DNA of 64,000 bases from Minisyncoccota bacterium (GTDB taxonomy: Bacteria; Patescibacteriota; Minisyncoccia; Phycocordibacterales; SBAW01): NCBI GenBank assembly GCA_035546615.1, contig DASZWM010000006.1, positions 1 to 64,000 of the forward strand. Reading direction: 5' to 3'. Every line of letters starts with the position of its first letter. Positions within the stretch are counted from its first letter, which is position 1. This document shows, piece by piece, positions 1-64,000 of this stretch. The position numbers and the translations under genes were made by a program. The notes under the pieces are model-generated. The model did not search any database. It was not told the DNA's origin and saw only the letters and a list, made by a program, of their open reading frames with translations.

Positions 1-1
1 C

Positions 2-1054
2 ACGGGTTCAGCCTCCAGCACGTGGCAGAGTAGCGCTACCTACACCGACACCGGCCTCCAGACCAACAAATGCTACGGCTACAAGGTGCAGGCAAGGGAC
101 GGCCTCCTTAACTACGGCGCCACCACGACGGCTTCGACCACCTACTCGGGAGCTGCGACACCGGGGGCGCCTGTTGCTACTCCTTTGGCGACTAGCAGCA
201 CCTTTACCAACAACGCCAACGGCAACCCGTCTTCGAACCCCACTACCAACTTTGCGGCGCAGATCGTCGCCACCTCACCGACCGACTCTACCTGGCTCAA
301 CAAATATATCGATTCCTCCGGCAATCCGCAGTCTGCCAAGCAGTGGCTCTCGGATGCTCAGCTGGACAGCGTAACCATCCAAAGCCTCACGCCCGGCACC
401 ACCTACACCATCCAGGTTATGGCGCGCAATGAGTCTCTACAAGAGACCGCCTCCAGTACCCAGACCGTCTTCCTTACTGCTCCTGCCGCTCCCGGCACAC
501 CCACCTACTCCAACATTACCGACTCCTCCATGACTGTCTCGTGGAGCGCAGCAACGGGCGCCACCTCCTACAAGCTCGAGCGCTGCTCGGGCGGCGGGTG
601 CAGTGCAGTGCAAATAGCGAGCGGCATCGCAGGCACCTCGTACAACGATTCCGGCCTCACGGGCAATACCACCTACTACTACCGGGTGCGGGGGAGCAAC
701 GCAGGCGGTGATGGCGCGTACTCCGCTACATCGAGCCAGCTTACCTTGCCAAGCCAGTCTGCTCCTCCTACCTACACCAATGTCACAACGAATAGTCTGA
801 GAGTTAATTGGTCTGCTCCCTCCGGCGGAGCCGTCTCCTACAAAGTAGAGCGCTGCCAGGGCGACCAGTGCACCAACTTCTCTGAAATAGCCGCGGGAGT
901 TACCACGCTCTACTACGACGACTCGGGGCTCACCCCTAACGTCAACTACCGCTACCGCATCCGGGCTACCAATGCGACAGGGGATGGGGTGTACTCGGGG
1001 ATTACTAACACTCTCTTATATAACGCACCCGCAGGCAGTGTCCGCTTCCGCTGA
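2..1054 (+). CDS. Fibronectin type III-like repeat surface protein (5' partial, continues upstream of window)
   Basis: Open frame runs from nt 2. Tandem ~90-aa modules with FN3-like signatures (TYKLERCSGGGCS...YYYRVRGSNAGGDGAYS; SYKVERCQGDQCT...YRYRIRATNATGDGVYS). S/T/N-rich. Confidence 0.55.
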   Translation, partial: TGSASSTWQSSATYTDTGLQTNKCYGYKVQARDGLLNYGATTTASTTYSGAATPGAPVATPLATSSTFTNNANGNPSSNPTTNFAAQIVATSPTDSTWLNKYIDSSGNPQSAKQWLSDAQLDSVTIQSLTPGTTYTIQVMARNESLQETASSTQTVFLTAPAAPGTPTYSNITDSSMTVSWSAATGATSYKLERCSGGGCSAVQIASGIAGTSYNDSGLTGNTTYYYRVRGSNAGGDGAYSATSSQLTLPSQSAPPTYTNVTTNSLRVNWSAPSGGAVSYKVERCQGDQCTNFSEIAAGVTTLYYDDSGLTPNVNYRYRIRATNATGDGVYSGITNTLLYNAPAGSVRFR

Positions 1055-1068
1055 AGTGACGTCAACTT

Positions 1069-1841
1069 TGAGCAAGGTTTCACCTTGCTCAGACTCAGAA
1101 CTACTCTTTATAGGATAGCCACTCCGTTATGTTTTGCCTGAAGTTCTCCGGCGTTTCAAAATACCGTGGGAGGGCCGTTGATTCCAATACTGTCGCTTCC
1201 GGGCGCCCACGCCCCAGGTAATCGGGATAGCTTGAGTACGCATACCTCTCCAAATATGCGTCGGTTTTTTTCCTATTCTTGATCCCGTGCTCTCTCCAGT
1301 TTTTGTCGATGAGTTTTACCGGATTCAGATGTATATACGAAAGGAGATATTTCAGATACCGGTCTTCTTCGGCGTGTTCCGATTTGAATACCCCCTGGAA
1401 CAGTGCGCCATTCCTTTCGTAGCGTTTATTAAAATACATCGTGTATCCCGTCGTCAGTTTCTGCATGAATCTGCTGATACCGTCGCCACCTTTCTCGCGT
1501 ACCAGCAGGTGAAAGTGGTTCGGCATCAGGCAATATGCAACGATATCGACGAGCGTCTCTCCGCGTTCTTGCGTCAACGCGCGCCCAAGCAAGGTGAAAT
1601 CTTTCGCAGGGTGGGCACGCTGCATATTGTCGATGCGAATTGGTTCTTTAGAATTGGCGAGATAGAGCAGGCATATAAAACGCTCGTAATCTTCCGTATG
1701 CACGAATACCTTTCTTTTGTCCGTGCCGCGGTTGTATAGGTGATAGAACTCTTGGGGAGCGAAAGGCGCGCGATTGGTCATAGGGGCAATATAGTAATGA
1801 ATCCCCATTTGAGCAAGGTTTAACCTTGCTCAAATGGGGAT
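1069..1841. mobile_element. tnpA-only IS200-like / RAYT unit bounded by near-identical palindromic hairpins
   Basis: Left hairpin TGAGCAAGGT-ttc-ACCTTGCTCA (~1069..1091). Right 41-nt perfect palindrome ATCCCCATTTGAGCAAGGTT-t-AACCTTGCTCAAATGGGGAT (~1801..1841) containing the tnpA start codon. Both share core GAGCAAGGTT. Confidence 0.6.
1101..1808 (-). CDS. IS200/IS605-family HUH (Y1) transposase, REP-associated tyrosine transposase (RAYT)-like
   Basis: YHLYNRG N-terminal motif; HUH motif in MPNHFHLLV; downstream Tyr-containing region. Locally lower GC. Flanked by hairpins. Confidence 0.7.
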   Translation of the reverse strand: MGIHYYIAPMTNRAPFAPQEFYHLYNRGTDKRKVFVHTEDYERFICLLYLANSKEPIRIDNMQRAHPAKDFTLLGRALTQERGETLVDIVAYCLMPNHFHLLVREKGGDGISRFMQKLTTGYTMYFNKRYERNGALFQGVFKSEHAEEDRYLKYLLSYIHLNPVKLIDKNWREHGIKNRKKTDAYLERYAYSSYPDYLGRGRPEATVLESTALPRYFETPENFRQNITEWLSYKE

Positions 1842-1871
1842 AGGAGAAAAAGAAGCTATATACTACTGGCT

Positions 1872-2891
1872 ATGGCGGTACGCGTTGCTATTAACGGGTT
1901 CGGGCGCATCGGACGCGCTTTTTTGCGCGCTTCCTGGGACGACCCGGCAGTAGAAGTAGTAGCTATCAACGACCTCGGCGATATCTCAAACTTGGTGTAT
2001 CTCCTCCAGTACGACAGCGTATACCGCACGTTCTCGCAGAAAGTCTCGGTTGAGAGCGGCCAGCTGATGGTTGGCGACAAGCATATCCATATCACCGCGG
2101 AAAAAGACCCGACCAAGCTGCCGTGGAGCTCTCTTAACATAGACGTGGCGGTAGAATCCACAGGAGTATTCGACTCCTACGAGAAGGCGAGCGCGCATCT
2201 GACCGCCGGCGCCAAGCATGTGGTCATTTCAGCTCCCGTGAAGGACGAAATGGCGGGTGCGGGGACAGTGCTCATGGGGGTGAACGAGGACAAGCTCGGC
2301 GCCTGCCAGATAACCTCCAACGCCTCGTGCACCACCAATTCAGTCTCGCCGCTCATCGCAATACTCGACGAAAAGATCGGCATCGAGAAGGCATTGCTCA
2401 ATACCACGCACGCCTATACCGCGACGCAGTCGATAGTCGACTCGCCGGTCAAGGGCTCCGACTTTCGCCGAGGCCGCGCCGCCGCGCAGAACATGTCGCC
2501 GTCATCGACGGGCGCCGCGGTCGCGGTGACAAAGGCGTACGAGCAGCTTACCGGAAAATTCGACGGCATTTCCATTCGCGTGCCGGTGGTGGCGGGCTCT
2601 ATCGCCGATGTTACCTTCCTCGCCAAGCGCGATACGACCGCCGAGGAAGTGAATTCGATACTCGAAGCCGCCGCACAAGAGGACCGCTGGAAGGGTATAT
2701 TCGACGCCACGCGCGAACAGCTGGTTTCGGGCGACATCATCGGCAACGGCCACGCGTCCATCGCCGACCTGGGGCTAACGCGCGTCGTGGGCGGCAACCT
2801 GGTGAAGGTCCTGGCCTGGTACGATAACGAAATGGGGTATACGCACACCCTCATCAGGCACGTAAAGAAAGCGGGCGCCCAAGCCAAGTAA
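1872..2891 (+). CDS. gap: Glyceraldehyde-3-phosphate dehydrogenase
   Basis: N-terminal NGFGRIGR Rossmann motif; active-site SNASCTTN; 339 aa. Confidence 0.92.
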   Translation: MAVRVAINGFGRIGRAFLRASWDDPAVEVVAINDLGDISNLVYLLQYDSVYRTFSQKVSVESGQLMVGDKHIHITAEKDPTKLPWSSLNIDVAVESTGVFDSYEKASAHLTAGAKHVVISAPVKDEMAGAGTVLMGVNEDKLGACQITSNASCTTNSVSPLIAILDEKIGIEKALLNTTHAYTATQSIVDSPVKGSDFRRGRAAAQNMSPSSTGAAVAVTKAYEQLTGKFDGISIRVPVVAGSIADVTFLAKRDTTAEEVNSILEAAAQEDRWKGIFDATREQLVSGDIIGNGHASIADLGLTRVVGGNLVKVLAWYDNEMGYTHTLIRHVKKAGAQAK

Positions 2892-2898
2892 TTTCTGT

Positions 2899-3339
2899 AT
2901 GACAAAAGTCTTTCTGGCATCCGACCATGCAGGCTACGAATTGAAAGAAGCGCTTACGCCGTTCCTCGCGGAGCGCGGATTTGCCGTTGAGGACCTTGGA
3001 CCTTCTTCGCTTGACCCCAACGACGACTATCCGGATTACCTTGGGTCATTGGGCCGAAAAGTGGCTGAAAATAAGGGTTCCTTCGGCATCGGCATCGGCG
3101 GCTCCGGCCAGGGGGAGGCTATGGCGGTGAACCGCAGCCTCGGCGCGCGCGCCGCAGTGTATTACGGCGGGCCCGAGGAAATAGTGAAGCTCTCGCGTCA
3201 GCACAACGACGCCAATGTGCTGAGCCTCGGCGCGCGCTTTTTGTCGGCTGACGAGGCGAAGAAAGCCGTCGAGCTCTGGCTCGCCACTCCTTTTTCCGGC
3301 GACGAGCGGCACGCGCGACGCATACAGAAGCTCGGATAA
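2899..3339 (+). CDS. rpiB: Ribose-5-phosphate isomerase B
   Basis: MTKVFLASDHAGYELKE... matches the RpiB/LacAB family; 146 aa. Confidence 0.85.
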   Translation: MTKVFLASDHAGYELKEALTPFLAERGFAVEDLGPSSLDPNDDYPDYLGSLGRKVAENKGSFGIGIGGSGQGEAMAVNRSLGARAAVYYGGPEEIVKLSRQHNDANVLSLGARFLSADEAKKAVELWLATPFSGDERHARRIQKLG

Positions 3340-3348
3340 TCTTCGGCC

Positions 3349-4050
3349 ATGGTAGAGATAATCCCCGCCATTCTCACGAAGTCGTACAAGGAGCTGGAGC
3401 GCCAGGCTGAAATCGCGCATGCGTTCGCTAAAAAGATCCAGATAGACGTGGTAGACGGCGTCTTCGCCAAGCACGCAACCTGGCCGTACAAGGACGGCTC
3501 TAATTTTCAGAAAATAAAAGAGGAAGAGCACGGCCTGCCGTTCTGGGAGGACCTCGATTTCGAGTTCGACCTCATGATAGAGAACCCGCACGAGCACGCG
3601 ATGGACTACGTTCGCGCGGGCGCCTCGCACATCGTCATCCATGCGGAGGCGACCGGCGCGGTCGAGGCCTTGCAGAAGCTTGCGGAGCTGCGGGGGGACG
3701 ACGCCGGCGCGTTTTCCATCACGACGGGCCTGGCGCTTCTGCCGAACATGCAGCCCGACGTGCTGGAGTCATTCGATACGCTGTTCGATTATGTGCAGGT
3801 GATGGGGATAAACACCGTCGGCCGCCAGGGCGAGCCGTTCGACGCTCACTCCGTGGCGCTTGTGGAGCGCCTGCGTCACCGCTACCCGGACCTTGTCATA
3901 CAGGTGGACGGCGGCGTGAATACGGAGACGGCCGGAGCGCTCGCGCACGCAGGTGCGAACCGGCTTATCGCCGGCTCCGCTATTTTTGGTGCGGATAACC
4001 CGGAGGAGGCGTACAAAGCGTTGTATACTTTAGCGAATGGCTCTCAGTGA
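3349..4050 (+). CDS. rpe: Ribulose-phosphate 3-epimerase-like
   Basis: IIPAIL.., IDVVDG, FDLM, ASHIVIHAEA, VDGGV, AGSAIF motifs parallel Rpe TIM-barrel motifs; 233 aa. Confidence 0.7.
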   Translation: MVEIIPAILTKSYKELERQAEIAHAFAKKIQIDVVDGVFAKHATWPYKDGSNFQKIKEEEHGLPFWEDLDFEFDLMIENPHEHAMDYVRAGASHIVIHAEATGAVEALQKLAELRGDDAGAFSITTGLALLPNMQPDVLESFDTLFDYVQVMGINTVGRQGEPFDAHSVALVERLRHRYPDLVIQVDGGVNTETAGALAHAGANRLIAGSAIFGADNPEEAYKALYTLANGSQ

Positions 4051-4894
4051 GGCGCGTATCGTTGAAATAGAGGATAAGGCTCGGGCAATACGCGAGACGA
4101 TACTCGAAATGCTCGTTGCCGCAGGCTCCGGCCATACGGCCGGCCCTCTGGGCATGGCCGATATCTTCGCCTCGTTCTACTTTCATATCCTCAACCACGA
4201 TCCGCAGAACCCGGAGCTTCCGGAGCGCGACCGTCTCATACTTTCAAACGGCCACATCGTACCGGTTCGCTATGCCGCAATGGCCCACGCGGGCTATTTT
4301 CCGGTGGAAGAATGCCTGACGCTGCGTAAGTTCGGCAGCCGGCTCCAGGGCCACCCCGAGCGCACGAGGCTTCCGGGGCTTGAGACCACCTCAGGCCCGC
4401 TCGGTTCAGGTTTGGGCCAGGCGGCAGGCATCGCTTACGGCGCGCGCATGGACAAGAAGCGCTTCAGAACCTACGTTGCCATGTCCGACGGCGAGCAGGA
4501 TGCCGGAAATATCTGGGAGTCGGCGATGTTCGCGGGCAACAACAAGCTCAGCAACCTCACCGCGGTCATCGACCGCAACAACATCCAGATAAACGGCATG
4601 ACGGAGGACGTGATGCCGGTCGAGAACCTGCGCGCCAAGTACGAGGCCTTCAATTGGCACGTGCTTGAGGTGGACGGGCACAATATAAAGCAGTTCTGCG
4701 ATGCGGTGGACGAGGCAAAAGCCATTTACGAAAAGCCGACGGTCATCATCGCGCACACCATACCGGGCAAGGGGGTGAAGGAGATAGAATTCGACTACAA
4801 GTGGCACGGCAAGCCGCCCACCAAGGACGAGGCGAAGAAGTTCCTCAACGAACTGCGCACCATGGGCGGGAAAATTGAGAGCGAACATCAGTAA
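4037..4894 (+). CDS. tkt: Transketolase, N-terminal (TPP-binding) subunit of split enzyme
   Basis: GSGHTAGPLGMADIF; GHPE; SDGEQDAGNIWE. 285 aa split form as in archaea and some reduced bacteria. Confidence 0.88.
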   Translation: MALSEARIVEIEDKARAIRETILEMLVAAGSGHTAGPLGMADIFASFYFHILNHDPQNPELPERDRLILSNGHIVPVRYAAMAHAGYFPVEECLTLRKFGSRLQGHPERTRLPGLETTSGPLGSGLGQAAGIAYGARMDKKRFRTYVAMSDGEQDAGNIWESAMFAGNNKLSNLTAVIDRNNIQINGMTEDVMPVENLRAKYEAFNWHVLEVDGHNIKQFCDAVDEAKAIYEKPTVIIAHTIPGKGVKEIEFDYKWHGKPPTKDEAKKFLNELRTMGGKIESEHQ

Positions 4895-4897
4895 ATT

Positions 4898-5899
4898 ATG
4901 CTTAATCCCGATGCAAAACTAGCCGCAAATACCTTCGACAAACCGGAGCAGGCGCCCACGCGCGACGGCCTCGGCAAGGGGCTTTTGGAATTAGGCGAAT
5001 CGAACCCGAACGTCGTTGCGGTATGCGCCGACCTGGCCGAAAGCACGCGCATTTTGCCGTTCAAGGAAAAGTATCCGGCCCGCTACATTGAAGCCGGCGT
5101 GGCCGAGCAGAATCTTGCCACTATTGCCTCAGGTTTGGCTAACTACGGGAAGATTCCGTTTATAGCCTCGTATGCCACGTTCAGTCCCGGCCGCAATAAC
5201 GAGCAGATACGCACGACTATTTCAATAAATAATGTGGCCGTAAAGATAGCCGGAAGCCACGCAGGCCTTTCGGTCGGCCCCGACGGCGCTACCCACCAGG
5301 CTCTTGAGGACATCGCGCTCATGCGCGTTCAGCCGAATATGACGGTACTGAGTCCTTGTGATGCCGAAGAAGCCCGCAAAGCTACGCTCGCCGCCGCCGC
5401 GCATCCGGGCCCGGTGTACTTACGCTTCGGACGCGAGAAGACGCCCGTCATGACGACGGCTGAGACGCCGTTTGAGTTCGGAAAGGCAAGCGTCGTATGG
5501 CAGCAGGCCGACCGCCGCAAGAATCCGGATGTCGCCGTGTTCGCTACGGGGCCGCTCCTATATAACGCCCTTATGGCGGCCAAGGAGGTCGAAGCAGAAG
5601 TCTCCTGCGTGGTAGTGAATATCCATACCATCAAGCCCTTGGACGAAGCGGCGGTCGTAGCCTGGGCCAAGAAGGCCGGCGCGGTCGTAACGGTCGAGGA
5701 GCATCAGATAGCCGGAGGCCTGGGCGGCGCCATTGCGGAAGTCCTTGCGCGCCAGTGCCCGGTGCCTATGGAATTCATCGGCGTGCACGACCGGTTCGGG
5801 CAGTCAGGCACGCCGGAGGAGCTGTTAAAGCACTATCGCATGGATGTGCCCAATATTGTGGATATCATGAAGACGGCGAAAAAGCGCAAGGTACACTAA
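4898..5899 (+). CDS. tkt: Transketolase, C-terminal (pyrimidine-binding/C-terminal domain) subunit
   Basis: Immediately follows the N-terminal subunit; FIEAGVAEQN, GPDGATHQALEDIA motifs; 333 aa. Confidence 0.88.
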   Translation: MLNPDAKLAANTFDKPEQAPTRDGLGKGLLELGESNPNVVAVCADLAESTRILPFKEKYPARYIEAGVAEQNLATIASGLANYGKIPFIASYATFSPGRNNEQIRTTISINNVAVKIAGSHAGLSVGPDGATHQALEDIALMRVQPNMTVLSPCDAEEARKATLAAAAHPGPVYLRFGREKTPVMTTAETPFEFGKASVVWQQADRRKNPDVAVFATGPLLYNALMAAKEVEAEVSCVVVNIHTIKPLDEAAVVAWAKKAGAVVTVEEHQIAGGLGGAIAEVLARQCPVPMEFIGVHDRFGQSGTPEELLKHYRMDVPNIVDIMKTAKKRKVH

Positions 5900-6099
5900 G
5901 GCCATGTTCGAAACCTTTACCCCCGTGCGCGGCAGCCTCTGGAAGCAGCGCGTCAACGCGGGGATAGGGAGCCTTTTCCTCGGCTCCGTCGCCTTGTGGG
6001 CCGCCCTTTTGATGTTCGAGATAGGCTGGGGGATGAATCCGGTCGCTAAAGCCTTCGCCGCCGCCGTCGCCCATGAGACGGCGCTTTCAAATAACTAAG

Positions 6100-7104
6100 C
6101 TAGCTAAGCGGCTCTATTGCGAACGCCGCAGGAGGGTTCGCGAGATTCTTTTGCAGTTGGTCGAGCTTGAGCAGGCCCTTTTGCGCGCCGATGCCCTGCA
6201 GTACTGAGGAGGCGTTCGTTGCGCCCCACATGAGCGCTTCTTCAAGCGGCTTGCCCAGCGCCAATGCCACGACGGTGGTGGAGGCAAGCGCATCGCCGGC
6301 GCCGGTTATCTCGTACGGCGGCCGCGGGTCCGGATAGCGCGGGCAATGCAGCATCTTTCCGTCCGGCGCGAGCGAGTAGGAGCCGCGGGTGTCGTCGGTT
6401 ATGACGACGGTCTTGGGGCCGAGCGCCTGCACGGCCTTGAGCAGGTCCTTGATGTCGCTTCCGGCGGGCTTATTCAGTATCTTTTCGGCCTCCTCCTTGT
6501 TGCAGAAGAAGATGTCCGCGCGCCCGTACACGGGCTTGAGCGCTTCGACGCCCATTTTCATCTGGAACGTTCCGGGCTGGAACGCGAGCTTCGTATCCGG
6601 CCACTCTTTGAGCTTCTCCATGAGCGCGAGATGGTACGGAAGGCTGTTCTCGCCCAGGCTTGAAAGGTAGAGCCACTTCGGACCGGCCCCCATCTGCGGC
6701 ACCGTATACTCGAACGCGTCGTGCTTTACCAGAATAGTGCGCTGGCTCTCGAACCACAGCACGTAGTGGTAGTTGGTGTGCTTGCCCGGCACTTTCTCTA
6801 TATAGTCGAGGCTCACGTTGTCTATTTGGAGCGCCGCGTAGCACTGCGTGGCGTACATGTCGTCGCCGACATAGGCGCGAAGCGCCGATGAGAGCCCTAG
6901 CCGGGCCGCCGCGACCGCCGCATTGGCGGAATTGCCGACTGCAGGCACCACTTCGGCGAACTCGTAGGGGATCTTGTCGCCCCAGCGCATGCATATCTCG
7001 CAGTCCTCGTTGTCCAGCCGGCAGTGCACGCTCGCGTCGTGGAGCCTGATGAACGCGTCTACGACGATATCGCCTACGGCGAAGAAATCCACGGCCTTTT
7101 CCAT
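6100..7104 (-). CDS. PfkB-family carbohydrate/ribokinase-like kinase
   Basis: N-terminal VGDIVVD; C-terminal TGAGDALAS (DTxGAGD motif); 334 aa; embedded in sugar-phosphate gene cluster. Confidence 0.75.
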   Translation of the reverse strand: MEKAVDFFAVGDIVVDAFIRLHDASVHCRLDNEDCEICMRWGDKIPYEFAEVVPAVGNSANAAVAAARLGLSSALRAYVGDDMYATQCYAALQIDNVSLDYIEKVPGKHTNYHYVLWFESQRTILVKHDAFEYTVPQMGAGPKWLYLSSLGENSLPYHLALMEKLKEWPDTKLAFQPGTFQMKMGVEALKPVYGRADIFFCNKEEAEKILNKPAGSDIKDLLKAVQALGPKTVVITDDTRGSYSLAPDGKMLHCPRYPDPRPPYEITGAGDALASTTVVALALGKPLEEALMWGATNASSVLQGIGAQKGLLKLDQLQKNLANPPAAFAIEPLS

Positions 7105-7157
7105 GCCCTTAGTATACCCGCTTTTTTTGCGCCGGCCGGAAATGGTACACTACATAT

Positions 7158-8018
7158 ATGAAGACACTGCGCGAAACGATAGGCGAGTTCAGGGCGGCGG
7201 GGAAGGCTATAGGCCATTTTAATTTTTCCGACTCCAACCAGCTCAAGGCTATCGCCGAGGCGGCGCGCGAGACGGGACTTCCGGTCATCGCGGGGCTTTC
7301 CGAAGGCGAGCGCACCTACTTTCACACCTCGCATGCGCGCGCCGTCATCGATATCTATCGCGCGGAAGGCGTGGAGATCTTCCTGAATGCCGACCATACC
7401 TACAGCGTCGAGAAAGTCCAGCGAGCTATTTCCGCGGGTGTCGATTCGGTCGTCGTGGACGGCGCGAAGCTCCCGTTTGAGGAGAATGTGCACATGCTCA
7501 CCGCCTGCGTTAAGTACGCCCGCGCGGCCGGGCGCGATGTCGTGATGGAAGGCGAGCTCGGCTACATCGGCCAGTCTTCCCAGCAGCTCGACTCTCTCCC
7601 CGAAGGCGTTACCGAGGGGAATCTCACGACCGTAGAGGACGCCAAGCGGCTCGTGTCGGAAAGCGGCATCGACTGCTTCGCTCCGGCCGTAGGCAACGTG
7701 CACGGCATGCTCAAGTCTGCCAAGGAACCGCGCCTCCACCCGGACCGAGTGAAGGAAATAGCAGAAGCCGTCGGCATCCCGCTGGTGCTTCATGGAGCGT
7801 CCGGCAATACCGAAGCGGAAATAGCGGAGTGCATCAAGGCGGGCGTGGCGATTGTCCATATAAACACCGAGCTGCGCGTCGCCTACCGCGACGCCCTTAA
7901 AAGGTCGCTCATGGAGCACCCGGAGGAGACCACGCCGTACAAGTTCCTCACTCCCGCCGTAGACGAGATGAAAGCGTTTCTCATGGGCAAGATGAAGGTA
8001 TTCGCAGGACAAGCATAA
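7158..8018 (+). CDS. fba: Class II fructose-bisphosphate aldolase
   Basis: FNFSDSNQ..; LHGASG; class II aldolase/tagatose-bisphosphate aldolase family length (286 aa). Confidence 0.85.
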   Translation: MKTLRETIGEFRAAGKAIGHFNFSDSNQLKAIAEAARETGLPVIAGLSEGERTYFHTSHARAVIDIYRAEGVEIFLNADHTYSVEKVQRAISAGVDSVVVDGAKLPFEENVHMLTACVKYARAAGRDVVMEGELGYIGQSSQQLDSLPEGVTEGNLTTVEDAKRLVSESGIDCFAPAVGNVHGMLKSAKEPRLHPDRVKEIAEAVGIPLVLHGASGNTEAEIAECIKAGVAIVHINTELRVAYRDALKRSLMEHPEETTPYKFLTPAVDEMKAFLMGKMKVFAGQA

Positions 8019-8058
8019 AGTTGCCAGATAGCCATACATCTGTTACATTATTCAGGCA

Positions 8059-8718
8059 ATGGAACTGGCAGTCACAAAGCGCGATACCTCGACGAAGGCG
8101 AAATCCTTGCGCAGCAAGGGCCTTTTGCCTGGCGTCATATACGGCCGTTCCGAGGAGTCCACTCCCATCACTGTAGACCGCAAGACCTTCGACAAGCTCT
8201 TCCACGCGGCGGGCGAGTCCACCGTCATCACGCTCTCGGGCCTCGGCGAGGAGAAGGACGCGCTCATCCACGAAGTGGCTGTTGACGCCGTTACCGGCAC
8301 GGCGGTCCATGTCGATTTTTACGCGATTCAGAAGGGCCAGACCGTTACCGTATCCATTCCGCTGGAGTTTGACGGCGAGTCCCAGGCGGTGAAGGAGCTC
8401 GGCGGCATTTTGGTGAAGGTCATGCACGAGCTTGAGATAGAATGCCAGCCGAAGGACCTCCCGCACGCCATCCATGTCGATATTTCGAAGCTCGCGACGC
8501 TTGAGGACCAGATAAAGGTGAAGGACCTCCAGGGCATTCCCGCATCGGCCAAGATCTCCGTCGACCCCGAGGAAGTCGTGGCCATGATCGACGTCGCCAA
8601 GGAGGAGCCGGTCGAGGAAGCCGCGGCCGACATCTCCGCTATCGAGATCTCCGAAGACCGCGGCAAGAAGGAAGAGGAAGGCGAAGGAGCCGCTCCGGCC
8701 GCAGAAGCGAAAGAATAG
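8059..8718 (+). CDS. rplY: 50S ribosomal protein L25 / general stress protein Ctc, with acidic C-terminal tail
   Basis: TKAKSLRSKGLLPGVIYG N-terminus typical of L25/Ctc; E/A-rich tail. Confidence 0.85.
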   Translation: MELAVTKRDTSTKAKSLRSKGLLPGVIYGRSEESTPITVDRKTFDKLFHAAGESTVITLSGLGEEKDALIHEVAVDAVTGTAVHVDFYAIQKGQTVTVSIPLEFDGESQAVKELGGILVKVMHELEIECQPKDLPHAIHVDISKLATLEDQIKVKDLQGIPASAKISVDPEEVVAMIDVAKEEPVEEAAADISAIEISEDRGKKEEEGEGAAPAAEAKE

Positions 8719-8753
8719 AAAGACCCGGGGAAACCCGGGTTTTATCGTGCGAG

Positions 8754-9074
8754 TTGTATAAGCGTATGAAAACGAAACCGTTCTATAACGCCGCGCTCGC
8801 CGCAGGCTACATCGTCGGGCTCGTGTATTTCATTTTCACGTTCGTGGCGCAGCCCAATACGCCGGATAGCGAATCGTCGCTGCTTGTGCCCATAGCCATG
8901 CTGTCCCTGTTCGTCCTCTCCGCGGCGGTCATGACGTACCTCTTTCTCTATGAACCGCTCACGCTGTATTTTGAGGGCAAGCGCCAGGAGGCGGTCCGGT
9001 TTTTCCTGGAAACCACGGGCATATTCGCGTTCATAACGTGCGCGTTCCTGGTTTTGCTTCTCATATTCCGGTAA
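8754..9074 (+). CDS. Small hypothetical membrane protein (3 TM)
   Basis: Hydrophobic segments; ORF only. Confidence 0.35.
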   Translation: MYKRMKTKPFYNAALAAGYIVGLVYFIFTFVAQPNTPDSESSLLVPIAMLSLFVLSAAVMTYLFLYEPLTLYFEGKRQEAVRFFLETTGIFAFITCAFLVLLLIFR

Positions 9075-9111
9075 GCGATAGCGCGCGTCGCCGTCTGTTA
9101 TACTTGTATAT

Positions 9112-10491
9112 ATGACGGTCGGATTACGGGGGACGTTGGCGCTCTTTTTGCTTGCGGCAAGCGCGCTCATGTGCGCCGGCGCGGCGTACTCCCTGGCTGT
9201 TTCCGCGCCTTTGGCGCATGCCGACGAGCTGACGCCCGAGCAGAAGGCAAAGCTCCAGGCCGAATACGACCAGCTCCAGGTCGAGATAGCGCAGTGGCAG
9301 AAGGTGCTCGACGATACGCGCGCCAAAAAAGGGACGCTCCAGGGCGACGTGACGCTCTTGGACGCGCAGATAAAGAAGGCGGAGGCCGAAATAAAGCAGC
9401 GCACCGCCACCATCACCACGCTCGCAAGCGAGATACAGGAAAAGAACGCGCGCATCTCAAGCCTTGAGGACAGCATCGAGGCGGGCCATGAGTCGCTCGC
9501 GAAGCTCCTGCGGCAGAAAAATGACGCCGAGACGCGCTCGCTGGTCCTGCTCGCGTTCTCCTCGCAGAGCCTTTCGGATTTTTTCTCCGACGTCGACTCG
9601 ATAGACTCCATAGACCGGAACCTCCAGGACCAGTTCGCCGAGCTGCGCGATACCCGCAGCGAGACCGAGAAGGAGCGCGCCGCGCTGGATGCCAAAAAGA
9701 ATCAGGAGCTCGACGCCCAGCACGAGGTGCAGGCAAAAAAGACCGCCATTGCGAACGACCAGACGCAGAAGAAGGAGCTTTTGGCCGTTACCGCCACGCA
9801 GGAGAAGACCTACGCCCAGGTGCTTGCGGCAAACCAGGCGAAGGCCGCGGCGATACGCGCGGCCCTCTTCCCCCTGCGCGACGCGTCGGCGATACAGTTC
9901 GGCGACGCCCTTACGTACGCGCAGGCCGCACAGAAGAAGACCGGCGTCGACCCGGCGCTCGTGCTGGCTATCCTGACGCAAGAATCCAATCTCGGCACCA
10001 ATGTAGGGCAATGCTACCTGGTCAACGACGCGACGGGTGCCGGCAAGGGAAAGAACACCGGCACCCCGTTCGCCGCCACCATGAACCCGACGCGCGATGT
10101 GCCGCCTTTCCTCGCGCTTTCAAGGCAGCTCGGCTTCGACCCGCACGCCCAAGTGGTCTCGTGTCCCATCGCGAGCGCCGGCGGCTGGGGCGGCGCCATG
10201 GGTCCCGCGCAATTCATTCCGTCTACCTGGGCAGGGCTGGCGAGCCGCATCGCGGCCGCGCGGGGCGTCTCGGTCGCCAACCCCTGGGACCCGCAGGATG
10301 CTATTGCCGCTATGTCGATATTCCTCGGCGATTTGGGCGCGGGCGCGGGCGGCTACACAGCCGAGCGCACCGCCGCGGCGAAATATTACGCCGGAGGAGC
10401 ATGGGCGACCGCGGGGCAGACCTACGCGACGCAGGTTATGGCTAAGGTCGCGCAGATACAACAGAATATTGATTTCCTTACCAATAATTAG
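9112..10491 (+). CDS. Secreted/membrane-anchored coiled-coil protein with C-terminal lytic transglycosylase (SLT/lysozyme-like) domain
   Basis: Signal anchor; long heptad coiled coil; C-terminal ILTQESN ... GAMGPAQFIPSTW ... YYAGG (ES/GLMQ/AYNxG-like SLT motifs). Confidence 0.6.
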   Translation: MTVGLRGTLALFLLAASALMCAGAAYSLAVSAPLAHADELTPEQKAKLQAEYDQLQVEIAQWQKVLDDTRAKKGTLQGDVTLLDAQIKKAEAEIKQRTATITTLASEIQEKNARISSLEDSIEAGHESLAKLLRQKNDAETRSLVLLAFSSQSLSDFFSDVDSIDSIDRNLQDQFAELRDTRSETEKERAALDAKKNQELDAQHEVQAKKTAIANDQTQKKELLAVTATQEKTYAQVLAANQAKAAAIRAALFPLRDASAIQFGDALTYAQAAQKKTGVDPALVLAILTQESNLGTNVGQCYLVNDATGAGKGKNTGTPFAATMNPTRDVPPFLALSRQLGFDPHAQVVSCPIASAGGWGGAMGPAQFIPSTWAGLASRIAAARGVSVANPWDPQDAIAAMSIFLGDLGAGAGGYTAERTAAAKYYAGGAWATAGQTYATQVMAKVAQIQQNIDFLTNN

Positions 10492-10534
10492 CCGGGGATT
10501 TGCATAAGCCGCTCAAAAGTGCTATTGTATTGAT

Positions 10535-10762
10535 ATGAAAGCTGATACCCATCCGACATATTTCCCGGAGGCCAAGGTTACCTGCGCATGCGGGAATACC
10601 TTTACCGTGGGCTCCACGAAGGAGGATATCCGCGTGGAAATCTGCTCTAACTGCCACCCGTTCTACACCGGCAACGACAAGATTATGGACACCGCCGGCC
10701 GCGTTGAGAAGTTCAAGGCCCGCCGCGCAGCCGCATCGACCAAGACTCCCAAGTCGAAGTAG
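10535..10762 (+). CDS. rpmE: 50S ribosomal protein L31
   Basis: [11 protein letters not shown]..Cx[11 protein letters not shown] zinc-ribbon L31 signature; 75 aa. Confidence 0.92.
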
Positions 10763-11737
10763 ATGGACCTGACCCCGTACAAGGAAAATCCCAAGACGGC
10801 CTTTCTGGCCCAGGAATATGAGCGTCTCCTCGCCGAGGAGATGGAGATTCGCGCCATAGACGACGCGGAGCTTCGCGACTTGGCGAAGGACGACATCGCG
10901 CGCATCGACGAGCAGAAAACCGCCCTCTTGGCCCAGATGGACAAGATACTCGATAGCGAGAAGGAAGAGGAGGAATTTCCGAACGAGATAATATTGGAAG
11001 TCCGCGCCGGCGTGGGCGGGGAAGAGGCCGCGCTCTTCGCCGAACAGCTCGCGCAAATGTACCGCGCCTACGCCGAAAGCGAGGGCTGGAACGTGCGCGT
11101 GCTTTCGGAATCGAAATCGGAGCTCGGCGGCTATAAGGAAGTGATGTTCGAGGTAAAGGGCCTCGGCGTCTACAAGCGCCTGCGCTACGAGACCGGCGTG
11201 CACCGCATCCAGCGCGTGCCCGCCACCGAGAAAAGCGGCCGCATCCACACCTCGACCGCGTCCGTGGCTATCATGCCCATCCGCAAGAAGCACAAGATAG
11301 AGGTGAATCCCGGCGACATCGACATGGAGTTCTCGCGCTCGGGAGGCGCCGGCGGCCAGAACGTCAACAAGGTCGAAACGGCCGTGCGCCTCATCCACCG
11401 CCCGACCGGCGTGGACGCGCGCTCGACCTCCGAGCGCAGCCAGGCCGCCAACCGCGAAAAGGCGATGGCAGTGCTCCTCGCCAAGCTCGAAGTGCTCGAG
11501 GAAGAGCGTACCCGCGCGAAGCTTTCAAGCGACCGCAAAGAGCAGATAGGCACCGGCGACCGCTCCGAGAAGATACGCACCTACAACAGCCTCCAGGACC
11601 GCGTTACCGACCACCGCATCAAGGAGTCGTGGCACAACCTGCCGGGCATCCTGGGGGGCAATCTCGCTCCCATACTGGACGCCCTTGAAACGGCGGCCCG
11701 GGCGGGGGTGCCTGTTGCAGAAGGGGCGGAAGAATGA
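10763..11737 (+). CDS. prfA: Peptide chain release factor 1
   Basis: GGQ motif ([11 protein letters not shown]); PAT tripeptide (RF1-type PxT); 324 aa. Confidence 0.88.
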
Positions 11738-11759
11738 TATTCTTGAGCCTCGTTCACCC

Positions 11760-12494
11760 ATGGAGAAAGACCAGATCATAGAGAAGCTTTTTTCGGTTGG
11801 AGCCCACTTCGGCTACAGCCCTTCGCGCCGCCACCCTTCGACGGCGCCCTTTATCTATGGCTCCAAGGGCGGCACCGAGCTCTTCGACCTCGAAAAGACG
11901 GCCGGCTGCCTTGAGGGCGCGCTCGCGTTCGTAAAATCGCTCGCGCAAGAGCGCAAGGTCATCCTCTTCGTCGGCGGCAAGGCGGAGGCCCGCGGCGCGC
12001 TCAAGCGCGTCGCCGAGCGTCTTAATCTCCCGTACGTCGCATCCCGCTGGATAGGCGGCACCCTCACGAACTTCGGCGAGATCCGCAAGCGCCTCAACCG
12101 CCTGACCGAGCTTTCCGACATGCGCGAGAAGGGCGAGCTCGGCAAGTTCACCAAGCTTGAGCGCCTGCTCATCGACCGCGAGATAACGGAGCTTGACCTC
12201 ATGTTCGGAGGCCTGCGCGGCATGAACAAGCTCCCCGACGCCGTGGTCGTCATTGACCCGCGCCAGGAGGACGGCGTCGTCCGCGAGGCGCGCCAGTTCG
12301 GCATCCCGGTCATCGCGCTCCTCAACTCCGACTGCGACCGCTCTCTCATCACGTACCCCATTCCCGCCAACGACGCGTCGGTAGACAACATCACGTTCAT
12401 ACTCGACAAGATAGGCGAGGCATACGCGGACAATCTCGCTCCCGCGCCGACAGCCGCCCCCGCCGAGGCTCCCGCGCACGACGCGCGCGCATAA
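11760..12494 (+). CDS. rpsB: 30S ribosomal protein S2
   Basis: LFSVGAHFGYSPSRRHP...LEKT; start moved to internal ATG at 11760 (ORF upstream portion overlaps prfA). Confidence 0.88.
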   Translation: MEKDQIIEKLFSVGAHFGYSPSRRHPSTAPFIYGSKGGTELFDLEKTAGCLEGALAFVKSLAQERKVILFVGGKAEARGALKRVAERLNLPYVASRWIGGTLTNFGEIRKRLNRLTELSDMREKGELGKFTKLERLLIDREITELDLMFGGLRGMNKLPDAVVVIDPRQEDGVVREARQFGIPVIALLNSDCDRSLITYPIPANDASVDNITFILDKIGEAYADNLAPAPTAAPAEAPAHDARA

Positions 12495-12497
12495 CCT

Positions 12498-12953
12498 ATG
12501 GCAGTTTCCGCAGAGCAGGTAAAGACGCTTCGCGACCAGACCGGCGTCTCCATGATGGAGTGCAAGAAGGCGCTTGAAGCGGCCGACGGCGACATGGACA
12601 AGGCGCTCGCAATACTCAGCACCCGCAGCGTCGAGATAATGGCCAAGAAGGCCGACCGCACGCTTGCCGCCGGCGTCATTTCTTCCTACATACACATCAC
12701 GGGGCAGGTCGGGGCGATGGTGGCCCTTTCCTGCGAGACCGACTTCGTCGCCAAGAACGAGGAATTCGTGGCGCTTGCGCGCGACATCGCGATGCATGCG
12801 GCCGCCATGCGCCCCGAGAGCGTCGAGGCGCTCCTCGCCCAGCCGTTCATCAAGGACGCGGAGAAGACCGTTACCGATCTCATATCGGCGGCAACGCAGA
12901 AATTCGGCGAGCGCATCGAAATAGGCTCGCTTTCGGTAGCCTCGATAGGGTAG
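12498..12953 (+). CDS. tsf: Elongation factor Ts (short form)
   Basis: VKTLRDQTGVSMMECKKALEAADGDMDKA UBA-like N-terminus; only 151 aa. Confidence 0.85.
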   Translation: MAVSAEQVKTLRDQTGVSMMECKKALEAADGDMDKALAILSTRSVEIMAKKADRTLAAGVISSYIHITGQVGAMVALSCETDFVAKNEEFVALARDIAMHAAAMRPESVEALLAQPFIKDAEKTVTDLISAATQKFGERIEIGSLSVASIG

Positions 12954-12995
12954 GCAGAGGCTCAAAGGGCTTTGCTATACTAAGAGGATACTCCT

Positions 12996-13412
12996 ATGGC
13001 GTCTTTCCTCACCATAACCCTCGTCGTTTCCGCATCCGGGCTTATTCTCATGCTTGCCCTTAAGTGCTACGAGATGCGGCGCGGCCGGCTTATCCTCGCC
13101 TCTGTCCGGCCCAAAGTCGGCGGCGCGGCGCACAACGCGGTCATGTTCATAGAGTCCGTTCTGCCCGCGCTCTTCCTGCGCGGCGCGCGCGGGCTCGTGG
13201 CCGGCGCGCGGGGCCTCGCGCGCCGGATCGTGGCCCGCAGCATAGTGCTCTTCGAGCGCCTGCTGCATAAGATGCTCGTGTTCATGCACGACATGACGCG
13301 CCCGCCGCAGGCCGGCGGCCCGGCTTCGGCCTTCCTCCAGGAGGTAGCGGAGCACAAGCGCGCGCTTCAGAAGCGCGCGCCGGGAAAGCGCATGATCCTG
13401 GACGACAATTAG
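12996..13412 (+). CDS. Hypothetical membrane protein
   Basis: ORF with N-terminal TM; Arg-rich; no recognisable motif. Confidence 0.3.
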   Translation: MASFLTITLVVSASGLILMLALKCYEMRRGRLILASVRPKVGGAAHNAVMFIESVLPALFLRGARGLVAGARGLARRIVARSIVLFERLLHKMLVFMHDMTRPPQAGGPASAFLQEVAEHKRALQKRAPGKRMILDDN

Positions 13413-13422
13413 CCCGCAGCGT

Positions 13423-13495
13423 GCCGGAGTAGCTCAGTTGGTAGAGCGCCGCTTTTGTAAAGCGAGGGTCGTCGGTTCAAGCCCGACCTCCGGCT
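13423..13495 (+). tRNA. tRNA-Thr (anticodon UGU), CCA not encoded
   Basis: Cloverleaf by hand: acceptor GCCGGAG/CTCCGGC, D arm GCTC-AGTTGGTA-GAGC, anticodon stem CCGCT/AGCGA with loop TTTGTAA (anticodon TGT), T arm GTCGG-TTCAAGC-CCGAC, discriminator T. Confidence 0.85.
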
Positions 13496-13561
13496 CAAGT
13501 AAAATTCCTCGTTTAGGCAATGCTATACTTTTTGCATACCCATTAATATCGGTACGCATAT

Positions 13562-14011
13562 ATGAATCAGCCCGAACGAGCGCCGCATCTGAGAGGCCCT
13601 ATAACGCCCCGGCAGATGGAAGATCCGGCCATAGCACTGGAAGACCTTACCCTTGCCCTTAAGAACGGAAGCCCGGAGAGCGTATATAAGACCGTTACCG
13701 AAAAGGCGGAGTATGGCGCTATAACTCCCGAAATCCGCGATGCCGTAAGCCATCTCGCGGAAGAATGGGTTATTGGCATGTTCGGGCCCTCATCCGGCGC
13801 GACTCCGTATGACGAGGAGTCCATTGGAAAGATACTCAAAACCGTACAGCGGCTGGAGGAAATTCAGCTCCTCAAGAAGGGGCAGCTTGCGGAAAGTCAG
13901 GAATTTGCGGATGCCGCCGCCGCTCGGCTTCAGGAATATGAGGCAAATGCTTTTTTAAGCTCGCTTGAAGCGTTCAAGAAATTTCTCTCCGCTGTAGGCC
14001 TCCAGCCCTAG
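13562..14011 (+). CDS. Hypothetical protein
   Basis: ORF downstream of an AT-rich promoter-like region following the tRNA; no motif recognised. Confidence 0.4.
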   Translation: MNQPERAPHLRGPITPRQMEDPAIALEDLTLALKNGSPESVYKTVTEKAEYGAITPEIRDAVSHLAEEWVIGMFGPSSGATPYDEESIGKILKTVQRLEEIQLLKKGQLAESQEFADAAAARLQEYEANAFLSSLEAFKKFLSAVGLQP

Positions 14012-14697
14012 CGCGTAGAGGTCGCGGCCTTTGTGGTGGCTCCGGTGGTCGTTGCCAGGGTCTTGAGTTCCGGTATCAGCTTCTCCATCTCGTCGAGGCT
14101 TTTGAAGCCGTATACAGGCGCGCGCGTTCCGGCGATGAACGCCGGCAGCTGTCCGTCCACCTTCCGCAGGGCGATCAGGGTCTGGAGCGCGGAAAGGTCG
14201 AGGTTGTAGTCAAAGGAATATACGCGCAGCTCGGGGTACGTCTGGCGCAGGTAGGTAAGCACGTCGCCCATGCGCCCGCAGTCGGGGCAATCGCCGGTGT
14301 TCGAGTAGAAATACAGCACTGCAACGGGCTTCGTCTTGCACTTGGCGGTTATCTGCTGCATCAGAAGGTAATCCTTTATCTCAAGCAGGGAGTACTGCTT
14401 CTTGAGCTGTATCACCTCCGCGTTGTCGGAGCCCAGGCGATTCTCGGTGAAGGAAAGCCGGTCGGCCAGGCCGTTGAGCTCATCGGTCAGTATCGGGTGG
14501 GCCGAGAGCGTCTCGCAGTCTAGGTTTCCGAGGAGCTCGAACTGCACTTCGGAGGACAGCAGGTCGATCGAAATGGCTTCGCCGGTGGCGCGTATGTCGG
14601 CCACCCGCGTGGAGTCGATGCGGGAGGCGATATAAAAAGCCGTGCCGAAAATGGCTGCGGTTATCGCGAACGCGACTACATAGCGGTTCAAGTTCAT
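14008..14697 (-). CDS. Membrane-anchored CxxC-motif protein (thioredoxin-like?)
   Basis: Start set at internal Met (MNLNRYVV) 4 nt after the GT2 stop; N-terminal TM; CPDC motif. Confidence 0.45.
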   Translation of the reverse strand: MNLNRYVVAFAITAAIFGTAFYIASRIDSTRVADIRATGEAISIDLLSSEVQFELLGNLDCETLSAHPILTDELNGLADRLSFTENRLGSDNAEVIQLKKQYSLLEIKDYLLMQQITAKCKTKPVAVLYFYSNTGDCPDCGRMGDVLTYLRQTYPELRVYSFDYNLDLSALQTLIALRKVDGQLPAFIAGTRAPVYGFKSLDEMEKLIPELKTLATTTGATTKAATSTR

Positions 14698-14701
14698 AGG
14701 G

Positions 14702-15937
14702 TTATACCAGCCAGCCGGTCTCCTTGGCGCGCAGCGTGTCCCAGGTCGCGCGCGCGAGCCAGAGCGGCGCAACCAGCCCGAAGAGCGCGAAGTACGTGAC
14801 GAGGGAGGTTGCGGAAATCCGGCTCCCCGCGATGCGGCTGCCGACCACGACCGCCACAAGCGTCAGGCCGGTCACCGCGATAACGAGGAAGGAGAGCATG
14901 CTGGTATCGAGGTAGAACCACTCAAAGTGAGGCAGATGGAATTGGGGCGGGATGCCGGTTACCCAGAAATCGATGCCGCGGGCCAGGAGCATCTTCACGA
15001 TGCCGTACAGGCCCCATGCGGCGGTGTAGAGGCCGCCGACGAACGCCAGCAGGCCGAAGGGGAGCGCGAACAGGCCAAGGTGGCCGAATCGCGGATTGAA
15101 GTACATATAGTAATAGTCCCGCGAGTTCTCAAGGAAGCCGCGCGACCACCGCACGCGCTGGCGCACGAGCCCGCCTATCGTGGTCGGGACCTTCGTTTCT
15201 ACCACCGCGGTGTGCGCGTTGGCGATTACCATGCGGTTGGCATGCAGGCGGAAGGCCATTTCCATGTCCTCAGTGTGATGCGCATGGCGGAAGAGGCCTA
15301 TCTTCTCAAATACGTCGCGGCGGTAGAAGGAGAACGGCCCCGGCAGGACGTTTATGGCCGAAAGGTTGTCGAACATCTTGCGGTAGAACACGCCGAATAT
15401 ATATTCCACCGACTGCATGCGCTCCAGGAGCGTTCGCGGCTCAAATACTTTCATGGCCGGCGTCACCGCCATGATGTTGGGGTCGCTCTCGAACTTCTTT
15501 ACCATCTCGATAAGCGCGTCGGGCGCCACGAACGAGTCGGCATCAAGGCATCCGACCAGCTCGCTGTCGGTATGCTTGAGGCCGAAGTTGAGCGCAGAGA
15601 ATTTGCTGCCCTCGTTCTCTTTGGCGAGTATGCGCACCTGCGCGTGCCCGGCGAATTCTTGCGCGGCCGCCAGCGTGCCGTCGGTCGAGCCGTCGTCGAT
15701 TATCAAAATAGAGAGCCGGTCGGCGGGGTACTCAAGCGCGAGGAGCGAATGCATGGTCGCTCCCAAAGTCTTTGCCTTGTTCCAGCAGGGCACCAAAATA
15801 GCCACGCTCGGGTAGCGTGCGGGCATCGCGGCGGTCTTCGCGTGCGGCCGCTTTTCGAGGAAGGAAATCAGCAGAAATACCTCGAAATACAGCCCCATGA
15901 ACAAGCATATATACATGCCTATAGCCCCTACTTCCAT
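14702..15937 (-). CDS. Processive family-2 glycosyltransferase (NodC/PgaC/cellulose-synthase-like), integral membrane
   Basis: DDGSTDGT, DAD, and QRVRWSRG (Q-x-x-RW) motifs; multiple TM segments. Confidence 0.8.
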   Translation of the reverse strand: MEVGAIGMYICLFMGLYFEVFLLISFLEKRPHAKTAAMPARYPSVAILVPCWNKAKTLGATMHSLLALEYPADRLSILIIDDGSTDGTLAAAQEFAGHAQVRILAKENEGSKFSALNFGLKHTDSELVGCLDADSFVAPDALIEMVKKFESDPNIMAVTPAMKVFEPRTLLERMQSVEYIFGVFYRKMFDNLSAINVLPGPFSFYRRDVFEKIGLFRHAHHTEDMEMAFRLHANRMVIANAHTAVVETKVPTTIGGLVRQRVRWSRGFLENSRDYYYMYFNPRFGHLGLFALPFGLLAFVGGLYTAAWGLYGIVKMLLARGIDFWVTGIPPQFHLPHFEWFYLDTSMLSFLVIAVTGLTLVAVVVGSRIAGSRISATSLVTYFALFGLVAPLWLARATWDTLRAKETGWLV

Positions 15938-15965
15938 GATGGAAAGTATAGCATTTTAGGGCTTT

Positions 15966-16727
15966 TTGAGCGATACTTTACGAATCCGTATGTCAGACAC
16001 GCCTACCGGCCACATCCATCCGATTTCAAGCCTTATCCGCGAGGCAAACCGCATATTTGCGGGCATGGGATTCTCCTTCGCCGAGGGCCCGCTCCTGGAG
16101 ACAGAATGGTACAACTTCGACGCGCTCAACGTGCCGAAGGACCATCCCGCGCGCGACATGCAGGACACCTTTTTTATAAAGGACGCGCCGGGCCACGTAT
16201 TGCGCACGCACACCTCGCCTGTCCAGGTGCGCTATATGGAAGCGCAGGCGAAGAAGGGCATCATGCCGCCGTATCGCATCATCGTGCCGGGCCGCGCGTT
16301 CCGCAACGAGGCGACCGACATGACGCACGAGGCCGAGTTCTTCCAGATAGAAGGGCTGGCGGTCGGGCCTGACATCACGCTTGGCAATCTCAAGGGCACG
16401 CTCGAGCAATTCTTCAAGGAATTATTCAAAGGCTCGGTCGAAGTGCGCTTCCGCCCGAGCTTCTTCCCGTTCGTCGAGCCGGGAGTCGAGGTTGATATGC
16501 GCCTGAGCGGCAATGACGTGCCCGAAAAGCTCAAGGATAAGTGGATAGAGATAATGGGCGCCGGCATGGTGCATCCGAATGTGCTAAAGAGCGCTGGGGT
16601 AGATCCGGTTCAGTACCGCGGTTTCGCCTTCGGCATGGGCCTCGACCGCCTCGCGATGCTCCGGTGGGGCATCGACGATATCCGCCTCATGCACTCCGCC
16701 GACCTGCGCTTCATCAATCAATTCTAG
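15966..16727 (+). CDS. pheS: Phenylalanyl-tRNA synthetase alpha subunit, catalytic core only (N-terminal coiled-coil arm absent)
   Basis: Class II core motifs (DHPARDMQDTFF; FRNEATDMTHEAEFFQIEG; GMGLDRLAML); 253 aa. Confidence 0.88.
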   Translation: MSDTLRIRMSDTPTGHIHPISSLIREANRIFAGMGFSFAEGPLLETEWYNFDALNVPKDHPARDMQDTFFIKDAPGHVLRTHTSPVQVRYMEAQAKKGIMPPYRIIVPGRAFRNEATDMTHEAEFFQIEGLAVGPDITLGNLKGTLEQFFKELFKGSVEVRFRPSFFPFVEPGVEVDMRLSGNDVPEKLKDKWIEIMGAGMVHPNVLKSAGVDPVQYRGFAFGMGLDRLAMLRWGIDDIRLMHSADLRFINQF

Positions 16728-16729
16728 AT

Positions 16730-17029
16730 ATGTGGAATATTGATTGGAGCTTAATAGGAATCGTAGGTCTTGCAGTAGCCACTATGTCTATTGCTATTAA
16801 GATTATCGGAGTACCTGACCAGATAAAAAGGAATTATCGTCGCAAATCAACGGAAGGAGTTTCTCTTTTATTCTATGTAATGTCTTTTGCCACTTATTTT
16901 CTCTGGGCATTATATGGATTTTTAAAAGATGATTGGGTTGTGTTTCTCGCTCAAGGTTCTTTAGGCTGTGTCACAAGTGGCATCATTCTTTGGCAATTTT
17001 TTGTGTATAGAAAAAACAAAAAGATATGA
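16730..17029 (+). CDS. SemiSWEET / PQ-loop family small transporter (AT-rich insert in pheST operon)
   Basis: 99 aa, 3 TM; architecture and motifs parallel to SemiSWEETs (…IGVPDQIKRNYRRKSTEGVSLLFYVM…LWALYGFLKDD…); stop overlaps pheT start (ATGA). Confidence 0.6.
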   Translation: MWNIDWSLIGIVGLAVATMSIAIKIIGVPDQIKRNYRRKSTEGVSLLFYVMSFATYFLWALYGFLKDDWVVFLAQGSLGCVTSGIILWQFFVYRKNKKI

Positions 17030-18849
17030 AAATCTCGCGCCGCTGGATTCAAAACTTTTTCAATGACGAACTGTCGAACACGCAGGCGCTTGCCGACGCG
17101 CTTACGTTCCACGCCTTCGAGATAGACGGCATCGAGCCGTATTCTGGACTTACGAAGTCCAGAATTTTGGACGAGATACTGGACGTTAAGGTTACCCCTA
17201 ACCGCGGGCACGATTGCCTGTGTCACCGCGGCATCGCAAAAGAACTTTCAGCCATTCTTAAGCTTCCGCTTAAGCAAGACCCGCTCGGCAAGAAGCCGGA
17301 GCTTGTCCCAGCTACCGATGCCGTTTCCGTAACGCTTGAGGACCCGGCGCTTAGCCCGCGCTACATCGCCGGATACATGAAGAACGTGAAGGTCGGTCCG
17401 TCGCCTGACTGGCTTGTAGAGGCCCTTGAAGCCATGGGCCAGCGCTCAATCAACAATGTCGTTGATGCGACGAACATGGTGATGTTCAATCTCGGCCAGC
17501 CCTTGCACGCCTTTGACGCGGGCAAGCTCGCGCAGAAAGACGGCAAATATGGCATCGTCGTCCGCAGGGCGCGTGCGGGAGAGAAGATCCTCGCGCTCGA
17601 CCAGAAAGAGTATGTCCTTCAGGATTCCATGCTCGTTATTGCCGACGGCAACAAGGACGAAGCTATCGGCATCGCCGGCGTGAAGGGCGGCACGCCGGCG
17701 GGCATTACCGAAGCGACGACCGACATCATCATCGAGTCCGCCAACTTCAACGGCGTGTCCGTCCGTAAGACCGCCCAGGCGCTGAAGCTGCGCACCGACG
17801 CGTCCAGCCGCTTTGAGCAGGGCCTCAGCCCCGAGCTGTGCGCATACGGCATGCAGCAGGTCGTTGATCTCATAAAAACAATCGCAAGCGGGGAACTGGT
17901 CGGCTTTGCCGATGTATATCCGGCGCCCCAAGGGCCCGCCTATGCTGCAGTATCGGTAGAGAAGGTCAATCAGATACTGGGTACTCAGCTCACCGGCACG
18001 GAGGTGGCGGACGCTTTTGCGCGCCTCGGCTTCGCATACAAAGAAGAGAATGGAGTATTCCAGGTCACGGTCCCGTTCGAGCGCCTCGACATAACGATCC
18101 CGGAAGATTTGGTCGAGGAGGTCGGCCGCATCGTCGGCTACGACAAGGTACCCGCTGTGCCTCTGCCTCCCATGCCCCCCTCTTCCCAAGCAAGCGCGAG
18201 CTTCTCGGCGACAGAGCGCGTCCGCGCGGATCTCATAAAGCAGGGATATTCGGAAGTTCTTACGTCCGTATTTTCAGACAAGGGCGAGCGCGCGGTGTTA
18301 AATAAAGTGGACAGCGTAAAGCCGTATTTGCGCAGCAATCTCACCGATGGACTTACCGAAGCTCTGAAAAAGAACATTCCGAACAAAGACCTGCTTGGAC
18401 TTAAGGAAGTAAAGCTGTTCGAGATAGGAACTGTCTGGAAAGGTGATAAGGAGGAAGTAGTGGTCGGCACCGTAAGCGAAAAGAAGCAGGCCGAAGAAAA
18501 AGCGCTGAGCGAATATGCGGCTGATTCGGCTCCTGTACAAGACCTGCCGCTTTCGCAAACGGAGCGGTACCAGTCATTCTCCAAGTATCCCTACATCGTG
18601 CGCGATATCGCTATGTGGACTCCTGCACGTACGACGCCCGAATCGGTTCAGGAACTTATACAGGCTGAGGCGGGGGAGTTGTGCACAAAAGTATCGCTCT
18701 TCGACCAGTTCCAAAAAGGAGAAAAGACTTCGCTCGCGTTCCGCCTAATATTCCAATCATTTGAAAAGACGCTCACGGAAGGGGATGCAAACCAGGCGAT
18801 GGAAAAGGTAGCGGCAAAACTGAAAGAAAAAGGCTTCGAGATCAGGTAA
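17026..18849 (+). CDS. pheT: Phenylalanyl-tRNA synthetase beta subunit (short, 607 aa)
   Basis: N-terminal tRNA-binding (VTPNRGHDCL), B5 domain, C-terminal FSKYPYIVRDIAMW anticodon-binding region. Confidence 0.88.
   Translation: MKISRRWIQNFFNDELSNTQALADALTFHAFEIDGIEPYSGLTKSRILDEILDVKVTPNRGHDCLCHRGIAKELSAILKLPLKQDPLGKKPELVPATDAVSVTLEDPALSPRYIAGYMKNVKVGPSPDWLVEALEAMGQRSINNVVDATNMVMFNLGQPLHAFDAGKLAQKDGKYGIVVRRARAGEKILALDQKEYVLQDSMLVIADGNKDEAIGIAGVKGGTPAGITEATTDIIIESANFNGVSVRKTAQALKLRTDASSRFEQGLSPELCAYGMQQVVDLIKTIASGELVGFADVYPAPQGPAYAAVSVEKVNQILGTQLTGTEVADAFARLGFAYKEENGVFQVTVPFERLDITIPEDLVEEVGRIVGYDKVPAVPLPPMPPSSQASASFSATERVRADLIKQGYSEVLTSVFSDKGERAVLNKVDSVKPYLRSNLTDGLTEALKKNIPNKDLLGLKEVKLFEIGTVWKGDKEEVVVGTVSEKKQAEEKALSEYAADSAPVQDLPLSQTERYQSFSKYPYIVRDIAMWTPARTTPESVQELIQAEAGELCTKVSLFDQFQKGEKTSLAFRLIFQSFEKTLTEGDANQAMEKVAAKLKEKGFEIR
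17141..17165. repeat. 25-nt perfect palindrome ATTCTGGACTTACGAAGTCCAGAAT inside pheT (codes YSGLTKSRI)
   Basis: Read directly; same core recurs at 43719 and 27626. Confidence 0.9.
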
Positions 18850-18858
18850 AAAGAAATC

Positions 18859-18884
18859 AGGCCGGCCCCGAAGGGGCCGGCCTG
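18859..18884. terminator. Bidirectional hairpin CAGGCCGGCCCC-gaag-GGGGCCGGCCTG between convergent pheT and a minus-strand gene
   Basis: Perfect 12-bp GC stem; a second 8-bp hairpin follows. Confidence 0.55.
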
Positions 18885-18907
18885 AACACTTGCCTGAACG
18901 CGGGTGT

Positions 18908-19492
18908 TCAGTTCGGCGAGACGAAGCTAGTGAACTCGCCCTTTTCGTTGACGTCCCAGATCTTCGCCGGGACGGCAAAGAGACTGAAGGCTGAGGGAGC
19001 GATCCACAGGATGGGATCCTTCCCGACGAACGAGAGCAGGAACTTCGCGTCCGGACGCTCCGCATGGACATTATCCAGGAGGCGTACAGCCTGTTCGGGA
19101 ACATAGAAGACCTTGTCGCGCTGCCCTGGCTGCCGCCACACCGTCATGTAGCCGGACAGATTGTGCGAAAGCGGGCGCGTGCGCCACGCGTTCCCGCGGA
19201 ACAGTGCAAAGATCAGCATGAGGTAGAGCAGGATGCCGCAGATGATGAGCGAGTTATCCTGCACGTCCGGCCCAAGTGCCAACAACGCCAGCGCAGGGAA
19301 CAGGCTAACTGCCAGCGCACGCCGGCCGAAAGCGAATGTAAGCGCCTTCAGGATCGGGTTGTCGACCTGCGCCGCCATGTGCCGGCGGACCTTCCAGAAA
19401 CTCCACGAGTCGGCCCCCGCGGCGATGAGCGCCGCGCGGAACGAAGTCGGAGCGGCAAAAACCCGCCCAAGCTCAAGGACATATGAACTCAT
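18908..19492 (-). CDS. Hypothetical membrane protein (2 TM + soluble domain)
   Basis: ORF with hairpin terminators downstream (18859..18884). Confidence 0.45.
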   Translation of the reverse strand: MSSYVLELGRVFAAPTSFRAALIAAGADSWSFWKVRRHMAAQVDNPILKALTFAFGRRALAVSLFPALALLALGPDVQDNSLIICGILLYLMLIFALFRGNAWRTRPLSHNLSGYMTVWRQPGQRDKVFYVPEQAVRLLDNVHAERPDAKFLLSFVGKDPILWIAPSAFSLFAVPAKIWDVNEKGEFTSFVSPN

Positions 19493-19679
19493 TGCAGGAC
19501 CTCCAAAAGTTCCATTGCCGGTTCGAACTCGCCCGCCTAAAAAAGAGCGTCGAACCTGCCCGCAACCTTACCACATTCTCCTTATTTATCAAGCTATTTT
19601 CACTGTCCACACCCTTTCAATCCGGTCTTGAATTTGCTATAATAAGGAGGTAAAGCCTTGGCGGGCTTTCTTCAATTCT

Positions 19680-21737
19680 GTGGCTGAAAACAAGGACAAA
19701 ACCAAGGCAAAAAAATCCTCCTACGGCGCCGATTCCATCACCGTCCTCGAAGGGCTCGAGGCGGTCCGCCGCCGCCCGGGCATGTACATCGGCACCACCG
19801 GCCCGGAAGGCCTCCACCATCTCATCTGGGAAGTCTTCGACAACTCGCGCGACGAGGCCATGGGCGGCTTCGCCAATGATGTCGAGGTGGCGCTCCTGCC
19901 CGGCAACATCGTGCGCGTGGCGGATAACGGCCGCGGCATTCCGGTCGAGGTCCACAAGCAGACCAAGGTCTCGACCCTTGAGACCGTCATGACAATTCTC
20001 CATGCCGGCGGCAAGTTCGGCGGCGACGGCTACAAGGTGTCCGGCGGCCTCCACGGCGTGGGCGTTTCGGTAGTGAACGCGCTTTCCACCTGGCTGCGCG
20101 CCGAGGTCCACCGCGACGGCGGCGCATACGTGCAGGACTACGCCATCGGCAAGAAAAAGGCCGCGGTAAAGAAGGTAGGCCCCAGCAAGCTCACCGGCAC
20201 CGTCATTTCTTTCACTCCCGACGCGAGCATTTTCGAGAAGACCGATTTCGATTTCGACAAAATAGTGGCCCACCTGCGCGAGCAGGCATACCTCGTTAAG
20301 GGGATGCGCATCACGATAATCGACGCGCGCGAATCCGGCCTCAAGTTCACCGACGCCGGGAAAGAACTGTACCTGCGCGACTACCTCACGCAGAGCCCGT
20401 CGCAGACGTTCTACTTCGAAGGCGGCCTGCGCTCGCTCATCTCCTTCTACAACCGCTACCAAAAACCGGTCCACAAGAATATTTTCTACATCGAGAAAGA
20501 AGTCGATAACGTCGCGGTCGAGGTTGCGCTCCAGTACGCCGACGACATATCCTCGCGCGTCTTCGCCTTCGCCAACAACATCTTCAACAACGAGGGCGGC
20601 ACGCACGTGACCGGCTTCCGCACCGCGCTTACCCGCACGCTCAATACGTACGCGCGCAAGGGCAATTCGGCTAAAGACAGCGACGAGAACTTCACCGGCG
20701 ACGACGTGCTCGAGGGCCTGACCGCCGTGGTATCCATCAAGATGCGCGAGATACAGTTCGAGGGCCAGACCAAGGGCAAGCTCGGCTCCGTCGAGGCGCG
20801 CAGCGCCGTGGAGACCGTGTTCGGCGAGGCGTTCAGCCTTTTCCTCGAGGAGAATCCCGACGATGCGCGCGCGATAATCTCAAAATCCCTCCTCGCGCTC
20901 AAGGCCCGCAAGGCCGCGAAGGCCGCCAAGGACTCCGTCATGCGCAAGGGCGCGCTTGAGGGCATGTCGCTTCCGGGCAAGCTGGCCGACTGCCAGACCA
21001 AGGACGCTTCCGAATCGGAGCTCTTCGTTGTGGAGGGCGACTCGGCAGGCGGCTCGGCCAAGATGGGCCGCGACCGCCGCACGCAGGCAATACTCCCGCT
21101 GCGCGGGAAAATTCTCAACGTCGAGCGCGCGCGTTTGGACAAGATGATCGCCTCCGAGCAGATACGCAACCTCGTGGTGGCGCTCGGCACAGCAATCGGC
21201 GACGTGTTCGACATCTCGAAGCTCCGCTATCACAAGATAATTATCGCGACCGATGCCGACGTGGACGGCGCGCACATCCGCACGCTTCTCCTTACGCTCA
21301 TGTACCGCCATTTCCGCTCCATCGTGGACGGCGGCTACGTCTACATCGCACAGCCGCCGCTCTATAAGATAAAGCGCGGCAAGGAGGTCATGTACGCGTA
21401 TTCCGACGACGAGAAGGCGAAGCTCTTGGGCAAAGACGCCGCCAACGTGCAGGAAGACGGCGCCGAAGAAGGGGATGAGCCTGCGGAAGAAGCCGAAGAG
21501 GAAACAGCGAAGAAATCCGGCAAAATCCGCATCCAGCGCTACAAGGGTCTTGGCGAAATGAACCCGGAGGAGCTCTGGGAAACGACCATGAATCCGGCCA
21601 ACCGCATTCTCAAGCAGGTAACGGTGGAGGACGCGCAGGATGCCGACCACGTGTTCGACATCCTCATGGGCGAGGACGTTCCCTCCCGCAAGAGCTTCAT
21701 TCAAAGCAACGCGAAGCTCGCGAATCTCGACATCTAA
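19680..21737 (+). CDS. gyrB: DNA gyrase subunit B
   Basis: GHKL ATPase motifs (EVFDNSRDEA, GLHGVG), Toprim EGDSAGG, C-terminal QRYKGLGEMN; non-ATG (GTG) start likely. Confidence 0.93.
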   Translation: MAENKDKTKAKKSSYGADSITVLEGLEAVRRRPGMYIGTTGPEGLHHLIWEVFDNSRDEAMGGFANDVEVALLPGNIVRVADNGRGIPVEVHKQTKVSTLETVMTILHAGGKFGGDGYKVSGGLHGVGVSVVNALSTWLRAEVHRDGGAYVQDYAIGKKKAAVKKVGPSKLTGTVISFTPDASIFEKTDFDFDKIVAHLREQAYLVKGMRITIIDARESGLKFTDAGKELYLRDYLTQSPSQTFYFEGGLRSLISFYNRYQKPVHKNIFYIEKEVDNVAVEVALQYADDISSRVFAFANNIFNNEGGTHVTGFRTALTRTLNTYARKGNSAKDSDENFTGDDVLEGLTAVVSIKMREIQFEGQTKGKLGSVEARSAVETVFGEAFSLFLEENPDDARAIISKSLLALKARKAAKAAKDSVMRKGALEGMSLPGKLADCQTKDASESELFVVEGDSAGGSAKMGRDRRTQAILPLRGKILNVERARLDKMIASEQIRNLVVALGTAIGDVFDISKLRYHKIIIATDADVDGAHIRTLLLTLMYRHFRSIVDGGYVYIAQPPLYKIKRGKEVMYAYSDDEKAKLLGKDAANVQEDGAEEGDEPAEEAEEETAKKSGKIRIQRYKGLGEMNPEELWETTMNPANRILKQVTVEDAQDADHVFDILMGEDVPSRKSFIQSNAKLANLDI

Positions 21738-21854
21738 GTAAAACGCGATCGAGCGACGGCGAGGAAGTGCCGGAATACAGCAGTCTATTCTGGCCAAAAC
21801 TGGCAAACCTCGATATTTAAAAGTTGGGGAAGTCAGACTTCCACAAAAGCAAAA

Positions 21855-21885
21855 GGCGCCGGAGAAATCCGGCGCCTTCTTCATT
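21855..21885 (+). terminator. Rho-independent terminator after gyrB
   Basis: GGCGCCGGA-gaaa-TCCGGCGCC followed by TTCTTCATTT. Confidence 0.6.
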
Positions 21886-21913
21886 TGCGTTCAGTGTCGA
21901 ATGCCTGCTTACA

Positions 21914-22225
21914 TCAGGCCGCGACGGGCGTCCGGCGCTTCTCGATTTCGGGCTTCCAAGCCGCCGTGAGCTCGGCGTACTCGTCATCGACCGGAGTACC
22001 GTCGATTCCCTTGGCCTGAGCTTCGCTGAAAAAGCCGTTGGAAATCGGGGCTTTCTTCAGATCGGCGGGTGCCCCGTTGTAGCTGCCGACGAGCTGTCCT
22101 AGGACGCAAGACTGGTCGTACTGAATGTCGAGTTCGCCGGTGTCGATATGACCGGCCCACCCGGGCATCAATTGGTCGAGCAAGGTAGCGCCTGCGGCTG
22201 CGCGTGCTGCTGAAACATGAAACAT
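21914..22225 (-). CDS. Hypothetical protein
   Basis: Start moved to Met preceded by GGAGGG RBS. Confidence 0.35.
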   Translation of the reverse strand: MFHVSAARAAAGATLLDQLMPGWAGHIDTGELDIQYDQSCVLGQLVGSYNGAPADLKKAPISNGFFSEAQAKGIDGTPVDDEYAELTAAWKPEIEKRRTPVAA

Positions 22226-22386
22226 TGAAGAACCCTCCAATCCATTGTTGCGGGATTCGGAGATGGTCACGATACTAGTGTGACTCCCCAAGATAACAAT
22301 ACTCCTCACCCGATTTTTATCAAACTAGAGTATAAGCAAAAACTCCGGCGCTTGGCCGGAGTTTTTGCTACCTTATTATTTAAGAT

Positions 22387-23553
22387 TTAGTTCGTGCGGA
22401 CCGAGACAGTGTTATTGCCCTCGTTGAGCTCGCGGACCCAGTTGCGCGGGTCGGCGGTGATAGTGAGCGTGCCGCCGCGGGAATCATAGCGGTCATCGTT
22501 GCGATCGTAGTCGTCGCAGTACTCGTCATACCAGTCCTCCCACTCGTCGGTGTCCCAGTCGTCGCGGCTGTGGCTCGAGGTGTCCCAGGCATCCTGGTAC
22601 CAGTCCATCCAATCCTCCTCGTCCCAGCTGTTGTGGCTCTCGTCGCACTCGTCGTAGCGCTCGTCATCGGAGCGGCTGTCGCGCGAGCGGTAGCCCTCGT
22701 CGAAGGTCAGGGTGTAGACGATGCGGTCGCCCGGGTAGAGCGCCTGCTGCGCGGGGGAGCTGTAGGCGTAGCCGCCGTCAACCGGAATGTCCGCGGAAAG
22801 GTTCCAGCCGGCCGGCACGGTATTGGAGCCGACGTTCGCTATCTCGAACTGCGCCGCGGTGCTGCCGTAGCGCGAGGAAAGGGAATTGACCGAAAGGATG
22901 CGGACAGAAAGGTCCGGGTAGCCGTACAGCGCGGTCGCGCGCGGCGCGGCATAGTAGGTGGCGCCGGCGTAGCTGGCACCGGTCGAGGCGGGAGCCGTGA
23001 CAGGAGCCGCCGCGGCAACCGCGGGATTAACGGTCACGTCGGCCGATGCGCTTGCGGTGATGGCTCCGTCGCTGAGGCGCGTCGCAAGCACGGTTATGGT
23101 CGTATTAGCCGCCTGCTTAGCCGTGTTCTTCGCGGTAAGCGTCATGTTGGAGGTCGCGCCCGTGTAATTGAAGGACGAGCCGCATGCGACGGTCTGCGAT
23201 TTGCCCGCCGGGGTAGGGGCCTGAATGGAGAGGCCGCTTGCGCACGAGAAGGAGAGCGCGTAGCTATACTCGCCGTCCTTGTTCGAGTGGTTCCAGGAAA
23301 CGCTGAACGACTGTCCGGAGGCGACAGCGGAGCTCGGCACGGTAAGAGTCATCTCTTCGGTGCCGTTATCGTTCGTGTCGTGCGCGGTGCCGGTCATGAG
23401 CGAGGTAAGGCTTGAGCCCACGCCGCCGACGATGGAGGAAAGGTTAAACGCGAGCAGGATAATGCCCCAAGCGCCCAAAAGCAGCACAAGAATAACCCCG
23501 AGGAGGGCTACGACGCGCAGAAAGGTGTCCCGGAAAGTCTTTTTTTCGTGCAT
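22387..23553 (-). CDS. Cell-surface protein with CARDB-like domains and an Asp/Trp/Glu-rich low-complexity insert
   Basis: N-terminal signal anchor; S/T/A-rich linker; FEIANVGSNTV... and C-terminal ...RELNEGNNTVSV (CARDB E-x-NE-x-NN hallmark); ~70-aa D/W/E/Y-rich segment. Confidence 0.55.
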   Translation of the reverse strand: MHEKKTFRDTFLRVVALLGVILVLLLGAWGIILLAFNLSSIVGGVGSSLTSLMTGTAHDTNDNGTEEMTLTVPSSAVASGQSFSVSWNHSNKDGEYSYALSFSCASGLSIQAPTPAGKSQTVACGSSFNYTGATSNMTLTAKNTAKQAANTTITVLATRLSDGAITASASADVTVNPAVAAAAPVTAPASTGASYAGATYYAAPRATALYGYPDLSVRILSVNSLSSRYGSTAAQFEIANVGSNTVPAGWNLSADIPVDGGYAYSSPAQQALYPGDRIVYTLTFDEGYRSRDSRSDDERYDECDESHNSWDEEDWMDWYQDAWDTSSHSRDDWDTDEWEDWYDEYCDDYDRNDDRYDSRGGTLTITADPRNWVRELNEGNNTVSVRTN

Positions 23554-23609
23554 ACGGTGCTGAAAGCGGATAAATGTTTACGAGCGCATCGTATCATGGG
23601 CATTTTAGC

Positions 23610-23654
23610 GTGTCAAGCCCTGTACTTGACAAAATGTCAATTCTGGTATAAGAT
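23610..23654 (+). promoter_or_regulatory. Sigma70-like promoter TTGACA-17-TAAGAT with overlapping operator-like palindrome TTGACAAAATGTCAA (and upstream TGTCAA)
   Basis: Sequence read directly; lies in the divergent intergenic region between the CARDB protein gene and the sortase gene. Confidence 0.45.
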
Positions 23655-23720
23655 AGTAATAGTCCTTTAAAACAGGCCATACAGTGCCTGACCGGCAAGC
23701 GGCCGGGAGGGCTACAACGT

Positions 23721-24344
23721 ATGACCCAGACTCACGGCAAAAAGCAGAGTGCAGCGGCGAAGACGGGGGCATTCCTGCTCACCTTCGTTATGCTCTTTGC
23801 TATTACGTACGGCTTCCTCGCGGTTGTCGACGTGTTGCCTGAGGACGGTCAAAAGGACGCGGCACCTTCCCATATCGCAGCGCAGGACGCAGGCGCTATA
23901 GAGGCTCCGGTTCGCGTGAAGGCTCTTGATGTCGGGCTTGATGCCAATGTCACGAACCCGAACACGACCGACCTCGACGCTTTGGACGCGGCGCTTGAAA
24001 ACGGCGCAGTGCGCTATCCGACCTCGGCGATGCTTGGCCAGGAGGGTACGGTGCTCCTTTTCGGGCACTCGTCCTACCTGCCGGTCGTGTACCACCAGTA
24101 CTACAAGACCTTCAATAAGGTGCAGAACCTTACGAAAGGCCAGGTAATAAGCGTCTATTCCGGCACCATGGAATACCGCTATGCGGTCACGAATGTCCGG
24201 GTTGCCGATGCGACCGAGGATGTGGTAGAACTTGCATCAAACGGCAAGCACCTTGTCTTGGTCACTTGCGACTCGTTCAAGTCCAAATCCAGCCGCTTCG
24301 TGGTTACAGCGGACTTTGTAGGGACGTATTCTCTCGCCAACTAA
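23721..24344 (+). CDS. Sortase-family transpeptidase
   Basis: N-terminal TM anchor; LLFGHSS (His) and LVLVTCDSF (TLxTC catalytic Cys) motifs; 207 aa. Confidence 0.65.
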   Translation: MTQTHGKKQSAAAKTGAFLLTFVMLFAITYGFLAVVDVLPEDGQKDAAPSHIAAQDAGAIEAPVRVKALDVGLDANVTNPNTTDLDALDAALENGAVRYPTSAMLGQEGTVLLFGHSSYLPVVYHQYYKTFNKVQNLTKGQVISVYSGTMEYRYAVTNVRVADATEDVVELASNGKHLVLVTCDSFKSKSSRFVVTADFVGTYSLAN

Positions 24345-24480
24345 CGTTGACGGGCGGATACCTCCTCGCAATGCGAGGAAAATTCACCAAGCGCTCGCCG
24401 AAAGGCTTGAAGCGAGGAGGGAATTGGAAAATGCACATTGATAGCCCTGAAAGGGGCAGAAACCAAGAGAAGGTTCAGAG

Positions 24481-24873
24481 ATGAACGACCACGGTAAAAA
24501 GGGGGTTCTGAAGCAAGTCATTGCTGAGGACCTCGGTGGCAAGACTCAGAAGTGGTGGCAAGGCAAGCTGCATGTTTACATGCGGCAAACCGAGCTTGCC
24601 CGGGAAGATCTTACAACGGTCAAAACCGAACTCGCAGCTGCTGTCGCCAAGGGCGAATCGGCCAAGAGCCAGGTTGCAGCCCTGGAAGAGCGCGTTACTC
24701 GCCTCGAAACCGAACTGGCTGAAGCCGGACGGAAAGAGAGCGAGTTCCGCGCGCAGATCGCTGAACTGGAAACGGAACAGTGGGAACCTGGTGATGTTGA
24801 AGATATCTTCAACATGATGACGGGTCCCTGGGAGACTGCCATCGCCAGCATGGAAAAGGAGCACGGGCTTTGA
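24481..24873 (+). CDS. Coiled-coil protein
   Basis: Heptad-rich ELA/ELE repeats; overlaps next ORF by 4 nt. Confidence 0.45.
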   Translation: MNDHGKKGVLKQVIAEDLGGKTQKWWQGKLHVYMRQTELAREDLTTVKTELAAAVAKGESAKSQVAALEERVTRLETELAEAGRKESEFRAQIAELETEQWEPGDVEDIFNMMTGPWETAIASMEKEHGL

Positions 24874-25757
24874 AAGATTCGTATCACAAGGCATTCGCGA
24901 CCCTGATCCTGTTCGGCGGGGTTCTGATTATCGGTGCCTGCCTTTACTGGGCTGGGGGAGTGGGCCGCGGTGGCCAGCTGACTCAGGACCAGGTCAATGC
25001 GCAAATCGCAGCCAAGGTTCCGACCAAGGAAGCGATCGTTGCAGGCATCGTCGCTGATCCGAACTTCACTACCGCCGCAAAAGCGGCAGTGAAGCCGGAA
25101 CTCGACACAAAGGCCAACATCGTCGACGTCATGTTCAAGAATGACTTCGAGGGCCTGGTCAAGCCGATCAACGACCGCCTCGCGGCGAACGAAACCGCTG
25201 TAGCGTCGAAGGTCGAGCAATCGGCCTTCGACGAAGAGTTCAAGCCTCTGAACGACAAGATTGCCGCGCTTGAGCCGAGGGTGAAAACCCTCGAAGATGC
25301 GCAGCAGGAAGCTCCGGCGCCTACGGCCGAAGCCGCTCCGCGTTCCAATCCGGATACGGCGGACGCAGTAACTTCACCGGTCGCCGGCAACCCGCCGGCG
25401 ACCAGCGATGACAGCTACGCGTCGTCGCACTACATCTCGATGAATGGCTACCGGCCGTGGACGAACTCGACGGCTTCCGAGCCTACAGAGAAGCCCAGCC
25501 GCGACGCCGCCTGGATGGATCGTATCGTGGCCAAGTGCCACATCGACCCGCCCGATCTGGAGACCGGAAAGTCCGAGATGAACATGGAGATGATCCATAA
25601 GACTCCGGACGACGTTCTCCAGAAGCTCTACGACGGGTGCCTAACCGAGGAGCAATACCAAGCCTCGTTGGACATCCCGACCGAAACCACAGAGATTTCA
25701 GTCTCATCAATACCTGAACCTACACCCGAAGAGATGAGTATCCTCGAAGGCTTCTAG
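24870..25757 (+). CDS. Membrane-anchored coiled-coil protein
   Basis: N-terminal TM, central coiled coil, acidic C-terminus; translationally coupled to the upstream ORF. Confidence 0.45.
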   Translation: MKDSYHKAFATLILFGGVLIIGACLYWAGGVGRGGQLTQDQVNAQIAAKVPTKEAIVAGIVADPNFTTAAKAAVKPELDTKANIVDVMFKNDFEGLVKPINDRLAANETAVASKVEQSAFDEEFKPLNDKIAALEPRVKTLEDAQQEAPAPTAEAAPRSNPDTADAVTSPVAGNPPATSDDSYASSHYISMNGYRPWTNSTASEPTEKPSRDAAWMDRIVAKCHIDPPDLETGKSEMNMEMIHKTPDDVLQKLYDGCLTEEQYQASLDIPTETTEISVSSIPEPTPEEMSILEGF

Positions 25758-25796
25758 CCAAGGTTCTCGTCTCCTCGATAATTGGAGTGAAGGAAG

Positions 25797-26069
25797 ATGA
25801 ATCGGAAGATAATCGGACTATTCTTTCTCGCTGCGATGACCGCCTCGGCCACAGCCGGCCAGAGCGTTCCTCCGCCAACCGGGCAAGAGCTCGAGGTGTT
25901 CCGGAACCGCGCTCAGCTGGTTCTCGGACACCACCTCGACGACTACTACTTCATGGGGCATAACGCGGGGCCGCCGCCGCGTCCCGGCTGCGTTCTCGAC
26001 AAGCGGGTGAAGGATCCGCATGTTCCGAACCTCTACCATGCGGGCTGGCGTTGCCCGAAACAGCACTGA
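25797..26069 (+). CDS. Small secreted hypothetical protein
   Basis: Signal peptide; followed by a 31-nt perfect palindrome. Confidence 0.35.
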   Translation: MNRKIIGLFFLAAMTASATAGQSVPPPTGQELEVFRNRAQLVLGHHLDDYYFMGHNAGPPPRPGCVLDKRVKDPHVPNLYHAGWRCPKQH

Positions 26070-26091
26070 CGTTCTTCGTTACTCTTTGTGC

Positions 26092-26122
26092 GCAGAGCGA
26101 TCGATATGATCGATCGCTCTGC
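26092..26122. promoter_or_regulatory. 31-nt perfect palindrome GCAGAGCGATCGAT-atg-ATCGATCGCTCTGC
   Basis: Read directly; between small secreted ORF and the repeat-protein gene; not followed by a clean T-run. Confidence 0.4.
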
Positions 26123-26232
26123 CACAAAATTTTTTCGCTATTTTCTGATTACAAATCTCTGTACGAGGTTTGTAGCCAGACTCTCGCGAAGGGAGTCGAG
26201 ATTATTACTAGTTTGATTTAGAAGAAAGTATT

Positions 26233-27531
26233 ATGAACAGCAATATTATAAACATAGGTCGTAAGATAAGCGTTGCTCTTATAGCGCTTATAGTTCTCGT
26301 GTTGCCTTTCGCTTCGGTGCAGGCAGCTGACTACTCTGACTATGATTATGTCGGGACCTCGTATTATGGTTCTGACTCTTCTAGCGATTACGTCGGGACT
26401 TCCTATTATGATTCCGGTTCTTCAAATAGTGGGAGCGATTACGTAGGAACGTCTTACTATACTCCTGATACTTCCAATGACTATGATTACGTTGGAACTT
26501 CGTACTATGAAGATAACTCTTCTGACTATGATTATGTCGGAACCTCCTATTATGGCTCTGGCTGCACCACGAACTGTGGCGGCGGTGGAGGTGGCGGCGG
26601 GGGCGGCGGATGCCGTTCTAACTGCACCCCTCCTCCTCCGAAGCCGGCCCCGGTTTGCGACCTCTCGGTCAGCCCTTCGCGCGTAGATTACGGCGATTCC
26701 GTAACTATCTCCTGGACCACGTCCAACGCCATCAGCGCCTTCCTCGCCGGTTTCGGCACGGTGTCCACTAACGGCTCCCGCACCAGCGGCGCTATCTATG
26801 GCACCAAGACCTACACTCTTACCGCGACCGCAAGCGGCGGCCGCACGGTAACCTGCTCCAAGACCGTTACAGTCGAGCGCGAGCATGAGCACACGCCCGA
26901 TCTCGAGTGCAAGCTTAAGGCTTCCGACACGAGCATCGAGCGCGGAGACTCGGTCCGCATCACCTGGTCTAGCGACGGCGCTGACTACGGCTACATCACT
27001 CCGGATATCGGTGATGTCGATGAAAGCGGTTCCGACACGGTAGAACCTCGCTCTGATACGACTTACAAGGGTACCTTCTACAACGACGACGGCGACAAGG
27101 TTACCTGCTCGGTCAAGGTAAACGTTGACCGCGAGTACAATCCGCCGGTCTACGAGAATCCGACTCCGTACATTAACCTCTCCGCTGTTCCGTACACCGG
27201 CCTTGACCTCGGTCCTGTCGGTACGGTTCTCTACTGGGCGTTCCTCATCGCATGGTGCCTCGTTGCCGCATACCTTATCGCGGTCAAGCGCGTCCACATG
27301 AGCGTGTACCGCTGGTACAAGAAGGCGCTCTTCGGCGAGGAGGTGCACTTCGCGCCGGCGCAGGAAGTCTCCTTCGCAGGGTTCTCCCACGCTGATGTCG
27401 CAAAGCTCGCAGAGATGCTTCGCGGCGCAGTCGCTCCCTCGCACGCTTCGGCACCTGTTGCTGCAGCTCCCGCAGGCGATGCGATAGACCCGTTCATCCT
27501 CTCGCAGATCCATCGCACTCCGCGCTCCTAA
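26233..27531 (+). CDS. Surface repeat protein: 5x DYVGTSYY repeats, poly-Gly/Cys spacer, two Ig-like C...C domains, TM, cytoplasmic tail
   Basis: Signal peptide; repeats D-Y-(D-Y)-V-G-T-S-Y-Y separated by S/D-rich spacers; CGGGGGGGGGGGGC; PPPPKP; two ~70-aa Cys-bounded beta-rich modules; VLYWAFLIAWCLVAAYLIAV TM. 5' third is AT-rich. Confidence 0.5.
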   Translation: MNSNIINIGRKISVALIALIVLVLPFASVQAADYSDYDYVGTSYYGSDSSSDYVGTSYYDSGSSNSGSDYVGTSYYTPDTSNDYDYVGTSYYEDNSSDYDYVGTSYYGSGCTTNCGGGGGGGGGGGCRSNCTPPPPKPAPVCDLSVSPSRVDYGDSVTISWTTSNAISAFLAGFGTVSTNGSRTSGAIYGTKTYTLTATASGGRTVTCSKTVTVEREHEHTPDLECKLKASDTSIERGDSVRITWSSDGADYGYITPDIGDVDESGSDTVEPRSDTTYKGTFYNDDGDKVTCSVKVNVDREYNPPVYENPTPYINLSAVPYTGLDLGPVGTVLYWAFLIAWCLVAAYLIAVKRVHMSVYRWYKKALFGEEVHFAPAQEVSFAGFSHADVAKLAEMLRGAVAPSHASAPVAAAPAGDAIDPFILSQIHRTPRS

Positions 27532-27590
27532 AGCGCCGAAGCGGATGCCTCTGCGCAAGCAGGGAACAAGCCTCCAAAATATTGTCAGCA

Positions 27591-27617
27591 AAATCCCGCC
27601 GTATGGCGGGATTTTGC
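27591..27617. terminator. Bidirectional terminator AAAATCCCGCC-gtat-GGCGGGATTTT
   Basis: A/T tracts on both sides of GC stem; between convergent repeat-protein gene and thrS. Confidence 0.6.
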
Positions 27618-27625
27618 GTTACAAC

Positions 27626-27652
27626 TATTCTGGACTTCGTAAGTCCAGAATA
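27626..27652. repeat. Palindromic element copy TATTCTGGACTTCGTAAGTCCAGAATA (opposite centre orientation), abutting thrS stop codon
   Basis: 27-nt palindrome; centre CGT instead of ACG; intergenic between convergent genes. Confidence 0.9.
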
Positions 27653-28900
27653 TTATTTGCGCTCGGCTATCTCTTCCTTCAGTTTTGAAACTATTTCGGC
27701 AATGGGGAGTGCTCCAAGTTTGCCTTCGCGGCCCTCAAGGCTTGCGGTGTTGGCTGCAACTTCCGCGTCGCCGATCACAAGCGTGTAGGGGATTTTCTGC
27801 GTCTTTGCCTCGCGTATCTTCTTGCCTAGGCTCTCATTGCTTTCGTCGATGTCCGCGCGGATGCCAGCCCTCTTGAGCTCCTGCGCGACCTTTGCGGCAA
27901 ATTCTTTGTGCGGCTCGGCAATAGGAATGACGCGAGCCTGAAGGGGAGAAAGCCAGGTGGGAAGCGTGCCGTCGTAGTGCTCAAGCAGTACCGCGATGCA
28001 GCGCTCGAGGCTGCCGGCTATAGCCGCGTGCACCATCACGATGCGCTCCTTCTCGCCCTTTTCATTGATGCAGGTAAGGTCGAAGCGCTCGGGGATGTTC
28101 ATGTCGAGCTGGATGGTCGCGACCTGCCACTCGCGCCCGGCGGAATTCTTTGCCATGAAATCGAGCTTGGGCCCGTAGAGCGCCGCCTCGCCCGGGCCTT
28201 CAAACGTGTCGGCCCCGCGTTCCTCGGCAAGGCTGCGCAACTCGCTCTCGGCCTTGTCCCATATCTCCGGGGTACCTAGATATTTCTCGGGAGTCGCCGG
28301 GTCGCGGAAGGAAAGCCGTATACGCAATGTGAAGCCGAATGTCTTGTAGAAGGTGTCAACGATATCCCAGATCTTTAGGAATTCCTCGCGCACCTGACTA
28401 GTGCGGCAGAATACGTGTGCGTCGTCCTGAGCAAAACCCAAAACGCGAGTGAGGCCGCCAAGCTCTCCGGACTGCTCGTCGCGGTAGACCATGGTGGTCT
28501 CGGCGTAGCGCTGCGGCATCTCGCGGTACGAGAACGGCCGCCGCGCGAATATCTGCGTGTGGTGCGGGCAATTCATCGGCTTCATCGCGTACTCGCGGCC
28601 CTCGCGCGACGTTATCTTGAAGAGGTCATCGGCGAACTTTTCCCAGTGGCCGCTTGTCTCATAGAGGTCTTTCTTGGTGATGTGGGGGATGGTGACGCGC
28701 TCGTAGCCTCGCGCTTCGCGCATCTCCCAAATAAAGCGGTCGAGCTCCTGGCGCAGAATAGTGCCGCGCGGGGTCCACAGCGGCAGGCCCGAGCCGACGA
28801 GGTCGGAGAAGGTGAAGAGGTCGAGCTCCTGGCCAATTTTGCGGTGGTCGCGTTCTTCCATAGATAGTTCCAAGAGTATCAAGTGTGGGGATTTTTGCAA
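27653..28900 (-). CDS. thrS: Threonyl-tRNA synthetase, catalytic + anticodon-binding domains only (no N-terminal TGS/editing domains)
   Basis: PMNCPHH, RVLGFAQDDAHVFC class II motifs; 415 aa versus ~640 aa canonical. Confidence 0.88.
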   Translation of the reverse strand: MQKSPHLILLELSMEERDHRKIGQELDLFTFSDLVGSGLPLWTPRGTILRQELDRFIWEMREARGYERVTIPHITKKDLYETSGHWEKFADDLFKITSREGREYAMKPMNCPHHTQIFARRPFSYREMPQRYAETTMVYRDEQSGELGGLTRVLGFAQDDAHVFCRTSQVREEFLKIWDIVDTFYKTFGFTLRIRLSFRDPATPEKYLGTPEIWDKAESELRSLAEERGADTFEGPGEAALYGPKLDFMAKNSAGREWQVATIQLDMNIPERFDLTCINEKGEKERIVMVHAAIAGSLERCIAVLLEHYDGTLPTWLSPLQARVIPIAEPHKEFAAKVAQELKRAGIRADIDESNESLGKKIREAKTQKIPYTLVIGDAEVAANTASLEGREGKLGALPIAEIVSKLKEEIAERK

Positions 28901-28956
28901 AAGAAAAAGAGGGCGGCCCGGCCTTCTTGTCGAAGGCCGGGCCGGCAGGAAAACCG

Positions 28957-29328
28957 TCAGGCGTAGCGCCGTTCAGTTTGCTGTACGCACGCAAGAGGGA
29001 GGTCAACGCAGGCGCTCAGCAGCTCGCGTACGCGCTGGAACTGCTGCGGGCTCCGGGAGCCTGCGGTGAAATCCATCAAGACATGGGTTTCGGTAGCGAC
29101 GGTGCGGCGTACGGAGGCCGCTTTGTCGTTCAGGACGCGCTGCAACTTGCGGCCGATCTCGGTATCCAGAAGCGGAAGCAGCTTCATGCTGAATGCACGC
29201 ATCTCGCTGTAGAAGGATTTCTCCTGCGCGTGATTCAGTCCTTCGTGGAATTTTTCCGCTTCCGCGGCAAGTTCGGTGGCTGTGCGGCGGAGATCCTCCG
29301 GTCGCGTGAGCTGCACAACTGTATTCAT
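28957..29328 (-). CDS. Hypothetical protein
   Basis: AAAGGA RBS upstream of ATG; hairpin + T-run terminator downstream (28908..28946). Preferred over an overlapping + strand ORF. Confidence 0.4.
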   Translation of the reverse strand: MNTVVQLTRPEDLRRTATELAAEAEKFHEGLNHAQEKSFYSEMRAFSMKLLPLLDTEIGRKLQRVLNDKAASVRRTVATETHVLMDFTAGSRSPQQFQRVRELLSACVDLPLACVQQTERRYA

Positions 29329-29458
29329 CTCGAACTTTTCCTTTCAGAAACGATGTTTAGGTTCGAGCCGCACCGAAATCTTTGTACGACCTCGACAACT
29401 ATCGCACGCATGGAAAATATTAAAAGGCTTTTGCGCCGAAAAACTGTGGAAAAAGTCT

Positions 29459-29492
29459 CGACCCGGCGCCCTCCAACGAGGGCGCCGGGTCG
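29459..29492 (-). terminator. Hairpin CGACCCGGCGCCC-tccaacga-GGGCGCCGGGTCG downstream of minus-strand ORF 29515..29802
   Basis: Perfect 13-bp stem; T-rich on the minus-strand continuation. Confidence 0.5.
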
Positions 29493-29514
29493 TGTTGTCG
29501 GAAATCGGGCGCGA

Positions 29515-29802
29515 TTAAACGGTATGGTAGGCGACGCTACGGCAGAGATTCTGCAGCTCGGTCCATGCCCCGATGCACTCTCCTCCGCTTGAAGGAGCGT
29601 TGCGGAACCGGACCACTGCGTGCTCGATCTTGATATCCCCGGTGTATGTCGATTGGGCATACGCCGTTTCGAGCTCGATGAGCATTCCGTCGGTAATGAT
29701 GTCTTCCTGGGGGTCGGCGTCGGCAATCGCCTTGGCCGCCTTTCGGAACCGGTCATCCTTCAGGCTGTCATGAATGAGGCGGGGGCGTTGAGCTGTATGC
29801 AC
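29515..29802 (-). CDS. Hypothetical protein
   Basis: GGGAGGG RBS; perfect 13-bp hairpin terminator just downstream (29459..29492). Confidence 0.4.
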   Translation of the reverse strand: MHTAQRPRLIHDSLKDDRFRKAAKAIADADPQEDIITDGMLIELETAYAQSTYTGDIKIEHAVVRFRNAPSSGGECIGAWTELQNLCRSVAYHTV

Positions 29803-29886
29803 GTTTCGTCCCTCCCGTGTACGAGTGATGTGCCGCTTACTGAAAAGTATTATACCACTAGGACATGAAAAAACAACTCTCCTGCG

Positions 29887-32871
29887 CTACAGCGCCTTCA
29901 GCTTGTCGGCCACCATCGAAAGCTCGCCGTTGCGGCTGGAAAGGCGGCCCTTCAGCGCGATGACCGTCTCGGGCTTGAGAATGTCGCGGAATTCCTTGTA
30001 GATGCGCGGAAAGACGGCCGCCTCTATCGTGCCGTCAAAGTCGGTCAGCCTTACGAACGCCATCTGGTCGCCGCCGCGCGTCAGTATCATGCGCACGTCC
30101 TCTATCATTCCCGCGGCCACGGCCGTCATGCCCGGGGCCAGGTCGCGGCGCATCTGCCCCAGCGTCATCGGGCGCTTGGAGAGCTGTTCCTTGAACCGGT
30201 CAAGCGGATGCCCGGACACGTAGAGGCCCAGCAATTCTTTCTCCCACGCCAGGCGGTCTGCCATAGGCGCTTCAGGCGCGGCGGGGAGCGTTATGTCGCT
30301 GACGGCCAAGTCGCTGCCGAAGAGGGAATCGTGCTGCTGCTCTTTGCAATTCTCGCGGTGATATTCCAAAAGCAATTCTATGGATGAGAGCATCTGGCCG
30401 CGCTCGCCCAAGGAATCAAGCGCCCCGCACTGGATGAGCGACTCGAGGCCCTTCTTGTTGAGGTTCTGGTCCTTCACGCGGCGCAGGAAATCGGAGAGGC
30501 TCACGAAGCGACCATTCGCCTTGCGCTCGCTGATTATCGCGTCGGCTACGCCGCGGCCGAAGTTCTTGATGGAATACAGCCCGAAGCGGATGGAATCGGT
30601 TTCGATATCGCCCGCGACCGCCGCCGCCTTTTCAGTGCGCGGGGTGTTCTTGCTGACGAGCGCGGTGAAGTCGCCGAAGCTCTCGTTCACGTCGGGAGGC
30701 AGCACCGGAAGCCCCAGGCGCTTGCACTCGCCGACCATTATGGAGACGGTCTCGACGTCGCCCGCTTCCGCCGTGAGCACCGCCGACATGTACTCGACCG
30801 GGTAGTTGGCCTTCATGTACGCGGTCTGGTACGCGACCTTGCCGTATGAGGCGGCATGGGCCTTGTTGAATCCGTACGCGGCGAACGGCTCGATGAGCTT
30901 CCACAGCTGCTCGCCGAGCGCCGGCGAGAGCCGGCCGTATTCCTTGAATCCCTTGATGAGCTTTTCTTTTTCCGCGGCCATGACCTCGGGAATCTTCTTG
31001 CCCATAGCCTTGCGCAGCTTGTCCGCCTCGAGCCACGAGTACCCCGCGAGCTTGATGGAGGTCAGGAGCACGTCGTCCTGGTACACGAGACAGCCGTAGG
31101 AGAAGTCGAGGAACTCCTTCATCCGCGGGTCGAGATACTTGATGAGCGCCGGATTATGCTTGCGCTCGATGTACTGCGGGATGGTTTCCATCGGCCCCGG
31201 GCGGAAGAGCGCCACCATGGCGTTTATGTCGTGGATGGTCGATGGCTTCAGTTCCTTCAAATAGCGCGTCATGCCGGCGCCGTTCAATTGGAACGTGCCT
31301 TCAGTCTCGCCGCGCGCGAGCATTTCGAACGTTTTCTTGTCGTCAACCGGCACGTTCTCGATATCGAGCGTAATGCCGCGCGTCGTTTCAACGAGCTCGA
31401 CCGCGTGAGCCAAAATTGCCAGGTTGCGGATGCCGAGGAAGTCGAATTTCAGGAGCCCCGCTTCCTCAATGGAGTACATATCGTACTGGGTGATGAGCTT
31501 GCCGCCCTTGGGGTCGCGCTGTATCGGTGCGTATTCGACAAGCGGCTTGGGGGCGATAACGACGCCGGCGGCGTGCACGGAGATGTGCCGCGCGCAGCCT
31601 TCTATTGTTTTGCCGAGGTCGATGATGTCCTTAACGTCGGGCTCCTCGTTATATATTTTTGCCAGCTCCGGGGTTTCGGCGATGGCGCGCTCCAGCGTCA
31701 TGGGGAAGCCCTGGCTGCCGAAGGGAATGAGCTTTGCAATGCGGTCGCCCACCCCGTAGGGGTAGCCCAAGGCGCGCGCCACGTCGCGCACGACGCCGCG
31801 CGCGAGCATGGTGCCGAAGGTGCCTATCTGCGCGACCTTCTCGTCGCCGTACTTGGCCCTGGCGTACTCGATTACCTCGTCGCGCCTGTTGTCGGCGTAG
31901 TCCATGTCGATGTCCGGCGCCGAGGGGCGCTCGGGGTTGAGGAAGCGCTCGAACGGCAGCTTGTACTCAAGCGGGTTCACGTTGGTGATGCCGGTCACAT
32001 AGGTTACGAGCGAGCCTGCGACCGAGCCGCGGATGGTGGTAAGTATCTTGTTGGCGCGCGCGAACGCGAGCAGGTCGGCCACCACCATGAAATACGGCGA
32101 GTAGCCTTTCTTGCAGATGATGCCGTACTCATACTCGATGCGCTCGCGTACCGCCGGATCGTCCAGGAGGCCGCGCTTCTCAATGCCCGCTTCGATAAGC
32201 TTTCGCAATTCCGCGTCATAGGTTGAGCCGTCAGGAATTTTCAGGTCGGGGAACACCCAGGTGCCGAGCGCAAGCTCCAGTTCGCACTGGCTCGCTATTT
32301 CGAGCGTTCGTGCAAGCTGGGCGGGGGTAAAGCGTTCCTCCATTTCGGCGGCTGAAGGAAAGTGATGGTCCGTATCCTCGGCGTCTATATCGCCGCCTTC
32401 GTTGGCGCCCTTGTTTTCGATAGCCCGCATCGTTTCCCACGCGCGCTGGTCTTCGGGCTTCAGGTAATAGATCTCAGGCAGGGCGATGGTTTGGTCGGCC
32501 GGGTCGAGCGTGATGATGCCGCTCGCGTGCGCTTTAAGCATCGCGTCGGTCACCGTCGGGTTGTCGGGGAACTCAAGCTGCGAGTCGGTGACAATCTTGA
32601 GCAGATTCTGGTAGCCTTCGAGGTTCTTGGCGTACAAAAGCACGCGCTTGCCGTCGCCCAAGTGGGCGGAGAGCCCGATAATGGGCTTGATGCCGGCGCC
32701 CTTGCACTCCTTGTAGAATTCGATGGCGCCGTAGAGGTTGCCGAGGTCGGTGAGCGCGAGCGCCTCGCAGCCTTCCGCTTTCGCGCGCTTCACGAGGTCC
32801 GGAATCTTCGGCAGGGCCCTGAGCAAAGAGTAGTGCGAGTGGACGTGGAGGAGTGCGAATCGAGCGGCCAT
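29887..32871 (-). CDS. dnaE: DNA polymerase III alpha subunit (short, 994 aa)
   Basis: N-terminal PHP domain (LHVHSHYSLL); polymerase core motifs; OB-fold region near C-terminus. Confidence 0.9.
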   Translation of the reverse strand: MAARFALLHVHSHYSLLRALPKIPDLVKRAKAEGCEALALTDLGNLYGAIEFYKECKGAGIKPIIGLSAHLGDGKRVLLYAKNLEGYQNLLKIVTDSQLEFPDNPTVTDAMLKAHASGIITLDPADQTIALPEIYYLKPEDQRAWETMRAIENKGANEGGDIDAEDTDHHFPSAAEMEERFTPAQLARTLEIASQCELELALGTWVFPDLKIPDGSTYDAELRKLIEAGIEKRGLLDDPAVRERIEYEYGIICKKGYSPYFMVVADLLAFARANKILTTIRGSVAGSLVTYVTGITNVNPLEYKLPFERFLNPERPSAPDIDMDYADNRRDEVIEYARAKYGDEKVAQIGTFGTMLARGVVRDVARALGYPYGVGDRIAKLIPFGSQGFPMTLERAIAETPELAKIYNEEPDVKDIIDLGKTIEGCARHISVHAAGVVIAPKPLVEYAPIQRDPKGGKLITQYDMYSIEEAGLLKFDFLGIRNLAILAHAVELVETTRGITLDIENVPVDDKKTFEMLARGETEGTFQLNGAGMTRYLKELKPSTIHDINAMVALFRPGPMETIPQYIERKHNPALIKYLDPRMKEFLDFSYGCLVYQDDVLLTSIKLAGYSWLEADKLRKAMGKKIPEVMAAEKEKLIKGFKEYGRLSPALGEQLWKLIEPFAAYGFNKAHAASYGKVAYQTAYMKANYPVEYMSAVLTAEAGDVETVSIMVGECKRLGLPVLPPDVNESFGDFTALVSKNTPRTEKAAAVAGDIETDSIRFGLYSIKNFGRGVADAIISERKANGRFVSLSDFLRRVKDQNLNKKGLESLIQCGALDSLGERGQMLSSIELLLEYHRENCKEQQHDSLFGSDLAVSDITLPAAPEAPMADRLAWEKELLGLYVSGHPLDRFKEQLSKRPMTLGQMRRDLAPGMTAVAAGMIEDVRMILTRGGDQMAFVRLTDFDGTIEAAVFPRIYKEFRDILKPETVIALKGRLSSRNGELSMVADKLKAL

Positions 32872-32972
32872 AAACCCAGTATAACAAACAAGGGCCGATT
32901 GTTTTTGCGAGGAATCGTGGTACTTTTTAAGCGGGAAGGGAACTCAGCACCTGCTACTCAGGGGAGGAAAAA

Positions 32973-33287
32973 ATGCATCCGATCGTTATCGTTCTTGCCA
33001 TAATCGCCGTCATCGTATTGTTTGCCGTTCTCCAGGCCGGCTCGGCGGGCTTGACCCCTGTCGTCTTCGCTGCGGCTTGGCAGGAATGGCGCTGCCGCCG
33101 GGCGCACGCCTATCTAATGCGGCACGACCCGGATTTCAGGGACCGGGAAGAGAAGCATGCGCGACACCAACGGAACCATGCCGTAGCGCGCGAGCGCGAG
33201 GAGTTGTATACCGAGGGCGTATCGCCGGACGATCCCCGCATCCCCAATTTTGAGTATCCAGGGGAACGCGATCTGAAATTCCTCTAG
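32973..33287 (+). CDS. Small hypothetical membrane protein
   Basis: ORF with one TM, His/Arg-rich tail. Confidence 0.3.
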   Translation: MHPIVIVLAIIAVIVLFAVLQAGSAGLTPVVFAAAWQEWRCRRAHAYLMRHDPDFRDREEKHARHQRNHAVAREREELYTEGVSPDDPRIPNFEYPGERDLKFL

Positions 33288-33361
33288 CGAGGGCGTGGAA
33301 CAAGGAAAAACGGGCGCTTGCGCGAGCGAGCGCCTGTTTTCTTTTTATATACAATAGGTAG

Positions 33362-33964
33362 GTGAAAAAGTTTTTAGCAGGCATAGACGAGGCAGGGCGC
33401 GGGCCTTTGGCGGGGCCGGTTTCGGTGGGCGTGGTAGTTGTGCCTATTGATTTCGACTTCAAGCTTTTTGACGGCGTGCGGGATTCAAAGCTCATGACCG
33501 AAGCCGCTCGCGAAGAATGGTTTCAGCGGCTGCCGGCGCTTGAGACATCTGCGGGCGTTCGGTGGAGCGTGCAATTCTCCTCCGCTCTATATATAGACAC
33601 ATACGGGATAGTGCCCGCGGTGAAGCGCGCCATCGCGCATGCGCTTCGGGAACTTGCGCTTGATCCGGAAGAGACCGAAATACGCCTCGACGGCTCGCTC
33701 AAGGCGCCCGCCGAATTTTTGCATCAGACGACCATCATCCGCGGCGACCAGACGCAGCCGGTAATAAGCATGGCGTCGGTCGCGGCCAAGGTCAGCCGCG
33801 ACCGGCTTATGAAAAAGCTCGCCGTAAAGTATCCGGAGTACGGCTTCGATATCCACAAGGGCTACGGCACCAAAAAACACCGAGAATTGATAGGGAAACT
33901 GGGGGTATGTAGCCTTCATCGCAAGACCTTCTGCAAGGTTGAAAAACAGGCACAAAAGGAGTAA
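33362..33964 (+). CDS. rnhB: Ribonuclease HII
   Basis: GIDEAGRGPLAGPV catalytic motif; 200 aa. Confidence 0.88.
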   Translation: MKKFLAGIDEAGRGPLAGPVSVGVVVVPIDFDFKLFDGVRDSKLMTEAAREEWFQRLPALETSAGVRWSVQFSSALYIDTYGIVPAVKRAIAHALRELALDPEETEIRLDGSLKAPAEFLHQTTIIRGDQTQPVISMASVAAKVSRDRLMKKLAVKYPEYGFDIHKGYGTKKHRELIGKLGVCSLHRKTFCKVEKQAQKE

Positions 33965-34048
33965 GGTTAATAGCCGGAATAGCTTAAGTACGTGCCTATG
34001 ACTAAAGCGGCGCAATAAGCGCAAGAATTCTGTTTTGGGAGAACAACC

Positions 34049-34246
34049 TTGCCTTTCGAACAACTTGCGAAAAATGTTGTCGGTGAAAACGCCGACCTTC
34101 AGAACCTCGCGCAGCAATGCTGTAACAAGTTCGGCCTTCCCGGAGGCTGTACGTGTGCCGACGAGGTGATCAACACGACTGCTTGGCAGGACTGGCCTCC
34201 GGGCCCTCTTGCCGAACTGCTGACACAGGCGAAACACCCGCACTAG
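34049..34246 (+). CDS. Small Cys-rich hypothetical protein (TTG start)
   Basis: GGGAGA RBS 6 nt upstream of TTG; CCNKFGLPGGCTC motif; followed by hairpin + T-run terminator (~34274..34313). Confidence 0.3.
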   Translation: MPFEQLAKNVVGENADLQNLAQQCCNKFGLPGGCTCADEVINTTAWQDWPPGPLAELLTQAKHPH

Positions 34247-34363
34247 CGGTTCCGCTTGTCATCAGCCTAAAAGGACCCAGCCCCTCGATTTCGGGGGACT
34301 GGGCCTTTTGCTTTATACCCAGTCTAAATTGCGTTTTAAGCCATATTTTGGTATAGTCTCGCC

Positions 34364-34600
34364 ATGGTCGTCCGAATGAGACATAACAGGAGCCAGACCG
34401 GTCAGCACCGGGCTCATCTCGCGCTTAAGGCGAAGTCGCTTATGAAGTGCGAATGCGGCGCCATGCGCGTGTCTCATAGGGCATGCCCGGAATGCGGCCG
34501 TTACAACGGCCGCGTCGTGGTTGACCTGGCGGGCAAAAAGCAGGCCCGCGCCGCAAAGAAGTCGAAGAAGGAAGGAGTTAAGAGCGAGGCGCAGAAGTAG
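34364..34600 (+). CDS. rpmF: 50S ribosomal protein L32
   Basis: RHNRSQ..HRACPECGRYNGRVV zinc-ribbon L32 signature; promoter-like TTGCGT-17-TATAGT upstream. Confidence 0.85.
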   Translation: MVVRMRHNRSQTGQHRAHLALKAKSLMKCECGAMRVSHRACPECGRYNGRVVVDLAGKKQARAAKKSKKEGVKSEAQK

Positions 34601-34677
34601 TTGTCTGCCTTTGGCTCTTAGGTCTATCTGAAGTTCGGTCGCTTGGCGCAGGTTCGAAAGCAGCTCTTTCATAAACA

Positions 34678-35586
34678 ATGGCAAATAGGCACCTATCCCG
34701 CTCAGTTGTCCTACAGACGCTCTTTGAGTGGGACATCCGCAATGCTTCGTCCGAAGGGGCGGGGGATGCCCTTGCGCGCAATGCCGCGGAGTTTGCTCCG
34801 GCGGCGGGCGACCTGCCGTTTATGGAAGACTTGCTCAAGGGAACTCTTTCCCGCAAAGCGGACCTTGATATGGTCATTGAAAAGGCGGCGCCCGAGTGGC
34901 CGCTTGATCGCATCGCGCCTGTGGACCGCAATGTCCTGAGGCTCGGGCTCTACGAGCTTCTTTTTGCCGACCGCGACAAGGTTCCGGCAAAGGTGGCGAT
35001 AAACGAGGCTATTGAGCTGGCGAAGTCCTTCGGCGGCGAGAATTCCGGACGCTTCGTCAACGGCGTGCTCGGCGCCGTGTACAAGGAGCTCGGCGAGCCG
35101 GGCAAGGACGAAGTCTCCAAGAAAAAGAAGGACGTTCCGTACGAGGAAATGCCGGTCCAGCACCTGGGCGGCGCTGTCGTCTACGCGCGCCAGGGCAAGG
35201 ACCTGTATCTGGCGCTCGTGCACGATATCTTCGGCCACTGGACGCTCTCTAAGGGCAAAATAGGCGACAAGCCCGAATTCGCCAACGAAACGGTGGAGGA
35301 AGGCACGATACGCGAGATAAAAGAGGAGATAGGCCTGGACATAACGCTCAAGGAGAAGATAGGCGAGAACGAGTACGTCGCAAGCGACCCGAAGACCGGC
35401 AAGAAGCGCAAGCACGTCACCTACTTCCTTGCGGAGTCGCCGTTCGCCGAAGTAAAGCTCGAGCAGAAAGGCGGGCTCGACGACGCGCGATGGTTCAAGC
35501 TACAGGACGCGCTCGACCTCAATTTCTACGAAGATATGCTCCCGCTCGTTACAAAAGCAGTGCAAAGATTAGCCCAAGAGAAATAG
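34678..35586 (+). CDS. nusB: NusB antitermination factor fused in-frame to a C-terminal Nudix hydrolase domain
   Basis: N-terminal ~140 aa NusB (RSVVLQTLFEWDIR...); C-terminal Nudix box GHWTLSKGKIGDKPEFANETVEEGTIREIKEEIGLD (G-x5-E-x7-REuxEExGu). Confidence 0.8.
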   Translation: MANRHLSRSVVLQTLFEWDIRNASSEGAGDALARNAAEFAPAAGDLPFMEDLLKGTLSRKADLDMVIEKAAPEWPLDRIAPVDRNVLRLGLYELLFADRDKVPAKVAINEAIELAKSFGGENSGRFVNGVLGAVYKELGEPGKDEVSKKKKDVPYEEMPVQHLGGAVVYARQGKDLYLALVHDIFGHWTLSKGKIGDKPEFANETVEEGTIREIKEEIGLDITLKEKIGENEYVASDPKTGKKRKHVTYFLAESPFAEVKLEQKGGLDDARWFKLQDALDLNFYEDMLPLVTKAVQRLAQEK

Positions 35587-35651
35587 GGTATAGCCACTAG
35601 CCAATAGTGAGCTCCCTACACCCTAAACCCTAACCACCAAACCCTACTCCC

Positions 35652-36344
35652 ATGCAGAAAGACTTTACGGCATTTGAGGCTTCCCTCGGCCTGACCTTCC
35701 GCGACCCGGCGCTTTTGCGCCAGGCTTTTACGCATCGCTCGTACCTCAATGAACACCGTTCTGAGGGCAGCGCGCACAACGAACGCCTCGAGTTCCTCGG
35801 CGACGCCGTGCTCGAGCTCATCGCCACGCACTTTTTGTACGAGAAATTCCCCGCGCATCCGGAGGGCGACCTGACGGCATTCCGCGCCTCGCTCGTGAAT
35901 GCCGTAACGCTCGGCGGCGTGGCGGCGGAAATAGGCATGAACGACTACCTGCTTCTTTCAAAGGGCGAAAGCAAGGACAACGGTCGCGCCCGCAGCGTGC
36001 TCCTGGCCAATGCCATTGAGGCGCTGGTGGGCGCGATATATCTTGACCAGGGCTATGATGCCGCGAAGGCCTTTATCGAAAAGCATCTCTTCCCCAAACT
36101 CGACGAGATAGTGCAGAAGAAGCTTTGGCGCGACGCCAAGTCGGTGCTTCAGGAGCGCGCGCAGGAAACGGAAGGCGCCACGCCATCGTACTCGGTCATG
36201 ACCGAGTCCGGCCCCGACCACGACAAGCAGTTCGTCGTCGGCGTCTACGTAAAAGACACGATGCTGGCCAAGGGAAGCGGCAAGTCAAAGCAGGAGGCGG
36301 AGCAGGACGCCGCCCGCAACGCGCTTGAAGCCAAGGGGTGGTAA
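35652..36344 (+). CDS. rnc: Ribonuclease III
   Basis: ERLEFLGDAVLEL catalytic signature; C-terminal dsRBD; 230 aa. Confidence 0.9.
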   Translation: MQKDFTAFEASLGLTFRDPALLRQAFTHRSYLNEHRSEGSAHNERLEFLGDAVLELIATHFLYEKFPAHPEGDLTAFRASLVNAVTLGGVAAEIGMNDYLLLSKGESKDNGRARSVLLANAIEALVGAIYLDQGYDAAKAFIEKHLFPKLDEIVQKKLWRDAKSVLQERAQETEGATPSYSVMTESGPDHDKQFVVGVYVKDTMLAKGSGKSKQEAEQDAARNALEAKGW

Positions 36345-36381
36345 GAGTACTGTTACTCCAGATCCAACGGAGGATGCAGGC

Positions 36382-36576
36382 ATGGCGATGTTTCTGGTAT
36401 CGGATTCTTCGCGGCGCGAAGCCCTGAGAAGAATGCACAGAGAACAGGTTGAGCCGATGATGCGAAGGCTGGCGTTCATCAGGAGCCCGGCTTTCGCTCG
36501 CGCGGTCAATGCGGCCAACCGAAAGGGCGAGCATCTGTGGAATAAAAGGAAGCGCGAGCAAGAGGGTGTCCGATGA
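36382..36576 (+). CDS. Small hypothetical protein
   Basis: GGAGGA RBS upstream of ATG; basic 64-aa ORF. Confidence 0.25.
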   Translation: MAMFLVSDSSRREALRRMHREQVEPMMRRLAFIRSPAFARAVNAANRKGEHLWNKRKREQEGVR

Positions 36577-36607
36577 GGGCATCCTAAACTTTTGCTACAA
36601 TAGCCCT

Positions 36608-38872
36608 ATGCGCTTAAAAAGCATCGAGCTGTCGGGCTTCAAGTCTTTTGCCAAAAAGACGACGCTTGAATTCGGCACGTCCATAACCTCCATCGTGGGC
36701 CCCAACGGCTCGGGCAAATCGAATACCGCCGAATCCTTCCGCTTCGTGCTCGGCGAGCAGTCGATGAAGTCGATGCGCGGGCGAAAAGGCGAGGACATGA
36801 TCTGGAACGGTTCGGCTTCGGTGCCGCGCGCGGGCCGCGCCAGCGTGAAGCTCATTTTCGACAACGCCGACCGGGCGCTCAATCTCGACTTCGACGAGGT
36901 GTCTATCGAGCGCGTCGTATACCGCGACGGCGGCAACGACTATCTGCTTAACGGCAGCCAGGTGCGCCTGCGCGATATTTCCGAGCTTTTGGCCCAGGCC
37001 AATATCGGCGCTTCCGGCCACCACATTATTTCCCAGGGCGAAGCAGACCGCGTGCTGACGGCGTCTTCCCGCGAGCGGCGCGAGATGATAGAGGACGCGC
37101 TGGGGCTGACCGCTTTTTTGTATAAGCGCGAGGAGGCCGAGCGCAAGCTCGAGAAGGCGGCGGAGAACATGCGCGAGGTGGGGGCCCTCAGGCGCGAGCT
37201 CATGCCGCATTTGAAGTTCCTCGCAAGCCAGGTAAAGAAAATAGAGGAGGCGCAGACGCTCAAAGACACGCTTGCGGAAAAGTTCGCCGAGTATCTGAAG
37301 CGGGAAAGCGTATATCTCGCCGCCGCCGAAGCGGAACTGAAGGAAGAAGAGGCCGCTCCGCATGCAGAGCACCGCGAGCTCGATTCCCGTATCGAACATC
37401 TTCGTCACGAGCTTGCGGGCAAGGGCAAGAAAGATGCTGAAACCCACGAACTCATCGCGCTTGAGGCAGAGGGCCGCACGCTCGCGGGAAAGCGCGATGC
37501 CCGGGCCCGCGAACTGGGGCGGGTGGAAGGCGAGATTGCCGCGCAGGAGCGCATGTCGCATGTAGTGGTGAGTACGGTGCCGATGGAGGAGGCAAATACA
37601 TTCGCTAACCGCGTGCAGGAAGAGCTTGAACTGTTTCTGACGCTCGAAGGCCAGCCGCTCAAGGCGCGGATACACGCGCTTGTCGTGCTTGCCAAGGACT
37701 TCCTGCGCCGCATCAAGGAGCGCGGCATGCCGCAGGGGACTAGCGTGGAATCGCTCAAGGCAAAGCATGCGGAGCTTGAACAGGAGCTGAAAGAACTCCA
37801 GGCCGGGGAAGCCCGCGTCGCCCGAGAGGTGGAAGCCCTGCGCCGCAAGATAGAAGGAGAAAAGGACGCTTCGCGCGAAGCGGAGCGCGAGCTCTTCCAG
37901 GCGATGGCAAAGCGCAGCGAGCTTGAGGTGGAACTTGCCCGTCTTAAGAACCGACGCGACATCCTGGCGCGCGAACGCGAGCAATTTAAGGCGGAAGTAA
38001 CTGAAGCAGGCGTTCTAGTAGGCCGCGCCGCGCTCGACTACGCCGACTACAGGGTGCAGGAAGGTTCCGGCGAAGCGGTTTCCGAGGCGGATATGGCAAG
38101 CGAGGAGCGCGGCGTGCAGTCCGACCGCCGCCGCAAGCTTGAGCGCATGAAGATAAAGCTTGAGGAAATAGGCGCGGGGAACTCGGAGGAAGTCTTGCGC
38201 GAGCACAAAGAGACGACCGAGCGGGACGAGTTCTTGGCACGCGAGCTGCTGGATCTTGAATCATCGTCCGAGAAGCTGCACGGCCTCATCAATGAGCTCA
38301 CCGCAACGCTTGAGACGCGCTTCTCCGAAGGCATCGAGAAGATAAATACCGAATTCGATACGTACTTCAAGCTCATGTTCGGCGGCGGCAACGCCAGCCT
38401 CACGCTTGTTAAGGAAAAGAAGGCGCGCCGCGCGGTGCCCACAGGCCTGCTCGGCGATTTTGAAGAGGACAGCGAACATGAAGAAACACGCGCTGATGCT
38501 GAGGAAGAGGATATAGAGGAGGGAATCGAGATAGCCGTTACCCTGCCGCACAAGCGCATCAAGGGCCTCCATATGCTCTCGGGCGGCGAACGCGCGCTTA
38601 CGTCCATCGCGCTCATATTCGCGATGAGCCAGGTCAACCCGCCCCCCTTCCTGATACTCGACGAGACCGACGCGGCGCTGGACGAGGCGAACTCGCGCCG
38701 CTATGGCGACATGATAGAGAATCTTGCCAAAAAGTCCCAGCTTATTTTGATAACGCACAACCGCGAGACCATGGCCCGCGCCGGCATCCTCTACGGAGTA
38801 ACGATGGGCAGCGACGGCGCGTCCAAGCTCTTGTCAGTCCGATTTGAAGACGCGCTCGCAGTGGCGAAATAA
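36608..38872 (+). CDS. smc: SMC-family chromosome segregation ATPase (short, ~754 aa)
   Basis: Walker A GPNGSGKSN at N-terminus; long coiled coils; C-terminal LSGGERALTSIAL signature + Walker B LILDETDAALD. Start moved to internal ATG (MRLKSIELSGFKSF). Confidence 0.8.
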   Translation: MRLKSIELSGFKSFAKKTTLEFGTSITSIVGPNGSGKSNTAESFRFVLGEQSMKSMRGRKGEDMIWNGSASVPRAGRASVKLIFDNADRALNLDFDEVSIERVVYRDGGNDYLLNGSQVRLRDISELLAQANIGASGHHIISQGEADRVLTASSRERREMIEDALGLTAFLYKREEAERKLEKAAENMREVGALRRELMPHLKFLASQVKKIEEAQTLKDTLAEKFAEYLKRESVYLAAAEAELKEEEAAPHAEHRELDSRIEHLRHELAGKGKKDAETHELIALEAEGRTLAGKRDARARELGRVEGEIAAQERMSHVVVSTVPMEEANTFANRVQEELELFLTLEGQPLKARIHALVVLAKDFLRRIKERGMPQGTSVESLKAKHAELEQELKELQAGEARVAREVEALRRKIEGEKDASREAERELFQAMAKRSELEVELARLKNRRDILAREREQFKAEVTEAGVLVGRAALDYADYRVQEGSGEAVSEADMASEERGVQSDRRRKLERMKIKLEEIGAGNSEEVLREHKETTERDEFLARELLDLESSSEKLHGLINELTATLETRFSEGIEKINTEFDTYFKLMFGGGNASLTLVKEKKARRAVPTGLLGDFEEDSEHEETRADAEEEDIEEGIEIAVTLPHKRIKGLHMLSGGERALTSIALIFAMSQVNPPPFLILDETDAALDEANSRRYGDMIENLAKKSQLILITHNRETMARAGILYGVTMGSDGASKLLSVRFEDALAVAK

Positions 38873-38943
38873 AAAAGCCGTGGTATAAAAGTAAGAATTC
38901 CGCGAATTTGGGCGGAAGCGAACATTTCCTAGGGAGAATCTAG

Positions 38944-39174
38944 ATGCAGCAGGCTCCGGTAGAGGTGCAGACCGCTGACGGGTCGTTCCTTGTCTCGAAA
39001 ATCGGGTACGAGCAGTTTCGGTGTCAACGCCAGACGCCCGAAGGGATCGTCGACGTTAATTACTGGAACGACATTCCCAGCAGCTCTTGGCCCCCGATCC
39101 AGCGGGCTGTTGAAGATCTTGCGCGCAGTCCGGCATTTCCTCCGGCTGCCAACACTAACCTCCGCTGGGATTAG
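38944..39174 (+). CDS. Hypothetical protein
   Basis: ORF followed by GC hairpin + T-run terminator (~39193..39230). Confidence 0.35.
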   Translation: MQQAPVEVQTADGSFLVSKIGYEQFRCQRQTPEGIVDVNYWNDIPSSSWPPIQRAVEDLARSPAFPPAANTNLRWD

Positions 39175-39242
39175 TCCGGTTCGAAATTCAAGGGTGCGGG
39201 CCGCAAGGCCCGCCCTTTTCTTTTTGACCCCTGGCGCATTCT

Positions 39243-39602
39243 ATGAAACAGTGGGAAGCGGCTGAATCGTTGGCAAGGAGAATGAGCATGCTGCAAAGAA
39301 TGCATGAGCCGGTGCCGTCAGCCGATATGGCAACGGGGCCCTATCTGGAAACAAGATCGGCCGAGGACGGCAAGCTCTACCGTTTGGTAGCCGCTCAGGG
39401 CGCCATCACCGCCTATGTTCACAACCGCGCTTTCGGCGCGTGGGAGCCGGTGAGTATTATTCCGCGCGACATGCGTGCGTTCGCGAGCCGGATGAGCGCT
39501 ACCCCGCAGGAAAACCGGTTCACGGAAGGCCGGTCCATCTTGTCCTTCAACCAGAAAAATTGGATAGGCAACAAGATGGCCAAAGACTATTACGGGCGCT
39601 AA
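39243..39602 (+). CDS. Hypothetical protein
   Basis: ORF followed by bidirectional terminator 39617..39650. Confidence 0.35.
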   Translation: MKQWEAAESLARRMSMLQRMHEPVPSADMATGPYLETRSAEDGKLYRLVAAQGAITAYVHNRAFGAWEPVSIIPRDMRAFASRMSATPQENRFTEGRSILSFNQKNWIGNKMAKDYYGR

Positions 39603-39616
39603 TAATGCCCGTAACC

Positions 39617-39650
39617 GGGACGCCCGCGCAACAGCGCGGGCGTCCTTTCT
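39617..39650. terminator. Bidirectional terminator GGACGCCCGCG-caaca-GCGCGGGCGTCC + T-run
   Basis: Between convergent hypothetical gene and rnr. Confidence 0.6.
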
Positions 39651-39652
39651 TT

Positions 39653-41614
39653 TTATTTTACCAATTCGAAATCCAGCTGGCGGCTGCCGAGGTCGGCTGC
39701 GACCAGCTTAACCTTCACTTTGTCGCCGAGCGTGTATTTCTGCTTCGTGCGCTGGCCTATGAGCGCGTACTCCTTTGCGGAGTAGTTATAAAAATCATTG
39801 CCTATGGTACGCACGCGCACGAGGCCTTCGGCGGCGGACTCCTTATCTTCCACGTACAGGCCCCAGTCGGTCACGCCGGAAATCACGCCCTCGAATGTTT
39901 GGCCAATTTTCCCCATCATGAACTCCACCTGCTTGTAGCGGATGGATTCGCGCTCGGCGTCAACGGCTTCGGCTTCGCGGGCGGAAGCTGCGATGCACAT
40001 CTTCTCCAGGTTTCCGTATTCCGTGCGGGTCATAGGCTTGCCGTCCAAATGGCTGGCGAGGATGCGGTGCGCGAGCATGTCCGGGTAGCGGCGGATGGGG
40101 GAGGTGAAGTGCGTGTAGTAATCGAACGCGAGACCGAAGTGCCCGATGTTCTTGGTCGAGTAAATAGCCTTGGCCATAGAGCGAAGGGTGGCGGTGCGGA
40201 TAAGATGCTCCTCCGGCTTGCCCTGGATATCCTTCAAAAGCTTCCCGATGTCGCGCGCGGATTTCTTCTTTTGCGTATTGAATTCGTAGCCTATCGCGCG
40301 CACGAACGTGGAAAGCTCCTCGATGCGGTCCTCTTTCGGCTGGTCGTGGATGCGGTAGAGGAAGACATAATTTTTTTCCGGAAGCTTTTCCGCAAGCTTC
40401 GATACGTACAGCGCAACTTCGCGGTTCGCCAAAAGCATGAACTCCTCGATCATGAGCATTGTCTCGATGCGGACCTTGCGGATGACCTTGAGCGGCTTTC
40501 CGGATTCGTCGAGCACGAATTTCACTTCGTTGTCGCCGAAGTCTATCGCGCCTTCCTTCTCGCGCTCGCGGCGCAGTATCCGCGCCAGCGCCCGCATCTG
40601 GCCGAGCTCTTCCACATAGGGGCCTTTGCCCGCATTCAAAACTTCCTGCGCCTCCTCGTAGGTAAAGCGTTTGTTGGACCGAATGACCGACTTCGTAAAG
40701 CGGCGGTCGAGCACCTCCGCCTGCGCGTTCATGCGGAATACCGCGGAGAACGCGAGCCGGTCCTCGTCGGCCTTGAGGCTGGCGATGCCGGCCGAAAGGC
40801 TGTGGGGAAGCATGGGAATGGTCGCGTCTACCAGGTACACGCTTGTGCCGCGCTTCACGGCCTCCTCGTCCAGGGCGGTCCCGGGGCGCACGAAGTGCGT
40901 GGCATCGGCGATATGCACGCCTATCTCGAACTCGCCGTTCGGGAGCGGCTTAACCGAAATGGCATCGTCGAAGTCCTTCGCGTCGGCCGGGTCGATAGTG
41001 AAGGTTGTCGTGTCGCGAAAGTCTTCCCGCTTAGGAAGCTCTTCCTCGATTATTTTCGCATGATTAGCCTCAAGTTCGCGCGCCTCGGCTTCCGCCGCTT
41101 CGGGAAATTCGGTGCGGAAGCCGTGCTCGAGCACGATGGCGTTCATCTCCACCCGGTGCTCGCCCGCGCGGCCCAGGTGCTGAGTTATGGAGCCGACCGG
41201 GTCGGTCTTTCCGTCAAAAGATATCAAATGCACGATGACCTTCTCTCCCTCCTCGTATTTGCTGTCGTCCGACAGCGTGATGGGGCGGTAGAATTTCACG
41301 TCCGCAGGCACGGCAACGATGCGGCCGCCTTGCTGGCGCAGCGTTGCGACGAAGTCTTCTTTGGCGCGGGCAACAATTTTTACCATCTTGCCTTTGGGGC
41401 GGGGGAATAGGCCCAGCACTTCTGCTTCGACAGTGTCGCCATTGAGCGCCCCAGACAGGTCGGGAGTCTGTATCTCTATATCCTCCTTCTCAGGGTCCTC
41501 AGGCCACGAAAGATAACCGACGCCTTTGCGGGTTACTTGGACGATTCCGGAAATGGTCTTCTTCTTGCCCGCTTGGGGGGCCGGTTTCTTGCTAGGAGGC
41601 ATTAACCCGCGCAC
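39653..41614 (-). CDS. rnr: Ribonuclease R / RNase II family 3'-5' exoribonuclease
   Basis: RNB domain motifs (FTIDPADAKDFDDAISV), cold-shock/S1-like flanks, K-rich N-terminus; 653 aa. Confidence 0.85.
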   Translation of the reverse strand: MRGLMPPSKKPAPQAGKKKTISGIVQVTRKGVGYLSWPEDPEKEDIEIQTPDLSGALNGDTVEAEVLGLFPRPKGKMVKIVARAKEDFVATLRQQGGRIVAVPADVKFYRPITLSDDSKYEEGEKVIVHLISFDGKTDPVGSITQHLGRAGEHRVEMNAIVLEHGFRTEFPEAAEAEARELEANHAKIIEEELPKREDFRDTTTFTIDPADAKDFDDAISVKPLPNGEFEIGVHIADATHFVRPGTALDEEAVKRGTSVYLVDATIPMLPHSLSAGIASLKADEDRLAFSAVFRMNAQAEVLDRRFTKSVIRSNKRFTYEEAQEVLNAGKGPYVEELGQMRALARILRREREKEGAIDFGDNEVKFVLDESGKPLKVIRKVRIETMLMIEEFMLLANREVALYVSKLAEKLPEKNYVFLYRIHDQPKEDRIEELSTFVRAIGYEFNTQKKKSARDIGKLLKDIQGKPEEHLIRTATLRSMAKAIYSTKNIGHFGLAFDYYTHFTSPIRRYPDMLAHRILASHLDGKPMTRTEYGNLEKMCIAASAREAEAVDAERESIRYKQVEFMMGKIGQTFEGVISGVTDWGLYVEDKESAAEGLVRVRTIGNDFYNYSAKEYALIGQRTKQKYTLGDKVKVKLVAADLGSRQLDFELVK

Positions 41615-41687
41615 TATACCACGGTTGACCGAATATATCTACTCTGATACAGTATGAGCCAAGCCCGAGAGGGCCTATTTTTAAGAA

Positions 41688-42122
41688 ATGCTTACCATCC
41701 GACTCCAGCGCCGCGGACGCAAGAACGACCCGTCTTTCCGGGTTATTCTCGTTGAGTCCAAGCGTGCAGCAAAGACCGGCAGCTTCCAGGAGGTCCTCGG
41801 CTCATACGACCCGCGCGTTGACCGCACCGACCTCAAGGCCGACCGCATCAAGCACTGGATAGGCATGGGCGCGACCGTTTCCGACACCGTGCACAACATC
41901 CTCATCAATCAGAAAGTCATCGAGGGCAAGAAGATAAACGTGCTCCCGCGCAAGAGCCCGCCGAAGAAGGCGGAAGAGGCGGCTGCAGCCGCTCCCGCAG
42001 CAGAAGCGGCAGCTCCTGAAGCAGCCGAGACCACTGAAGAAAAGGCAGAGGCGACGTCTCCCGAGGCAAAAGCGGAAGAAGCTGTGAATACCGAGGTTGC
42101 TGAGGAAACTCCCGCACAATAG
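41688..42122 (+). CDS. rpsP: 30S ribosomal protein S16 with K/A/E-rich C-terminal extension
   Basis: MLTIRLQRRGRKNDPSFRVILVESKRA S16 signature. Confidence 0.9.
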   Translation: MLTIRLQRRGRKNDPSFRVILVESKRAAKTGSFQEVLGSYDPRVDRTDLKADRIKHWIGMGATVSDTVHNILINQKVIEGKKINVLPRKSPPKKAEEAAAAAPAAEAAAPEAAETTEEKAEATSPEAKAEEAVNTEVAEETPAQ

Positions 42123-42235
42123 AATAGAGGCAGGGATTTATCATCAAACGAGTGAGGAACAAAAACGAGTTTTTGATTCCGAGCGAGAGCAGATGATACA
42201 GATTTCCTAATCTTTAATAAACTAAATATACTGAA

Positions 42236-42622
42236 ATGGCAGCAGAGAGAGATCAGGAGTTTTTGGAATTTGTCGTAAAAGGTCTTGTCGAGAATCCGGA
42301 CGCGGTTAAGATAACTCGCGCCGTAGACGAAATGGGCGTTCTTTTGACGCTCGACCTCCATCCGGATGACATGGGCAAGGTTATCGGCCGCTCGGGCAAT
42401 ACCGCCAAGGCAATACGCACGCTTCTTCGCGTCGTTGGCATGAAGCACAATGCCCGCGTGAACCTTAAGATAAACGAACCGGCAGGAGGGCTTCGCGATC
42501 CTGCTATGAGCGCTCCGAGCGGCGGCAGCGCTGCCCAGGGCTGGGACGGCAGCCACGAGGCTCCCGCAACCCCTGCGATGAAGTCGGTGGACGAGGCGAT
42601 GGACGAGCTCTCAAAGTTCTAA
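42236..42622 (+). CDS. KH-domain RNA-binding protein (YlqC-like) with C-terminal extension
   Basis: GKVIGRSGNTAKAIRTLLRVVG KH motif; classic position downstream of rpsP. Confidence 0.75.
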   Translation: MAAERDQEFLEFVVKGLVENPDAVKITRAVDEMGVLLTLDLHPDDMGKVIGRSGNTAKAIRTLLRVVGMKHNARVNLKINEPAGGLRDPAMSAPSGGSAAQGWDGSHEAPATPAMKSVDEAMDELSKF

Positions 42623-42660
42623 TCTCAGATATTTTAGCAAAGGCCGCCGCAAGGCGGCTT

Positions 42661-43500
42661 TTGCTTTTCCCGCCCTCCTTTATACTGTGGAGTATGTATC
42701 CTCCTGTTTCTGACCTGCTCGCAGAGCTCTCTTTATTTCCCGGAAGGGAAGACGGCTTGCGGAAAATTAAAAGGTATAGCAATGAGAAAGTAGCTTTTTA
42801 CCGCTCTTCTGATTTTTCTCATAGCAAGAGAGTGGCGTGGCTTGTATATAGTCTCATCCCATTATTATCAGAGGTAGATAAGACTTTTGATATAGGGCGC
42901 GCTGTGGCTATGGCGCTCGTGCACGACGATGCTGAACTGATAACGGGTGATCATCAAGCTGGTAATAAAAGCAAAATGACCAAAGAGCAGCTTGCTGCAA
43001 TTGCTGACGAAGAACGTGAAGCGATTGCCGCTTTGGCAAAGAGATATCCAAAAACTCTCGGCGGATATGTCTATCAGGACCTAGTACAAGATCTCGCTGA
43101 TCTAAAGAATTCTGAAGCTCATTTTGTTAAGTACTTTGATCGTTTTGATGCTTTGGGGGAGACTTACCATGAACTCTTTGCAGGGAATGTGGTTTGGACG
43201 CAAAACGTAGTTAATGAGTGGGGCATCATTCCCACACCTTTTATGTATTACTACGATAGGCTGCCGCCCATGGTTGAGAAGTATCCGATCCTGACTGCTT
43301 TAAAAGGAAAACATGTATTCTTCGATGTCCCTGAAGCCAGAGAATGGGAATCATTTGTCCTGACTCGTCAGCCTCATACAAAGGATTCAATACTTGCGTC
43401 TACTGGTCATAGGCAATATGATGCCTGGCGCTCTGTTGTTATTGATTCTGCAGATCAAGAAGAAATCGCAAATCTCTACTCTCAACAAGAATACCTATGA
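42661..43500 (+). CDS. HD-domain phosphohydrolase (YfbR/5'-deoxynucleotidase-like), AT-rich insert
   Basis: H...HD motif (ALVHDDAELITGDH); gene visibly AT-rich relative to flanks; stop overlaps trmD start (ATGA). Confidence 0.65.
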   Translation: MLFPPSFILWSMYPPVSDLLAELSLFPGREDGLRKIKRYSNEKVAFYRSSDFSHSKRVAWLVYSLIPLLSEVDKTFDIGRAVAMALVHDDAELITGDHQAGNKSKMTKEQLAAIADEEREAIAALAKRYPKTLGGYVYQDLVQDLADLKNSEAHFVKYFDRFDALGETYHELFAGNVVWTQNVVNEWGIIPTPFMYYYDRLPPMVEKYPILTALKGKHVFFDVPEAREWESFVLTRQPHTKDSILASTGHRQYDAWRSVVIDSADQEEIANLYSQQEYL

Positions 43501-44153
43501 ATTTCCATGTCGTAACGCTTTTTCCGGAAGTTATCGAGGCCTATACGAACGCTTCGATACTGGGCCGTGCCCAGAAAGAGAAGAAGTTTTCCGTTAAGAC
43601 CTACCAGCTGCGCGATTTCGTCAGCAATAAATGGGGCAAGGTAGACGAGCGCCCATACGGCGGCGGCCCGGGCATGGTTATCCAGGCCGAGCCGGTCATC
43701 AGGGCAGTCCAGAAAATATCTGGACTTACGAAGTCCAGAATTCGGCCGAAGGTCATTATTACTGCGGCAGGCGGCAAGCCTTTGACCAACGCGTATGCCA
43801 AAGCGCTTTTGAAGCAAAAGGACGTCATAATCGTTTGCGGCAGGTACGAAGGCATCGACGCCCGGGCAAAAAAAGTGCTCAAGGCCGAAGAAGTCTCCGT
43901 TGGGCCGTACATTCTGACCGGGGGCGAGGTTCCGGCCTTGGCAATCATTGATGCGACCGCTCGGCAGATAAAGGGCGTTTTGGGCAAGTTCGAGTCCCTC
44001 GAGGAGTCCCGGGTCGCAAGCCACGAGATATACACCCGCCCCGAGGTCCTGAAAGCAAAAGGAAAGAACTACGCGGTCCCGAAGGTCCTCCTCTCCGGCC
44101 ATCATGCAAAGATGGACCAGTGGAAAGAAAAGAAACGCAGCAAACCCCTATAA
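43497..44153 (+). CDS. trmD: tRNA (guanine37-N1)-methyltransferase
   Basis: MNFHVVTLFPEV...; RPYGGGPGMV; CGRYEGIDAR SPOUT-knot motifs. Confidence 0.9.
   Translation: MNFHVVTLFPEVIEAYTNASILGRAQKEKKFSVKTYQLRDFVSNKWGKVDERPYGGGPGMVIQAEPVIRAVQKISGLTKSRIRPKVIITAAGGKPLTNAYAKALLKQKDVIIVCGRYEGIDARAKKVLKAEEVSVGPYILTGGEVPALAIIDATARQIKGVLGKFESLEESRVASHEIYTRPEVLKAKGKNYAVPKVLLSGHHAKMDQWKEKKRSKPL
43719..43739. repeat. Palindromic element copy TCTGGACTTACGAAGTCCAGA inside trmD (codes ISGLTKSRI)
   Basis: Identical 21-nt core and identical reading frame as the pheT copy. Confidence 0.9.
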
Positions 44154-44171
44154 ATAGGGGTGGATAGCCCC

Positions 44172-44199
44172 TTGACGGGCCTTCCCAGGCGCGTATACT
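44172..44199 (+). promoter_or_regulatory. Putative promoter TTGACG-16-TATACT upstream of rpoBC
   Basis: Consensus-like hexamers; followed by an inverted repeat TGTATCGA-N10-TCGATACA (44233..44258). Confidence 0.4.
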
Positions 44200-44315
44200 G
44201 GTATATGAAACCAAAGCGGGGCAGATGATTGTGTATCGAGTGGCGCGGTTTCGATACAAACAGTGGTGAGTGCATCCACCTAAATATTGCTTGAGAAATC
44301 GGGCAAGGGAGCTTC

Positions 44316-51293
<6,978 letters not shown>

Positions 51294-51343
51294 GAAGAAA
51301 GCCACTAGCCACTAGGGTATAGCCAATAGCAAATAAAAAAGCG

Positions 51344-51376
51344 AACGGGCGCGGAGTTTTTAATTCCGCGCCCGTT
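51344..51376. terminator. Bidirectional terminator AACGGGCGCGGA-gttttta-TCCGCGCCCGTT between rpoBC and a minus-strand small ORF
   Basis: 12-bp stem; A-run upstream, T-run on the minus-strand side. Confidence 0.55.
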
Positions 51377-51390
51377 TGGCGTACATGAGG

Positions 51391-51633
51391 CTACGTCCGG
51401 GTGCTCTTGATGAGTTTTTCGACCTTCTCGAAGATACCCAGGATGAGCAGAGGAATGGCAATGCTCAGAGAAATGGTCCCCCAGACAAACGCGTCCATCG
51501 CCTGCTCTGGGGGCACAGTCATGAACATCGCCCGTGCGACTGTAATCCCTATTCCCACCGCCCCACAAATGATATATATCATGGCCAAATTCTCCTTCTG
51601 TTGGCCGACTATATATGCATAGTGTACACCCAA
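51391..51633 (-). CDS. Small hypothetical membrane protein
   Basis: 2 TM; hairpin + T-run terminator downstream on minus strand (51344..51376). Confidence 0.35.
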   Translation of the reverse strand: MGVHYAYIVGQQKENLAMIYIICGAVGIGITVARAMFMTVPPEQAMDAFVWGTISLSIAIPLLILGIFEKVEKLIKSTRT

Positions 51634-51678
51634 AGATGTATTTTGTCAAGTGGTATACTAAAGCGGTAAACTCTATAT

Positions 51679-53292
51679 ATGGACTCCCAGGTACAGCAAA
51701 TTAAGGACAAGCTCAATATCACCGATGTTATCGGCGAGTATATCCAGCTCAAGCGCTCCGGCCGCACCTACACGGCGCGCTGCCCTTTCCATAAGGAGAA
51801 GACGCCGAGCTTCCATGTCTCGGCCGAGCGCGGCACCTACAAGTGCTTCGGCTGCGGCGAAGGCGGCGATATCTTCACCTTTGTGGAGAAGATGGAAGGC
51901 ATAGACTTTCCGACCGCGCTTAAGCAATTGGCCGACAAAGCCGGGATTAAGCTTGAGCGCCAAGCTGTGCCGAATCCGGAACACAAGGAGCGCGACGAGC
52001 GCTTGCGGGAAGTGTGCGAGGAGGCGGTGAAATTCTTCGAATCCGTGCTCGCGAAGCGCTCTGACGTACGGGACTATCTGCATGCCCGCGGCGTGCACGA
52101 TGAGACTATAGCGAGCTGGCGGCTTGGCTACGCTCCGGCGGCATGGGAAGAGCTTTCAAAGCACCTGCTCATGCGCGGATTCTCGAAAGACGACATCGCT
52201 GATGCCGGCTTCGGCGTGAAGTCGGAGAAAAAGCCCGGCGAGATATTTGATCGCTTCCGCGGCCGCATCATGTTCCCGATATTCGACGCCGCCGGGCAGC
52301 CTATCGCGGTGTCGGGGCGCTTCTTCGAAAAGGTTCCGGGCCAGAAGGACGATGTGGAGCCGGCCAAGTATGTGAACAGTCCCGAAACATCGCTCTTCAA
52401 AAAATCGAAAACGCTCTACGGCTACGACCGGGCGAAGAATGCTATCCGCAAGGCCGACTGCATTCTCTTGGTCGAGGGCCAGTTCGATCTTATCTTATCC
52501 CACCAATCCGGGCTGCCGTTCACGGTGGCGCTTTCGGGCACCGCGCTCACTCCCGAGCATTTGTCGCTTCTTGGCAGGCTCTCCAAGCGCCTGGTATTGG
52601 CGCTCGATGCCGACGAGGCGGGCATACGCGCCGGTCTGCGCAGCGCGCAGATGGCCATCGCGGCGGGCTTCGACGTGAAAGTGCCGACCTTCCCGCAGGG
52701 CAAGGACCCGGCGGACGTGGCGCGCGAGAATCCGGAGCTGCTGAAGCAGGCAATACGCACGTCCCAGACCGCTGTTGAATTCTTTCTCGCCGCGCTCAGG
52801 CCTGCCGCGCGCGACGAACGGGCGTACGCCAAGCTGGTGGAAGCGCAGGTGGTGCCGCTTATTGCCGTAATGGGGAGCGCGATAGAGCAGGAACAGTTCG
52901 CGCGCATCGTTGCAAGCAAGCTCGGCGTGTCCGACGCCGCCGTACGAGCTTCTGTTGCAAAGGCGCCAAAGACTCCTTTTGAGCCCAGCACCACTTCACC
53001 GGAAACTCAGCCGCAAAGCGCAGACTCGATAGCGGGCTTCGAGCGCAAAGCGGGAATGCTTCTCTTCCGCTTCGGGACGGAGTCCGACATCGGCCGGCAG
53101 CTCTCGGAACTGCTCGGGCCTGAGCGTATTGCCGCCCTTGAGCAGACCCTTGCGCCCCGAAGCGAGGAGCTGCGTTTTATGTTCGACAGGGAAGTGGGCG
53201 AGCACTCGAGCGAAGAGGCCATAGCCAAGGATATGCTCGATGCCATAGGCGCCGTGGTGGCGAAGGAGCGTTTCAAAATGAAATTTGTGTGA
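51679..53292 (+). CDS. dnaG: DNA primase
   Basis: Zinc-ribbon CPFHKEKTPSFHV...CFGCG; Toprim EGQFD/DADEAG; 537 aa. Confidence 0.9.
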   Translation: MDSQVQQIKDKLNITDVIGEYIQLKRSGRTYTARCPFHKEKTPSFHVSAERGTYKCFGCGEGGDIFTFVEKMEGIDFPTALKQLADKAGIKLERQAVPNPEHKERDERLREVCEEAVKFFESVLAKRSDVRDYLHARGVHDETIASWRLGYAPAAWEELSKHLLMRGFSKDDIADAGFGVKSEKKPGEIFDRFRGRIMFPIFDAAGQPIAVSGRFFEKVPGQKDDVEPAKYVNSPETSLFKKSKTLYGYDRAKNAIRKADCILLVEGQFDLILSHQSGLPFTVALSGTALTPEHLSLLGRLSKRLVLALDADEAGIRAGLRSAQMAIAAGFDVKVPTFPQGKDPADVARENPELLKQAIRTSQTAVEFFLAALRPAARDERAYAKLVEAQVVPLIAVMGSAIEQEQFARIVASKLGVSDAAVRASVAKAPKTPFEPSTTSPETQPQSADSIAGFERKAGMLLFRFGTESDIGRQLSELLGPERIAALEQTLAPRSEELRFMFDREVGEHSSEEAIAKDMLDAIGAVVAKERFKMKFV

Positions 53293-53302
53293 TAAAAACT
53301 CC

Positions 53303-53330
53303 GGTATATGCAGTGTGCCCTGCATATACC
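53303..53330. other. Perfect 11-bp-stem hairpin GGTATATGCAG-tgtgcc-CTGCATATACC after dnaG, no T-run
   Basis: Read directly; lies between dnaG and the rpoD promoter region. Confidence 0.4.
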
Positions 53331-53399
53331 CGTCGCGGCGTTCGCAAATAAAGGAGGCCTTTATTTTCTCACTTTGCTAGGGTATAATATCTCCCATCA

Positions 53400-54632
53400 A
53401 TGGCTGCTAAAAAGAAGAAAAAGCCGGCCCCCCGTAAGGCGGGGTTGAAGGCGAAGAAGTTCCGCGCCGCCGCCGCAAAGCGCCGGGCAAAGCTCGCGCC
53501 CAAGAAGCCGGCCAAGAAGGCGGCGGCTCCGGCGGCCAAGATCAACCCGAAGATCGCCAAAAAGGTTGAGGAGCAGAACAAGAAGGCCGAAGCGCTTATG
53601 GCGCGCGGCCGCGAGCGCGGATTCGTCACCTACGACGAGATCTTGAAGGCGTTCCCGAATATCGAGACGGACGTCATGTTCCTTGAGGACCTCTATGAGA
53701 AGTTCTCGACCGCGCATATCGACGTGCTCGAAGGCGGCGGCATGCTTGAAATAGCCGAGGAGCCGGCAGAAAAGGGCTACTCGCGCTCCGACTCGCAGTA
53801 CGATTCCATCCAGATGTACCTGCGCGAGATAGGCAAGTACCCGCTGCTTAACGCGCAAAGCGAGCGCGATCTCGCAAAGCGCATTGTCGAGGGCGACGAT
53901 GAAGCCCGCAACCTGCTTGCCCGCGCGAACCTGCGCCTCGTGGTTTCCATCGCCAAGAAGTACGTAGGCCGCTCGCCGGACCTTACCCTTTTGGACCTCA
54001 TTCAGGAGGGCAACCTCGGCCTCTTCAAGGCCGTGGACAAGTTCGACTACTCCAAGGGCTTCAAATTCTCGACCTACGCCACCTGGTGGATACGCCAGGC
54101 CATTACCCGCGCGCTCGCCGACCAGAGCCGCACCATCCGCATTCCGGTGCACATGGTCGAGACCATCGCCAAATACAAGCAGGTCTCGCGCCGCCTTTCC
54201 CAGGATCTCGGCCGCGACCCGCTTGCGGAGGAAATCGCGCTTGAGATGGGCGTGGACGTCGACAAGATCTACCAGATAGAAAAGATCGACCAGGATACTA
54301 TTTCGCTTGAGAGCCCGGTCGGGTCCGACGACGGCGACGACGGCAAGTCGGTGCTCGGCGATTTCATAAAGGACGACAAGATACTCTCGCCGGACCAGGA
54401 AGTGGCCCGCCGCATACTCGCCGACCAGCTCAAGGAGATCCTTGAAGAACTGAGCCCCAAGGAGCGCGAGATCCTCAAGCTGCGCCACGGCCTTGAAGAC
54501 GGCATTTATCACACGCTTGAGGAAGTGGGGAAGAAGTTCGGGGTTACCCGCGAGCGCATCCGCCAGATCGAGGCGAAGGCCCTGGAGCGCATACGCACGC
54601 ACGAGAAGGCAAAGCGCCTCCGCAGCTACTAA
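53400..54632 (+). CDS. rpoD: RNA polymerase sigma-70 factor with Lys/Ala/Pro-rich N-terminal extension
   Basis: Regions 1.2-4 ([11 protein letters not shown]; region 2.4 [14 protein letters not shown]; region 4.2 [18 protein letters not shown]); first ~55 aa are AKKP-rich. Confidence 0.9.
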
Positions 54633-54703
54633 TTCATCTCTATAATAAAAACCGCGCCGGATGGGGCGCGGTTTATGTTCTTGTAAACATTGGTGTCTCC
54701 TAT

Positions 54704-54988
54704 TTAGTCGGTAAAGTTCTCTTCTTCGAAGTCGTCCATCTCTCTGCCCATTTGCTTAAGCCCTTCTTCGAAAAAATTGTGGGCTCTCGCGATTTCTGGG
54801 CTTAGCAGGACACTATTCTTCTCGGAAAACGCTTTGAATTTCCGAAGAAGAAAAGGTACAGGTTCCATAGAAGGATTCCACTCTATTGTTCCGGGTAGGA
54901 ACAGGTGAGTGAGGACTACCGTGCCATCTGGTTTGGTTGCCCGCGTAAAATCCTCTTTTTTGAGGACATAGTTTTCAACTTCTCCCAC
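54704..54988 (-). CDS. Hypothetical protein in AT-rich segment
   Basis: ORF; region 54640..55110 visibly AT-rich. Confidence 0.3.
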   Translation of the reverse strand: MGEVENYVLKKEDFTRATKPDGTVVLTHLFLPGTIEWNPSMEPVPFLLRKFKAFSEKNSVLLSPEIARAHNFFEEGLKQMGREMDDFEEENFTD

Positions 54989-55047
54989 GAAATATCTCCT
55001 TTGGTTGCGGACGAAAAAGTGTGTCCGCTTTCTTTATATCATGATAC

Positions 55048-56295
55048 TTAAATCATGTCAAATTTTTTATTAGGAAGTGCCTGATACAAATCCCAAATAA
55101 CGGCTGCAACATTATGCGGCTCGCCTTCAAACGGCAGATGATGATTGTCGAAGAACGGCCGGCCGTTTGTCTCTATGACGCCGCACTTGGGCGTTTCCTT
55201 CCACGAGCGGCTGATATCGCTCGTGATAAAGTCGATGCCGACGATGGGCGCATGCAAGACCCGCGCTATCTCCTCGAACAGCGCCTTATTGTCGGGATGC
55301 ACTTTTTCCGTCACGTCGGTGGTGGTGCCGCCGAGCGCCCAGTTTATTTTAGGATGCAGATAGACAGCACGGCCTTGTTCGGGAATGCTCTGCAAAGTCA
55401 ATCCTTGAAGCTTGAGTTCCTGCTCGCCTAGTGCGGTTAGTTTGATATGCGAGAAGTACGGGCCCTGGCGCTTGGGATGCGTGTTCGCCTGCGCAATAAG
55501 TTCCTCTATAGTATGCTCGCCGTCGCCCACCACGCGCGGCGGGTCGCGACGGATGGTAGCGACAAGTTTTCCATCCACCAGCGTCGGCCGATAGACGGAG
55601 CCTTCGAGTTCTTCCTCTATGACGACCAGCGGAGAAACCTCTTTAGCTATTTTGAATCCGCGCTCAAGCGCAGTTTCGTCGCTGATATGGAGCGTGGTGT
55701 GCCGCGAGGCCGAGCCTTCGGCGGGCTTTGCTATGACCGTGCCGTTGATTTCCTTGAATATGCGGTTTGCCTTGGCGAGCGAGAATGCGGACTCGCCGCG
55801 GGCAACCGGCAGGCCGAGCGCCCGGAACTTCTTCTTCATGACGGTCTTGTTGTCTATCCACCAGACCGGCTGCTCCATCCGCGCGGGGAACGGGATGCTT
55901 TCGAATCCGATCCGCCGGCCGCCCGGAAACGTTGCCAGGAAGCTTGCGGTAGGGAGGCCGAGCAGGCGGAACTCCCGCATACGGATGCCGCGTTTTTTCG
56001 CTTCTTCCCAAAGGACCAGATCAAGCAGGAGCGTTTTATCATCCGGCTCTTCAAGCAGTTCCGCCAAACCAAGACGCGCTAAGCCCTCAGCCACGAGACC
56101 CTTGCTGTCCCGCTTCGGCAAAAGCCTGGAGGCGCCGTCCGTTATCCGCCCCATCAGCGCCGAAAAAGGCGTAGCGGCAAGGCCGATAAGAAGCGTGAAG
56201 TACTGGATACGATGATGTATCGCATCGCCGCCGCATTCGATGCAGGGTTTTGCGGCGGGAAGTGCGATGCGCATATTCCTAAAGCATACGGGCAT
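55048..56295 (-). CDS. ATP-grasp domain protein resembling the N-terminal ATP-grasp module of cyanophycin synthetase (no Mur-ligase part)
   Basis: …GIRMREFRLLGLPTASFL…KTVMKKKFRALGLPVARG…VIAKPAEGSASRHTTLHIS…PLVVIEEELEGSVYRPTLVDGKLVAT…VVGDGEHTIEELI parallels the CphA N-terminal ATP-grasp layout. True start may be internal. Confidence 0.55.
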   Translation of the reverse strand: MPVCFRNMRIALPAAKPCIECGGDAIHHRIQYFTLLIGLAATPFSALMGRITDGASRLLPKRDSKGLVAEGLARLGLAELLEEPDDKTLLLDLVLWEEAKKRGIRMREFRLLGLPTASFLATFPGGRRIGFESIPFPARMEQPVWWIDNKTVMKKKFRALGLPVARGESAFSLAKANRIFKEINGTVIAKPAEGSASRHTTLHISDETALERGFKIAKEVSPLVVIEEELEGSVYRPTLVDGKLVATIRRDPPRVVGDGEHTIEELIAQANTHPKRQGPYFSHIKLTALGEQELKLQGLTLQSIPEQGRAVYLHPKINWALGGTTTDVTEKVHPDNKALFEEIARVLHAPIVGIDFITSDISRSWKETPKCGVIETNGRPFFDNHHLPFEGEPHNVAAVIWDLYQALPNKKFDMI

Positions 56296-56333
56296 TCCGC
56301 GTACATGAAAAGTCCATACGGGTGGGGTAGTAT

Positions 56334-57149
56334 GTGCCTATGGAAGCGCCTATAAAGCACTGGAGCCACTCCAGCCTCATGGCGTACCTGCGCAATCCGC
56401 TTGCGTGGTACAAGCGCTACGTCGAGGAGGTCTACGATACGCCCTATACCCCTGCTTCAATTGTGGGCCGGGCCGGGCATATCGCGCTCGAGCATTTTTA
56501 CGGCGGGCTTCCCAAGGAGGCGGCCGTGGCGCTGGGGCTTGAGTACCTCCAGAAGGTCCCTGATTTTGAGATACATTTCGGCCGGGCATCCACCCGCAAG
56601 GCCAGGAAGGAAAAACGGCTCTCTATGGAGCGTGAATACCTCCAGGCGATCGGCTTTTTCCTAAAGCGGCCCCCAAAGTACAAGGTGCTCGGAGTCGAAG
56701 TGAAAGGGCTGGTGGAAGTGAAGGGCCTGCCGCTGCCGCTTAAGGCCGTATCGGACCTCGTGGTGAAATCTAAGGTTGATTCGCGGGGCGTGGATATTGT
56801 CGACCACAAGTTCGTCGACTCCTTCAGCCCGGCCCGCGAGTACAAGGCGCTGTTCGTCATCCAGGCGATATTCAACTACTACACCGTCCGCGAGAAGTTC
56901 AAGAAGCCGGTTAGGCGCTTTATCGTGCATGAGTGCAAGAAATCGAAGAACAAGGACGGCAAGAGCCAGCTCAGGACCTACAAAATAGACTTCCGCGAGC
57001 ACAAGGCCGAGTTCGCCGTGTTCCACCGGCTTGTTAAGGACGCGACCGCGGAGATAAGCCGGCCCCGCGTGTATCTGCCGAACCCGTCTGACATGTTCGA
57101 GGGCGAGAACTCATTTGATATCTACCGCCTCGGGCTGGGGGAAGAGTAG
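56334..57149 (+). CDS. PD-(D/E)XK nuclease superfamily protein (Cas4/RecB-like N-terminal motif, no Cys cluster)
   Basis: WSHSSLMAYLRNPLAWY (SxSxLxxYxxCPxxYY-like), GRAGHIALEHF, VDIVDHKFV (D-x-K). Confidence 0.5.
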   Translation: MPMEAPIKHWSHSSLMAYLRNPLAWYKRYVEEVYDTPYTPASIVGRAGHIALEHFYGGLPKEAAVALGLEYLQKVPDFEIHFGRASTRKARKEKRLSMEREYLQAIGFFLKRPPKYKVLGVEVKGLVEVKGLPLPLKAVSDLVVKSKVDSRGVDIVDHKFVDSFSPAREYKALFVIQAIFNYYTVREKFKKPVRRFIVHECKKSKNKDGKSQLRTYKIDFREHKAEFAVFHRLVKDATAEISRPRVYLPNPSDMFEGENSFDIYRLGLGEE

Positions 57150-57203
57150 AACGAAAACGGCGGCCTTTTAGGCCGCCGTTTTTCGATCAGTGTAGTGTTC
57201 CGT

Positions 57204-57917
57204 TTATTGAGCCGTAGTAGAGGCGTTCTGGACCGCCGGGTTGCCCTGGAGCACCGCGTCGATAGCCGCGCGCATGGAGTCGTAGGGCTGGTTGCCCGCA
57301 AGCGTTACCGCTTCGCCGCCGACCATGATGAGCGTGAACGGCGTCCCCTGGGCACCGAGCGCGAGGGCCTCATTGTAGGAGTCGGTTATCTTTTTGGTGT
57401 ACTTGCCGCTGTTGAGGCAGGTGTTGAACGCGTTCACATCAAGCCCGATACCCTGCGCGATTATGGGAAGCTGGGCCAGATCGAGGCCGTTGTTGGACGG
57501 CGTCACTTCGAACACCTTCTCGACGAACTGCCAGTATGCCGTGTTGCCGCCCAGGTCAGCCGCGCATTCCGCGCCTTCGGCCTCCTTGGGAGCCTTGGAG
57601 TGTATCGAGCCGAGCGGGAAGGGGCGCTGGACCCACGCCACGTTGCCGGAGGCGCCGTAGTAGCTCATAACCTGGTTCATCGTGCCTTCGAACGTCTTGC
57701 AGTGCGGGCACTCAAGATCCATGTATTCGACGACCTTTACCGCGGCGCCGGGGTTCCCCAGGATATGGTCTATAGACGGATCATACTCGCGCGCCGTAAC
57801 CGTGGTGGACGCATTCCCGTTGGTCGGGACGTTTACCTTGCCGACCAGGAACACTGCGCCTGCGATAAGCAACCCTGCGACGATAATGGTAACGGGCAAT
57901 ACGTATTGGCTTTTCAT
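57204..57917 (-). CDS. DsbA-family thiol:disulfide oxidoreductase (membrane-anchored)
   Basis: N-terminal TM; CPHCK thioredoxin-fold active site; 237 aa. Confidence 0.75.
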   Translation of the reverse strand: MKSQYVLPVTIIVAGLLIAGAVFLVGKVNVPTNGNASTTVTAREYDPSIDHILGNPGAAVKVVEYMDLECPHCKTFEGTMNQVMSYYGASGNVAWVQRPFPLGSIHSKAPKEAEGAECAADLGGNTAYWQFVEKVFEVTPSNNGLDLAQLPIIAQGIGLDVNAFNTCLNSGKYTKKITDSYNEALALGAQGTPFTLIMVGGEAVTLAGNQPYDSMRAAIDAVLQGNPAVQNASTTAQ

Positions 57918-57987
57918 ATACCCTCAAGTATAGTACCAGCGGGAAAATTCATCAACGGCCCGAGGAGGCCTGTTTTGGGAGGTTCTG

Positions 57988-58461
57988 ATGCGGTTCTTTG
58001 CGCTATTTCTTCTGGCGTTTGGGGCGTTCATATCCGCCGCCCGGGCGGACGCGCGCGTATTCCATCTCAACAAGTACGTCGATTGCGCCACCAATTCGGC
58101 TTCTGTCACCGGCCTGCGGGTCGCCAAAGTGGCCTACGAGATCTCGTGGAATAAGGACGGCTCTTTCAAGAAGGCGTCCGGCACGGCGGAGGTGTACCTT
58201 GAGCAGGAAGGAAAATCCGACGAGCGCTACATCGTGAAGGCCGTTGCTGTGCCGGCAGCGCAGCATATCGAACCGAACGCCACGCTGCCGTTTGTTTCGT
58301 ATCGCGGCGTGCGCTGTACGGCGCATCATTGGGCGCTTGTTTCAGCGAAGCGACTCCGGTCAGGCGGAAACAGGACAGCCTATCTGGCCGGCGCCGACTT
58401 CTTCGGCATCCGCTTCTGGGTCGATGTGTCGGTCACGGTCTCGCGGGTTCGCGCGCCGTAG
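57988..58461 (+). CDS. Secreted hypothetical protein
   Basis: Cleavable signal peptide (FALFLLAFGAFISAARA). Confidence 0.4.
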   Translation: MRFFALFLLAFGAFISAARADARVFHLNKYVDCATNSASVTGLRVAKVAYEISWNKDGSFKKASGTAEVYLEQEGKSDERYIVKAVAVPAAQHIEPNATLPFVSYRGVRCTAHHWALVSAKRLRSGGNRTAYLAGADFFGIRFWVDVSVTVSRVRAP

Positions 58462-58506
58462 AACGTTCGAAGCCCGGGCCGCTATGCGGCCCGGGCTTTC
58501 TGCATC

Positions 58507-59079
58507 TCAAAACGGCAGGGTATGGGTCAGCGCGGCCCCCTCGGCCTCCTCCCATTTGCTCGTGTCGAGCTTTATTTCGCGCGGTCCGGCGAAGTCTTGG
58601 TATTTGAGGCTGCCGTGCTTTCGCGCGTAGTCATATATTTCTTTCGTGATGCGTACGTCGTCCAGGCAGTACTCGCGGATCTTTTCTATATTGCCCTCCT
58701 TCCACCAGACGATGGCCTCGGTGCCGTGCGCTATCTTGCCCTTGCCGAGCGTTGCCTGCGCAATCGAGTCGAGCCTGAGCCGCCTGCCGAGCACGTTCTT
58801 TATTTCCTTCAACAGGTCGAGACTTTTTATCTTCGTGAGGTCCCCGGCGTAATATTTGTTGAGTATGGGGATGTCGAAGTGGTCGGAATTGTAGCCCACC
58901 AGCATGTCCGCCGATTCGATAAGCGGCCACAGCTGCGGCAATTCCTCCTTGAGGTAGCTTGAATAGGTGTCCGTCTGCGAGTCGTGCACGCCGACGATGG
59001 TCAGCTCCTGCTTGGAGAAGTCGAACACGCCGTTCGTCATCTCGCCTGTGGTCTCGATATCGAAAGTAATGCGCCGCAT
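58507..59079 (-). CDS. DEDDy-type 3'-5' exonuclease (PolB-exonuclease-like/YprB family)
   Basis: Exo I FDIETTG, Exo II YNSDHFDIPIL, Exo III YCLDDVRITKEIY. Confidence 0.65.
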   Translation of the reverse strand: MRRITFDIETTGEMTNGVFDFSKQELTIVGVHDSQTDTYSSYLKEELPQLWPLIESADMLVGYNSDHFDIPILNKYYAGDLTKIKSLDLLKEIKNVLGRRLRLDSIAQATLGKGKIAHGTEAIVWWKEGNIEKIREYCLDDVRITKEIYDYARKHGSLKYQDFAGPREIKLDTSKWEEAEGAALTHTLPF

Positions 59080-59106
59080 GGGAAAAATCTTACAACGGAT
59101 ACGAAG

Positions 59107-60354
59107 CTACAGGCTCAGGAAGAACGAGGCTAATTCTTCGCGCGAAAGCTTCTTTTCCTCCCCGGAGGCCAGGTCTTTTACCTTGAACGCGCCCGAGGCG
59201 AGCTCGTCCTCGCCGACCACCAGCACGTAGGGCACCTTGTGCTTGGCTGCCGTCCTTATCTGGTCGCCTAGGCGCTTTTCCCCCAAGTCCACCGCCACGG
59301 CCACGTTCTCGCGGCGCAGAGCGTCGGCGAGCTTCATAGCCTCGGGCACGAACTCCGGGCCGGCCACGGCCATATATACCTTTGTGGTCGGTAGGTAAGA
59401 GGGAAGCAATCCGCGGACTTCGAGAAAATCCCGCAGAGTGGCGTCGCCCGCCGCGCAGCCCACCGCCGGCAGCGCTTCGTCGTCAAACAGCTGGGTCAGC
59501 CCGTCGTAGCGGCCGCCGCCGAAGACGGAGCGGTTGTTGTCCGGGTGCGTATCGAACACCTCGAACACGACGCCGGTGTAGTAGTCGAATCCGCGCACGA
59601 TGGAGGGGTCAAAGACCGCATTGGTAATCCCGAGTTCCCGCAGCATGTCGAGCACGAGCGCCACGTCTTCGGGCGGCTTCTCGTCCGACAGCATCTCCGC
59701 GGCAACGCCGAGGTCGGCAATGTCGCGCTCGAAGTCGCCTGCGGGCATCTTGGCGCGGCGGTCCAGAAGGCCGCGCAGCTTCTTGCCGCCTTCCTCATCA
59801 AGTCCCAGCTCGCGGACGACGCCGTCCAGGAAATTACGGCTGCCTATCTTTATGACGAAGTCGCTTTCCTTGGCGCCCAGGGCCGTCATGATGGCATGCG
59901 CCACCGCCATTACTTCCGCGTCGGCCGCCAGCGACTTGGAGCCGAAGATGTCGATGTTGAGCTGCCAGTGCTCGCGCAGGCGGCCCCGCTGCGGCCGCTC
60001 GTAGCGGAAAAGGTTGGGGATGGAATACCAGCGCAAGGGGAAGCCGAGCTCGCGGCGCTTGCCGGCCACCATGCGCGCCACGGTCGGCGTCATCTCGGGG
60101 CGCAGGGTCACTTCGCGGCCGCCGCGGTCGAGGAAGGTGTAGGTTTGCTCGTTCACCATCTCCTCGTTCTCCGCGCCTTTTGATTTGTAGAGCTCCGCGG
60201 GCTCCAGCACGGACGCGTGGTACTCCACATAGCCGTAGCGCTCGACGACCCCGCGCATAGTGGCGAGCAGGTAGGTAAGGAACGCCTGGTCCTCCGGGTA
60301 GAAGTCGCGCACGCCCTTGTAGCTTTCTGTAGACAGCTTCTCTTTTTTGGACAT
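59107..60354 (-). CDS. hisS: Histidyl-tRNA synthetase
   Basis: Class II motifs (YKGVRDF; RPEMTPTVAR; GGGRYDGL); C-terminal anticodon-binding domain; 415 aa. Confidence 0.9.
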   Translation of the reverse strand: MSKKEKLSTESYKGVRDFYPEDQAFLTYLLATMRGVVERYGYVEYHASVLEPAELYKSKGAENEEMVNEQTYTFLDRGGREVTLRPEMTPTVARMVAGKRRELGFPLRWYSIPNLFRYERPQRGRLREHWQLNIDIFGSKSLAADAEVMAVAHAIMTALGAKESDFVIKIGSRNFLDGVVRELGLDEEGGKKLRGLLDRRAKMPAGDFERDIADLGVAAEMLSDEKPPEDVALVLDMLRELGITNAVFDPSIVRGFDYYTGVVFEVFDTHPDNNRSVFGGGRYDGLTQLFDDEALPAVGCAAGDATLRDFLEVRGLLPSYLPTTKVYMAVAGPEFVPEAMKLADALRRENVAVAVDLGEKRLGDQIRTAAKHKVPYVLVVGEDELASGAFKVKDLASGEEKKLSREELASFFLSL

Positions 60355-60384
60355 ATGGGCCTTTGCTGGTACATTGTATCAGAA

Positions 60385-61233
60385 ATGGCGGATTTGGAGC
60401 ACGGCGAAAAAAAGCATACGAAGATTCTTTCATCTGAAGGCAATTCCAAGGAAGCGGGCAGCTTTAAGCACGAGGGCGGCGTGGTAAATCTCTACAAAGT
60501 CCTGGGCGAGACGCCGCTTGAGCGCCTGGACCGCCTGCGCCTTCAGAAGGCCCATTACGCGCACGAGGTGCTGTCTTACGCCGGGCGGCTGGACCCGATG
60601 GCCGAAGGCGTGCTCCTGTGCCTGGTAGGCGCCGCCAACAAGCGCCGCGAGCAGTACATGGACCTGTCGAAGGAATACGTGCTCGACATACTCTTCGGGT
60701 TCTCCACCGACACGTACGACGTGCTTGGCCGCGTCATGGACACCGGCGATCCTTCCAGCGTGCGAAAGAAGACTATTGAGAAAGCGCTCAACGAATTCCG
60801 CGGCCACGTGGCGCAGGAATATCCGCCGTTCTCAAGCAAGACCGTCGGCGGCAAATCTTTGTTCGAGTGGGCGCGCGGCAACGCGCTTGGAGCGCTCGTG
60901 CTCCCAGAGCGTTCGGTGCTGGTGTACGACATCGCGCTTGAGGGCGTGTACAAGATAAAAGAGCCGGACTTGCTGGCGTACATCGACTCCGGCGTGAACA
61001 AGGTGCAGGGCGACTTCCGCCAGGAGGAGATATTGCGCCTTTGGAAGCGCAACCTCAAGCCCGCGGGCGAGCGCGAGTTCCCGTGCGCCACGGTGCGCGT
61101 GGCGTGCTCCAGCGGCACCTATATGCGCTCCATAGCCCATGCGCTCGGGCGTGAGCTCGGCGTGCCGGCCCTGGCGCTCCATATTTTGCGGACGAAGGTG
61201 GGGGAGTACAGCGTCGAAAATTCGCTGAAATAA
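60385..61233 (+). CDS. truB: tRNA pseudouridine(55) synthase-like
   Basis: YAGRLDPMAEGVLLCLVG (HxGTLDPxAxGxL catalytic Asp motif); start moved to internal ATG after hisS end. Confidence 0.65.
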   Translation: MADLEHGEKKHTKILSSEGNSKEAGSFKHEGGVVNLYKVLGETPLERLDRLRLQKAHYAHEVLSYAGRLDPMAEGVLLCLVGAANKRREQYMDLSKEYVLDILFGFSTDTYDVLGRVMDTGDPSSVRKKTIEKALNEFRGHVAQEYPPFSSKTVGGKSLFEWARGNALGALVLPERSVLVYDIALEGVYKIKEPDLLAYIDSGVNKVQGDFRQEEILRLWKRNLKPAGEREFPCATVRVACSSGTYMRSIAHALGRELGVPALALHILRTKVGEYSVENSLK

Positions 61234-61349
61234 AGGGCTTTTCTGCACCTCAGTGCGTCTATTGACTTTTTTATAGTTTAGGTGTATAATAGCACTTGAA
61301 TGGCCTTTGTAAGTTCCGCATCGTAGCAGCCCGCAGGAGGGGCATACAA

Positions 61350-61829
61350 ATGAGAATGGTTCCGATACTGTTTTTTGCAGTGCCGATCATCATGTTGCTT
61401 GTCGGCTGGATCTTCGGCCGGGCACGCATCGCGCGGGCTATCGTGTTCTACGCCGTCTGGATCTTCGGATGCGAGGCGCTTGCCTTTGTGTCGCTGGTCG
61501 AGTTTCCGCTCGACCCGCGCGCCCTGATCGGCGTCATCGCCTCGTGCATTCTGGCGCTGTTGGGAGCCTGGCTCGCCGTTGCCTTCAGCGTCTGGACCAG
61601 CAAGCCCGTTTCGCCGGCACCCGGTGCGGTCATCGCGAAAGCGGCGATCGACGGAGGGCGTACGACCTACGGCCTGTACCAGGGCTTGAACGAAGAGGAC
61701 CAGCGGCGCGTGCGGTCCGCGGGGCGGATGGGCGTCAAGCTCGGCCTGTCCGGATTCGCCGACTATCTGCGCCGCACGGGCCGGCCTTCCGCCGCGCACG
61801 CGTTGCGCGCCGGAAGCCGGATACTCTAG
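61350..61829 (+). CDS. Hypothetical membrane protein
   Basis: AGGAGG RBS then ATG; 4 TM; terminator hairpin GGGCGCCGAC-ttg-GTCGGCGCCC-T5 at 61853..61880. Confidence 0.45.
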   Translation: MRMVPILFFAVPIIMLLVGWIFGRARIARAIVFYAVWIFGCEALAFVSLVEFPLDPRALIGVIASCILALLGAWLAVAFSVWTSKPVSPAPGAVIAKAAIDGGRTTYGLYQGLNEEDQRRVRSAGRMGVKLGLSGFADYLRRTGRPSAAHALRAGSRIL

Positions 61830-61956
61830 CCGCACGGCAGGAAAAGTTTGAAGGGCGCCGACTTGGTCGGCGCCCTTTTTGCGCTCGTGCGGCAGTTGAA
61901 AAAAAGCCGATTGTATCGTACTTTCGATACAGACCCTTCAACCGGCGGAGATTCCG

Positions 61957-62280
61957 ATGGATAACGTTTATGATTTTGAGGCGGAGCGCAGTCGGTTGCG
62001 CAGCGCCGCGGGCTTGCCGCGCAAAAAGCCTTTCCGGCCGTGCTACTGCATTGCCGTCAATATCTTCCAAGACGGCCGCGGCGGCCTTTACTACCTTGAC
62101 GTCAGGTATCACGGCACCGGCAGGAAAAGGAGGATCAACCTTGAGTATTTTGAGGAGGTGGGGAAAAAGCACGTTCCGGCACTCGAGGAGGAAATGCCCG
62201 ATGTCCCGATCCGCGTCTTCAACTGGACGGGCCTGCTCAGCGATATCTTCTGGGTCGAGTGCGAAGCGGCTCAGAAGTGA
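61957..62280 (+). CDS. Hypothetical protein
   Basis: ORF only. Confidence 0.3.
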   Translation: MDNVYDFEAERSRLRSAAGLPRKKPFRPCYCIAVNIFQDGRGGLYYLDVRYHGTGRKRRINLEYFEEVGKKHVPALEEEMPDVPIRVFNWTGLLSDIFWVECEAAQK

Positions 62281-62742
62281 GTGCCATGTCCGCCGCGGTC
62301 TTCCGCGGCGGCTTTTTTACGTCCCTGGGCCGCCCTTGAGTTTGCAGGTGCCCGGGTATAGAGTGGCGGCGGGAAGGAAACATAGGGAGAAGTACATGAC
62401 CGACAAGGTCGTTACGCTTGTGCCCGGCTCCGGCCGGCGGAGTACCCAAGGGCAGACGGGGCAGGTGCTTCCTTTTACCGGGGTGCATGCCGACCGGCTG
62501 GACGCGTATCTGGGAGAGCCTGAGCCGCATGTCAGCTGCGAGCCGTTGGATGCCGTAGCACTGCTTGACTGCGATTTCCCGCTTGATCTCAAGCACGCCT
62601 GACCTATATCGAAAGGGCCGGCCCAATCTGGGGCCGGCGTTCGTTGTTTGTACTCTCTTGATATTGACAAGAGTCTCTTCTCGAAGTAATGTATTTTGGG
62701 TTTGGCGTTCCTTATCATCTCAACGTAGGGGAGTGCACGCGC

Positions 62743-63528
62743 ATGCGACTTGGCAGCCTTATGTTCAAGATCTTCACGGCCTTTCTGTTTCCGGTAGCGC
62801 TTTCGTTTACCTTGACGCAGAGGGCAGCGACCGACGGCCTTCTGTATCCGGCGACGGTTATTGCCGCCGGAGCGGTTCTTCTCTTCTGGGCAGTGATCGA
62901 CCTGCTGAACATGAAGAAGAGCTTCATCCCCGGCGTGATACTGTCTTCGGCTGCGACGGCGATGCTCGCTGTTTCGTTCGCCTTCTACGCCGCGCCCTCC
63001 ATGAGCAGCCAGGTACTGCTTTTTGTCGCGGTCCTTGCCGCATTGGCAGGTCTTCCGGTGTTCATTCTGGTCGCGGGCGCGGGACGCGTCAAAGCCGAGC
63101 TTCTCGAAGATAAGATCAGCGGCGTCTACGAGACAGCCTTGGATATTATCGGCAATGCGTCCAGCGAGCCGGTGCTGGAAAAATTGCGCGAAGAAAGCAG
63201 GCCCCTTTCCAGCGGGTACGTCGTATTCCTTGGGCTGGTCCCCCCGGTATTTGCCGCGTGGGCCTGGGAGGTCCTCGCATGGATGCCGTCGATCACCATG
63301 ATGCCGCCGTGGACTGCGGTTCTGCTCTTCTCTGCGGCCGGGTTCGTCGTCGCGCTGATTCTCGTCCTTGCGGTGCGGGAAATATGCGACGAAACGGGCA
63401 AGAAAGACTTCAAGGATGCGTGGTACGCGCTTCATGATCCTGGGCTTCTTCCCACCCTGGTCGGAGACGGCCCGGTTTCGGAAGAGGGGCAGGCTGCTCC
63501 TATGGCTGCCGCTTCGGCAAGCGCCTAA
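62743..63528 (+). CDS. Hypothetical polytopic membrane protein
   Basis: Start at internal Met; ~6 TM; no motif. Confidence 0.4.
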   Translation: MRLGSLMFKIFTAFLFPVALSFTLTQRAATDGLLYPATVIAAGAVLLFWAVIDLLNMKKSFIPGVILSSAATAMLAVSFAFYAAPSMSSQVLLFVAVLAALAGLPVFILVAGAGRVKAELLEDKISGVYETALDIIGNASSEPVLEKLREESRPLSSGYVVFLGLVPPVFAAWAWEVLAWMPSITMMPPWTAVLLFSAAGFVVALILVLAVREICDETGKKDFKDAWYALHDPGLLPTLVGDGPVSEEGQAAPMAAASASA

Positions 63529-63591
63529 GCGCGAATCGCCGAAAACAAAAATGCCGCCGCGGTATCCCGCGGCGGCATTTTCTTTTTTATA

Positions 63592-64000
63592 TTACCAATC
63601 CAATTCTCCAGTTTTATATTCCGTCACGCGTGTCTCGAAGAAGTTCTTCTCCTTCGGCATGTCGGCTATCTCAGACATCCAGGGGAACGGGTTATCGACA
63701 TGATACTGGCGCTCAAGCCCGATGCGCTCCAGCCGGCGGTCGGCCACGTGCTCGACGTACTGCTTCACGCTGGCCGGGGCCAAACCCAGCACCCCGCGCG
63801 GCAGCGCGTCGTCGGCATACTTCTTTTCAAGCTCCACGCCGCGCTTTATGTTGTCGGTCAGCGTCTTTTTGAATTCGGCCGTCCAGATCTCCGGATTCTC
63901 GGCCACGATGGTATTGATGAGGTCCGCGCCGAAAGCCAGGTGCACCGACTCGTCGCGCAGGATGAACTGGAACTGCTCGCCCACGCCCACCATGCGGTTC
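63592..64000 (-). CDS. Ribonucleotide reductase class I small (R2/beta) subunit, C-terminal part (N-terminus beyond window end)
   Basis: …GEQFQFILRDESVHLAFG… ferritin-like diiron motif (E-x-x-H), C-terminal tail. Confidence 0.7.
   Translation of the reverse strand, partial: NRMVGVGEQFQFILRDESVHLAFGADLINTIVAENPEIWTAEFKKTLTDNIKRGVELEKKYADDALPRGVLGLAPASVKQYVEHVADRRLERIGLERQYHVDNPFPWMSEIADMPKEKNFFETRVTEYKTGELDW

What the first reader, a model, noticed from the sequence alone, without database searches (positions are those of the whole stretch)
1069..1841. IS200/RAYT-like transposase whose start codon is buried in a 41-nt perfect palindrome; matching hairpin at the other end
The HUH/Y1 transposase (YHLYNRG, HFHLL) is bracketed by hairpins sharing the core TTGAGCAAGGTT/AACCTTGCTCAA. 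The right one (1801..1841) is a perfect 20+20 palindrome that contains the tnpA ATG, which would sequester the initiation region. The left hairpin sits 10 nt after the tnpA stop. This is the single-strand hairpin end architecture of IS200/IS605 elements and of REP-RAYT units. At 235 aa the protein is longer than typical IS200 TnpA and fits the RAYT class.
Basis: partly seen in the sequence, partly recalled or inferred. Interest (0 to 1): 0.5.

Follow-up and report, generated by a model that had tools for sequence, protein, structure and literature searches.

The report
RAYT-like nuclease gene with matching hairpins
A single-copy relative of the REP-associated tyrosine transposases, found across Patescibacteria, sits between two matching DNA hairpins, and in most relatives a third copy of the hairpin lies in frame inside the gene and changes in step with the outer two.

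Summary
The sequence features are real. There is a 235-codon ORF (1101-1808, minus strand) with an HUH motif and a YIHLNP motif. A perfect 20+1+20 palindrome lies at 1801-1841 and a 10+3+10 hairpin at 1069-1091. The two share 24 of 25 bases.

The claim that the start codon is buried in the palindrome is probably wrong. Homologues start at Met10 (ATG 1781-1779). A -10 box lies about 6 nt upstream of that ATG and there is no Shine-Dalgarno sequence. The mRNA is therefore probably leaderless, and the palindrome sits over the -35 region, upstream of the transcript.

In 80 related Patescibacteria loci nearly every gene has the same layout, with the core CAAGGT-NNN-ACCTTG. In about 50 of them a third, in-frame copy lies about 165 nt into the gene. 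The window keeps only a decayed remnant of it.

The hairpins of one locus match each other but differ between lineages. Loop orientation flips freely. The gene is usually single-copy, stays at the same genomic site within a clade, and is sometimes inverted there.

Best reading: a domesticated RAYT-like cassette with few cognate hairpins, not an IS200 element. I rate it a new variant of a known kind.

The parts
1069..1091 (.). Hairpin at the 3' end of the gene: TGAGCAAGGT-TTC-ACCTTGCTCA, 10-bp stem and 3-nt loop. It starts 9 nt after the stop codon.
   Evidence: I9, 100% complementary; ssDNA fold -10.2 to -10.4 kcal/mol, z -4.8 to -5.0. The equivalent hairpin is present at or just after the stop codon in most of 80 related loci.
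1101..1781 (-). Coding sequence of the Y1/HUH enzyme as supported by homologues: 226 aa, ATG at 1781-1779, TAG at 1103-1101.
1782..1808 (-). Nine extra codons of the mechanical ORF (MGIHYYIAP), starting at the ATG inside the palindrome. Probably not translated.
   Evidence: These residues are not conserved in any homologue and have pLDDT below 50. They lie upstream of the inferred -10 box and transcription start.
1509..1517 (-). HUH motif codons (His98-Phe99-His100 in ORF numbering).
   Evidence: Read directly from the sequence. These columns are invariant in 47 homologues.
1320..1337 (-). Y-motif YIHLNP. Tyr158 is the candidate catalytic tyrosine, and Y-x3-NP is the class-2 (RAYT-type) signature.
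   Evidence: Y158, H160, L161, N162 and P163 are invariant. The motif aligns with DYIYINP of 4er8. The motif definition comes from PMC6006769, Table 1.
1588..1609 (.). Decayed remnant of the in-frame internal hairpin: AGCAAGGTGAAATCTTTCGCAG on the + strand. It encodes ..AKDFTLLG.. where relatives have xQGxTLx. One arm is intact and the other has mutated.
   Evidence: D1, 73% identical to the 3' hairpin; it does not fold, z -0.06. An intact internal hairpin lies at the homologous position, +163 to +190 nt from the ATG, in about 50 of 80 loci.
1788..1793 (-). -10-like hexamer TATATT, 6 nt upstream of ATG 1781. This points to a leaderless transcript.
   Evidence: Read from the sequence. The family-wide pattern is: 48 of 63 loci against a 3.7% control rate, with a modal distance of 6 nt. 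The consensus scanner did not report a promoter here because the -35 matches only 3 of 6, so its function is inferred.
1811..1816 (-). -35-like TTGCTC, 17 nt upstream of the -10 box. It is formed by the gene-proximal arm of the palindrome.
   Evidence: Read from the sequence. This is an inference and a weak match (3 of 6). In relatives many promoters have an extended -10 (TGnTATAAT), and the position of the hairpin relative to the -10 varies.
1801..1841 (.). Hairpin at the 5' end of the gene: a perfect 20+1+20 palindrome, ATCCCCATTTGAGCAAGGTT-T-AACCTTGCTCAAATGGGGAT. It lies between the divergent Y1 gene and gap (ATG 1872).
   Evidence: I2.: -22.2 to -22.5 kcal/mol, z -9.9. The equivalent hairpin is usually centred 24-60 nt upstream of the ATG in related loci.

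Best explanation
The region is a vertically inherited, normally single-copy cassette. It encodes a RAYT-like Y1/HUH single-strand DNA endonuclease-ligase together with its own cognate palindromes.

Shown by the data:
- The protein has the HUH and Y-x3-NP motifs and the fold of E. coli TnpA-REP.
- Across Patescibacteria its gene is bracketed by perfect or near-perfect hairpins with the core CAAGGT-NNN-ACCTTG.
- In most lineages a third copy lies in frame inside the gene, in a poorly ordered helical insert between helix alphaA and strand beta2.
- The copies of one locus share the same outer stem, and that stem differs between lineages.
- Loop orientation flips at all three positions.
- The gene keeps its chromosomal site within clades and is found there in either orientation.
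- Its promoter's -10 box abuts the ATG, so the upstream hairpin lies over the -35 region.

Inferred:
- The enzyme recognises these hairpins when they extrude on single-stranded DNA, for example on the lagging-strand template, and cleaves and rejoins next to them, as TnpA-REP does with REPs.
- This activity, or palindrome-driven template switching or gene conversion, keeps the copies of a locus identical, flips their loops, occasionally inverts or moves the cassette, and seeds a few solo hairpins elsewhere.
- Binding at the upstream hairpin represses the enzyme's own leaderless promoter.

In this window the two outer hairpins are intact, the internal one has decayed, and there is no other copy within 64 kb.
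For: Enzyme identity:
- Pfam Y1_Tnp scores 37.4 bits against a cutoff of 23.
- H98, H100 and Y158-x3-N162-P163 are invariant.
- The AF2 model has pLDDT 85.

Conserved hairpin layout:
- Searches show upstream and downstream hairpins in nearly all 80 loci and an internal one in about 50.
- Hairpins with an AGG core number 132 in 29.8 kb next to the genes, against 58 in 564 kb elsewhere in the loci. Most of those 58 are the internal copies.

Concerted evolution:
- Upstream and downstream arms are identical in 64% of loci, against 1.9% between loci.
- Upstream and internal arms are identical in 71% of loci, against 3.1% between loci.
- Lineages with a different core (CATAGGACTCCCCTATG, CCCGAGGACCGTCCTCGGG and others) carry that core at all three positions. 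The peptide encoded by the internal copy changes accordingly: QGxTL, RGxTS, PIGLPYV, EGRSF.

DNA-level rather than RNA-level action:
- Both loop orientations occur at each position.
- Mismatches are not dominated by G.T.
- The upstream hairpin lies upstream of the inferred transcription start.

Domesticated behaviour:
- Recurrent neighbours are seen, for example gap on one side, or gyrA and a methyltransferase on either side. Both orientations occur at the same site.
- Divergence of the Y1 protein is similar to that of the neighbouring GAPDH and RpiB.
- GC3 of the gene equals host GC, and gene GC tracks host GC with r = 0.88.
- In the two genomes with two copies, each copy has its own hairpin type (L018/L020, L022/L045).

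Solo copies:
- Several solo hairpins of the cognate type lie within the loci (L043, L049, L064).
- In a metagenome scan, 46 matches extend the palindrome by at least 2 bp, against about 8 expected by chance.
Against: - No cleavage site, guide tetranucleotide or target sequence could be found next to the hairpins, so the catalytic step is inferred only from homology.
- The protein falls below the NCBIfam RAYT equivalog cutoff (49.9 bits against 80).
- By its motifs it resembles TnpAY1 subclass 2.1, for which PMC6006769 reported no associated REPs.
- Copy number of the hairpin is very low. There are no extra copies in this 64-kb window. Active dissemination, the defining REP/REPIN behaviour, is therefore not demonstrated.
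- Most metagenome matches to the 15-mer core are likely chance hits, and they cannot be tied to genomes that carry the gene.
- Perfect palindromes could equally be double-stranded binding sites for a dimeric protein.
- About 25 of 80 loci, including this window, lack an intact internal hairpin, so it is dispensable.
- GAPDH identity between L004 and L056 is 82% while Y1 identity is only 50%, so strict co-inheritance does not hold everywhere.
Confidence: 0.6

Rival explanations
1. It is an autonomous IS200/IS605-type insertion sequence. The two hairpins are its left and right ends, and the transposase excises and reinserts the whole unit as a single-stranded circle.
For: The protein has the Y1/HUH fold and the Pfam Y1_Tnp domain. 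Hairpins lie at both ends of the gene. Different clades carry the cassette at different chromosomal sites, and a few genomes have two copies. L031 carries a partial repeat of the 5' flank (hairpin plus -10 region) after the 3' end, which resembles a circle junction.
Against: - The Y motif is Y-x3-NP rather than the Y-x3-Q of IS200, and the protein is 226 aa rather than about 150.
- The ends are symmetric palindromes with no distinct left and right ends and no conserved flanking target tetranucleotide.
- Copies within one genome are only about 50% identical and have different hairpins.
- The site is conserved within clades, divergence is like that of housekeeping genes, and GC3 matches the host.
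- There is no tnpB partner.
Confidence: 0.1
2. The palindromes are regulatory sites read as duplex DNA or as RNA, not recombination substrates. The Y1-derived protein, or a host factor, binds them as a dimer to repress the promoter and punctuate transcription. The enzyme may no longer cut DNA at them.
For: The palindromes are perfect and symmetric, as dimer operators are. The upstream one overlaps the -35 region of a leaderless promoter. The downstream one abuts the stop codon, where it could stabilise or end transcripts. Copy number elsewhere is very low. The protein has an extra roughly 70-aa helical C-terminal domain. In TnpAY1 subclass 2.1 the C-terminal domains include HTH-like modules.
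Against: - HUH and Tyr are invariant in 47 divergent homologues, which argues for retained catalysis.
- The third copy lies inside the coding region, and solo copies exist elsewhere. A promoter operator does not explain either.
- Whole loops flip between relatives (TCG to CGA), which fits strand-exchange or template-switch events at the hairpin.
- There is no T-run after the 3' hairpin.
- G.T pairs are not enriched, as they would be for an RNA structure.
Confidence: 0.2
3. The hairpins belong to a general host repeat or terminator population and lie next to this gene by coincidence.
For: The window contains many other perfect hairpins: 38 with a stem of at least 9 bp, against 1-4 in shuffles. 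It also holds a second unrelated repeated hairpin family.
Against: The same core hairpin brackets the homologue in nearly all 80 genomes whatever the neighbouring genes are, and it co-varies with a copy inside the gene. It is about 40-fold denser next to the gene than elsewhere in the loci.
Confidence: 0.03

Closest known systems
REP-associated tyrosine transposase (RAYT / TnpA-REP) in a REPtron, e.g. E. coli YafM, PDB 4ER8
   Different: There is no 5' GT[AG]G guide at the foot of the hairpin. The stems are perfect and symmetric rather than imperfect. Genomic copy number is very low, with none elsewhere in the 64-kb window. The protein scores below the NCBIfam RAYT equivalog cutoff. It has a roughly 25-aa insert before the HUH strand and a roughly 70-aa C-terminal domain. 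A third hairpin sits at a fixed position inside the gene.
TnpAY1 subclass 2.4 (Bertels group 4) with REPs inserted in frame in tnpA-REP (Quentin et al. 2018, PMC6006769)
   Same: A cognate palindrome lies inside the enzyme's own coding sequence without breaking the reading frame. It encodes a peripheral, variable surface segment.
   Different: [quoted passage not shown] Those REPs carry GT[AG]G feet. The motifs are NH[IFV]H, WQ and YIxNNP, and the hosts are Cyanobacteria and Bacteroidetes. Here the hairpin sits at one fixed position N-terminal to HUH, about residue 55-60 of the 226-aa protein. The motifs are NHFH, FQ and YIHLNP, and the hosts are Patescibacteria.
TnpAY1 subclass 2.1 (Bertels group 1; 'TIRYT')
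   Same: The diagnostic motifs listed in Table 1 of PMC6006769 match by eye: NH[YF]H, FQ, Y[IV]HLNP and an SS motif in the tail. The median length is about 238 aa and genomic copy number is low.
   Different: Subclass 2.1 was reported to have no REP-like sequences next to the gene, and instead terminal inverted repeats in some members. Its C-terminal domains are HTH- or DnaA-like. Here the hairpins are nearly universal, and no Pfam HTH domain was detected. Assignment to this subclass could not be tested with the authors' HMMs.
IS200/IS605 TnpA (IS608, ISDra2)
   Different: IS200 has the Y-x3-Q motif, a protein of about 130-155 aa, asymmetric left and right ends with a target tetra- or pentanucleotide, many identical copies, and often tnpB. 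None of these is seen here.
Rolling-circle replication initiators whose origin lies inside their own gene (pT181 RepC, phiX174 gene A). This comparison is from my own knowledge and was not tested.
   Same: An HUH enzyme whose cognate hairpin site is embedded in the coding sequence of the enzyme itself.
   Different: Those are replicons with a single origin and a different HUH clade. This is a chromosomal, site-conserved gene with two further copies of the site outside the gene. The comparison is an analogy only.

Membership tests
HUH / Y1 transposase superfamily (Pfam PF01797 Y1_Tnp) | Profile match above the curated gathering score | tested here: met
   37.4 bits against a cutoff of 23, E 3.1e-9.
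HUH / Y1 transposase superfamily (Pfam PF01797 Y1_Tnp) | HUH metal-binding motif and a single catalytic Tyr on the C-terminal helix of the core | tested here: met
   H98-F-H100 and Y158 are invariant in 47 homologues. Y158 aligns with the Tyr of DYIYINP in 4er8. Catalysis itself was not tested.
HUH / Y1 transposase superfamily (Pfam PF01797 Y1_Tnp) | TnpA-type fold | tested here: met
RAYT / TnpA-REP | Class-2 Y-x3-NP motif | tested here: met
   YIHLNP is invariant. The motif definition is in PMC6006769.
RAYT / TnpA-REP | NCBIfam NF047646 equivalog score at or above the cutoff | tested here: not met
   49.9 bits against a cutoff of 80.
RAYT / TnpA-REP | Gene flanked by its cognate palindromes (REPtron arrangement) | tested here: met
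   Met in the window and in nearly all 80 related loci.
RAYT / TnpA-REP | REP has a conserved 5' GT[AG]G guide tetranucleotide at the foot of the hairpin | tested here: not met
   Logos anchored on the hairpin centre show no conserved positions outside CAAGGT..ACCTTG.
RAYT / TnpA-REP | Cognate REP/REPIN dispersed at high copy number in the genome | tested here: inconclusive
   There are no further copies in the 64-kb window. Roughly a dozen solo copies lie in 564 kb of related loci. Extended palindromes are in excess in the metagenome scan, but they cannot be assigned to genomes. Whole genomes could not be scanned.
RAYT / TnpA-REP | Single copy, vertical inheritance, housekeeping-like evolution | tested here: met
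   There is one copy in the window. Sites are conserved within clades. Divergence is similar to that of the neighbours. GC3 matches the host. Only 2 of the sampled genomes show two copies, and those are divergent.
IS200/IS605 insertion sequence | Short TnpA (about 130-155 aa) with the Y-x3-Q motif | tested here: not met
   The protein is 226 aa and has YIHLNP.
IS200/IS605 insertion sequence | Multiple near-identical copies per genome | tested here: not met
   Copies within one genome are about 50% identical to the query and carry different hairpins (L018/L020, L022/L045). The window holds one copy.
IS200/IS605 insertion sequence | Distinct left- and right-end imperfect hairpins with a conserved target or cleavage tetranucleotide | tested here: not met
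   The ends are the same symmetric palindrome, and no flanking motif is conserved.
TnpAY1 subclass 2.4 (in-frame REP in tnpA) | [quoted passage not shown] | tested here: not met
   The internal hairpin lies N-terminal to HUH, and the motifs are NHFH, FQ and YIHLNP.
TnpAY1 subclass 2.1 | Match to the subclass HMMs of Quentin et al., with an HTH- or DnaA-like C-terminal domain and no REPs | not testable with these tools
   The motifs agree by eye, but the authors' HMMs are not available here. No Pfam HTH domain was detected. Hairpins are present, contrary to the published description.

The most novel reading that the evidence does not exclude
The copy of the hairpin inside the gene is not a tolerated insertion. 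It is a working cis site and possibly the master copy.

Every hairpin type in the family keeps the core NNR-GGN...NCC-YNN, and in the internal copy GGN is always a glycine codon at a protein turn. The coding constraint of the enzyme's own gene may therefore fix the invariant AGG/CCT core that all other copies follow.

The enzyme would then cut and rejoin between three equivalent sites: upstream, internal and downstream. That could flip loops, invert the cassette, or excise the promoter together with the N-terminal coding segment. The result would be a self-limiting DNA switch built into a domesticated transposase, widespread in the small genomes of Patescibacteria.
Probability: 0.25. Interest if true: 0.75.

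Novelty: new variant of a known kind. Interest (0 to 1): 0.6.

Why it matters
RAYT-REP systems are the standard example of a domesticated transposase living with its own short repeats, but their function is still unknown. They have been described almost only in Proteobacteria, Cyanobacteria and Bacteroidetes.

This work shows a very large family in Patescibacteria: 1,130 clusters at 50% identity with E <= 1e-30. It is conserved at about the level of housekeeping genes. It has a minimal repeat population, and in most lineages one of the three cognate sites lies inside the enzyme's own reading frame and evolves in step with the other two.

That gives a compact, testable system of one small protein and one 19-25-nt hairpin. 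It could be used to ask what such enzymes do for a host with a reduced genome, and how enzyme and site stay matched.

For annotation, the gene should not be called an IS200 transposase, and its start codon should be the second ATG.

Tried and rejected
- Other copies of the window's hairpin. I searched the window for GAGCAAGGT with up to one mismatch and ran a full scan for perfect hairpins. Only the two known sites and one half-site at 22178 were found.
- Rfam. A search of 900-2000 gave only a chance sub-threshold mir-135 match on the palindrome, so no known RNA family is present.
- Promoter and terminator scan. It reported no promoter or terminator at the hairpins. The promoter proposed here rests on the comparative pattern.
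- Empty site. I looked for an unoccupied site with a solo hairpin in L031, between the two genes that flank the cassette in L010, L013 and L017. No hairpin is there, but the genomes are too distant to be informative.
- Metagenome scan. The scan with the 15-mer core was meant to measure dispersal. Most hits are probably chance and cannot be linked to genomes carrying the gene, so it shows only an excess of extended palindromes. L165 and L166 carry the window's exact stem but are not close relatives of the window.
- Low GC as a sign of recent horizontal transfer. I rejected this. The roughly 9-point dip is family-wide and GC3 equals host GC.
- T-arm-like RNA motif. I considered this for GGTTCGACC and rejected it, because the loop varies freely and flips.
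- Sequence search of the PDB. It gave only marginal hits (E 0.17 to 4er8). The relationship needed fold comparison to establish.
Full report
**1. The observation**

The window holds an ORF at 1101..1808 on the minus strand, 235 aa. It encodes YHLYNRG, an HFH motif (codons 1509-1517) and YIHLNP (1320-1337).

At 1801-1841 there is a perfect palindrome of 20+1+20 nt. At 1069-1091 there is a perfect hairpin with a 10-bp stem and a 3-nt loop. The two share TTTGAGCAAGGTTT[C/A]ACCTTGCTCA, 24 of 25 bases.

As single-stranded DNA the two fold at -22 and -10 kcal/mol, with z-scores of -9.9 and about -5. None of 200 shuffles does as well. The sequence description is therefore correct, apart from a spacing of 9 nt rather than 10 after the stop codon.

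No further full copy of the hairpin exists in the 64-kb window, and there is no second copy of the gene.

**2. The protein**

- Pfam Y1_Tnp scores above its gathering threshold.
- The NCBIfam model for REP-associated tyrosine transposases matches but stays below its equivalog cutoff, 49.9 bits against 80.
- More than 7,800 homologues were scored. All the named ones come from Patescibacteria (Paceibacterota and relatives), typically 220-230 aa long and 55-65% identical.
- A profile search finds 1,130 clusters at 50% identity with E <= 1e-30.
- H98, H100, Y154, Y158, N162, P163 and an SS pair in the tail are invariant.
- An AlphaFold model built from the alignment has pLDDT 85.

The protein is a class-2 (RAYT-type, Y-x3-NP) member of the Y1/HUH superfamily, not an IS200-type TnpA.

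**3. The start codon**

Five results argue against this.

- The identical protein in NCBI is called at 226 aa.
- Met10 is the nearly invariant first residue in the alignment.
- The homologous position is ATG in about 65 of 80 loci.
- Residues 1-12 are not modelled with any confidence.
- In 48 of 63 loci a hexamer matching TATAAT at 5 of 6 positions or better ends 5-10 nt (most often 6) upstream of the family ATG. The control rate is 3.7%. None of the 63 loci has an SD-like motif.

In the window the layout on the gene strand is TTGCTC, then 17 nt, then TATATT, then 6 nt, then ATG at 1781. I infer a leaderless mRNA that begins at or next to ATG 1781. On this model the ATG at 1808 lies between the -35 and -10 elements and is not transcribed. 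The palindrome then overlaps the -35 region instead of sequestering a ribosome-binding site.

**4. The hairpins in other genomes**

A scan of one genome per species returned 596 confirmed homologous stretches, and I kept 80 loci. Nearly all have two hairpins:

- one usually centred 24-60 nt upstream of the ATG;
- one at or just after the stop codon.

Both have the core CAAGGT-(1 to 5 nt)-ACCTTG and 2-15 further stem pairs.

Unexpectedly, about 50 of the 80 loci also carry a third hairpin inside the gene, centred 163-190 nt after the ATG and in frame. It usually encodes xQGxTLx. It falls in a low-confidence helical insert between helix alphaA and the strand that precedes the HUH motif.

The window has only a decayed remnant at 1588-1609. 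One arm is intact and the sequence no longer folds.

Hairpins with this core are about 40 times denser next to the gene than in the remaining 564 kb of the loci.

**5. Concerted evolution**

The outer stem differs between lineages: TACAAGG, CCAGCAAGG, TGAGCAAGG, TTCCGAGG and others.

Within a locus the arms match far more often than between loci.

| Comparison | Identical within a locus | Identical between loci |
|---|---|---|
| Upstream vs downstream | 64% | 1.9% |
| Upstream vs internal | 71% | 3.1% |

Lineages with a quite different palindrome have it at all three positions, for example CATAGGACTCCCCTATG, CCCGAGGACCGTCCTCGGG or CCCAAGGGCGGTCCTTGGG. The encoded peptide changes with it: PIGLPYV, TRGPSSG, PQGRSLG. 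The DNA sequence, not the peptide, is therefore what is kept in step.

One feature is constant in all types. A glycine codon GGN sits at the AGG of the core.

Both loop orientations (TCG/CGA, C/G, TTT/AAA) occur at every position, and they differ between close relatives at the same site. Mismatches are not dominated by G.T. Together with the position of the upstream copy ahead of the transcription start, this points to a function at the DNA level.

**6. Genomic behaviour**

- The neighbours recur within clades. In the window and five other loci the gene lies next to gap. In nine loci it lies between gyrA and a methyltransferase-like gene.
- At both of these sites the cassette is found in either orientation. 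L042 is inverted relative to L014 and L064. L041 and L047 are inverted relative to seven others.
- Divergence of the Y1 protein is comparable to that of the adjacent GAPDH, RpiB and methyltransferase.
- The gene's GC is always about 9 points below its flanks, but it tracks host GC (r = 0.88). In the window its GC3 (0.599) equals flank GC (0.597). The local GC dip is therefore not a sign of recent transfer.
- The two genomes with two copies have divergent proteins, each with its own hairpin type.

These are the properties described for domesticated RAYTs (PMC5581495), not for insertion sequences.

**7. Dispersal of the hairpin**

A few solo or doublet hairpins of the cognate type lie 0.7-2.3 kb from the gene in L043, L049 and L064.

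A metagenome scan for CAAGGTTCGACCTTG returned 133 matches, of which only 8 lie next to a Y1 gene. The palindrome extends by at least 2 bp in 46 of them, against about 8 expected by chance. Those extending by at least 3 bp are more often intergenic: 44%, against 26% for those with 0-1 bp of extension.

Solo copies therefore exist.

No guide or target tetranucleotide is conserved beside the hairpins.

**8. Comparison with the literature**

Quentin et al. 2018 (PMC6006769) divide the family into 12 subclasses.

- By motifs (NH[YF]H, FQ, Y[IV]HLNP, SS tail, about 238 aa) this protein resembles their subclass 2.1. They found no REPs for that subclass.
- In-frame REPs inside the gene were reported only for subclass 2.4. 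[quoted passage not shown]
- Their data set does not mention Patescibacteria.
- Two full-text searches found no paper linking RAYT, REPIN or IS200 with Patescibacteria.

The window's element is thus a member of a large family that, as far as I could find, has not been described. The family combines subclass 2.1-like protein motifs with a REPtron-like arrangement and a cognate hairpin at a fixed position in frame.

**9. Mechanism**

Shown:

- enzyme family, motifs and fold;
- the conserved set of three hairpins and their concerted change;
- loop flips;
- conservation of the chromosomal site, with inversion;
- promoter geometry.

Inferred:

- The enzyme binds the hairpins on single-stranded DNA and cuts and rejoins beside them, as TnpA-REP does.
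- This activity, or template switching at the palindromes, homogenises the copies, flips loops, inverts the cassette and seeds rare solo copies.
- Occupancy of the upstream hairpin lowers transcription of the gene.

Confidences are 0.6 for this explanation, 0.2 for a purely regulatory role of the palindromes, 0.1 for an autonomous IS and 0.03 for coincidence.

**10. Verdict**

It is not an IS200-type element, there is no occlusion of the start codon, and there is no REP swarm in the window.

The comparative result lifts the finding above a routine transposase annotation. That result is a family-wide set of three matching hairpins, one of them coding, evolving in concert in small genomes. It remains a variant of a known kind of system.

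Noticed in passing
window 17141-17165, 27626-27652, 43719-43739: A second, unrelated perfect hairpin occurs three times in the window: (TA)TTCTGGACTT-ACG/CGT-AAGTCCAGAA(TA). Its loop is also flipped between copies. One copy is intergenic. The other two fall inside long ORFs (17026..18849 + and 43497..44153 +, or 43482..44105 -). No second Y1 gene is present in the window.
   Followed up: partly
window 1857-1874: The divergent gap gene (ATG 1872) also has a TATATA/TATACT box ending 7-9 nt before its ATG and no SD sequence. Leaderless starts may be common in this genome. The 41-nt palindrome lies about 30 nt upstream of gap's ATG and could affect both promoters.
   Followed up: no
L031 4657-4735: After the 3' end of the Y1 gene there is an imperfect hairpin, then a copy of the 5'-flank motif TTTTTATGGTATAAT (the -10 region), then another hairpin. 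This is a partial repeat of the upstream end placed downstream. It looks like a relic of a tandem or circle junction.
   Followed up: no
L191 384-1107; L085 246-1055: In a more distant homologue (40% identity, L191) the in-frame internal hairpin lies near residue 165, after the Y motif, rather than near residue 55. L085 carries five copies of the hairpin in and around one gene.
   Followed up: no
L104, L105, L107, L158, L193 and other metagenome loci (match positions listed): Many matches to CAAGGTCGAACCTTG that are not near a Y1 gene are followed about 10-15 nt later by AAAGG(T) or CCTTAAGG. L158 has two identical units 719 nt apart. This may be another repeated element that shares the AAGGT/ACCTT motif.
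   Followed up: no
window 1-64000: The window has 38 perfect hairpins with a stem of at least 9 bp and a loop of at most 5 nt, against 1-4 in mononucleotide shuffles. Many are GC-rich and look like terminators.
   Followed up: no
L004 vs L056: GAPDH is 82% identical between these two loci, but the adjacent Y1 proteins are only 50% identical and RpiB about 56%. This suggests transfer or replacement of either gap or the cassette in one lineage.
   Followed up: no

What the first reader, a model, noticed from the sequence alone, without database searches (positions are those of the whole stretch)
16730..17029. AT-rich SemiSWEET-like transporter gene wedged between pheS and pheT with ATGA coupling
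A 99-aa, 3-TM PQ-loop/SemiSWEET-like ORF sits between pheS and pheT. Its base composition is conspicuously AT-rich (by eye ~40% GC against ~65% flanks). Its stop overlaps the pheT start codon. pheS-pheT adjacency is one of the most conserved gene pairs in bacteria, so this is a foreign insertion into a core operon that has become translationally coupled to an essential gene.
Basis: partly seen in the sequence, partly recalled or inferred. Interest (0 to 1): 0.7.

Follow-up and report, generated by a model that had tools for sequence, protein, structure and literature searches.

The report
Transporter gene wedged inside pheS–pheT operon
A tiny, AT-rich SemiSWEET-type transporter gene sits exactly between the two genes of the essential phenylalanyl-tRNA synthetase in a candidate-phyla (Paceibacterota) genome, and relatives show that this junction repeatedly holds foreign "cargo" genes that depend on the operon for expression.

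Summary
ORF 16730..17029 (+) encodes 99 aa. It starts 2 nt after the pheS stop, and its TGA overlaps the pheT ATG (ATGA). It has 35.3% GC and GC3 of 0.30, against GC3 of 0.78 (pheS) and 0.67 (pheT). It is the lowest-GC 300-bp stretch of the 64-kb window. It scores above Pfam thresholds for MtN3_slv and PQ-loop, and it models as three helices.

The genome is a Paceibacterota MAG. Its closest available relatives, L003 and L007, have pheS and pheT directly adjacent. None of 76 evaluable related species carries the SemiSWEET gene at this junction.

This is nevertheless not a one-off event:
- Of 13 distinct contexts of SemiSWEET homologues (52–100% identity), 11 are in the same pheS|pheT junction, in scattered Paceibacterota lineages.
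- Three of those share the junction with other genes (PNPOx, PemK, DUF4202, Imm44).
- 15 of 76 related species hold unrelated small genes there.
- In 14 of 23 cargo-bearing junctions the cargo stop forms an ATGA overlap with pheT.

My reading is that this is a laterally acquired, promoterless transporter gene in a recurrent cargo hotspot inside the operon. It would be expressed by read-through transcription and translational coupling, which I infer from the geometry but did not test. The substrate is unknown. The pocket Asn of characterised SemiSWEETs is Gln or His in this family. I rate it a new variant of known kinds, of moderate interest.

The parts
15966..16727 (+). pheS, the alpha subunit of phenylalanyl-tRNA synthetase. 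It is a short form. The ATG at 15990 is the likelier start, giving about 245 aa as in relatives.
   Evidence: Pfam tRNA-synt_2d at 315 bits and TIGR00468 pheS at 299.7 bits, above its cut-off of 237. GC3 is 0.78. Homologues are 243-249 aa.
16725..16732 (+). Upstream junction: pheS stop TAG, a 2-nt spacer (AT), then the SemiSWEET ATG. There is no Shine-Dalgarno-like motif in the 25 nt upstream.
   Evidence: Read directly from the sequence. The same pattern of 'stop + 1-3 nt + ATG' is seen at empty and at occupied junctions in relatives.
16730..17029 (+). SemiSWEET/PQ-loop-type membrane protein gene with three transmembrane helices, 99 aa. This is the AT-rich insert.
   Evidence: Pfam MtN3_slv and PQ-loop above their cut-offs. 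PDB sequence hits to EcSemiSWEET 4x5m (E 4.5e-6), AtSWEET13 and LbSemiSWEET. AF2 mean pLDDT 92.9 with three helices. dN/dS against the L001 copy is about 0.13. GC is 35.3%.
16814..16822 (+). 'PDQ' variant of the PQ-loop hinge motif (P29-D30-Q31), followed by R38-K-S-T-E-G43 at 16841-16858.
   Evidence: P29 and Q31 are invariant and D30 is present in 112 of 118 family members. P29 aligns with the hinge residue Pro21 of EcSemiSWEET (PMC4309421).
16904..16906 (+). Trp59 codon, equivalent to the pocket residue Trp50 of EcSemiSWEET.
   Evidence: HMMER alignment to 4x5m. Invariant in 118 of 118 family members.
16952..16954 (+). Gln75 codon, at the position of the sugar-binding Asn66 of EcSemiSWEET.
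   Evidence: Alignment to 4x5m and 4qnc. The family has Gln in 87 and His in 31 of 118 members, and never Asn. The N66A mutation lowers sucrose uptake in EcSemiSWEET (PMC4309421).
17003..17029 (+). A-rich 3' end of the insert (AGAAAAAACAAAAAGAT) and the ATGA stop/start overlap with pheT (17026-17029).
   Evidence: Read from the sequence. No Shine-Dalgarno-like motif is present. No promoter-like or plus-strand terminator-like site lies between pheS and the end of pheT.
17026..18849 (+). pheT, the beta subunit of phenylalanyl-tRNA synthetase. It is a short form of 607 aa.
   Evidence: Pfam B3_4, B5, tRNA_synthFbeta and FDX-ACB, and TIGR00472 at 448 bits, above its cut-off of 402. The first 60 codons have native GC3 of 0.68, and their nearest neighbours are the non-carriers L007 and L003.
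18857..18885 (.). 13-bp GC-rich hairpin 8 nt after the pheT stop. It is the likely end of the transcription unit. Its T-run lies on the minus strand, so it also serves the convergent ORF.
   Evidence: Terminator-like scan and the sequence.

Best explanation
The 99-aa ORF is a genuine SemiSWEET/PQ-loop-family transporter subunit with three transmembrane helices, which presumably acts as a homodimer. It belongs to a subfamily common in Patescibacteria.

In this high-GC Paceibacterota lineage the gene was acquired laterally. The most likely donor is a lower-GC Paceibacterota bacterium. It landed in a recurrent cargo site, the few nucleotides between the pheS stop and the pheT start.

It has no promoter, Shine-Dalgarno motif or terminator of its own. 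I infer that it is transcribed from the pheS promoter as part of a pheS-SemiSWEET-pheT mRNA. I further infer that ribosomes terminating at the pheS stop re-initiate 2 nt downstream to translate it, and that ribosomes terminating at its TGA re-initiate on the overlapping pheT ATG. On this reading the essential beta subunit is now made through the cargo gene, and the transporter is made constitutively at housekeeping level.

Shown here: the family assignment, the anatomy, the compositional anomaly, the absence from the nearest relatives, the recurrence of the junction as a cargo site, and purifying selection.

Inferred: co-transcription, translational coupling, the direction and mechanism of transfer, and the transported substrate. 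The substrate is probably a small sugar, but the canonical pocket Asn is Gln here.
For: Family assignment:
- Pfam MtN3_slv at 47.5 bits and PQ-loop at 38 bits.
- PDB sequence hits only to SemiSWEET and SWEET proteins at E of 1e-3 to 5e-6.
- AF2 model with three helices and mean pLDDT 92.9.
- Top Foldseek hits are SWEET2b, EcSemiSWEET and AtSWEET13.
- A profile search finds 485 relatives. Every source-named hit among the 120 listed comes from Patescibacteria.
- dN/dS is about 0.13.

Foreign origin:
- GC3 is 0.30 against 0.67-0.78 in the flanks, and this is the window's minimum.
- The boundary is sharp. The DNA alignment puts the insert exactly between the stop and the start, and the flanks are native in composition and in nearest neighbours.
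- L003 and L007, which form the sister clade in the PheT tree and are also high-GC, lack the gene.
- dS between the window and those relatives is at least 1. A neutral resident gene should therefore have ameliorated by now.
- The SemiSWEET and PheT identity matrices correlate only weakly (Spearman 0.34). For example, L097 and L098 are 74% identical in SemiSWEET but 39% in PheT.

Hotspot:
- 11 of 13 distinct SemiSWEET contexts lie in the pheS|pheT junction.
- 15 of 76 related species carry other cargo there: PNPOx, nucleoside deoxyribosyltransferase, PemK, IMPase, ACT, GIY-YIG, 23S_rRNA_IVP and unknowns.
- Cargo GC3 is generally below that of the flanks.

Coupling geometry:
- The upstream spacer is 2 nt and the downstream overlap is 4 nt.
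- 14 of 23 cargo-bearing junctions end in ATGA. Against a chance rate of 1/3 this gives binomial p = 0.006, treating the loci as independent, which they are not fully.
- There are no internal promoter-like or terminator-like sites.
Against: - Even the nearest available relatives are distant (dS at least 1). Loss in L003 and L007 instead of gain in this lineage is therefore not excluded by the distribution alone.
- SemiSWEET GC3 is at or below host GC3 in all 11 lineages examined, including low-GC hosts (L101: 0.16 vs 0.34-0.43; L100: 0.22 vs 0.30). Part of the AT-richness may therefore be a property of the gene, or of accessory genes in general, and not a mark of recent arrival.
- No near-identical donor copy was found. 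The best is 78% amino-acid identity, with pS of 0.61.
- No trace of co-transferred flanks, target-site duplication, integrase or IS element was found, so the insertion mechanism is unknown.
- NCBIfam SemiSWEET subfamily models score below their trusted cut-offs (36 vs 80 bits).
- The pocket Asn is replaced, so sugar transport is not assured.
- No expression data exist.
Confidence: 0.7

Rival explanations
1. The gene is an ancient resident. On this reading pheS-SemiSWEET-pheT is ancestral to a large part of Paceibacterota and has been lost many times, including in L003 and L007. The gene's AT-richness would be maintained by selection. Possible reasons are unstructured mRNA that keeps re-initiation on pheT efficient, slow decoding for membrane insertion, or throttling of a transporter inside a well-expressed operon.
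For: - The same gene order occurs down to 52% identity, in a Nomurabacteria genome.
- SemiSWEET GC3 is at or below host GC3 in every lineage examined, even in hosts of 38-40% GC.
- The copies are old: pS between the window and L001 is 0.61 and dS is 1.3.
- L003 has a 21-nt AT-rich spacer (33% GC) where most relatives have 1-6 nt. This could be a deletion scar.
Against: - In L089, L091, L094 and L098 the gene has essentially host-like GC3, so there is no universal selection for AT-rich codons.
- The other, unrelated cargo genes in the junction are also AT-shifted. That fits a shared mobile gene pool better than gene-specific selection.
- The SemiSWEET and PheT trees disagree.
- Carriers are scattered singly among non-carriers in the PheT tree. 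This would require very many independent losses.
Confidence: 0.2
2. There is a functional partnership with PheRS. On this reading the PQ-loop protein is not a sugar carrier but imports phenylalanine or a related aromatic compound for an auxotrophic symbiont. Its conserved position inside pheST would then reflect co-regulation of supply and charging.
For: - 11 of 13 contexts of this subfamily lie inside pheST.
- The PQ-loop superfamily includes amino-acid carriers such as cystinosin and PQLC2/Ypq (PMC4649669 abstract). 14 of 118 members weakly hit the TIGR00951 lysosomal cystine transporter model.
- The sugar-binding Asn is Gln or His in all 118 members.
- No carbohydrate-metabolism genes are adjacent.
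Against: - The same junction carries functionally unrelated cargo, including toxins, PNPOx, a GIY-YIG nuclease and IMPase. Position alone is therefore weak evidence of a functional link.
- Most related species do without the gene.
- The best family and structure matches are to SWEET and SemiSWEET proteins, not to amino-acid carriers.
- Homologues outside pheST exist.
Confidence: 0.08
3. The insert is an assembly or binning artefact, that is, a chimeric join that brought a low-GC fragment into a high-GC contig.
For: The source is a metagenome-assembled genome, and the GC step is abrupt.
Against: - The fragment is exactly one intact ORF, positioned to the nucleotide between a stop and a start.
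- The same architecture appears in at least ten independent assemblies from ENA, JGI, NCBI and Logan.
Confidence: 0.01

Closest known systems
Bacterial SemiSWEET transporters (EcSemiSWEET 4X5M/4X5N, Leptospira biflexa 4QNC, Vibrio 4QND, Thermodesulfovibrio 4RNG; Pfam PF03083; TCDB 2.A.123)
   Same: - About 90-100 aa with three transmembrane helices.
- Hinge Pro in TM1 (P29, aligned with Pro21 of EcSemiSWEET).
- Pocket Trp (W59, aligned with Trp50).
- Pfam score above the gathering threshold.
- These are the top sequence and Foldseek matches.
   Different: - The motif is P-D-Q, not P-Q.
- The pocket Asn (Asn66) is Gln or His in all 118 relatives.
- NCBIfam SemiSWEET subfamily models score below their cut-offs.
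- The loop motif N-Y-x-R-K-S-T-E-G-x-S looks, from memory, more like eukaryotic PQ-loop proteins.
- Published SemiSWEET gene contexts are carbohydrate operons (PMC5972207), not an aminoacyl-tRNA synthetase operon.
Eukaryotic PQ-loop / LCT family (cystinosin, PQLC2/Ypq1-3; Pfam PF04193)
   Same: - PF04193 scores 38 bits, above its cut-off of 22.
- There are weak PDB hits to cystinosin.
- It shares the triple-helix-bundle building block.
   Different: Those proteins have seven transmembrane helices and two PQ-loop repeats in one chain. This protein is a single unit of three helices.
Horizontal-gene-transfer hotspots flanked by core genes (Oliveira et al. 2017, PMC5635113)
   Same: - One chromosomal interval, bounded by conserved core genes, holds different accessory genes in related genomes.
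- Gene turnover there is rapid.
- The cargo is AT-shifted.
- No mobile-element genes are present.
   Different: - The interval lies inside an operon, between the genes for the two subunits of one essential enzyme.
- It is 1-6 nt wide when empty.
- In the GTDB sample cargo is always co-oriented, and it usually abuts or overlaps pheT.
- Cargo is promoterless and usually ends in an ATGA overlap.
Integron gene-cassette arrays
   Same: Small promoterless ORFs sit in one orientation and are expressed from an upstream promoter. There are one to four per site, and the same cargo families recur in different combinations and orders: SemiSWEET+PNPOx, PemK+SemiSWEET, SemiSWEET+DUF4202+PemK+Imm44, PNPOx+NDT, IMPase+PemK.
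   Different: - There is no room for attC sites. Most gene-to-gene spacers run from -4 to +3 nt.
- No integrase lies within about 3-4 kb.
- No flanking repeats were found.
Translationally coupled gene pairs with ATGA or TAATG overlaps (for example in trp and ribosomal-protein operons; established knowledge)
   Same: There is a 4-nt stop/start overlap and no Shine-Dalgarno motif upstream of the downstream gene. In empty relatives pheS and pheT are themselves joined by 1-3 nt.
   Different: Here a foreign membrane-protein gene is the intermediary between two subunits that must be made about 1:1. Dependence of pheT translation on it is inferred, not measured.

Membership tests
SWEET/SemiSWEET (Pfam PF03083 MtN3_slv) | Profile HMM score above the curated gathering threshold | tested here: met
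   47.5 bits against a cut-off of 23.7, covering residues 12-98 and model positions 3-87 of 87.
SWEET/SemiSWEET | A single bundle of three transmembrane helices of about 90-100 aa | tested here: met
   AF2 model with mean pLDDT 92.9 and helices at 6-38, 46-65 and 69-97.
SWEET/SemiSWEET | Conserved hinge proline of the PQ-loop motif in TM1 | tested here: met
   P29 aligns with Pro21 of EcSemiSWEET and is invariant in 118 of 118 relatives. The motif reads P-D-Q, not P-Q. Pro21 is essential for transport, Gln22 less so (PMC4309421).
SWEET/SemiSWEET | Substrate pocket formed by Trp and Asn (Trp50 and Asn66 in EcSemiSWEET) | tested here: not met
   The Trp is present (W59, invariant). The Asn position is Gln75 here, and is Gln in 87 and His in 31 of 118 relatives, never Asn. 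Half of the feature is met.
SWEET/SemiSWEET | NCBIfam SemiSWEET subfamily model score above the trusted cut-off | tested here: not met
   SemiSWEET_2 scores 36 bits against a cut-off of 80 for the window protein. All 118 relatives hit the model, with a best E-value of only 1.2e-11.
SWEET/SemiSWEET | Fold matches solved SemiSWEET or SWEET structures | tested here: inconclusive
SWEET/SemiSWEET | Parallel homodimer that forms the translocation path, and sugar uniport | not testable with these tools
   No multimer prediction or transport assay is available.
PQ-loop / LCT family (PF04193) | Profile score above threshold, and a seven-helix architecture with two PQ-loop repeats | tested here: not met
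   The profile score is met (38 bits against 22). The protein has only one repeat and three helices.
Core-gene-flanked HGT hotspot | The same interval between conserved core genes holds different accessory genes in related genomes | tested here: met
   15 of 76 related species have other cargo. Eleven SemiSWEET contexts lie in the junction, and three of them hold further genes as well.
Core-gene-flanked HGT hotspot | Patchy distribution of the cargo relative to the host phylogeny | tested here: met
   The neighbour-joining tree of PheT shows carriers scattered among non-carriers. Cargo and host identity are discordant. The tree is distance-based only, and no reconciliation was done.
Integron cassette array | attC recombination sites between cassettes and an adjacent integrase gene | tested here: not met
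   Most spacers run from -4 to +3 nt. No repeats flank the insert. No integrase is found among the neighbouring genes.
Translationally coupled gene pair | Stop/start overlap or a spacer of a few nt, with no independent ribosome-binding site | tested here: met
   TAG-AT-ATG upstream and ATGA downstream. No GGAG, GAGG or AGGA motif occurs within 25 nt upstream of either start.
Translationally coupled gene pair | Downstream translation depends on upstream translation | not testable with these tools
   This needs reporter fusions or ribosome profiling.

The most novel reading that the evidence does not exclude
In Paceibacterota the pheS|pheT junction may be a dedicated cargo site inside an operon. 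Small promoterless genes, such as transporters, PemK toxins, Imm44, PNPOx and nucleoside deoxyribosyltransferase, would be captured there singly or in arrays. They would be expressed by read-through transcription and stop/start coupling, and they would be exchanged between lineages. A possible exchange route is short-homology recombination at the conserved pheS end (…AAT CAA TTY stop) and pheT start (ATG AAR ATY TC…). This would be an integron-like way to express new genes without an integrase or attC sites, in genomes with few promoters and regulators. A second low-GC gene in this window, an HD-domain gene wedged before trmD with an ATGA overlap, suggests the pattern is not limited to pheST.
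Probability: 0.35. Interest if true: 0.65.

Novelty: new variant of a known kind. Interest (0 to 1): 0.5.

Why it matters
pheS-pheT is among the most conserved gene pairs in bacteria. The two products must be made in equal amounts for an essential enzyme. Finding that a whole clade of ultra-small, host-dependent bacteria repeatedly tolerates foreign genes exactly at that junction, and shares them between lineages, matters for three reasons:
- It shows where and how streamlined genomes with few promoters can take up and express new functions.
- It gives a simple, searchable marker (the pheS-pheT distance) for tracking gene flow among uncultured Patescibacteria.
- It identifies a divergent SemiSWEET subfamily (PDQ motif, pocket Asn replaced by Gln or His) whose substrate is unknown. 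This could be a main nutrient-uptake route for these symbionts.

The gene itself is already annotated in NCBI as a SemiSWEET-family transporter, so the protein assignment is not new. In a few full-text searches I found no paper describing the junction phenomenon.

Tried and rejected
- **Exact-sequence look-up of the window protein.** It is not on record.
- **Co-transfer of flanking pheS or pheT segments, as a signature of homologous recombination.** GC3 of the first 60 pheT codons is native (0.68). The nearest neighbours of the last 40-80 residues of PheS and the first 40-300 residues of PheT are the non-carriers L003 and L007, not other SemiSWEET carriers. There is no support at this resolution.
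- **Target-site duplications or terminal repeats.** The only similarity between the two junctions is the start-codon context (G)ATATG, and empty sites show the same context. I rejected this as evidence of transposition.
- **Integron-like attC sites or an integrase.** There is no space for the sites and no integrase gene.
- **A phage vector.** No relative was found in IMG/VR viral contigs.
- **Relative age of the SemiSWEET copies from dS.** pS between the window and L001 is 0.61 for SemiSWEET, against 0.71-0.74 for pheS and pheT. That is only about 1.8 standard errors lower on 94 codons, so it is not decisive.
- **Substitution direction from L001 versus L083.** They are the same strain with three differences, so this was uninformative.
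- **Rfam.** Nothing lies in or near the operon.
- **Sigma-70 promoter scan.** There were no hits in 15700-19700. The scan may not suit this phylum.
- **Literature searches** for SemiSWEET with Patescibacteria or Parcubacteria, and for pheS/pheT insertions. Nothing relevant was found.
Full report
**1. The observation**

The window has an ORF at 16730..17029 (+) of 99 codons. It starts 2 nt after the pheS stop (TAG-AT-ATG). It ends in a TGA that overlaps the pheT start, giving ATGA at 17026-17029. pheS (15966 or 15990..16727) and pheT (17026..18849) are confirmed by Pfam and by NCBIfam equivalog models above their cut-offs.

The ORF has 35.3% GC and GC3 of 0.30. pheS has 59.1% GC (GC3 0.78), pheT has 55.7% (GC3 0.67) and gyrB has 61% (GC3 0.83). 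The mean of all 300-bp windows is 58.8% with sd 5.1%. The global minimum (34.7%) lies at 16736, inside this ORF. A rough codon-adaptation index places it lowest of 58 ORFs, at 0.37 against 0.64 ± 0.12.

**2. What the protein is**

- Pfam gives MtN3_slv (SWEET) at 47.5 bits over the whole length, and PQ-loop at 38 bits. Both are above their gathering scores.
- A small profile finds EcSemiSWEET (4x5m, E 4.5e-6), AtSWEET13 and LbSemiSWEET among solved structures.
- AlphaFold2 with 118 homologues gives three long helices at mean pLDDT 92.9.
- Comparison with the copy in locus L001 gives dN 0.16 and dS 1.28, which indicates purifying selection.
- A profile search of 5.8 billion proteins gives 485 relatives. 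Every source-named hit among the 120 listed is from Patescibacteria: Parcubacteria, Nomurabacteria, Gottesmanbacteria and Roizmanbacteria. A filter-free HMMER search of 1.84 billion representatives gives 459 clusters.
- The identical protein is annotated in NCBI as a 'SemiSWEET family transporter' from a Candidatus Paceibacterota MAG.

Within the family, P29, Q31 and W59 are invariant (with K24, R38, S40, T41, G43, S45, G63, D68, G79, Q89 and Y93), and D30, N35, K39 and E42 are nearly invariant. The hinge motif reads P-D-Q.

The position that aligns with the sugar-binding Asn66 of EcSemiSWEET is Gln75 here. It is Gln or His in all 118 relatives. In EcSemiSWEET, Pro21 is the essential hinge, and Trp50 and Asn66 line the pocket. 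The N66A mutation lowers sucrose uptake (PMC4309421). NCBIfam SemiSWEET subfamily models hit every member, and the window protein scores below the trusted cut-off.

I therefore assign it to the SWEET/PQ-loop superfamily, as a divergent SemiSWEET subfamily with an altered pocket.

**3. Is it foreign here?**

A scan of one genome per GTDB species with the window's PheS returned 80 related loci of the Kaiserbacteria/Adlerbacteria type, with PheS 63-91% identical. None has a SemiSWEET homologue at the locus.

The closest relatives are L003 (PheS 91%, PheT 71%) and L007 (PheT 74%). They form the sister group in a PheT tree and are equally GC-rich. In them pheS and pheT are 21 nt and 3 nt apart. The DNA alignment places the insert exactly between the stop and the start codon.

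The flanks are native in two respects. pheT codons 1-60 have GC3 of 0.68. The best matches of the last 40-160 PheS residues and the first 40-300 PheT residues are L003 and L007, not other carriers.

dS between the window and L003 or L007 is at least 1. A neutrally evolving gene present since that split should have moved most of the way toward the host GC3 of about 0.7, yet it is at 0.30. This supports acquisition after the split.

The caveat is that SemiSWEET GC3 is at or below host GC3 in all eleven lineages examined, even in hosts of 38-40% GC. Some of the AT shift is therefore a general property of this gene, or of accessory genes.

**4. The wider pattern**

The two closest homologues, P0003 and P0002 (78% and 74% identity by BLASTP), also lie between pheS and pheT. 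So do the following:
- L084, at 64% identity.
- P0006, at 69%.
- P0034, P0018 and P0024, at 62-64%. P0024 is in a host of 40% GC.
- P0013, as pheS-SemiSWEET-PNPOx-pheT.
- P0020, as pheS-SemiSWEET-DUF4202-PemK-Imm44-pheT.
- P0067, at 52% identity in a Nomurabacteria genome, as pheS-PemK-SemiSWEET-pheT.

Only two of 13 contexts are elsewhere: L085, next to metG, and a Gottesmanbacteria genome.

Carriers are scattered singly in the PheT tree. SemiSWEET and PheT identities correlate weakly, with Spearman 0.34. L097 and L098 share 74% SemiSWEET identity but 39% PheT identity, and the window and L091 share 68% against 37%.

Independently, 15 of the 76 evaluable GTDB loci have other genes filling the junction:
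- PNPOx-like, four times.
- Nucleoside-2-deoxyribosyltransferase-like, twice.
- IMPase with PemK.
- An ACT-domain protein, a GIY-YIG nuclease and a 23S_rRNA_IVP protein.
- Six proteins with no Pfam match.

All are on the pheST strand, and their GC3 is usually lower than that of the flanks.

The junctions have a fixed pattern. The pheS stop is followed by 1-3 nt and then an ATG. In 14 of 23 cargo-bearing loci the last cargo stop is the TGA contained in pheT's own ATG-AAA start. Against a chance rate of 1/3 the binomial p is 0.006, although the loci are not independent.

No repeats, target duplications, integrase or IS genes were found. No viral contig carries a relative.

This matches the concept of a core-gene-flanked HGT hotspot (PMC5635113). 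The difference is that the hotspot lies inside an operon, and its cargo has to be co-oriented and promoterless.

**5. How it most likely works**

Shown:
- There is no promoter-like or plus-strand terminator-like signal between the pheS start and the end of pheT.
- No Shine-Dalgarno-like motif precedes either start.
- An A-rich tract precedes the pheT ATG.
- A 13-bp hairpin follows pheT.

Inferred:
- There is one pheS-SemiSWEET-pheT transcript.
- Ribosomes finishing pheS re-initiate on the SemiSWEET ATG.
- Ribosomes finishing SemiSWEET re-initiate on pheT.
- PheT synthesis therefore passes through the cargo gene, and the transporter is made constitutively.
- By homology the protein would dimerise and act as a low-affinity uniporter.
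- Sugar is the default guess for the substrate, but the change of the pocket Asn to Gln or His leaves it open.

**6. Rivals**

- An ancient resident held AT-rich by selection, about 0.2. This is weakened by host-like GC3 in four lineages, by the AT shift of unrelated cargo, and by the tree discordance.
- A functional link with PheRS, as a phenylalanine or aromatic-compound carrier, about 0.08. It is suggested by the strong positional association and the altered pocket. It is weakened by the unrelated cargo in the same junction.
- An assembly chimera, about 0.01. It is excluded in practice by the same architecture in at least ten independent assemblies.

**7. Novelty and verdict**

The protein is a member of a known superfamily and is already annotated as such. 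The arrangement is a new variant of known phenomena, namely HGT hotspots and translational coupling. I found no paper describing SemiSWEETs in Patescibacteria or insertions in pheST. A published SemiSWEET gene-context survey reports only carbohydrate operons (PMC5972207).

The corrections are that the event is one instance of a recurrent, clade-wide cargo site, and that the ATGA overlap is a built-in property of that site. I score interest at about 0.5.

Noticed in passing
window 17141-17165, 27627-27651, 43717-43741: A 25-nt palindrome (ATTCTGGACTT-ACG-AAGTCCAGAAT) occurs three times, with none expected by chance. It is absent from 99 related loci. Two copies lie in frame and in the same phase inside essential genes, pheT codons 39-47 and trmD codons 74-82. 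Both encode SGLTKSRI, and in PheT the copy sits in a length-variable loop. The flanks of the three copies are unrelated. It resembles a tiny genome-specific palindromic element of the REP or Rickettsia-RPE type. Both coding copies lie 112-217 nt downstream of a low-GC inserted gene.
   Followed up: partly
window 42661-43500: This is a second low-GC gene (43.8% GC, GC3 0.39). It encodes an HD-domain, YfbR-like 5'-deoxynucleotidase. It sits between a KhpA-type KH-domain gene (42236-42622) and trmD (43497-44153), where rimM usually lies in bacteria. Its stop overlaps the trmD start as ATGA. It may be another cargo gene wedged into a core operon. Relatives were not examined.
   Followed up: partly
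L064, L015, L023, L031, L071, L006, L037, L045, L042, L044, L052, L047, L058, L036, L080 (pheS|pheT gaps; coordinates): Fifteen related species carry other small genes exactly between pheS and pheT. They are PNPOx-like, nucleoside deoxyribosyltransferase-like, IMPase with a PemK toxin, ACT, GIY-YIG, 23S_rRNA_IVP, and six proteins of 86-193 aa with no Pfam match.
   Followed up: yes
L091 2779-4526; L101 2485-3279; L089 3001-3722: These are multi-gene arrays in the same junction: SemiSWEET-DUF4202-PemK-Imm44, PemK-SemiSWEET and SemiSWEET-PNPOx. A toxin (PemK) and an immunity-like gene (Imm44) therefore sit inside an aminoacyl-tRNA synthetase operon.
   Followed up: partly
L003 4763-4783: The closest relative without the insert has a 21-nt AT-rich spacer (GCTTCATAAATCGGTTTTACT, 33% GC in a 59% GC genome). 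Most relatives have 1-6 nt there. L068 (48 nt), L011 (31 nt) and L074 (20 nt) are similar. These could be scars of lost cargo.
   Followed up: no
window 15966-16727 and 17026-18849: The PheRS is minimal. PheS (about 245-253 aa) aligns only from position 62 of the TIGR00468 model. PheT (607 aa) aligns from position 158 of TIGR00472, so it lacks the usual N-terminal domains. Relatives are the same.
   Followed up: no
window 18850-19680: The pheT-gyrB interval is also variable among relatives. The window has a 194-aa minus-strand ORF (18908-19492) with no Pfam hit. L001 has two small minus-strand ORFs, L097 has a 230-aa one, and L094 and L089 have none.
   Followed up: no
window 25993-26567, 51305-51649, 54704-55160: These are further low-GC patches (minima of 39.7% and 40.7% GC) and low-CAI ORFs with no Pfam match, including the 5' end of a 432-aa ORF at 26233-27531.
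   Followed up: no
window 44316-51293: A giant ORF of 2325 aa lies directly downstream of trmD. It was not analysed.
   Followed up: no

What the first reader, a model, noticed from the sequence alone, without database searches (positions are those of the whole stretch)
17141..17165. Identical palindromic element embedded in-frame in two unrelated essential genes (pheT and trmD), encoding the same octapeptide SGLTKSRI
The 21-nt perfect palindrome TCTGGACTT-ACG-AAGTCCAGA (25 nt perfect in pheT) occurs at 17141..17165 inside pheT and at 43719..43739 inside trmD. In both genes it is in the same codon phase (TCT GGA CTT ACG AAG TCC AGA AT.), so both proteins carry the identical peptide (Y/I)SGLTKSRI in what are normally variable surface loops. 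A third copy with inverted centre lies at 27626..27652 next to the thrS stop codon. Nucleotide identity across unrelated genes cannot be explained by protein homology. The pattern resembles Rickettsia palindromic elements (RPEs), which insert in-frame into ORFs; nothing like it is described outside Rickettsia, and the element here is much shorter. It could be a miniature mobile palindrome, a recombination or nuclease target footprint, or a structured RNA site that tolerates translation.
Basis: seen in the sequence. Interest (0 to 1): 0.88.

Follow-up and report, generated by a model that had tools for sequence, protein, structure and literature searches.

The report
Mobile DNA hairpin inside essential genes
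The palindrome is real and is a small repeated DNA hairpin (REP type) linked to its own transposase gene; in this ultra-small (CPR) bacterium it sits in frame in tolerant loops of essential genes, a known kind of event with an unusual pattern of evolution.

Summary
TCTGGACTT-ACG-AAGTCCAGA lies in frame in pheT and trmD and, with the centre flipped, directly after the thrS stop codon. No shuffle of the window gave a match.

It belongs to a hairpin repeat family of Patescibacteria with an invariant centre T-ACG-A and stems that co-vary. In four unrelated contigs, inverted copies flank an IS200/IS605-like (RAYT-like) tyrosine transposase gene, and three of those genes also carry an in-frame internal copy. 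That is the REP/RAYT layout.

Both coding copies occupy loops whose length varies between orthologs. They are not neutral relics. Against a relative whose trmD third codon positions are only 49% identical, all 21 hairpin bases are unchanged. Other lineages carry perfect stem variants at the same two sites, and pheT and trmD of one genome share the same variant.

I found three things undescribed in the literature I could search:
- a REP/RAYT-type system in CPR bacteria;
- change in step at orthologous coding sites;
- a centre (TTACGAA) that matches the TadA RNA-editing motif. One flipped coding copy argues against a general editing role.

The parts
17141..17165 (+). Hairpin copy 1: the 25-nt perfect palindrome ATTCTGGACTT-ACG-AAGTCCAGAAT, in frame in pheT, encoding (Y)SGLTKSR(I).
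   Evidence: RNA fold -16.6 kcal/mol, z -5.8. Orthologs carry 0-4 residues at this position.
43719..43739 (+). Hairpin copy 2: the 21-nt perfect palindrome, in frame in trmD in the same codon phase, encoding SGLTKSR (residues 75-81).
   Evidence: Identical in relatives L027 and L029 although third codon positions are only 49-54% identical. In the AF2 model it lies at the C-terminal end of a helix and the loop before the next strand.
27626..27652 (-). Hairpin copy 3: a 27-nt perfect palindrome between the thrS stop codon and the terminator-like hairpin. It reads ACG in the thrS sense.
   Evidence: Absent at the same place in relative L038, where the terminator hairpin abuts the thrS stop.
17026..18849 (+). 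pheT (607 aa), host of copy 1.
   Evidence: Pfam B3_4, B5, FDX-ACB. P0241 is a 100% match, named as a Candidatus Paceibacterota MAG.
43497..44153 (+). trmD (218 aa), host of copy 2.
   Evidence: Pfam PF01746. P0001 is a 100% match, Candidatus Paceibacterota MAG, contig of 208 kb.
27653..28900 (-). thrS (415 aa, short form). Copy 3 begins directly after its stop codon.
27588..27617 (.). GC-rich terminator-like hairpin shared by the convergent genes. Copy 3 lies between it and the thrS stop codon.
1101..1808 (-). RAYT-like IS200/IS605-family Y1 transposase gene (235 aa; motifs NHFHLL and YIHLNP). It is 38% identical to the transposases flanked by the TCTGGACTT hairpin in other contigs.
   Evidence: tblastn, E 5e-37. 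The only NCBIfam match is REP_Tyr_transpos, at 49.9 bits against a cut-off of 80. Alignment A1.
1069..1091 (.). Palindrome of a second family (TGAGCAAGGTTTCACCTTGCTCA), just downstream of the RAYT-like gene.
1801..1841 (.). Palindrome of the second family (41 nt, stem of 20 bp), at the start of the RAYT-like gene.
1589..1605 (-). Degenerate internal copy of the second-family palindrome inside the RAYT-like coding sequence. It sits at the protein position where the L006, L016 and L021 transposases carry their own hairpin.

Best explanation
The palindrome is a copy of a REP-type hairpin repeat (repetitive 'extragenic' palindrome) found in Patescibacteria (CPR bacteria). Its consensus is N4-GACTT-ACG-AAGTC-N4, often extended by ATAT/ATAT.

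Shown here:
- It is a dispersed family present in many contigs.
- In related genomes inverted copies flank a RAYT-like HUH/Y1 transposase gene, and that gene usually contains a further in-frame copy.
- The centre T-ACG-A is invariant while the stems co-vary.
- Three copies lie in this Paceibacterota window. Two are in frame in length-variable loops of PheT and TrmD. The third is in the classic REP position, between a stop codon and a terminator.

Inferred:
- The transposase recognises the hairpin in single-stranded DNA and seeds or replaces copies.
- Insertions elsewhere in these compact genomes are mostly lethal. What survives are copies in permissive loops, in frames without stop codons that encode a hydrophilic peptide such as SGLTKSR.
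- The coding copies stay perfect, and match the variant current in their genome, either through renewal from that genome's master sequence or through correction between and within copies. They are not decaying neutrally.
- The octapeptide itself is probably a passenger.
For: Real and non-random:
- 3 copies in the window against 0 in 100 shuffles.

A dispersed family:
- 6 copies lie on 3 contigs of one MAG, and further copies lie in another MAG.
- About 20 copies with an ACG or CGT centre occur in metagenome contigs of 36-61% G+C.

Transposase link:
- L006, L014, L016 and L021 each carry a Y1_Tnp gene. The four proteins are 54-67% identical to each other. Pfam PF01797 scores 27.8 bits against a cut-off of 23, and the only NCBIfam match is REP-associated tyrosine transposase.
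- In L006, L014 and L016 one copy lies 15-27 nt from each end of the gene, always CGT upstream and ACG downstream on the gene strand. In L021 a copy was found upstream only, with the same orientation.
- L006, L016 and L021 also carry an in-frame internal copy at the same protein position.
- L021 uses its own stem variant both inside the gene and just upstream of it.
- The window's own RAYT-like gene shows the same layout with a different palindrome, including a degenerate internal copy.

Co-variation:
- In 20 variants, none of the 180 cells in the 9 core pairs is unpaired, and 7 of those 9 pairs show changes on both sides. The score for the full 12-pair helix is 0.447 against 0.143 in shuffles, with 0 of 500 shuffles reaching it.

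Permissive sites:
- The TrmD loop varies widely in length among 120 orthologs.
- The PheT loop has 0-4 residues in most orthologs.

Not neutral:
- The hairpin is 21/21 identical between the window and L027, whose third codon positions are 49% identical (P about 0.007).

Change in step:
- Assembly GCA_964587895.1 carries TCTGGGTTT-ACG-AAACCCAGA in both trmD (L031) and pheT (L035). The window carries TCTGGACTT in both.

Presence and absence among relatives:
- L038 lacks the pheT and thrS copies.
- P0257 lacks the PheT insert that P0246, 87% identical, carries.

Precedent:
- Intragenic in-frame REPs are already described (PMC3733652).
- REP-rayt-REP organisation and REP/RAYT co-evolution through complementary mutations are already described (PMC2817692).
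Against: - The only RAYT-like gene in the window is flanked by a different palindrome, so the enzyme serving this family in this genome was not seen.
- Copy density is low: 3 in 64 kb here, and 1 in about 20 kb in relatives, where the coding copy is the only one. Two of the three window copies are intragenic, which is unlike classical REP families.
- There is no GTAG or CGTC head.
- The transposases score below NCBIfam's RAYT cut-off, at 35-50 bits against 80.
- Whole-genome copy numbers could not be obtained.
- Transposase activity on the hairpin is inferred, not shown.
- The patchy distribution on the PheT tree does not say whether the sites are inherited or hit repeatedly.
Confidence: 0.7

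Rival explanations
1. The hairpin mimics the tRNA-Arg(ACG) anticodon arm. In mRNA it would be a substrate of the tRNA adenosine deaminase TadA, so the ACG (Thr) codon would be partly edited to ICG (read as Ala). The hairpin would be kept for that recoding or regulation.
For: - The 17-nt centre TGGAC-TTACGAA-GTCCA fits the published requirement exactly. That requirement is a YTACGAA loop within a stem-loop, NNNNN-YT[A]CGAA-NNNNN, and Thr to Ala is the second most common recoding (PMC12255301).
- T-ACG-A is the only invariant part of the family.
- All three window copies read ACG in the sense of the gene they lie in or follow, although they sit on opposite DNA strands.
- The coding copies in pheT, trmD, the holB-like gene (two copies) and the transposase genes are also sense-ACG.
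Against: - L039 trmD carries the same stem as L033 with the centre flipped to CGT, still in frame.
- The copies in the penicillin-binding-protein gene (L008, L015) have CCC or CCA centres.
- Intergenic copies occur in both orientations, and the transposase gene is flanked by both.
- Unrelated palindromes with no UACG occupy the same TrmD loop in other lineages.
- In the transposase reading frame the edit would be synonymous.
- The predicted fold closes the loop to 3 nt.
- No tadA gene or tRNA-Arg(ACG) gene was seen in the DNA I fetched.
- It does not explain why pheT and trmD of one genome share the same stem variant.
Confidence: 0.08
2. Each coding hairpin is a locally selected structural element of its own gene, for example a translational pause, an RNA-processing site or a protein-binding site. 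On this view it is independent of any transposase.
For: - Nucleotide-level conservation exceeds what the protein requires.
- Perfect stems are kept with compensatory changes at orthologous sites.
- The RNA hairpins are stable, at -12 to -16.6 kcal/mol.
- The hosts or neighbours in the window are all tRNA-related genes (pheT, trmD, thrS).
Against: - The same sequence also lies in intergenic DNA and around transposase genes in many genomes.
- Most orthologs, including close ones, lack any hairpin at these sites.
- The same stem variant in two unrelated genes of one genome points to a common source rather than gene-specific selection.
- There is no Rfam match.
Confidence: 0.1
3. The palindromes arise and are kept perfect locally by replication template switching (quasi-palindrome correction) and by loop inversion, without moving between sites.
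For: - Every stem is perfect.
- The centre is flipped at the same site in L033 and L039. That needs three substitutions but only one inversion.
- Many unrelated perfect palindromes sit in the same TrmD loop.
Against: - It cannot produce identical 21-25-nt sequences in unrelated genes and in many genomes of 36-61% G+C.
- It does not explain the flanking of transposase genes.
- It may still contribute to keeping individual copies perfect.
Confidence: 0.05
4. It is chance, convergent codon use, or a member of the Rickettsia palindromic element (RPE) family.
For: It is tolerated in frame in the way RPEs are.
Against: - 0 of 100 shuffles give a match.
- Orthologs do not encode the peptide with other codons. 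They either lack it or carry the same palindrome or a co-varying one.
- From my own knowledge of the literature, RPEs are roughly 100-150 bp. This element is 21-27 nt and is linked to a Y1 transposase gene.
Confidence: 0.01

Closest known systems
REP elements with REP-associated tyrosine transposases (RAYT / TnpA-REP), and REPINs (Nunvar 2010, PMC2817692; Bertels & Rainey 2011, PMC3116915)
   Same: - It is a short palindromic repeat.
- The transposase gene is flanked by two inverted copies close to its start and stop.
- Hairpin and transposase variants change together, with pairing preserved by complementary changes.
- One copy sits between a stop codon and a terminator.
   Different: - There is no GTAG or GT(A/G)G head.
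- The stems are perfect, with a fixed 3-nt centre ACG.
- The host is a CPR bacterium.
- Copy density is low and a large share of copies are coding.
- The transposase gene itself carries an in-frame copy.
- The proteins score below the NCBIfam RAYT cut-off.
- Copies were seen as singlets, not as REPIN doublets or BIMEs.
Intragenic REPs (Di Nocera, De Gregorio & Rocco 2013, PMC3733652)
   Same: REP units lie wholly inside ORFs of known proteins and are read in frame. The authors proposed that they sit in flexible linkers or loops.
   Different: - Those are GTAG- or CGTC-tagged families in Opitutus, Thioalkalivibrio, Rickettsia and Thauera, and many are dimers encoding 20-30 aa.
- That paper does not use the word 'orthologous' and does not discuss same-position occupancy or matching variants in different genes of one genome.
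Rickettsia palindromic elements (RPE)
   Same: A palindromic repeat inserted in frame into genes that remain functional.
   Different: - RPEs are several-fold longer and add a peptide segment of tens of residues.
- No associated transposase is known for them.
- They occur in a different phylum.
- Sequence relatedness was not tested here.
TadA mRNA-editing sites (YTACGAA in a stem-loop; PMC12255301, PMC5630033)
   Same: The centre of the hairpin is a perfect YTACGAA loop flanked by a stem of at least 5 bp. The ACG codon is in the phase that would give Thr to Ala.
   Different: - Known sites are single-copy gene features in Gammaproteobacteria and Streptococcus, not dispersed repeats.
- Editing is untested here.
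- Flipped copies and copies with a CCN centre exist.

Membership tests
REP/RAYT system | Short (about 20-40 bp) palindromic repeat unit | tested here: met
   Perfect palindromes of 21-27 nt. The family alignment is A2.
REP/RAYT system | Over-represented, multi-copy in the host genome | tested here: inconclusive
   3 copies in 64 kb against 0 expected. 6 copies on 3 contigs of MAG CAYGFK01. Relatives show only 1 copy per roughly 20 kb. No whole genome was available.
REP/RAYT system | Transposase gene flanked by two copies in inverted orientation | tested here: met
   Met on both sides in L006, L014 and L016, and upstream only in L021. Copies lie 15-27 nt from the gene's start and stop, CGT upstream and ACG downstream. 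In the window itself the RAYT-like gene is flanked by a different palindrome family.
REP/RAYT system | Transposase of the IS200/IS605 Y1 (HUH) type with RAYT character | tested here: inconclusive
   Pfam Y1_Tnp passes its cut-off for the L006 protein, at 27.8 bits against 23. NCBIfam REP_Tyr_transpos is the only match, but at 35-50 bits against a cut-off of 80. The motifs NH(F/Y)HLL and YIHLNP are conserved. There is no match by sequence in the PDB.
REP/RAYT system | GTAG / GT(A/G)G (or CGTC) head next to the palindrome | tested here: not met
   The flanks are AT-rich (ATAT / TAT) and otherwise not conserved.
REP/RAYT system | Repeat and transposase co-evolve, with pairing kept by complementary changes | tested here: met
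   L021 uses ACGGACTT..AAGTCCGT both inside its gene and just upstream. The window's gene uses GCAAGGTT..AACCTTGC. Co-variation was counted.
REP/RAYT system | Predominantly extragenic location | tested here: not met
   2 of 3 window copies are coding. Further coding copies lie in a holB-like gene, a PBP gene and the transposase genes. Intragenic REPs are nevertheless documented.
Rickettsia palindromic elements (RPE) | Element of roughly 100-150 bp (from my own knowledge) with a family consensus sequence | tested here: not met
   The element is 21-27 nt. Similarity to RPE consensus sequences was not tested because no reference sequences were available.
Rickettsia palindromic elements (RPE) | In-frame insertion in functional ORFs | tested here: met
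   The pheT and trmD ORFs are intact and all their Pfam domains are present.
MITE | Terminal inverted repeats around a non-palindromic body, with a target-site duplication | tested here: not met
   The whole element is one hairpin, and no direct repeat flanks any copy.
TadA mRNA-editing site | YTACGAA motif centred in a stem-loop the size of the tRNA-Arg2 anticodon arm | tested here: met
   TGGAC-TTACGAA-GTCCA, compared with the motif in PMC12255301. The predicted minimum-energy fold closes two further pairs, leaving a 3-nt loop.
TadA mRNA-editing site | A-to-G difference between RNA and DNA at the site, and tadA present in the genome | not testable with these tools
   No transcriptome data were available. 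No tadA-like motif or tRNA-Arg(ACG) gene was found in the DNA I fetched.
Intrinsic terminator | GC-rich stem followed by a T run | tested here: not met
   The stem is 44% G+C. The coding copies have no T tract. Only the thrS copy is flagged by the scan, and only on the + strand, where its tail runs into thrS.

The most novel reading that the evidence does not exclude
A transposase-dispersed hairpin also acts as a portable mimic of the tRNA-Arg(ACG) anticodon arm. Wherever it lands in sense orientation in a transcript it creates a TadA A-to-I editing site, giving Thr to Ala in the SGL[T]KSR peptide of PheT, TrmD and the holB-like protein. Mobile DNA would then be spreading RNA-recoding sites through essential genes of a CPR bacterium.
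Probability: 0.08. Interest if true: 0.9.

Novelty: new variant of a known kind. Interest (0 to 1): 0.6.

Why it matters
REP/RAYT systems have been studied almost entirely in Proteobacteria and as extragenic DNA. This case points to three things.

- A related system exists in CPR/Patescibacteria. My literature search found no paper that mentions both.
- In these gene-dense genomes a large share of the copies seen are coding. They sit at the same permissive loops of conserved essential proteins in several lineages.
- Those coding copies are held perfect at the nucleotide level and carry the stem variant of their own genome. That gives a natural experiment on how REP populations are renewed. Precise replacement at hot spots, conversion between copies, and selection by the cognate enzyme each predict a different pattern.

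It also has a practical side. Short lineage-specific inserts in CPR proteins can be mobile-element footprints rather than adaptive protein features.

The exact match to the TadA editing motif is a cheap hypothesis to test with existing metatranscriptomes.

Tried and rejected
- **Chance.** Rejected by shuffles.
- **Other copies in the window.** None, even with 3 mismatches.
- **Known RNA family.** Rfam at gathering threshold finds only a tRNA-Thr in the window.
- **Phage origin.** No exact copy in 2.9 million viral contigs.
- **tRNA-Arg(ACG) or tadA in the fetched DNA.** I wanted to compare anticodon arms, but found neither.
- **Solved structure for the transposase.** No match by sequence.
- **Palindromes at the internal site across the RAYT-like family, tested on protein sequences.** I scanned 150 representatives. 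Enrichment was weak (1.9 against about 0.7 per 100 residues), and other conserved motifs scored as high, so the result is inconclusive.
- **The same protein-level test on the PheT loop.** The background is too high to be useful (1.97 against 1.13). The TrmD loop is clear (1.79 against 0.24).
- **Clean insertion with target-site duplication.** Not seen.
- **Whether the hairpin tracks the PheT phylogeny.** On a neighbour-joining tree with the loop masked, presence is patchy. The same variant (VRPTRSN) occurs in two PheT proteins only 62% identical. Inheritance and re-insertion therefore cannot be separated.
- **First PheT search.** Run with a 200-aa fragment, it returned only fragmentary proteins and had to be repeated with the full length.
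- **DNA for P0246.** Not retrievable.
Full report
**1. The observation**

The sequence is exactly as described.
- 17141..17165 reads ATTCTGGACTTACGAAGTCCAGAAT, a perfect 11-bp stem around ACG.
- 43719..43739 reads TCTGGACTTACGAAGTCCAGA.
- 27626..27652 reads TATTCTGGACTTCGTAAGTCCAGAATA, the same stem with the centre inverted.

The first two lie in intact ORFs. Pfam identifies these as PheT (17026..18849, with B3_4, B5 and FDX-ACB domains) and TrmD (43497..44153, PF01746). The third abuts the stop codon of thrS, which runs 27653..28900 on the minus strand.

Both coding copies are read TCT GGA CTT ACG AAG TCC AGA. The pattern with a free centre and up to two mismatches occurs three times, against none in 100 shuffles. 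Three mismatches add nothing. The source is a Candidatus Paceibacterota MAG, because the window's TrmD and PheT match NCBI MAG proteins at 100%.

**2. It is a dispersed repeat family**

One scan of 185,579 species-representative genomes found 8 loci.
- One MAG (CAYGFK01) has six copies on three contigs, four of them within 1.5 kb.
- One more locus lies in a Saccharimonas MAG.
- The other four loci, in unrelated phyla with other centres, number about what chance predicts.

One metagenome scan found 18 more loci. Copies with an ACG or CGT centre occur in contigs of 36-61% G+C. They often carry the longer consensus ATATCTGGACTT-ACG-AAGTCCAGATAT.

A search for any perfect 9-bp stem around T-ACG-A in the fetched DNA also found stem variants:
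- ATTGACTT..AAGTCAAT
- ACGGACTT..AAGTCCGT
- GTTCGACTT..AAGTCGAAC
- GTGGGACTT..AAGTCCCAC
- TCTGGGTTT..AAACCCAGA
- GTTCGACCT..AGGTCGAAC

**3. It is tied to a transposase gene**

In L006 the four copies surround, and one lies inside, a 226-aa ORF with the motifs NHYHLL and YIHLNP. Pfam calls it Y1_Tnp (IS200-like). Its only NCBIfam match is 'REP-associated tyrosine transposase', below that model's cut-off.

tblastn found homologs 54-67% identical in three other palindrome-bearing loci (L014, L016, L021), and a 38% homolog in the window at 1101..1808.
- In L006, L014 and L016 one copy lies 15-27 nt from each end of the gene. The centre is always CGT upstream and ACG downstream on the gene strand. 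This is the REP-rayt-REP arrangement that defines RAYTs (PMC2817692).
- In L021 a copy was found upstream only, with the same orientation.
- L006, L016 and L021 also carry an in-frame internal copy at one protein position, encoding LDLRSPD or TDLRSPY.
- L021 uses its own stem variant both inside the gene and immediately upstream.

The window's transposase gene sits in the same gene neighbourhood as in L006: transposase, then gap, then rpiB. It is flanked by a different palindrome, GCAAGGTTTNACCTTGC, at 1069-1091 and 1801-1841. It also carries a degenerate internal copy of that palindrome at the same protein position, 1589-1605. Each transposase lineage therefore has its own hairpin. The enzyme that serves the TCTGGACTT family in this genome was not seen in the window.

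**4. The coding sites are permissive loops**

*TrmD.* Among 120 orthologs 80-91% identical, the segment between 'AVxKI' and 'KVIIT' ranges from about 5 to more than 25 residues. Only the four closest orthologs have SGLTKSR. In an AlphaFold model built from 40 sequences, residues 75-81 are the end of a helix and the loop before the next strand.

*PheT.* Most orthologs have 0-4 residues between 'FEIDGIE' and 'DxILDVKVTPNRGHD'. The window has about eight more.
- Two PheT proteins 87% identical (P0246 and P0257) differ by a single indel of exactly seven codons at this site, with the flanking residues also changed.
- The relative with the closest PheT (L038, 74% identical) has no hairpin in pheT or at the thrS 3' end, nor anywhere else in 21.8 kb. 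There the terminator hairpin abuts the thrS stop codon.

**5. The coding copies are not decaying**

Between the window and L027, trmD third codon positions are 49% identical. All 21 hairpin bases, seven of them third positions, are identical (P about 0.007). The comparison with L029 gives the same picture.

Other lineages carry perfect stem variants at the same codon.

| Site | Locus | Sequence | Peptide |
|---|---|---|---|
| trmD | L031 | ATATCTGGGTTTACGAAACCCAGATAT | SGFTKPRY |
| trmD | L033 | TGTTCGACTTACGAAGTCGAACA | VRLTKSN |
| pheT | L035 | TTCTGGGTTTACGAAACCCAGAA | SGFTKPR |
| pheT | L036 | TGTGGGACTTACGAAGTCCCACA | VGLTKSH |
| pheT | L037 | TGTTCGACCTACGAGGTCGAACA | VRPTRSN |

L031 and L035 come from the same assembly, GCA_964587895.1. 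In that genome both genes therefore carry the GGGTTT/AAACCC variant, while in the window both carry GGACTT/AAGTCC. P0002 and P0246 both list a longest contig of 184,633 nt, so they are probably from one genome, and both have SGLTKSR.

On an alignment of 20 variants, none of the 180 cells in the nine core pairs is unpaired, and seven of those pairs change on both sides. The co-variation score for the full 12-pair helix is 0.447 against 0.143 in shuffles, with 0 of 500 shuffles reaching it. One caveat applies: most of these variants were collected by a search that required pairing.

Two features are conserved: the pairing, and the invariant centre T-ACG-A. The peptide is not conserved.

**6. Further coding copies**
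- A holB-like ORF in L026 has two in-frame hairpins in tandem, '..PKSGLTKSRFDVGPTRSNIG..'.
- A penicillin-binding-protein gene in two Saccharimonas-like contigs has SGLPKSR in its N-terminal tail. The stem is the same, and the centres CCC and CCA differ by one synonymous base.
- L037 pheT has a second coding palindrome, of the GCAAGGTT family.
- The TrmD loop is a general hot spot. L034 carries an unrelated perfect 24-nt palindrome there. 26 of 120 orthologs have loop peptides that can be back-translated to perfect palindromes, such as SSIYGT, TSIYRR, MSIYRH and DLIYQV. The rate is 1.79 per 100 residues in the loop against 0.24 elsewhere in the same proteins.

**7. Mechanism**

*Shown:* a dispersed hairpin family; flanking of Y1 transposase genes; pairing of hairpin variants with transposase lineages; occupation of permissive coding loops; nucleotide-level conservation; the same variant in two genes of one genome.

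*Inferred:*
- The transposase acts on the hairpin in single-stranded DNA, as IS200/IS605 and RAYT enzymes do, and seeds or replaces copies.
- Selection removes insertions everywhere except intergenic spots and tolerant loops. The reading frame must lack stop codons and encode a hydrophilic peptide.

Three routes could produce the matching variants. The data do not choose between them.
1. Precise loss followed by re-insertion of the current master sequence at a few hot spots.
2. Exchange between copies.
3. Selection of each copy to fit a changing enzyme.

Hairpin presence is patchy on the PheT tree. One variant (VRPTRSN, with similar flanks) occurs in two proteins only 62% identical. L039 has the L033 stem with the centre flipped to CGT at the same trmD codon. 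That needs three substitutions but only one inversion or re-insertion. Template switching within a palindrome may help keep individual stems perfect.

**8. A coincidence worth testing**

The centre TGGAC-TTACGAA-GTCCA equals the published requirement for TadA-dependent A-to-I mRNA editing. That requirement is YTACGAA in a stem-loop shaped like the tRNA-Arg2 anticodon arm. The codon phase here would give Thr to Ala (PMC12255301). The three window copies all read ACG in the sense of the gene they lie in or follow, although they sit on opposite DNA strands.

Several observations argue against a general role:
- the flipped coding copy in L039;
- the CCN centres in the penicillin-binding-protein copies;
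- intergenic copies in both orientations;
- unrelated palindromes in the same TrmD loop.

I rate this reading at about 8%.

**9. Comparison with what is known**

The system works like REP/RAYT and meets most of its defining features, but not all.
- There is no GTAG head.
- The transposases fall below the curated RAYT cut-off.
- Copies are few, and most of those seen in the window and its close relatives are coding.

In-frame intragenic REPs are already documented outside Rickettsia (PMC3733652). RPEs are much longer and have no known transposase.

I found no paper linking RAYTs to CPR bacteria. The intragenic-REP paper does not address occupancy of orthologous sites or matching variants.

**10. 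Verdict**

The element is a new variant of a known kind. Interest is moderate to high because of the evolutionary pattern at the coding sites and the testable link to RNA editing. In-frame palindromes as such are not new.

Noticed in passing
window 44316..51293 (+): A single 2325-aa ORF carries both rpoB and rpoC domains, so the two genes are fused. Relatives have the same fusion (L027, 2284 aa; L034, 2296 aa).
   Followed up: partly
window 1069..1841: A second palindrome family (GCAAGGTTTNACCTTGC) flanks a RAYT-like transposase gene (1101..1808, -). A degenerate copy lies inside the gene at 1589..1605. The gene order transposase-gap-rpiB is shared with L006.
   Followed up: yes
window 27653..28900 (-) and 15966..16727 (+): thrS encodes only 415 aa: the class II core plus the anticodon-binding domain, with no N-terminal editing or TGS region. 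pheS encodes only 253 aa. Both are shortened synthetases.
   Followed up: no
window 42661..43500 (+): This 279-aa ORF directly upstream of trmD, overlapping it, has GC3 of 0.39 where most neighbouring genes have about 0.7-0.85. Relatives have a NADAR-domain gene at this position, so it may be a foreign replacement.
   Followed up: no
L026 3800..4519 (+): A holB-like (DNA polymerase III delta') ORF carries two in-frame hairpins of the family in tandem (SGLTKSR and VGPTRSN). Its ortholog in L013 has none in the gene but two copies just upstream.
   Followed up: partly
L034 2841..2864; TrmD orthologs P0015, P0020, P0029, P0051, P0074, P0097, P0099, P0106, P0113: The same TrmD loop holds other perfect palindromes centred on ATATAT, giving peptides of the form xxIYxx, each with a different stem. 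Only L034 was checked at the DNA level. The family and its origin are unknown.
   Followed up: partly
L039 480..502 versus L033 10222..10244: The same stem (TGTTCGACTT..AAGTCGAACA) sits at the same trmD codon, but the 3-nt centre is flipped (CGT against ACG). Both copies are in frame (VRLRKSN and VRLTKSN).
   Followed up: yes
L037 8519..8539: pheT of this relative contains a second coding palindrome, CAGCAAGGTTAAACCTTGCTG. It belongs to the family that flanks the window's transposase gene.
   Followed up: no
window 26233..27531 (+): This ORF has repeated 'DYVGTSYY' units and a run of glycines after a signal-like N-terminus. It looks like a secreted repeat protein.
   Followed up: no
window 26092..26122, 24794..24815, 36190..36207: Three other long perfect palindromes (stems of 14, 11 and 9 bp). 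The first is intergenic and the last lies inside the RNase III gene. They are not related to the two families described.
   Followed up: no
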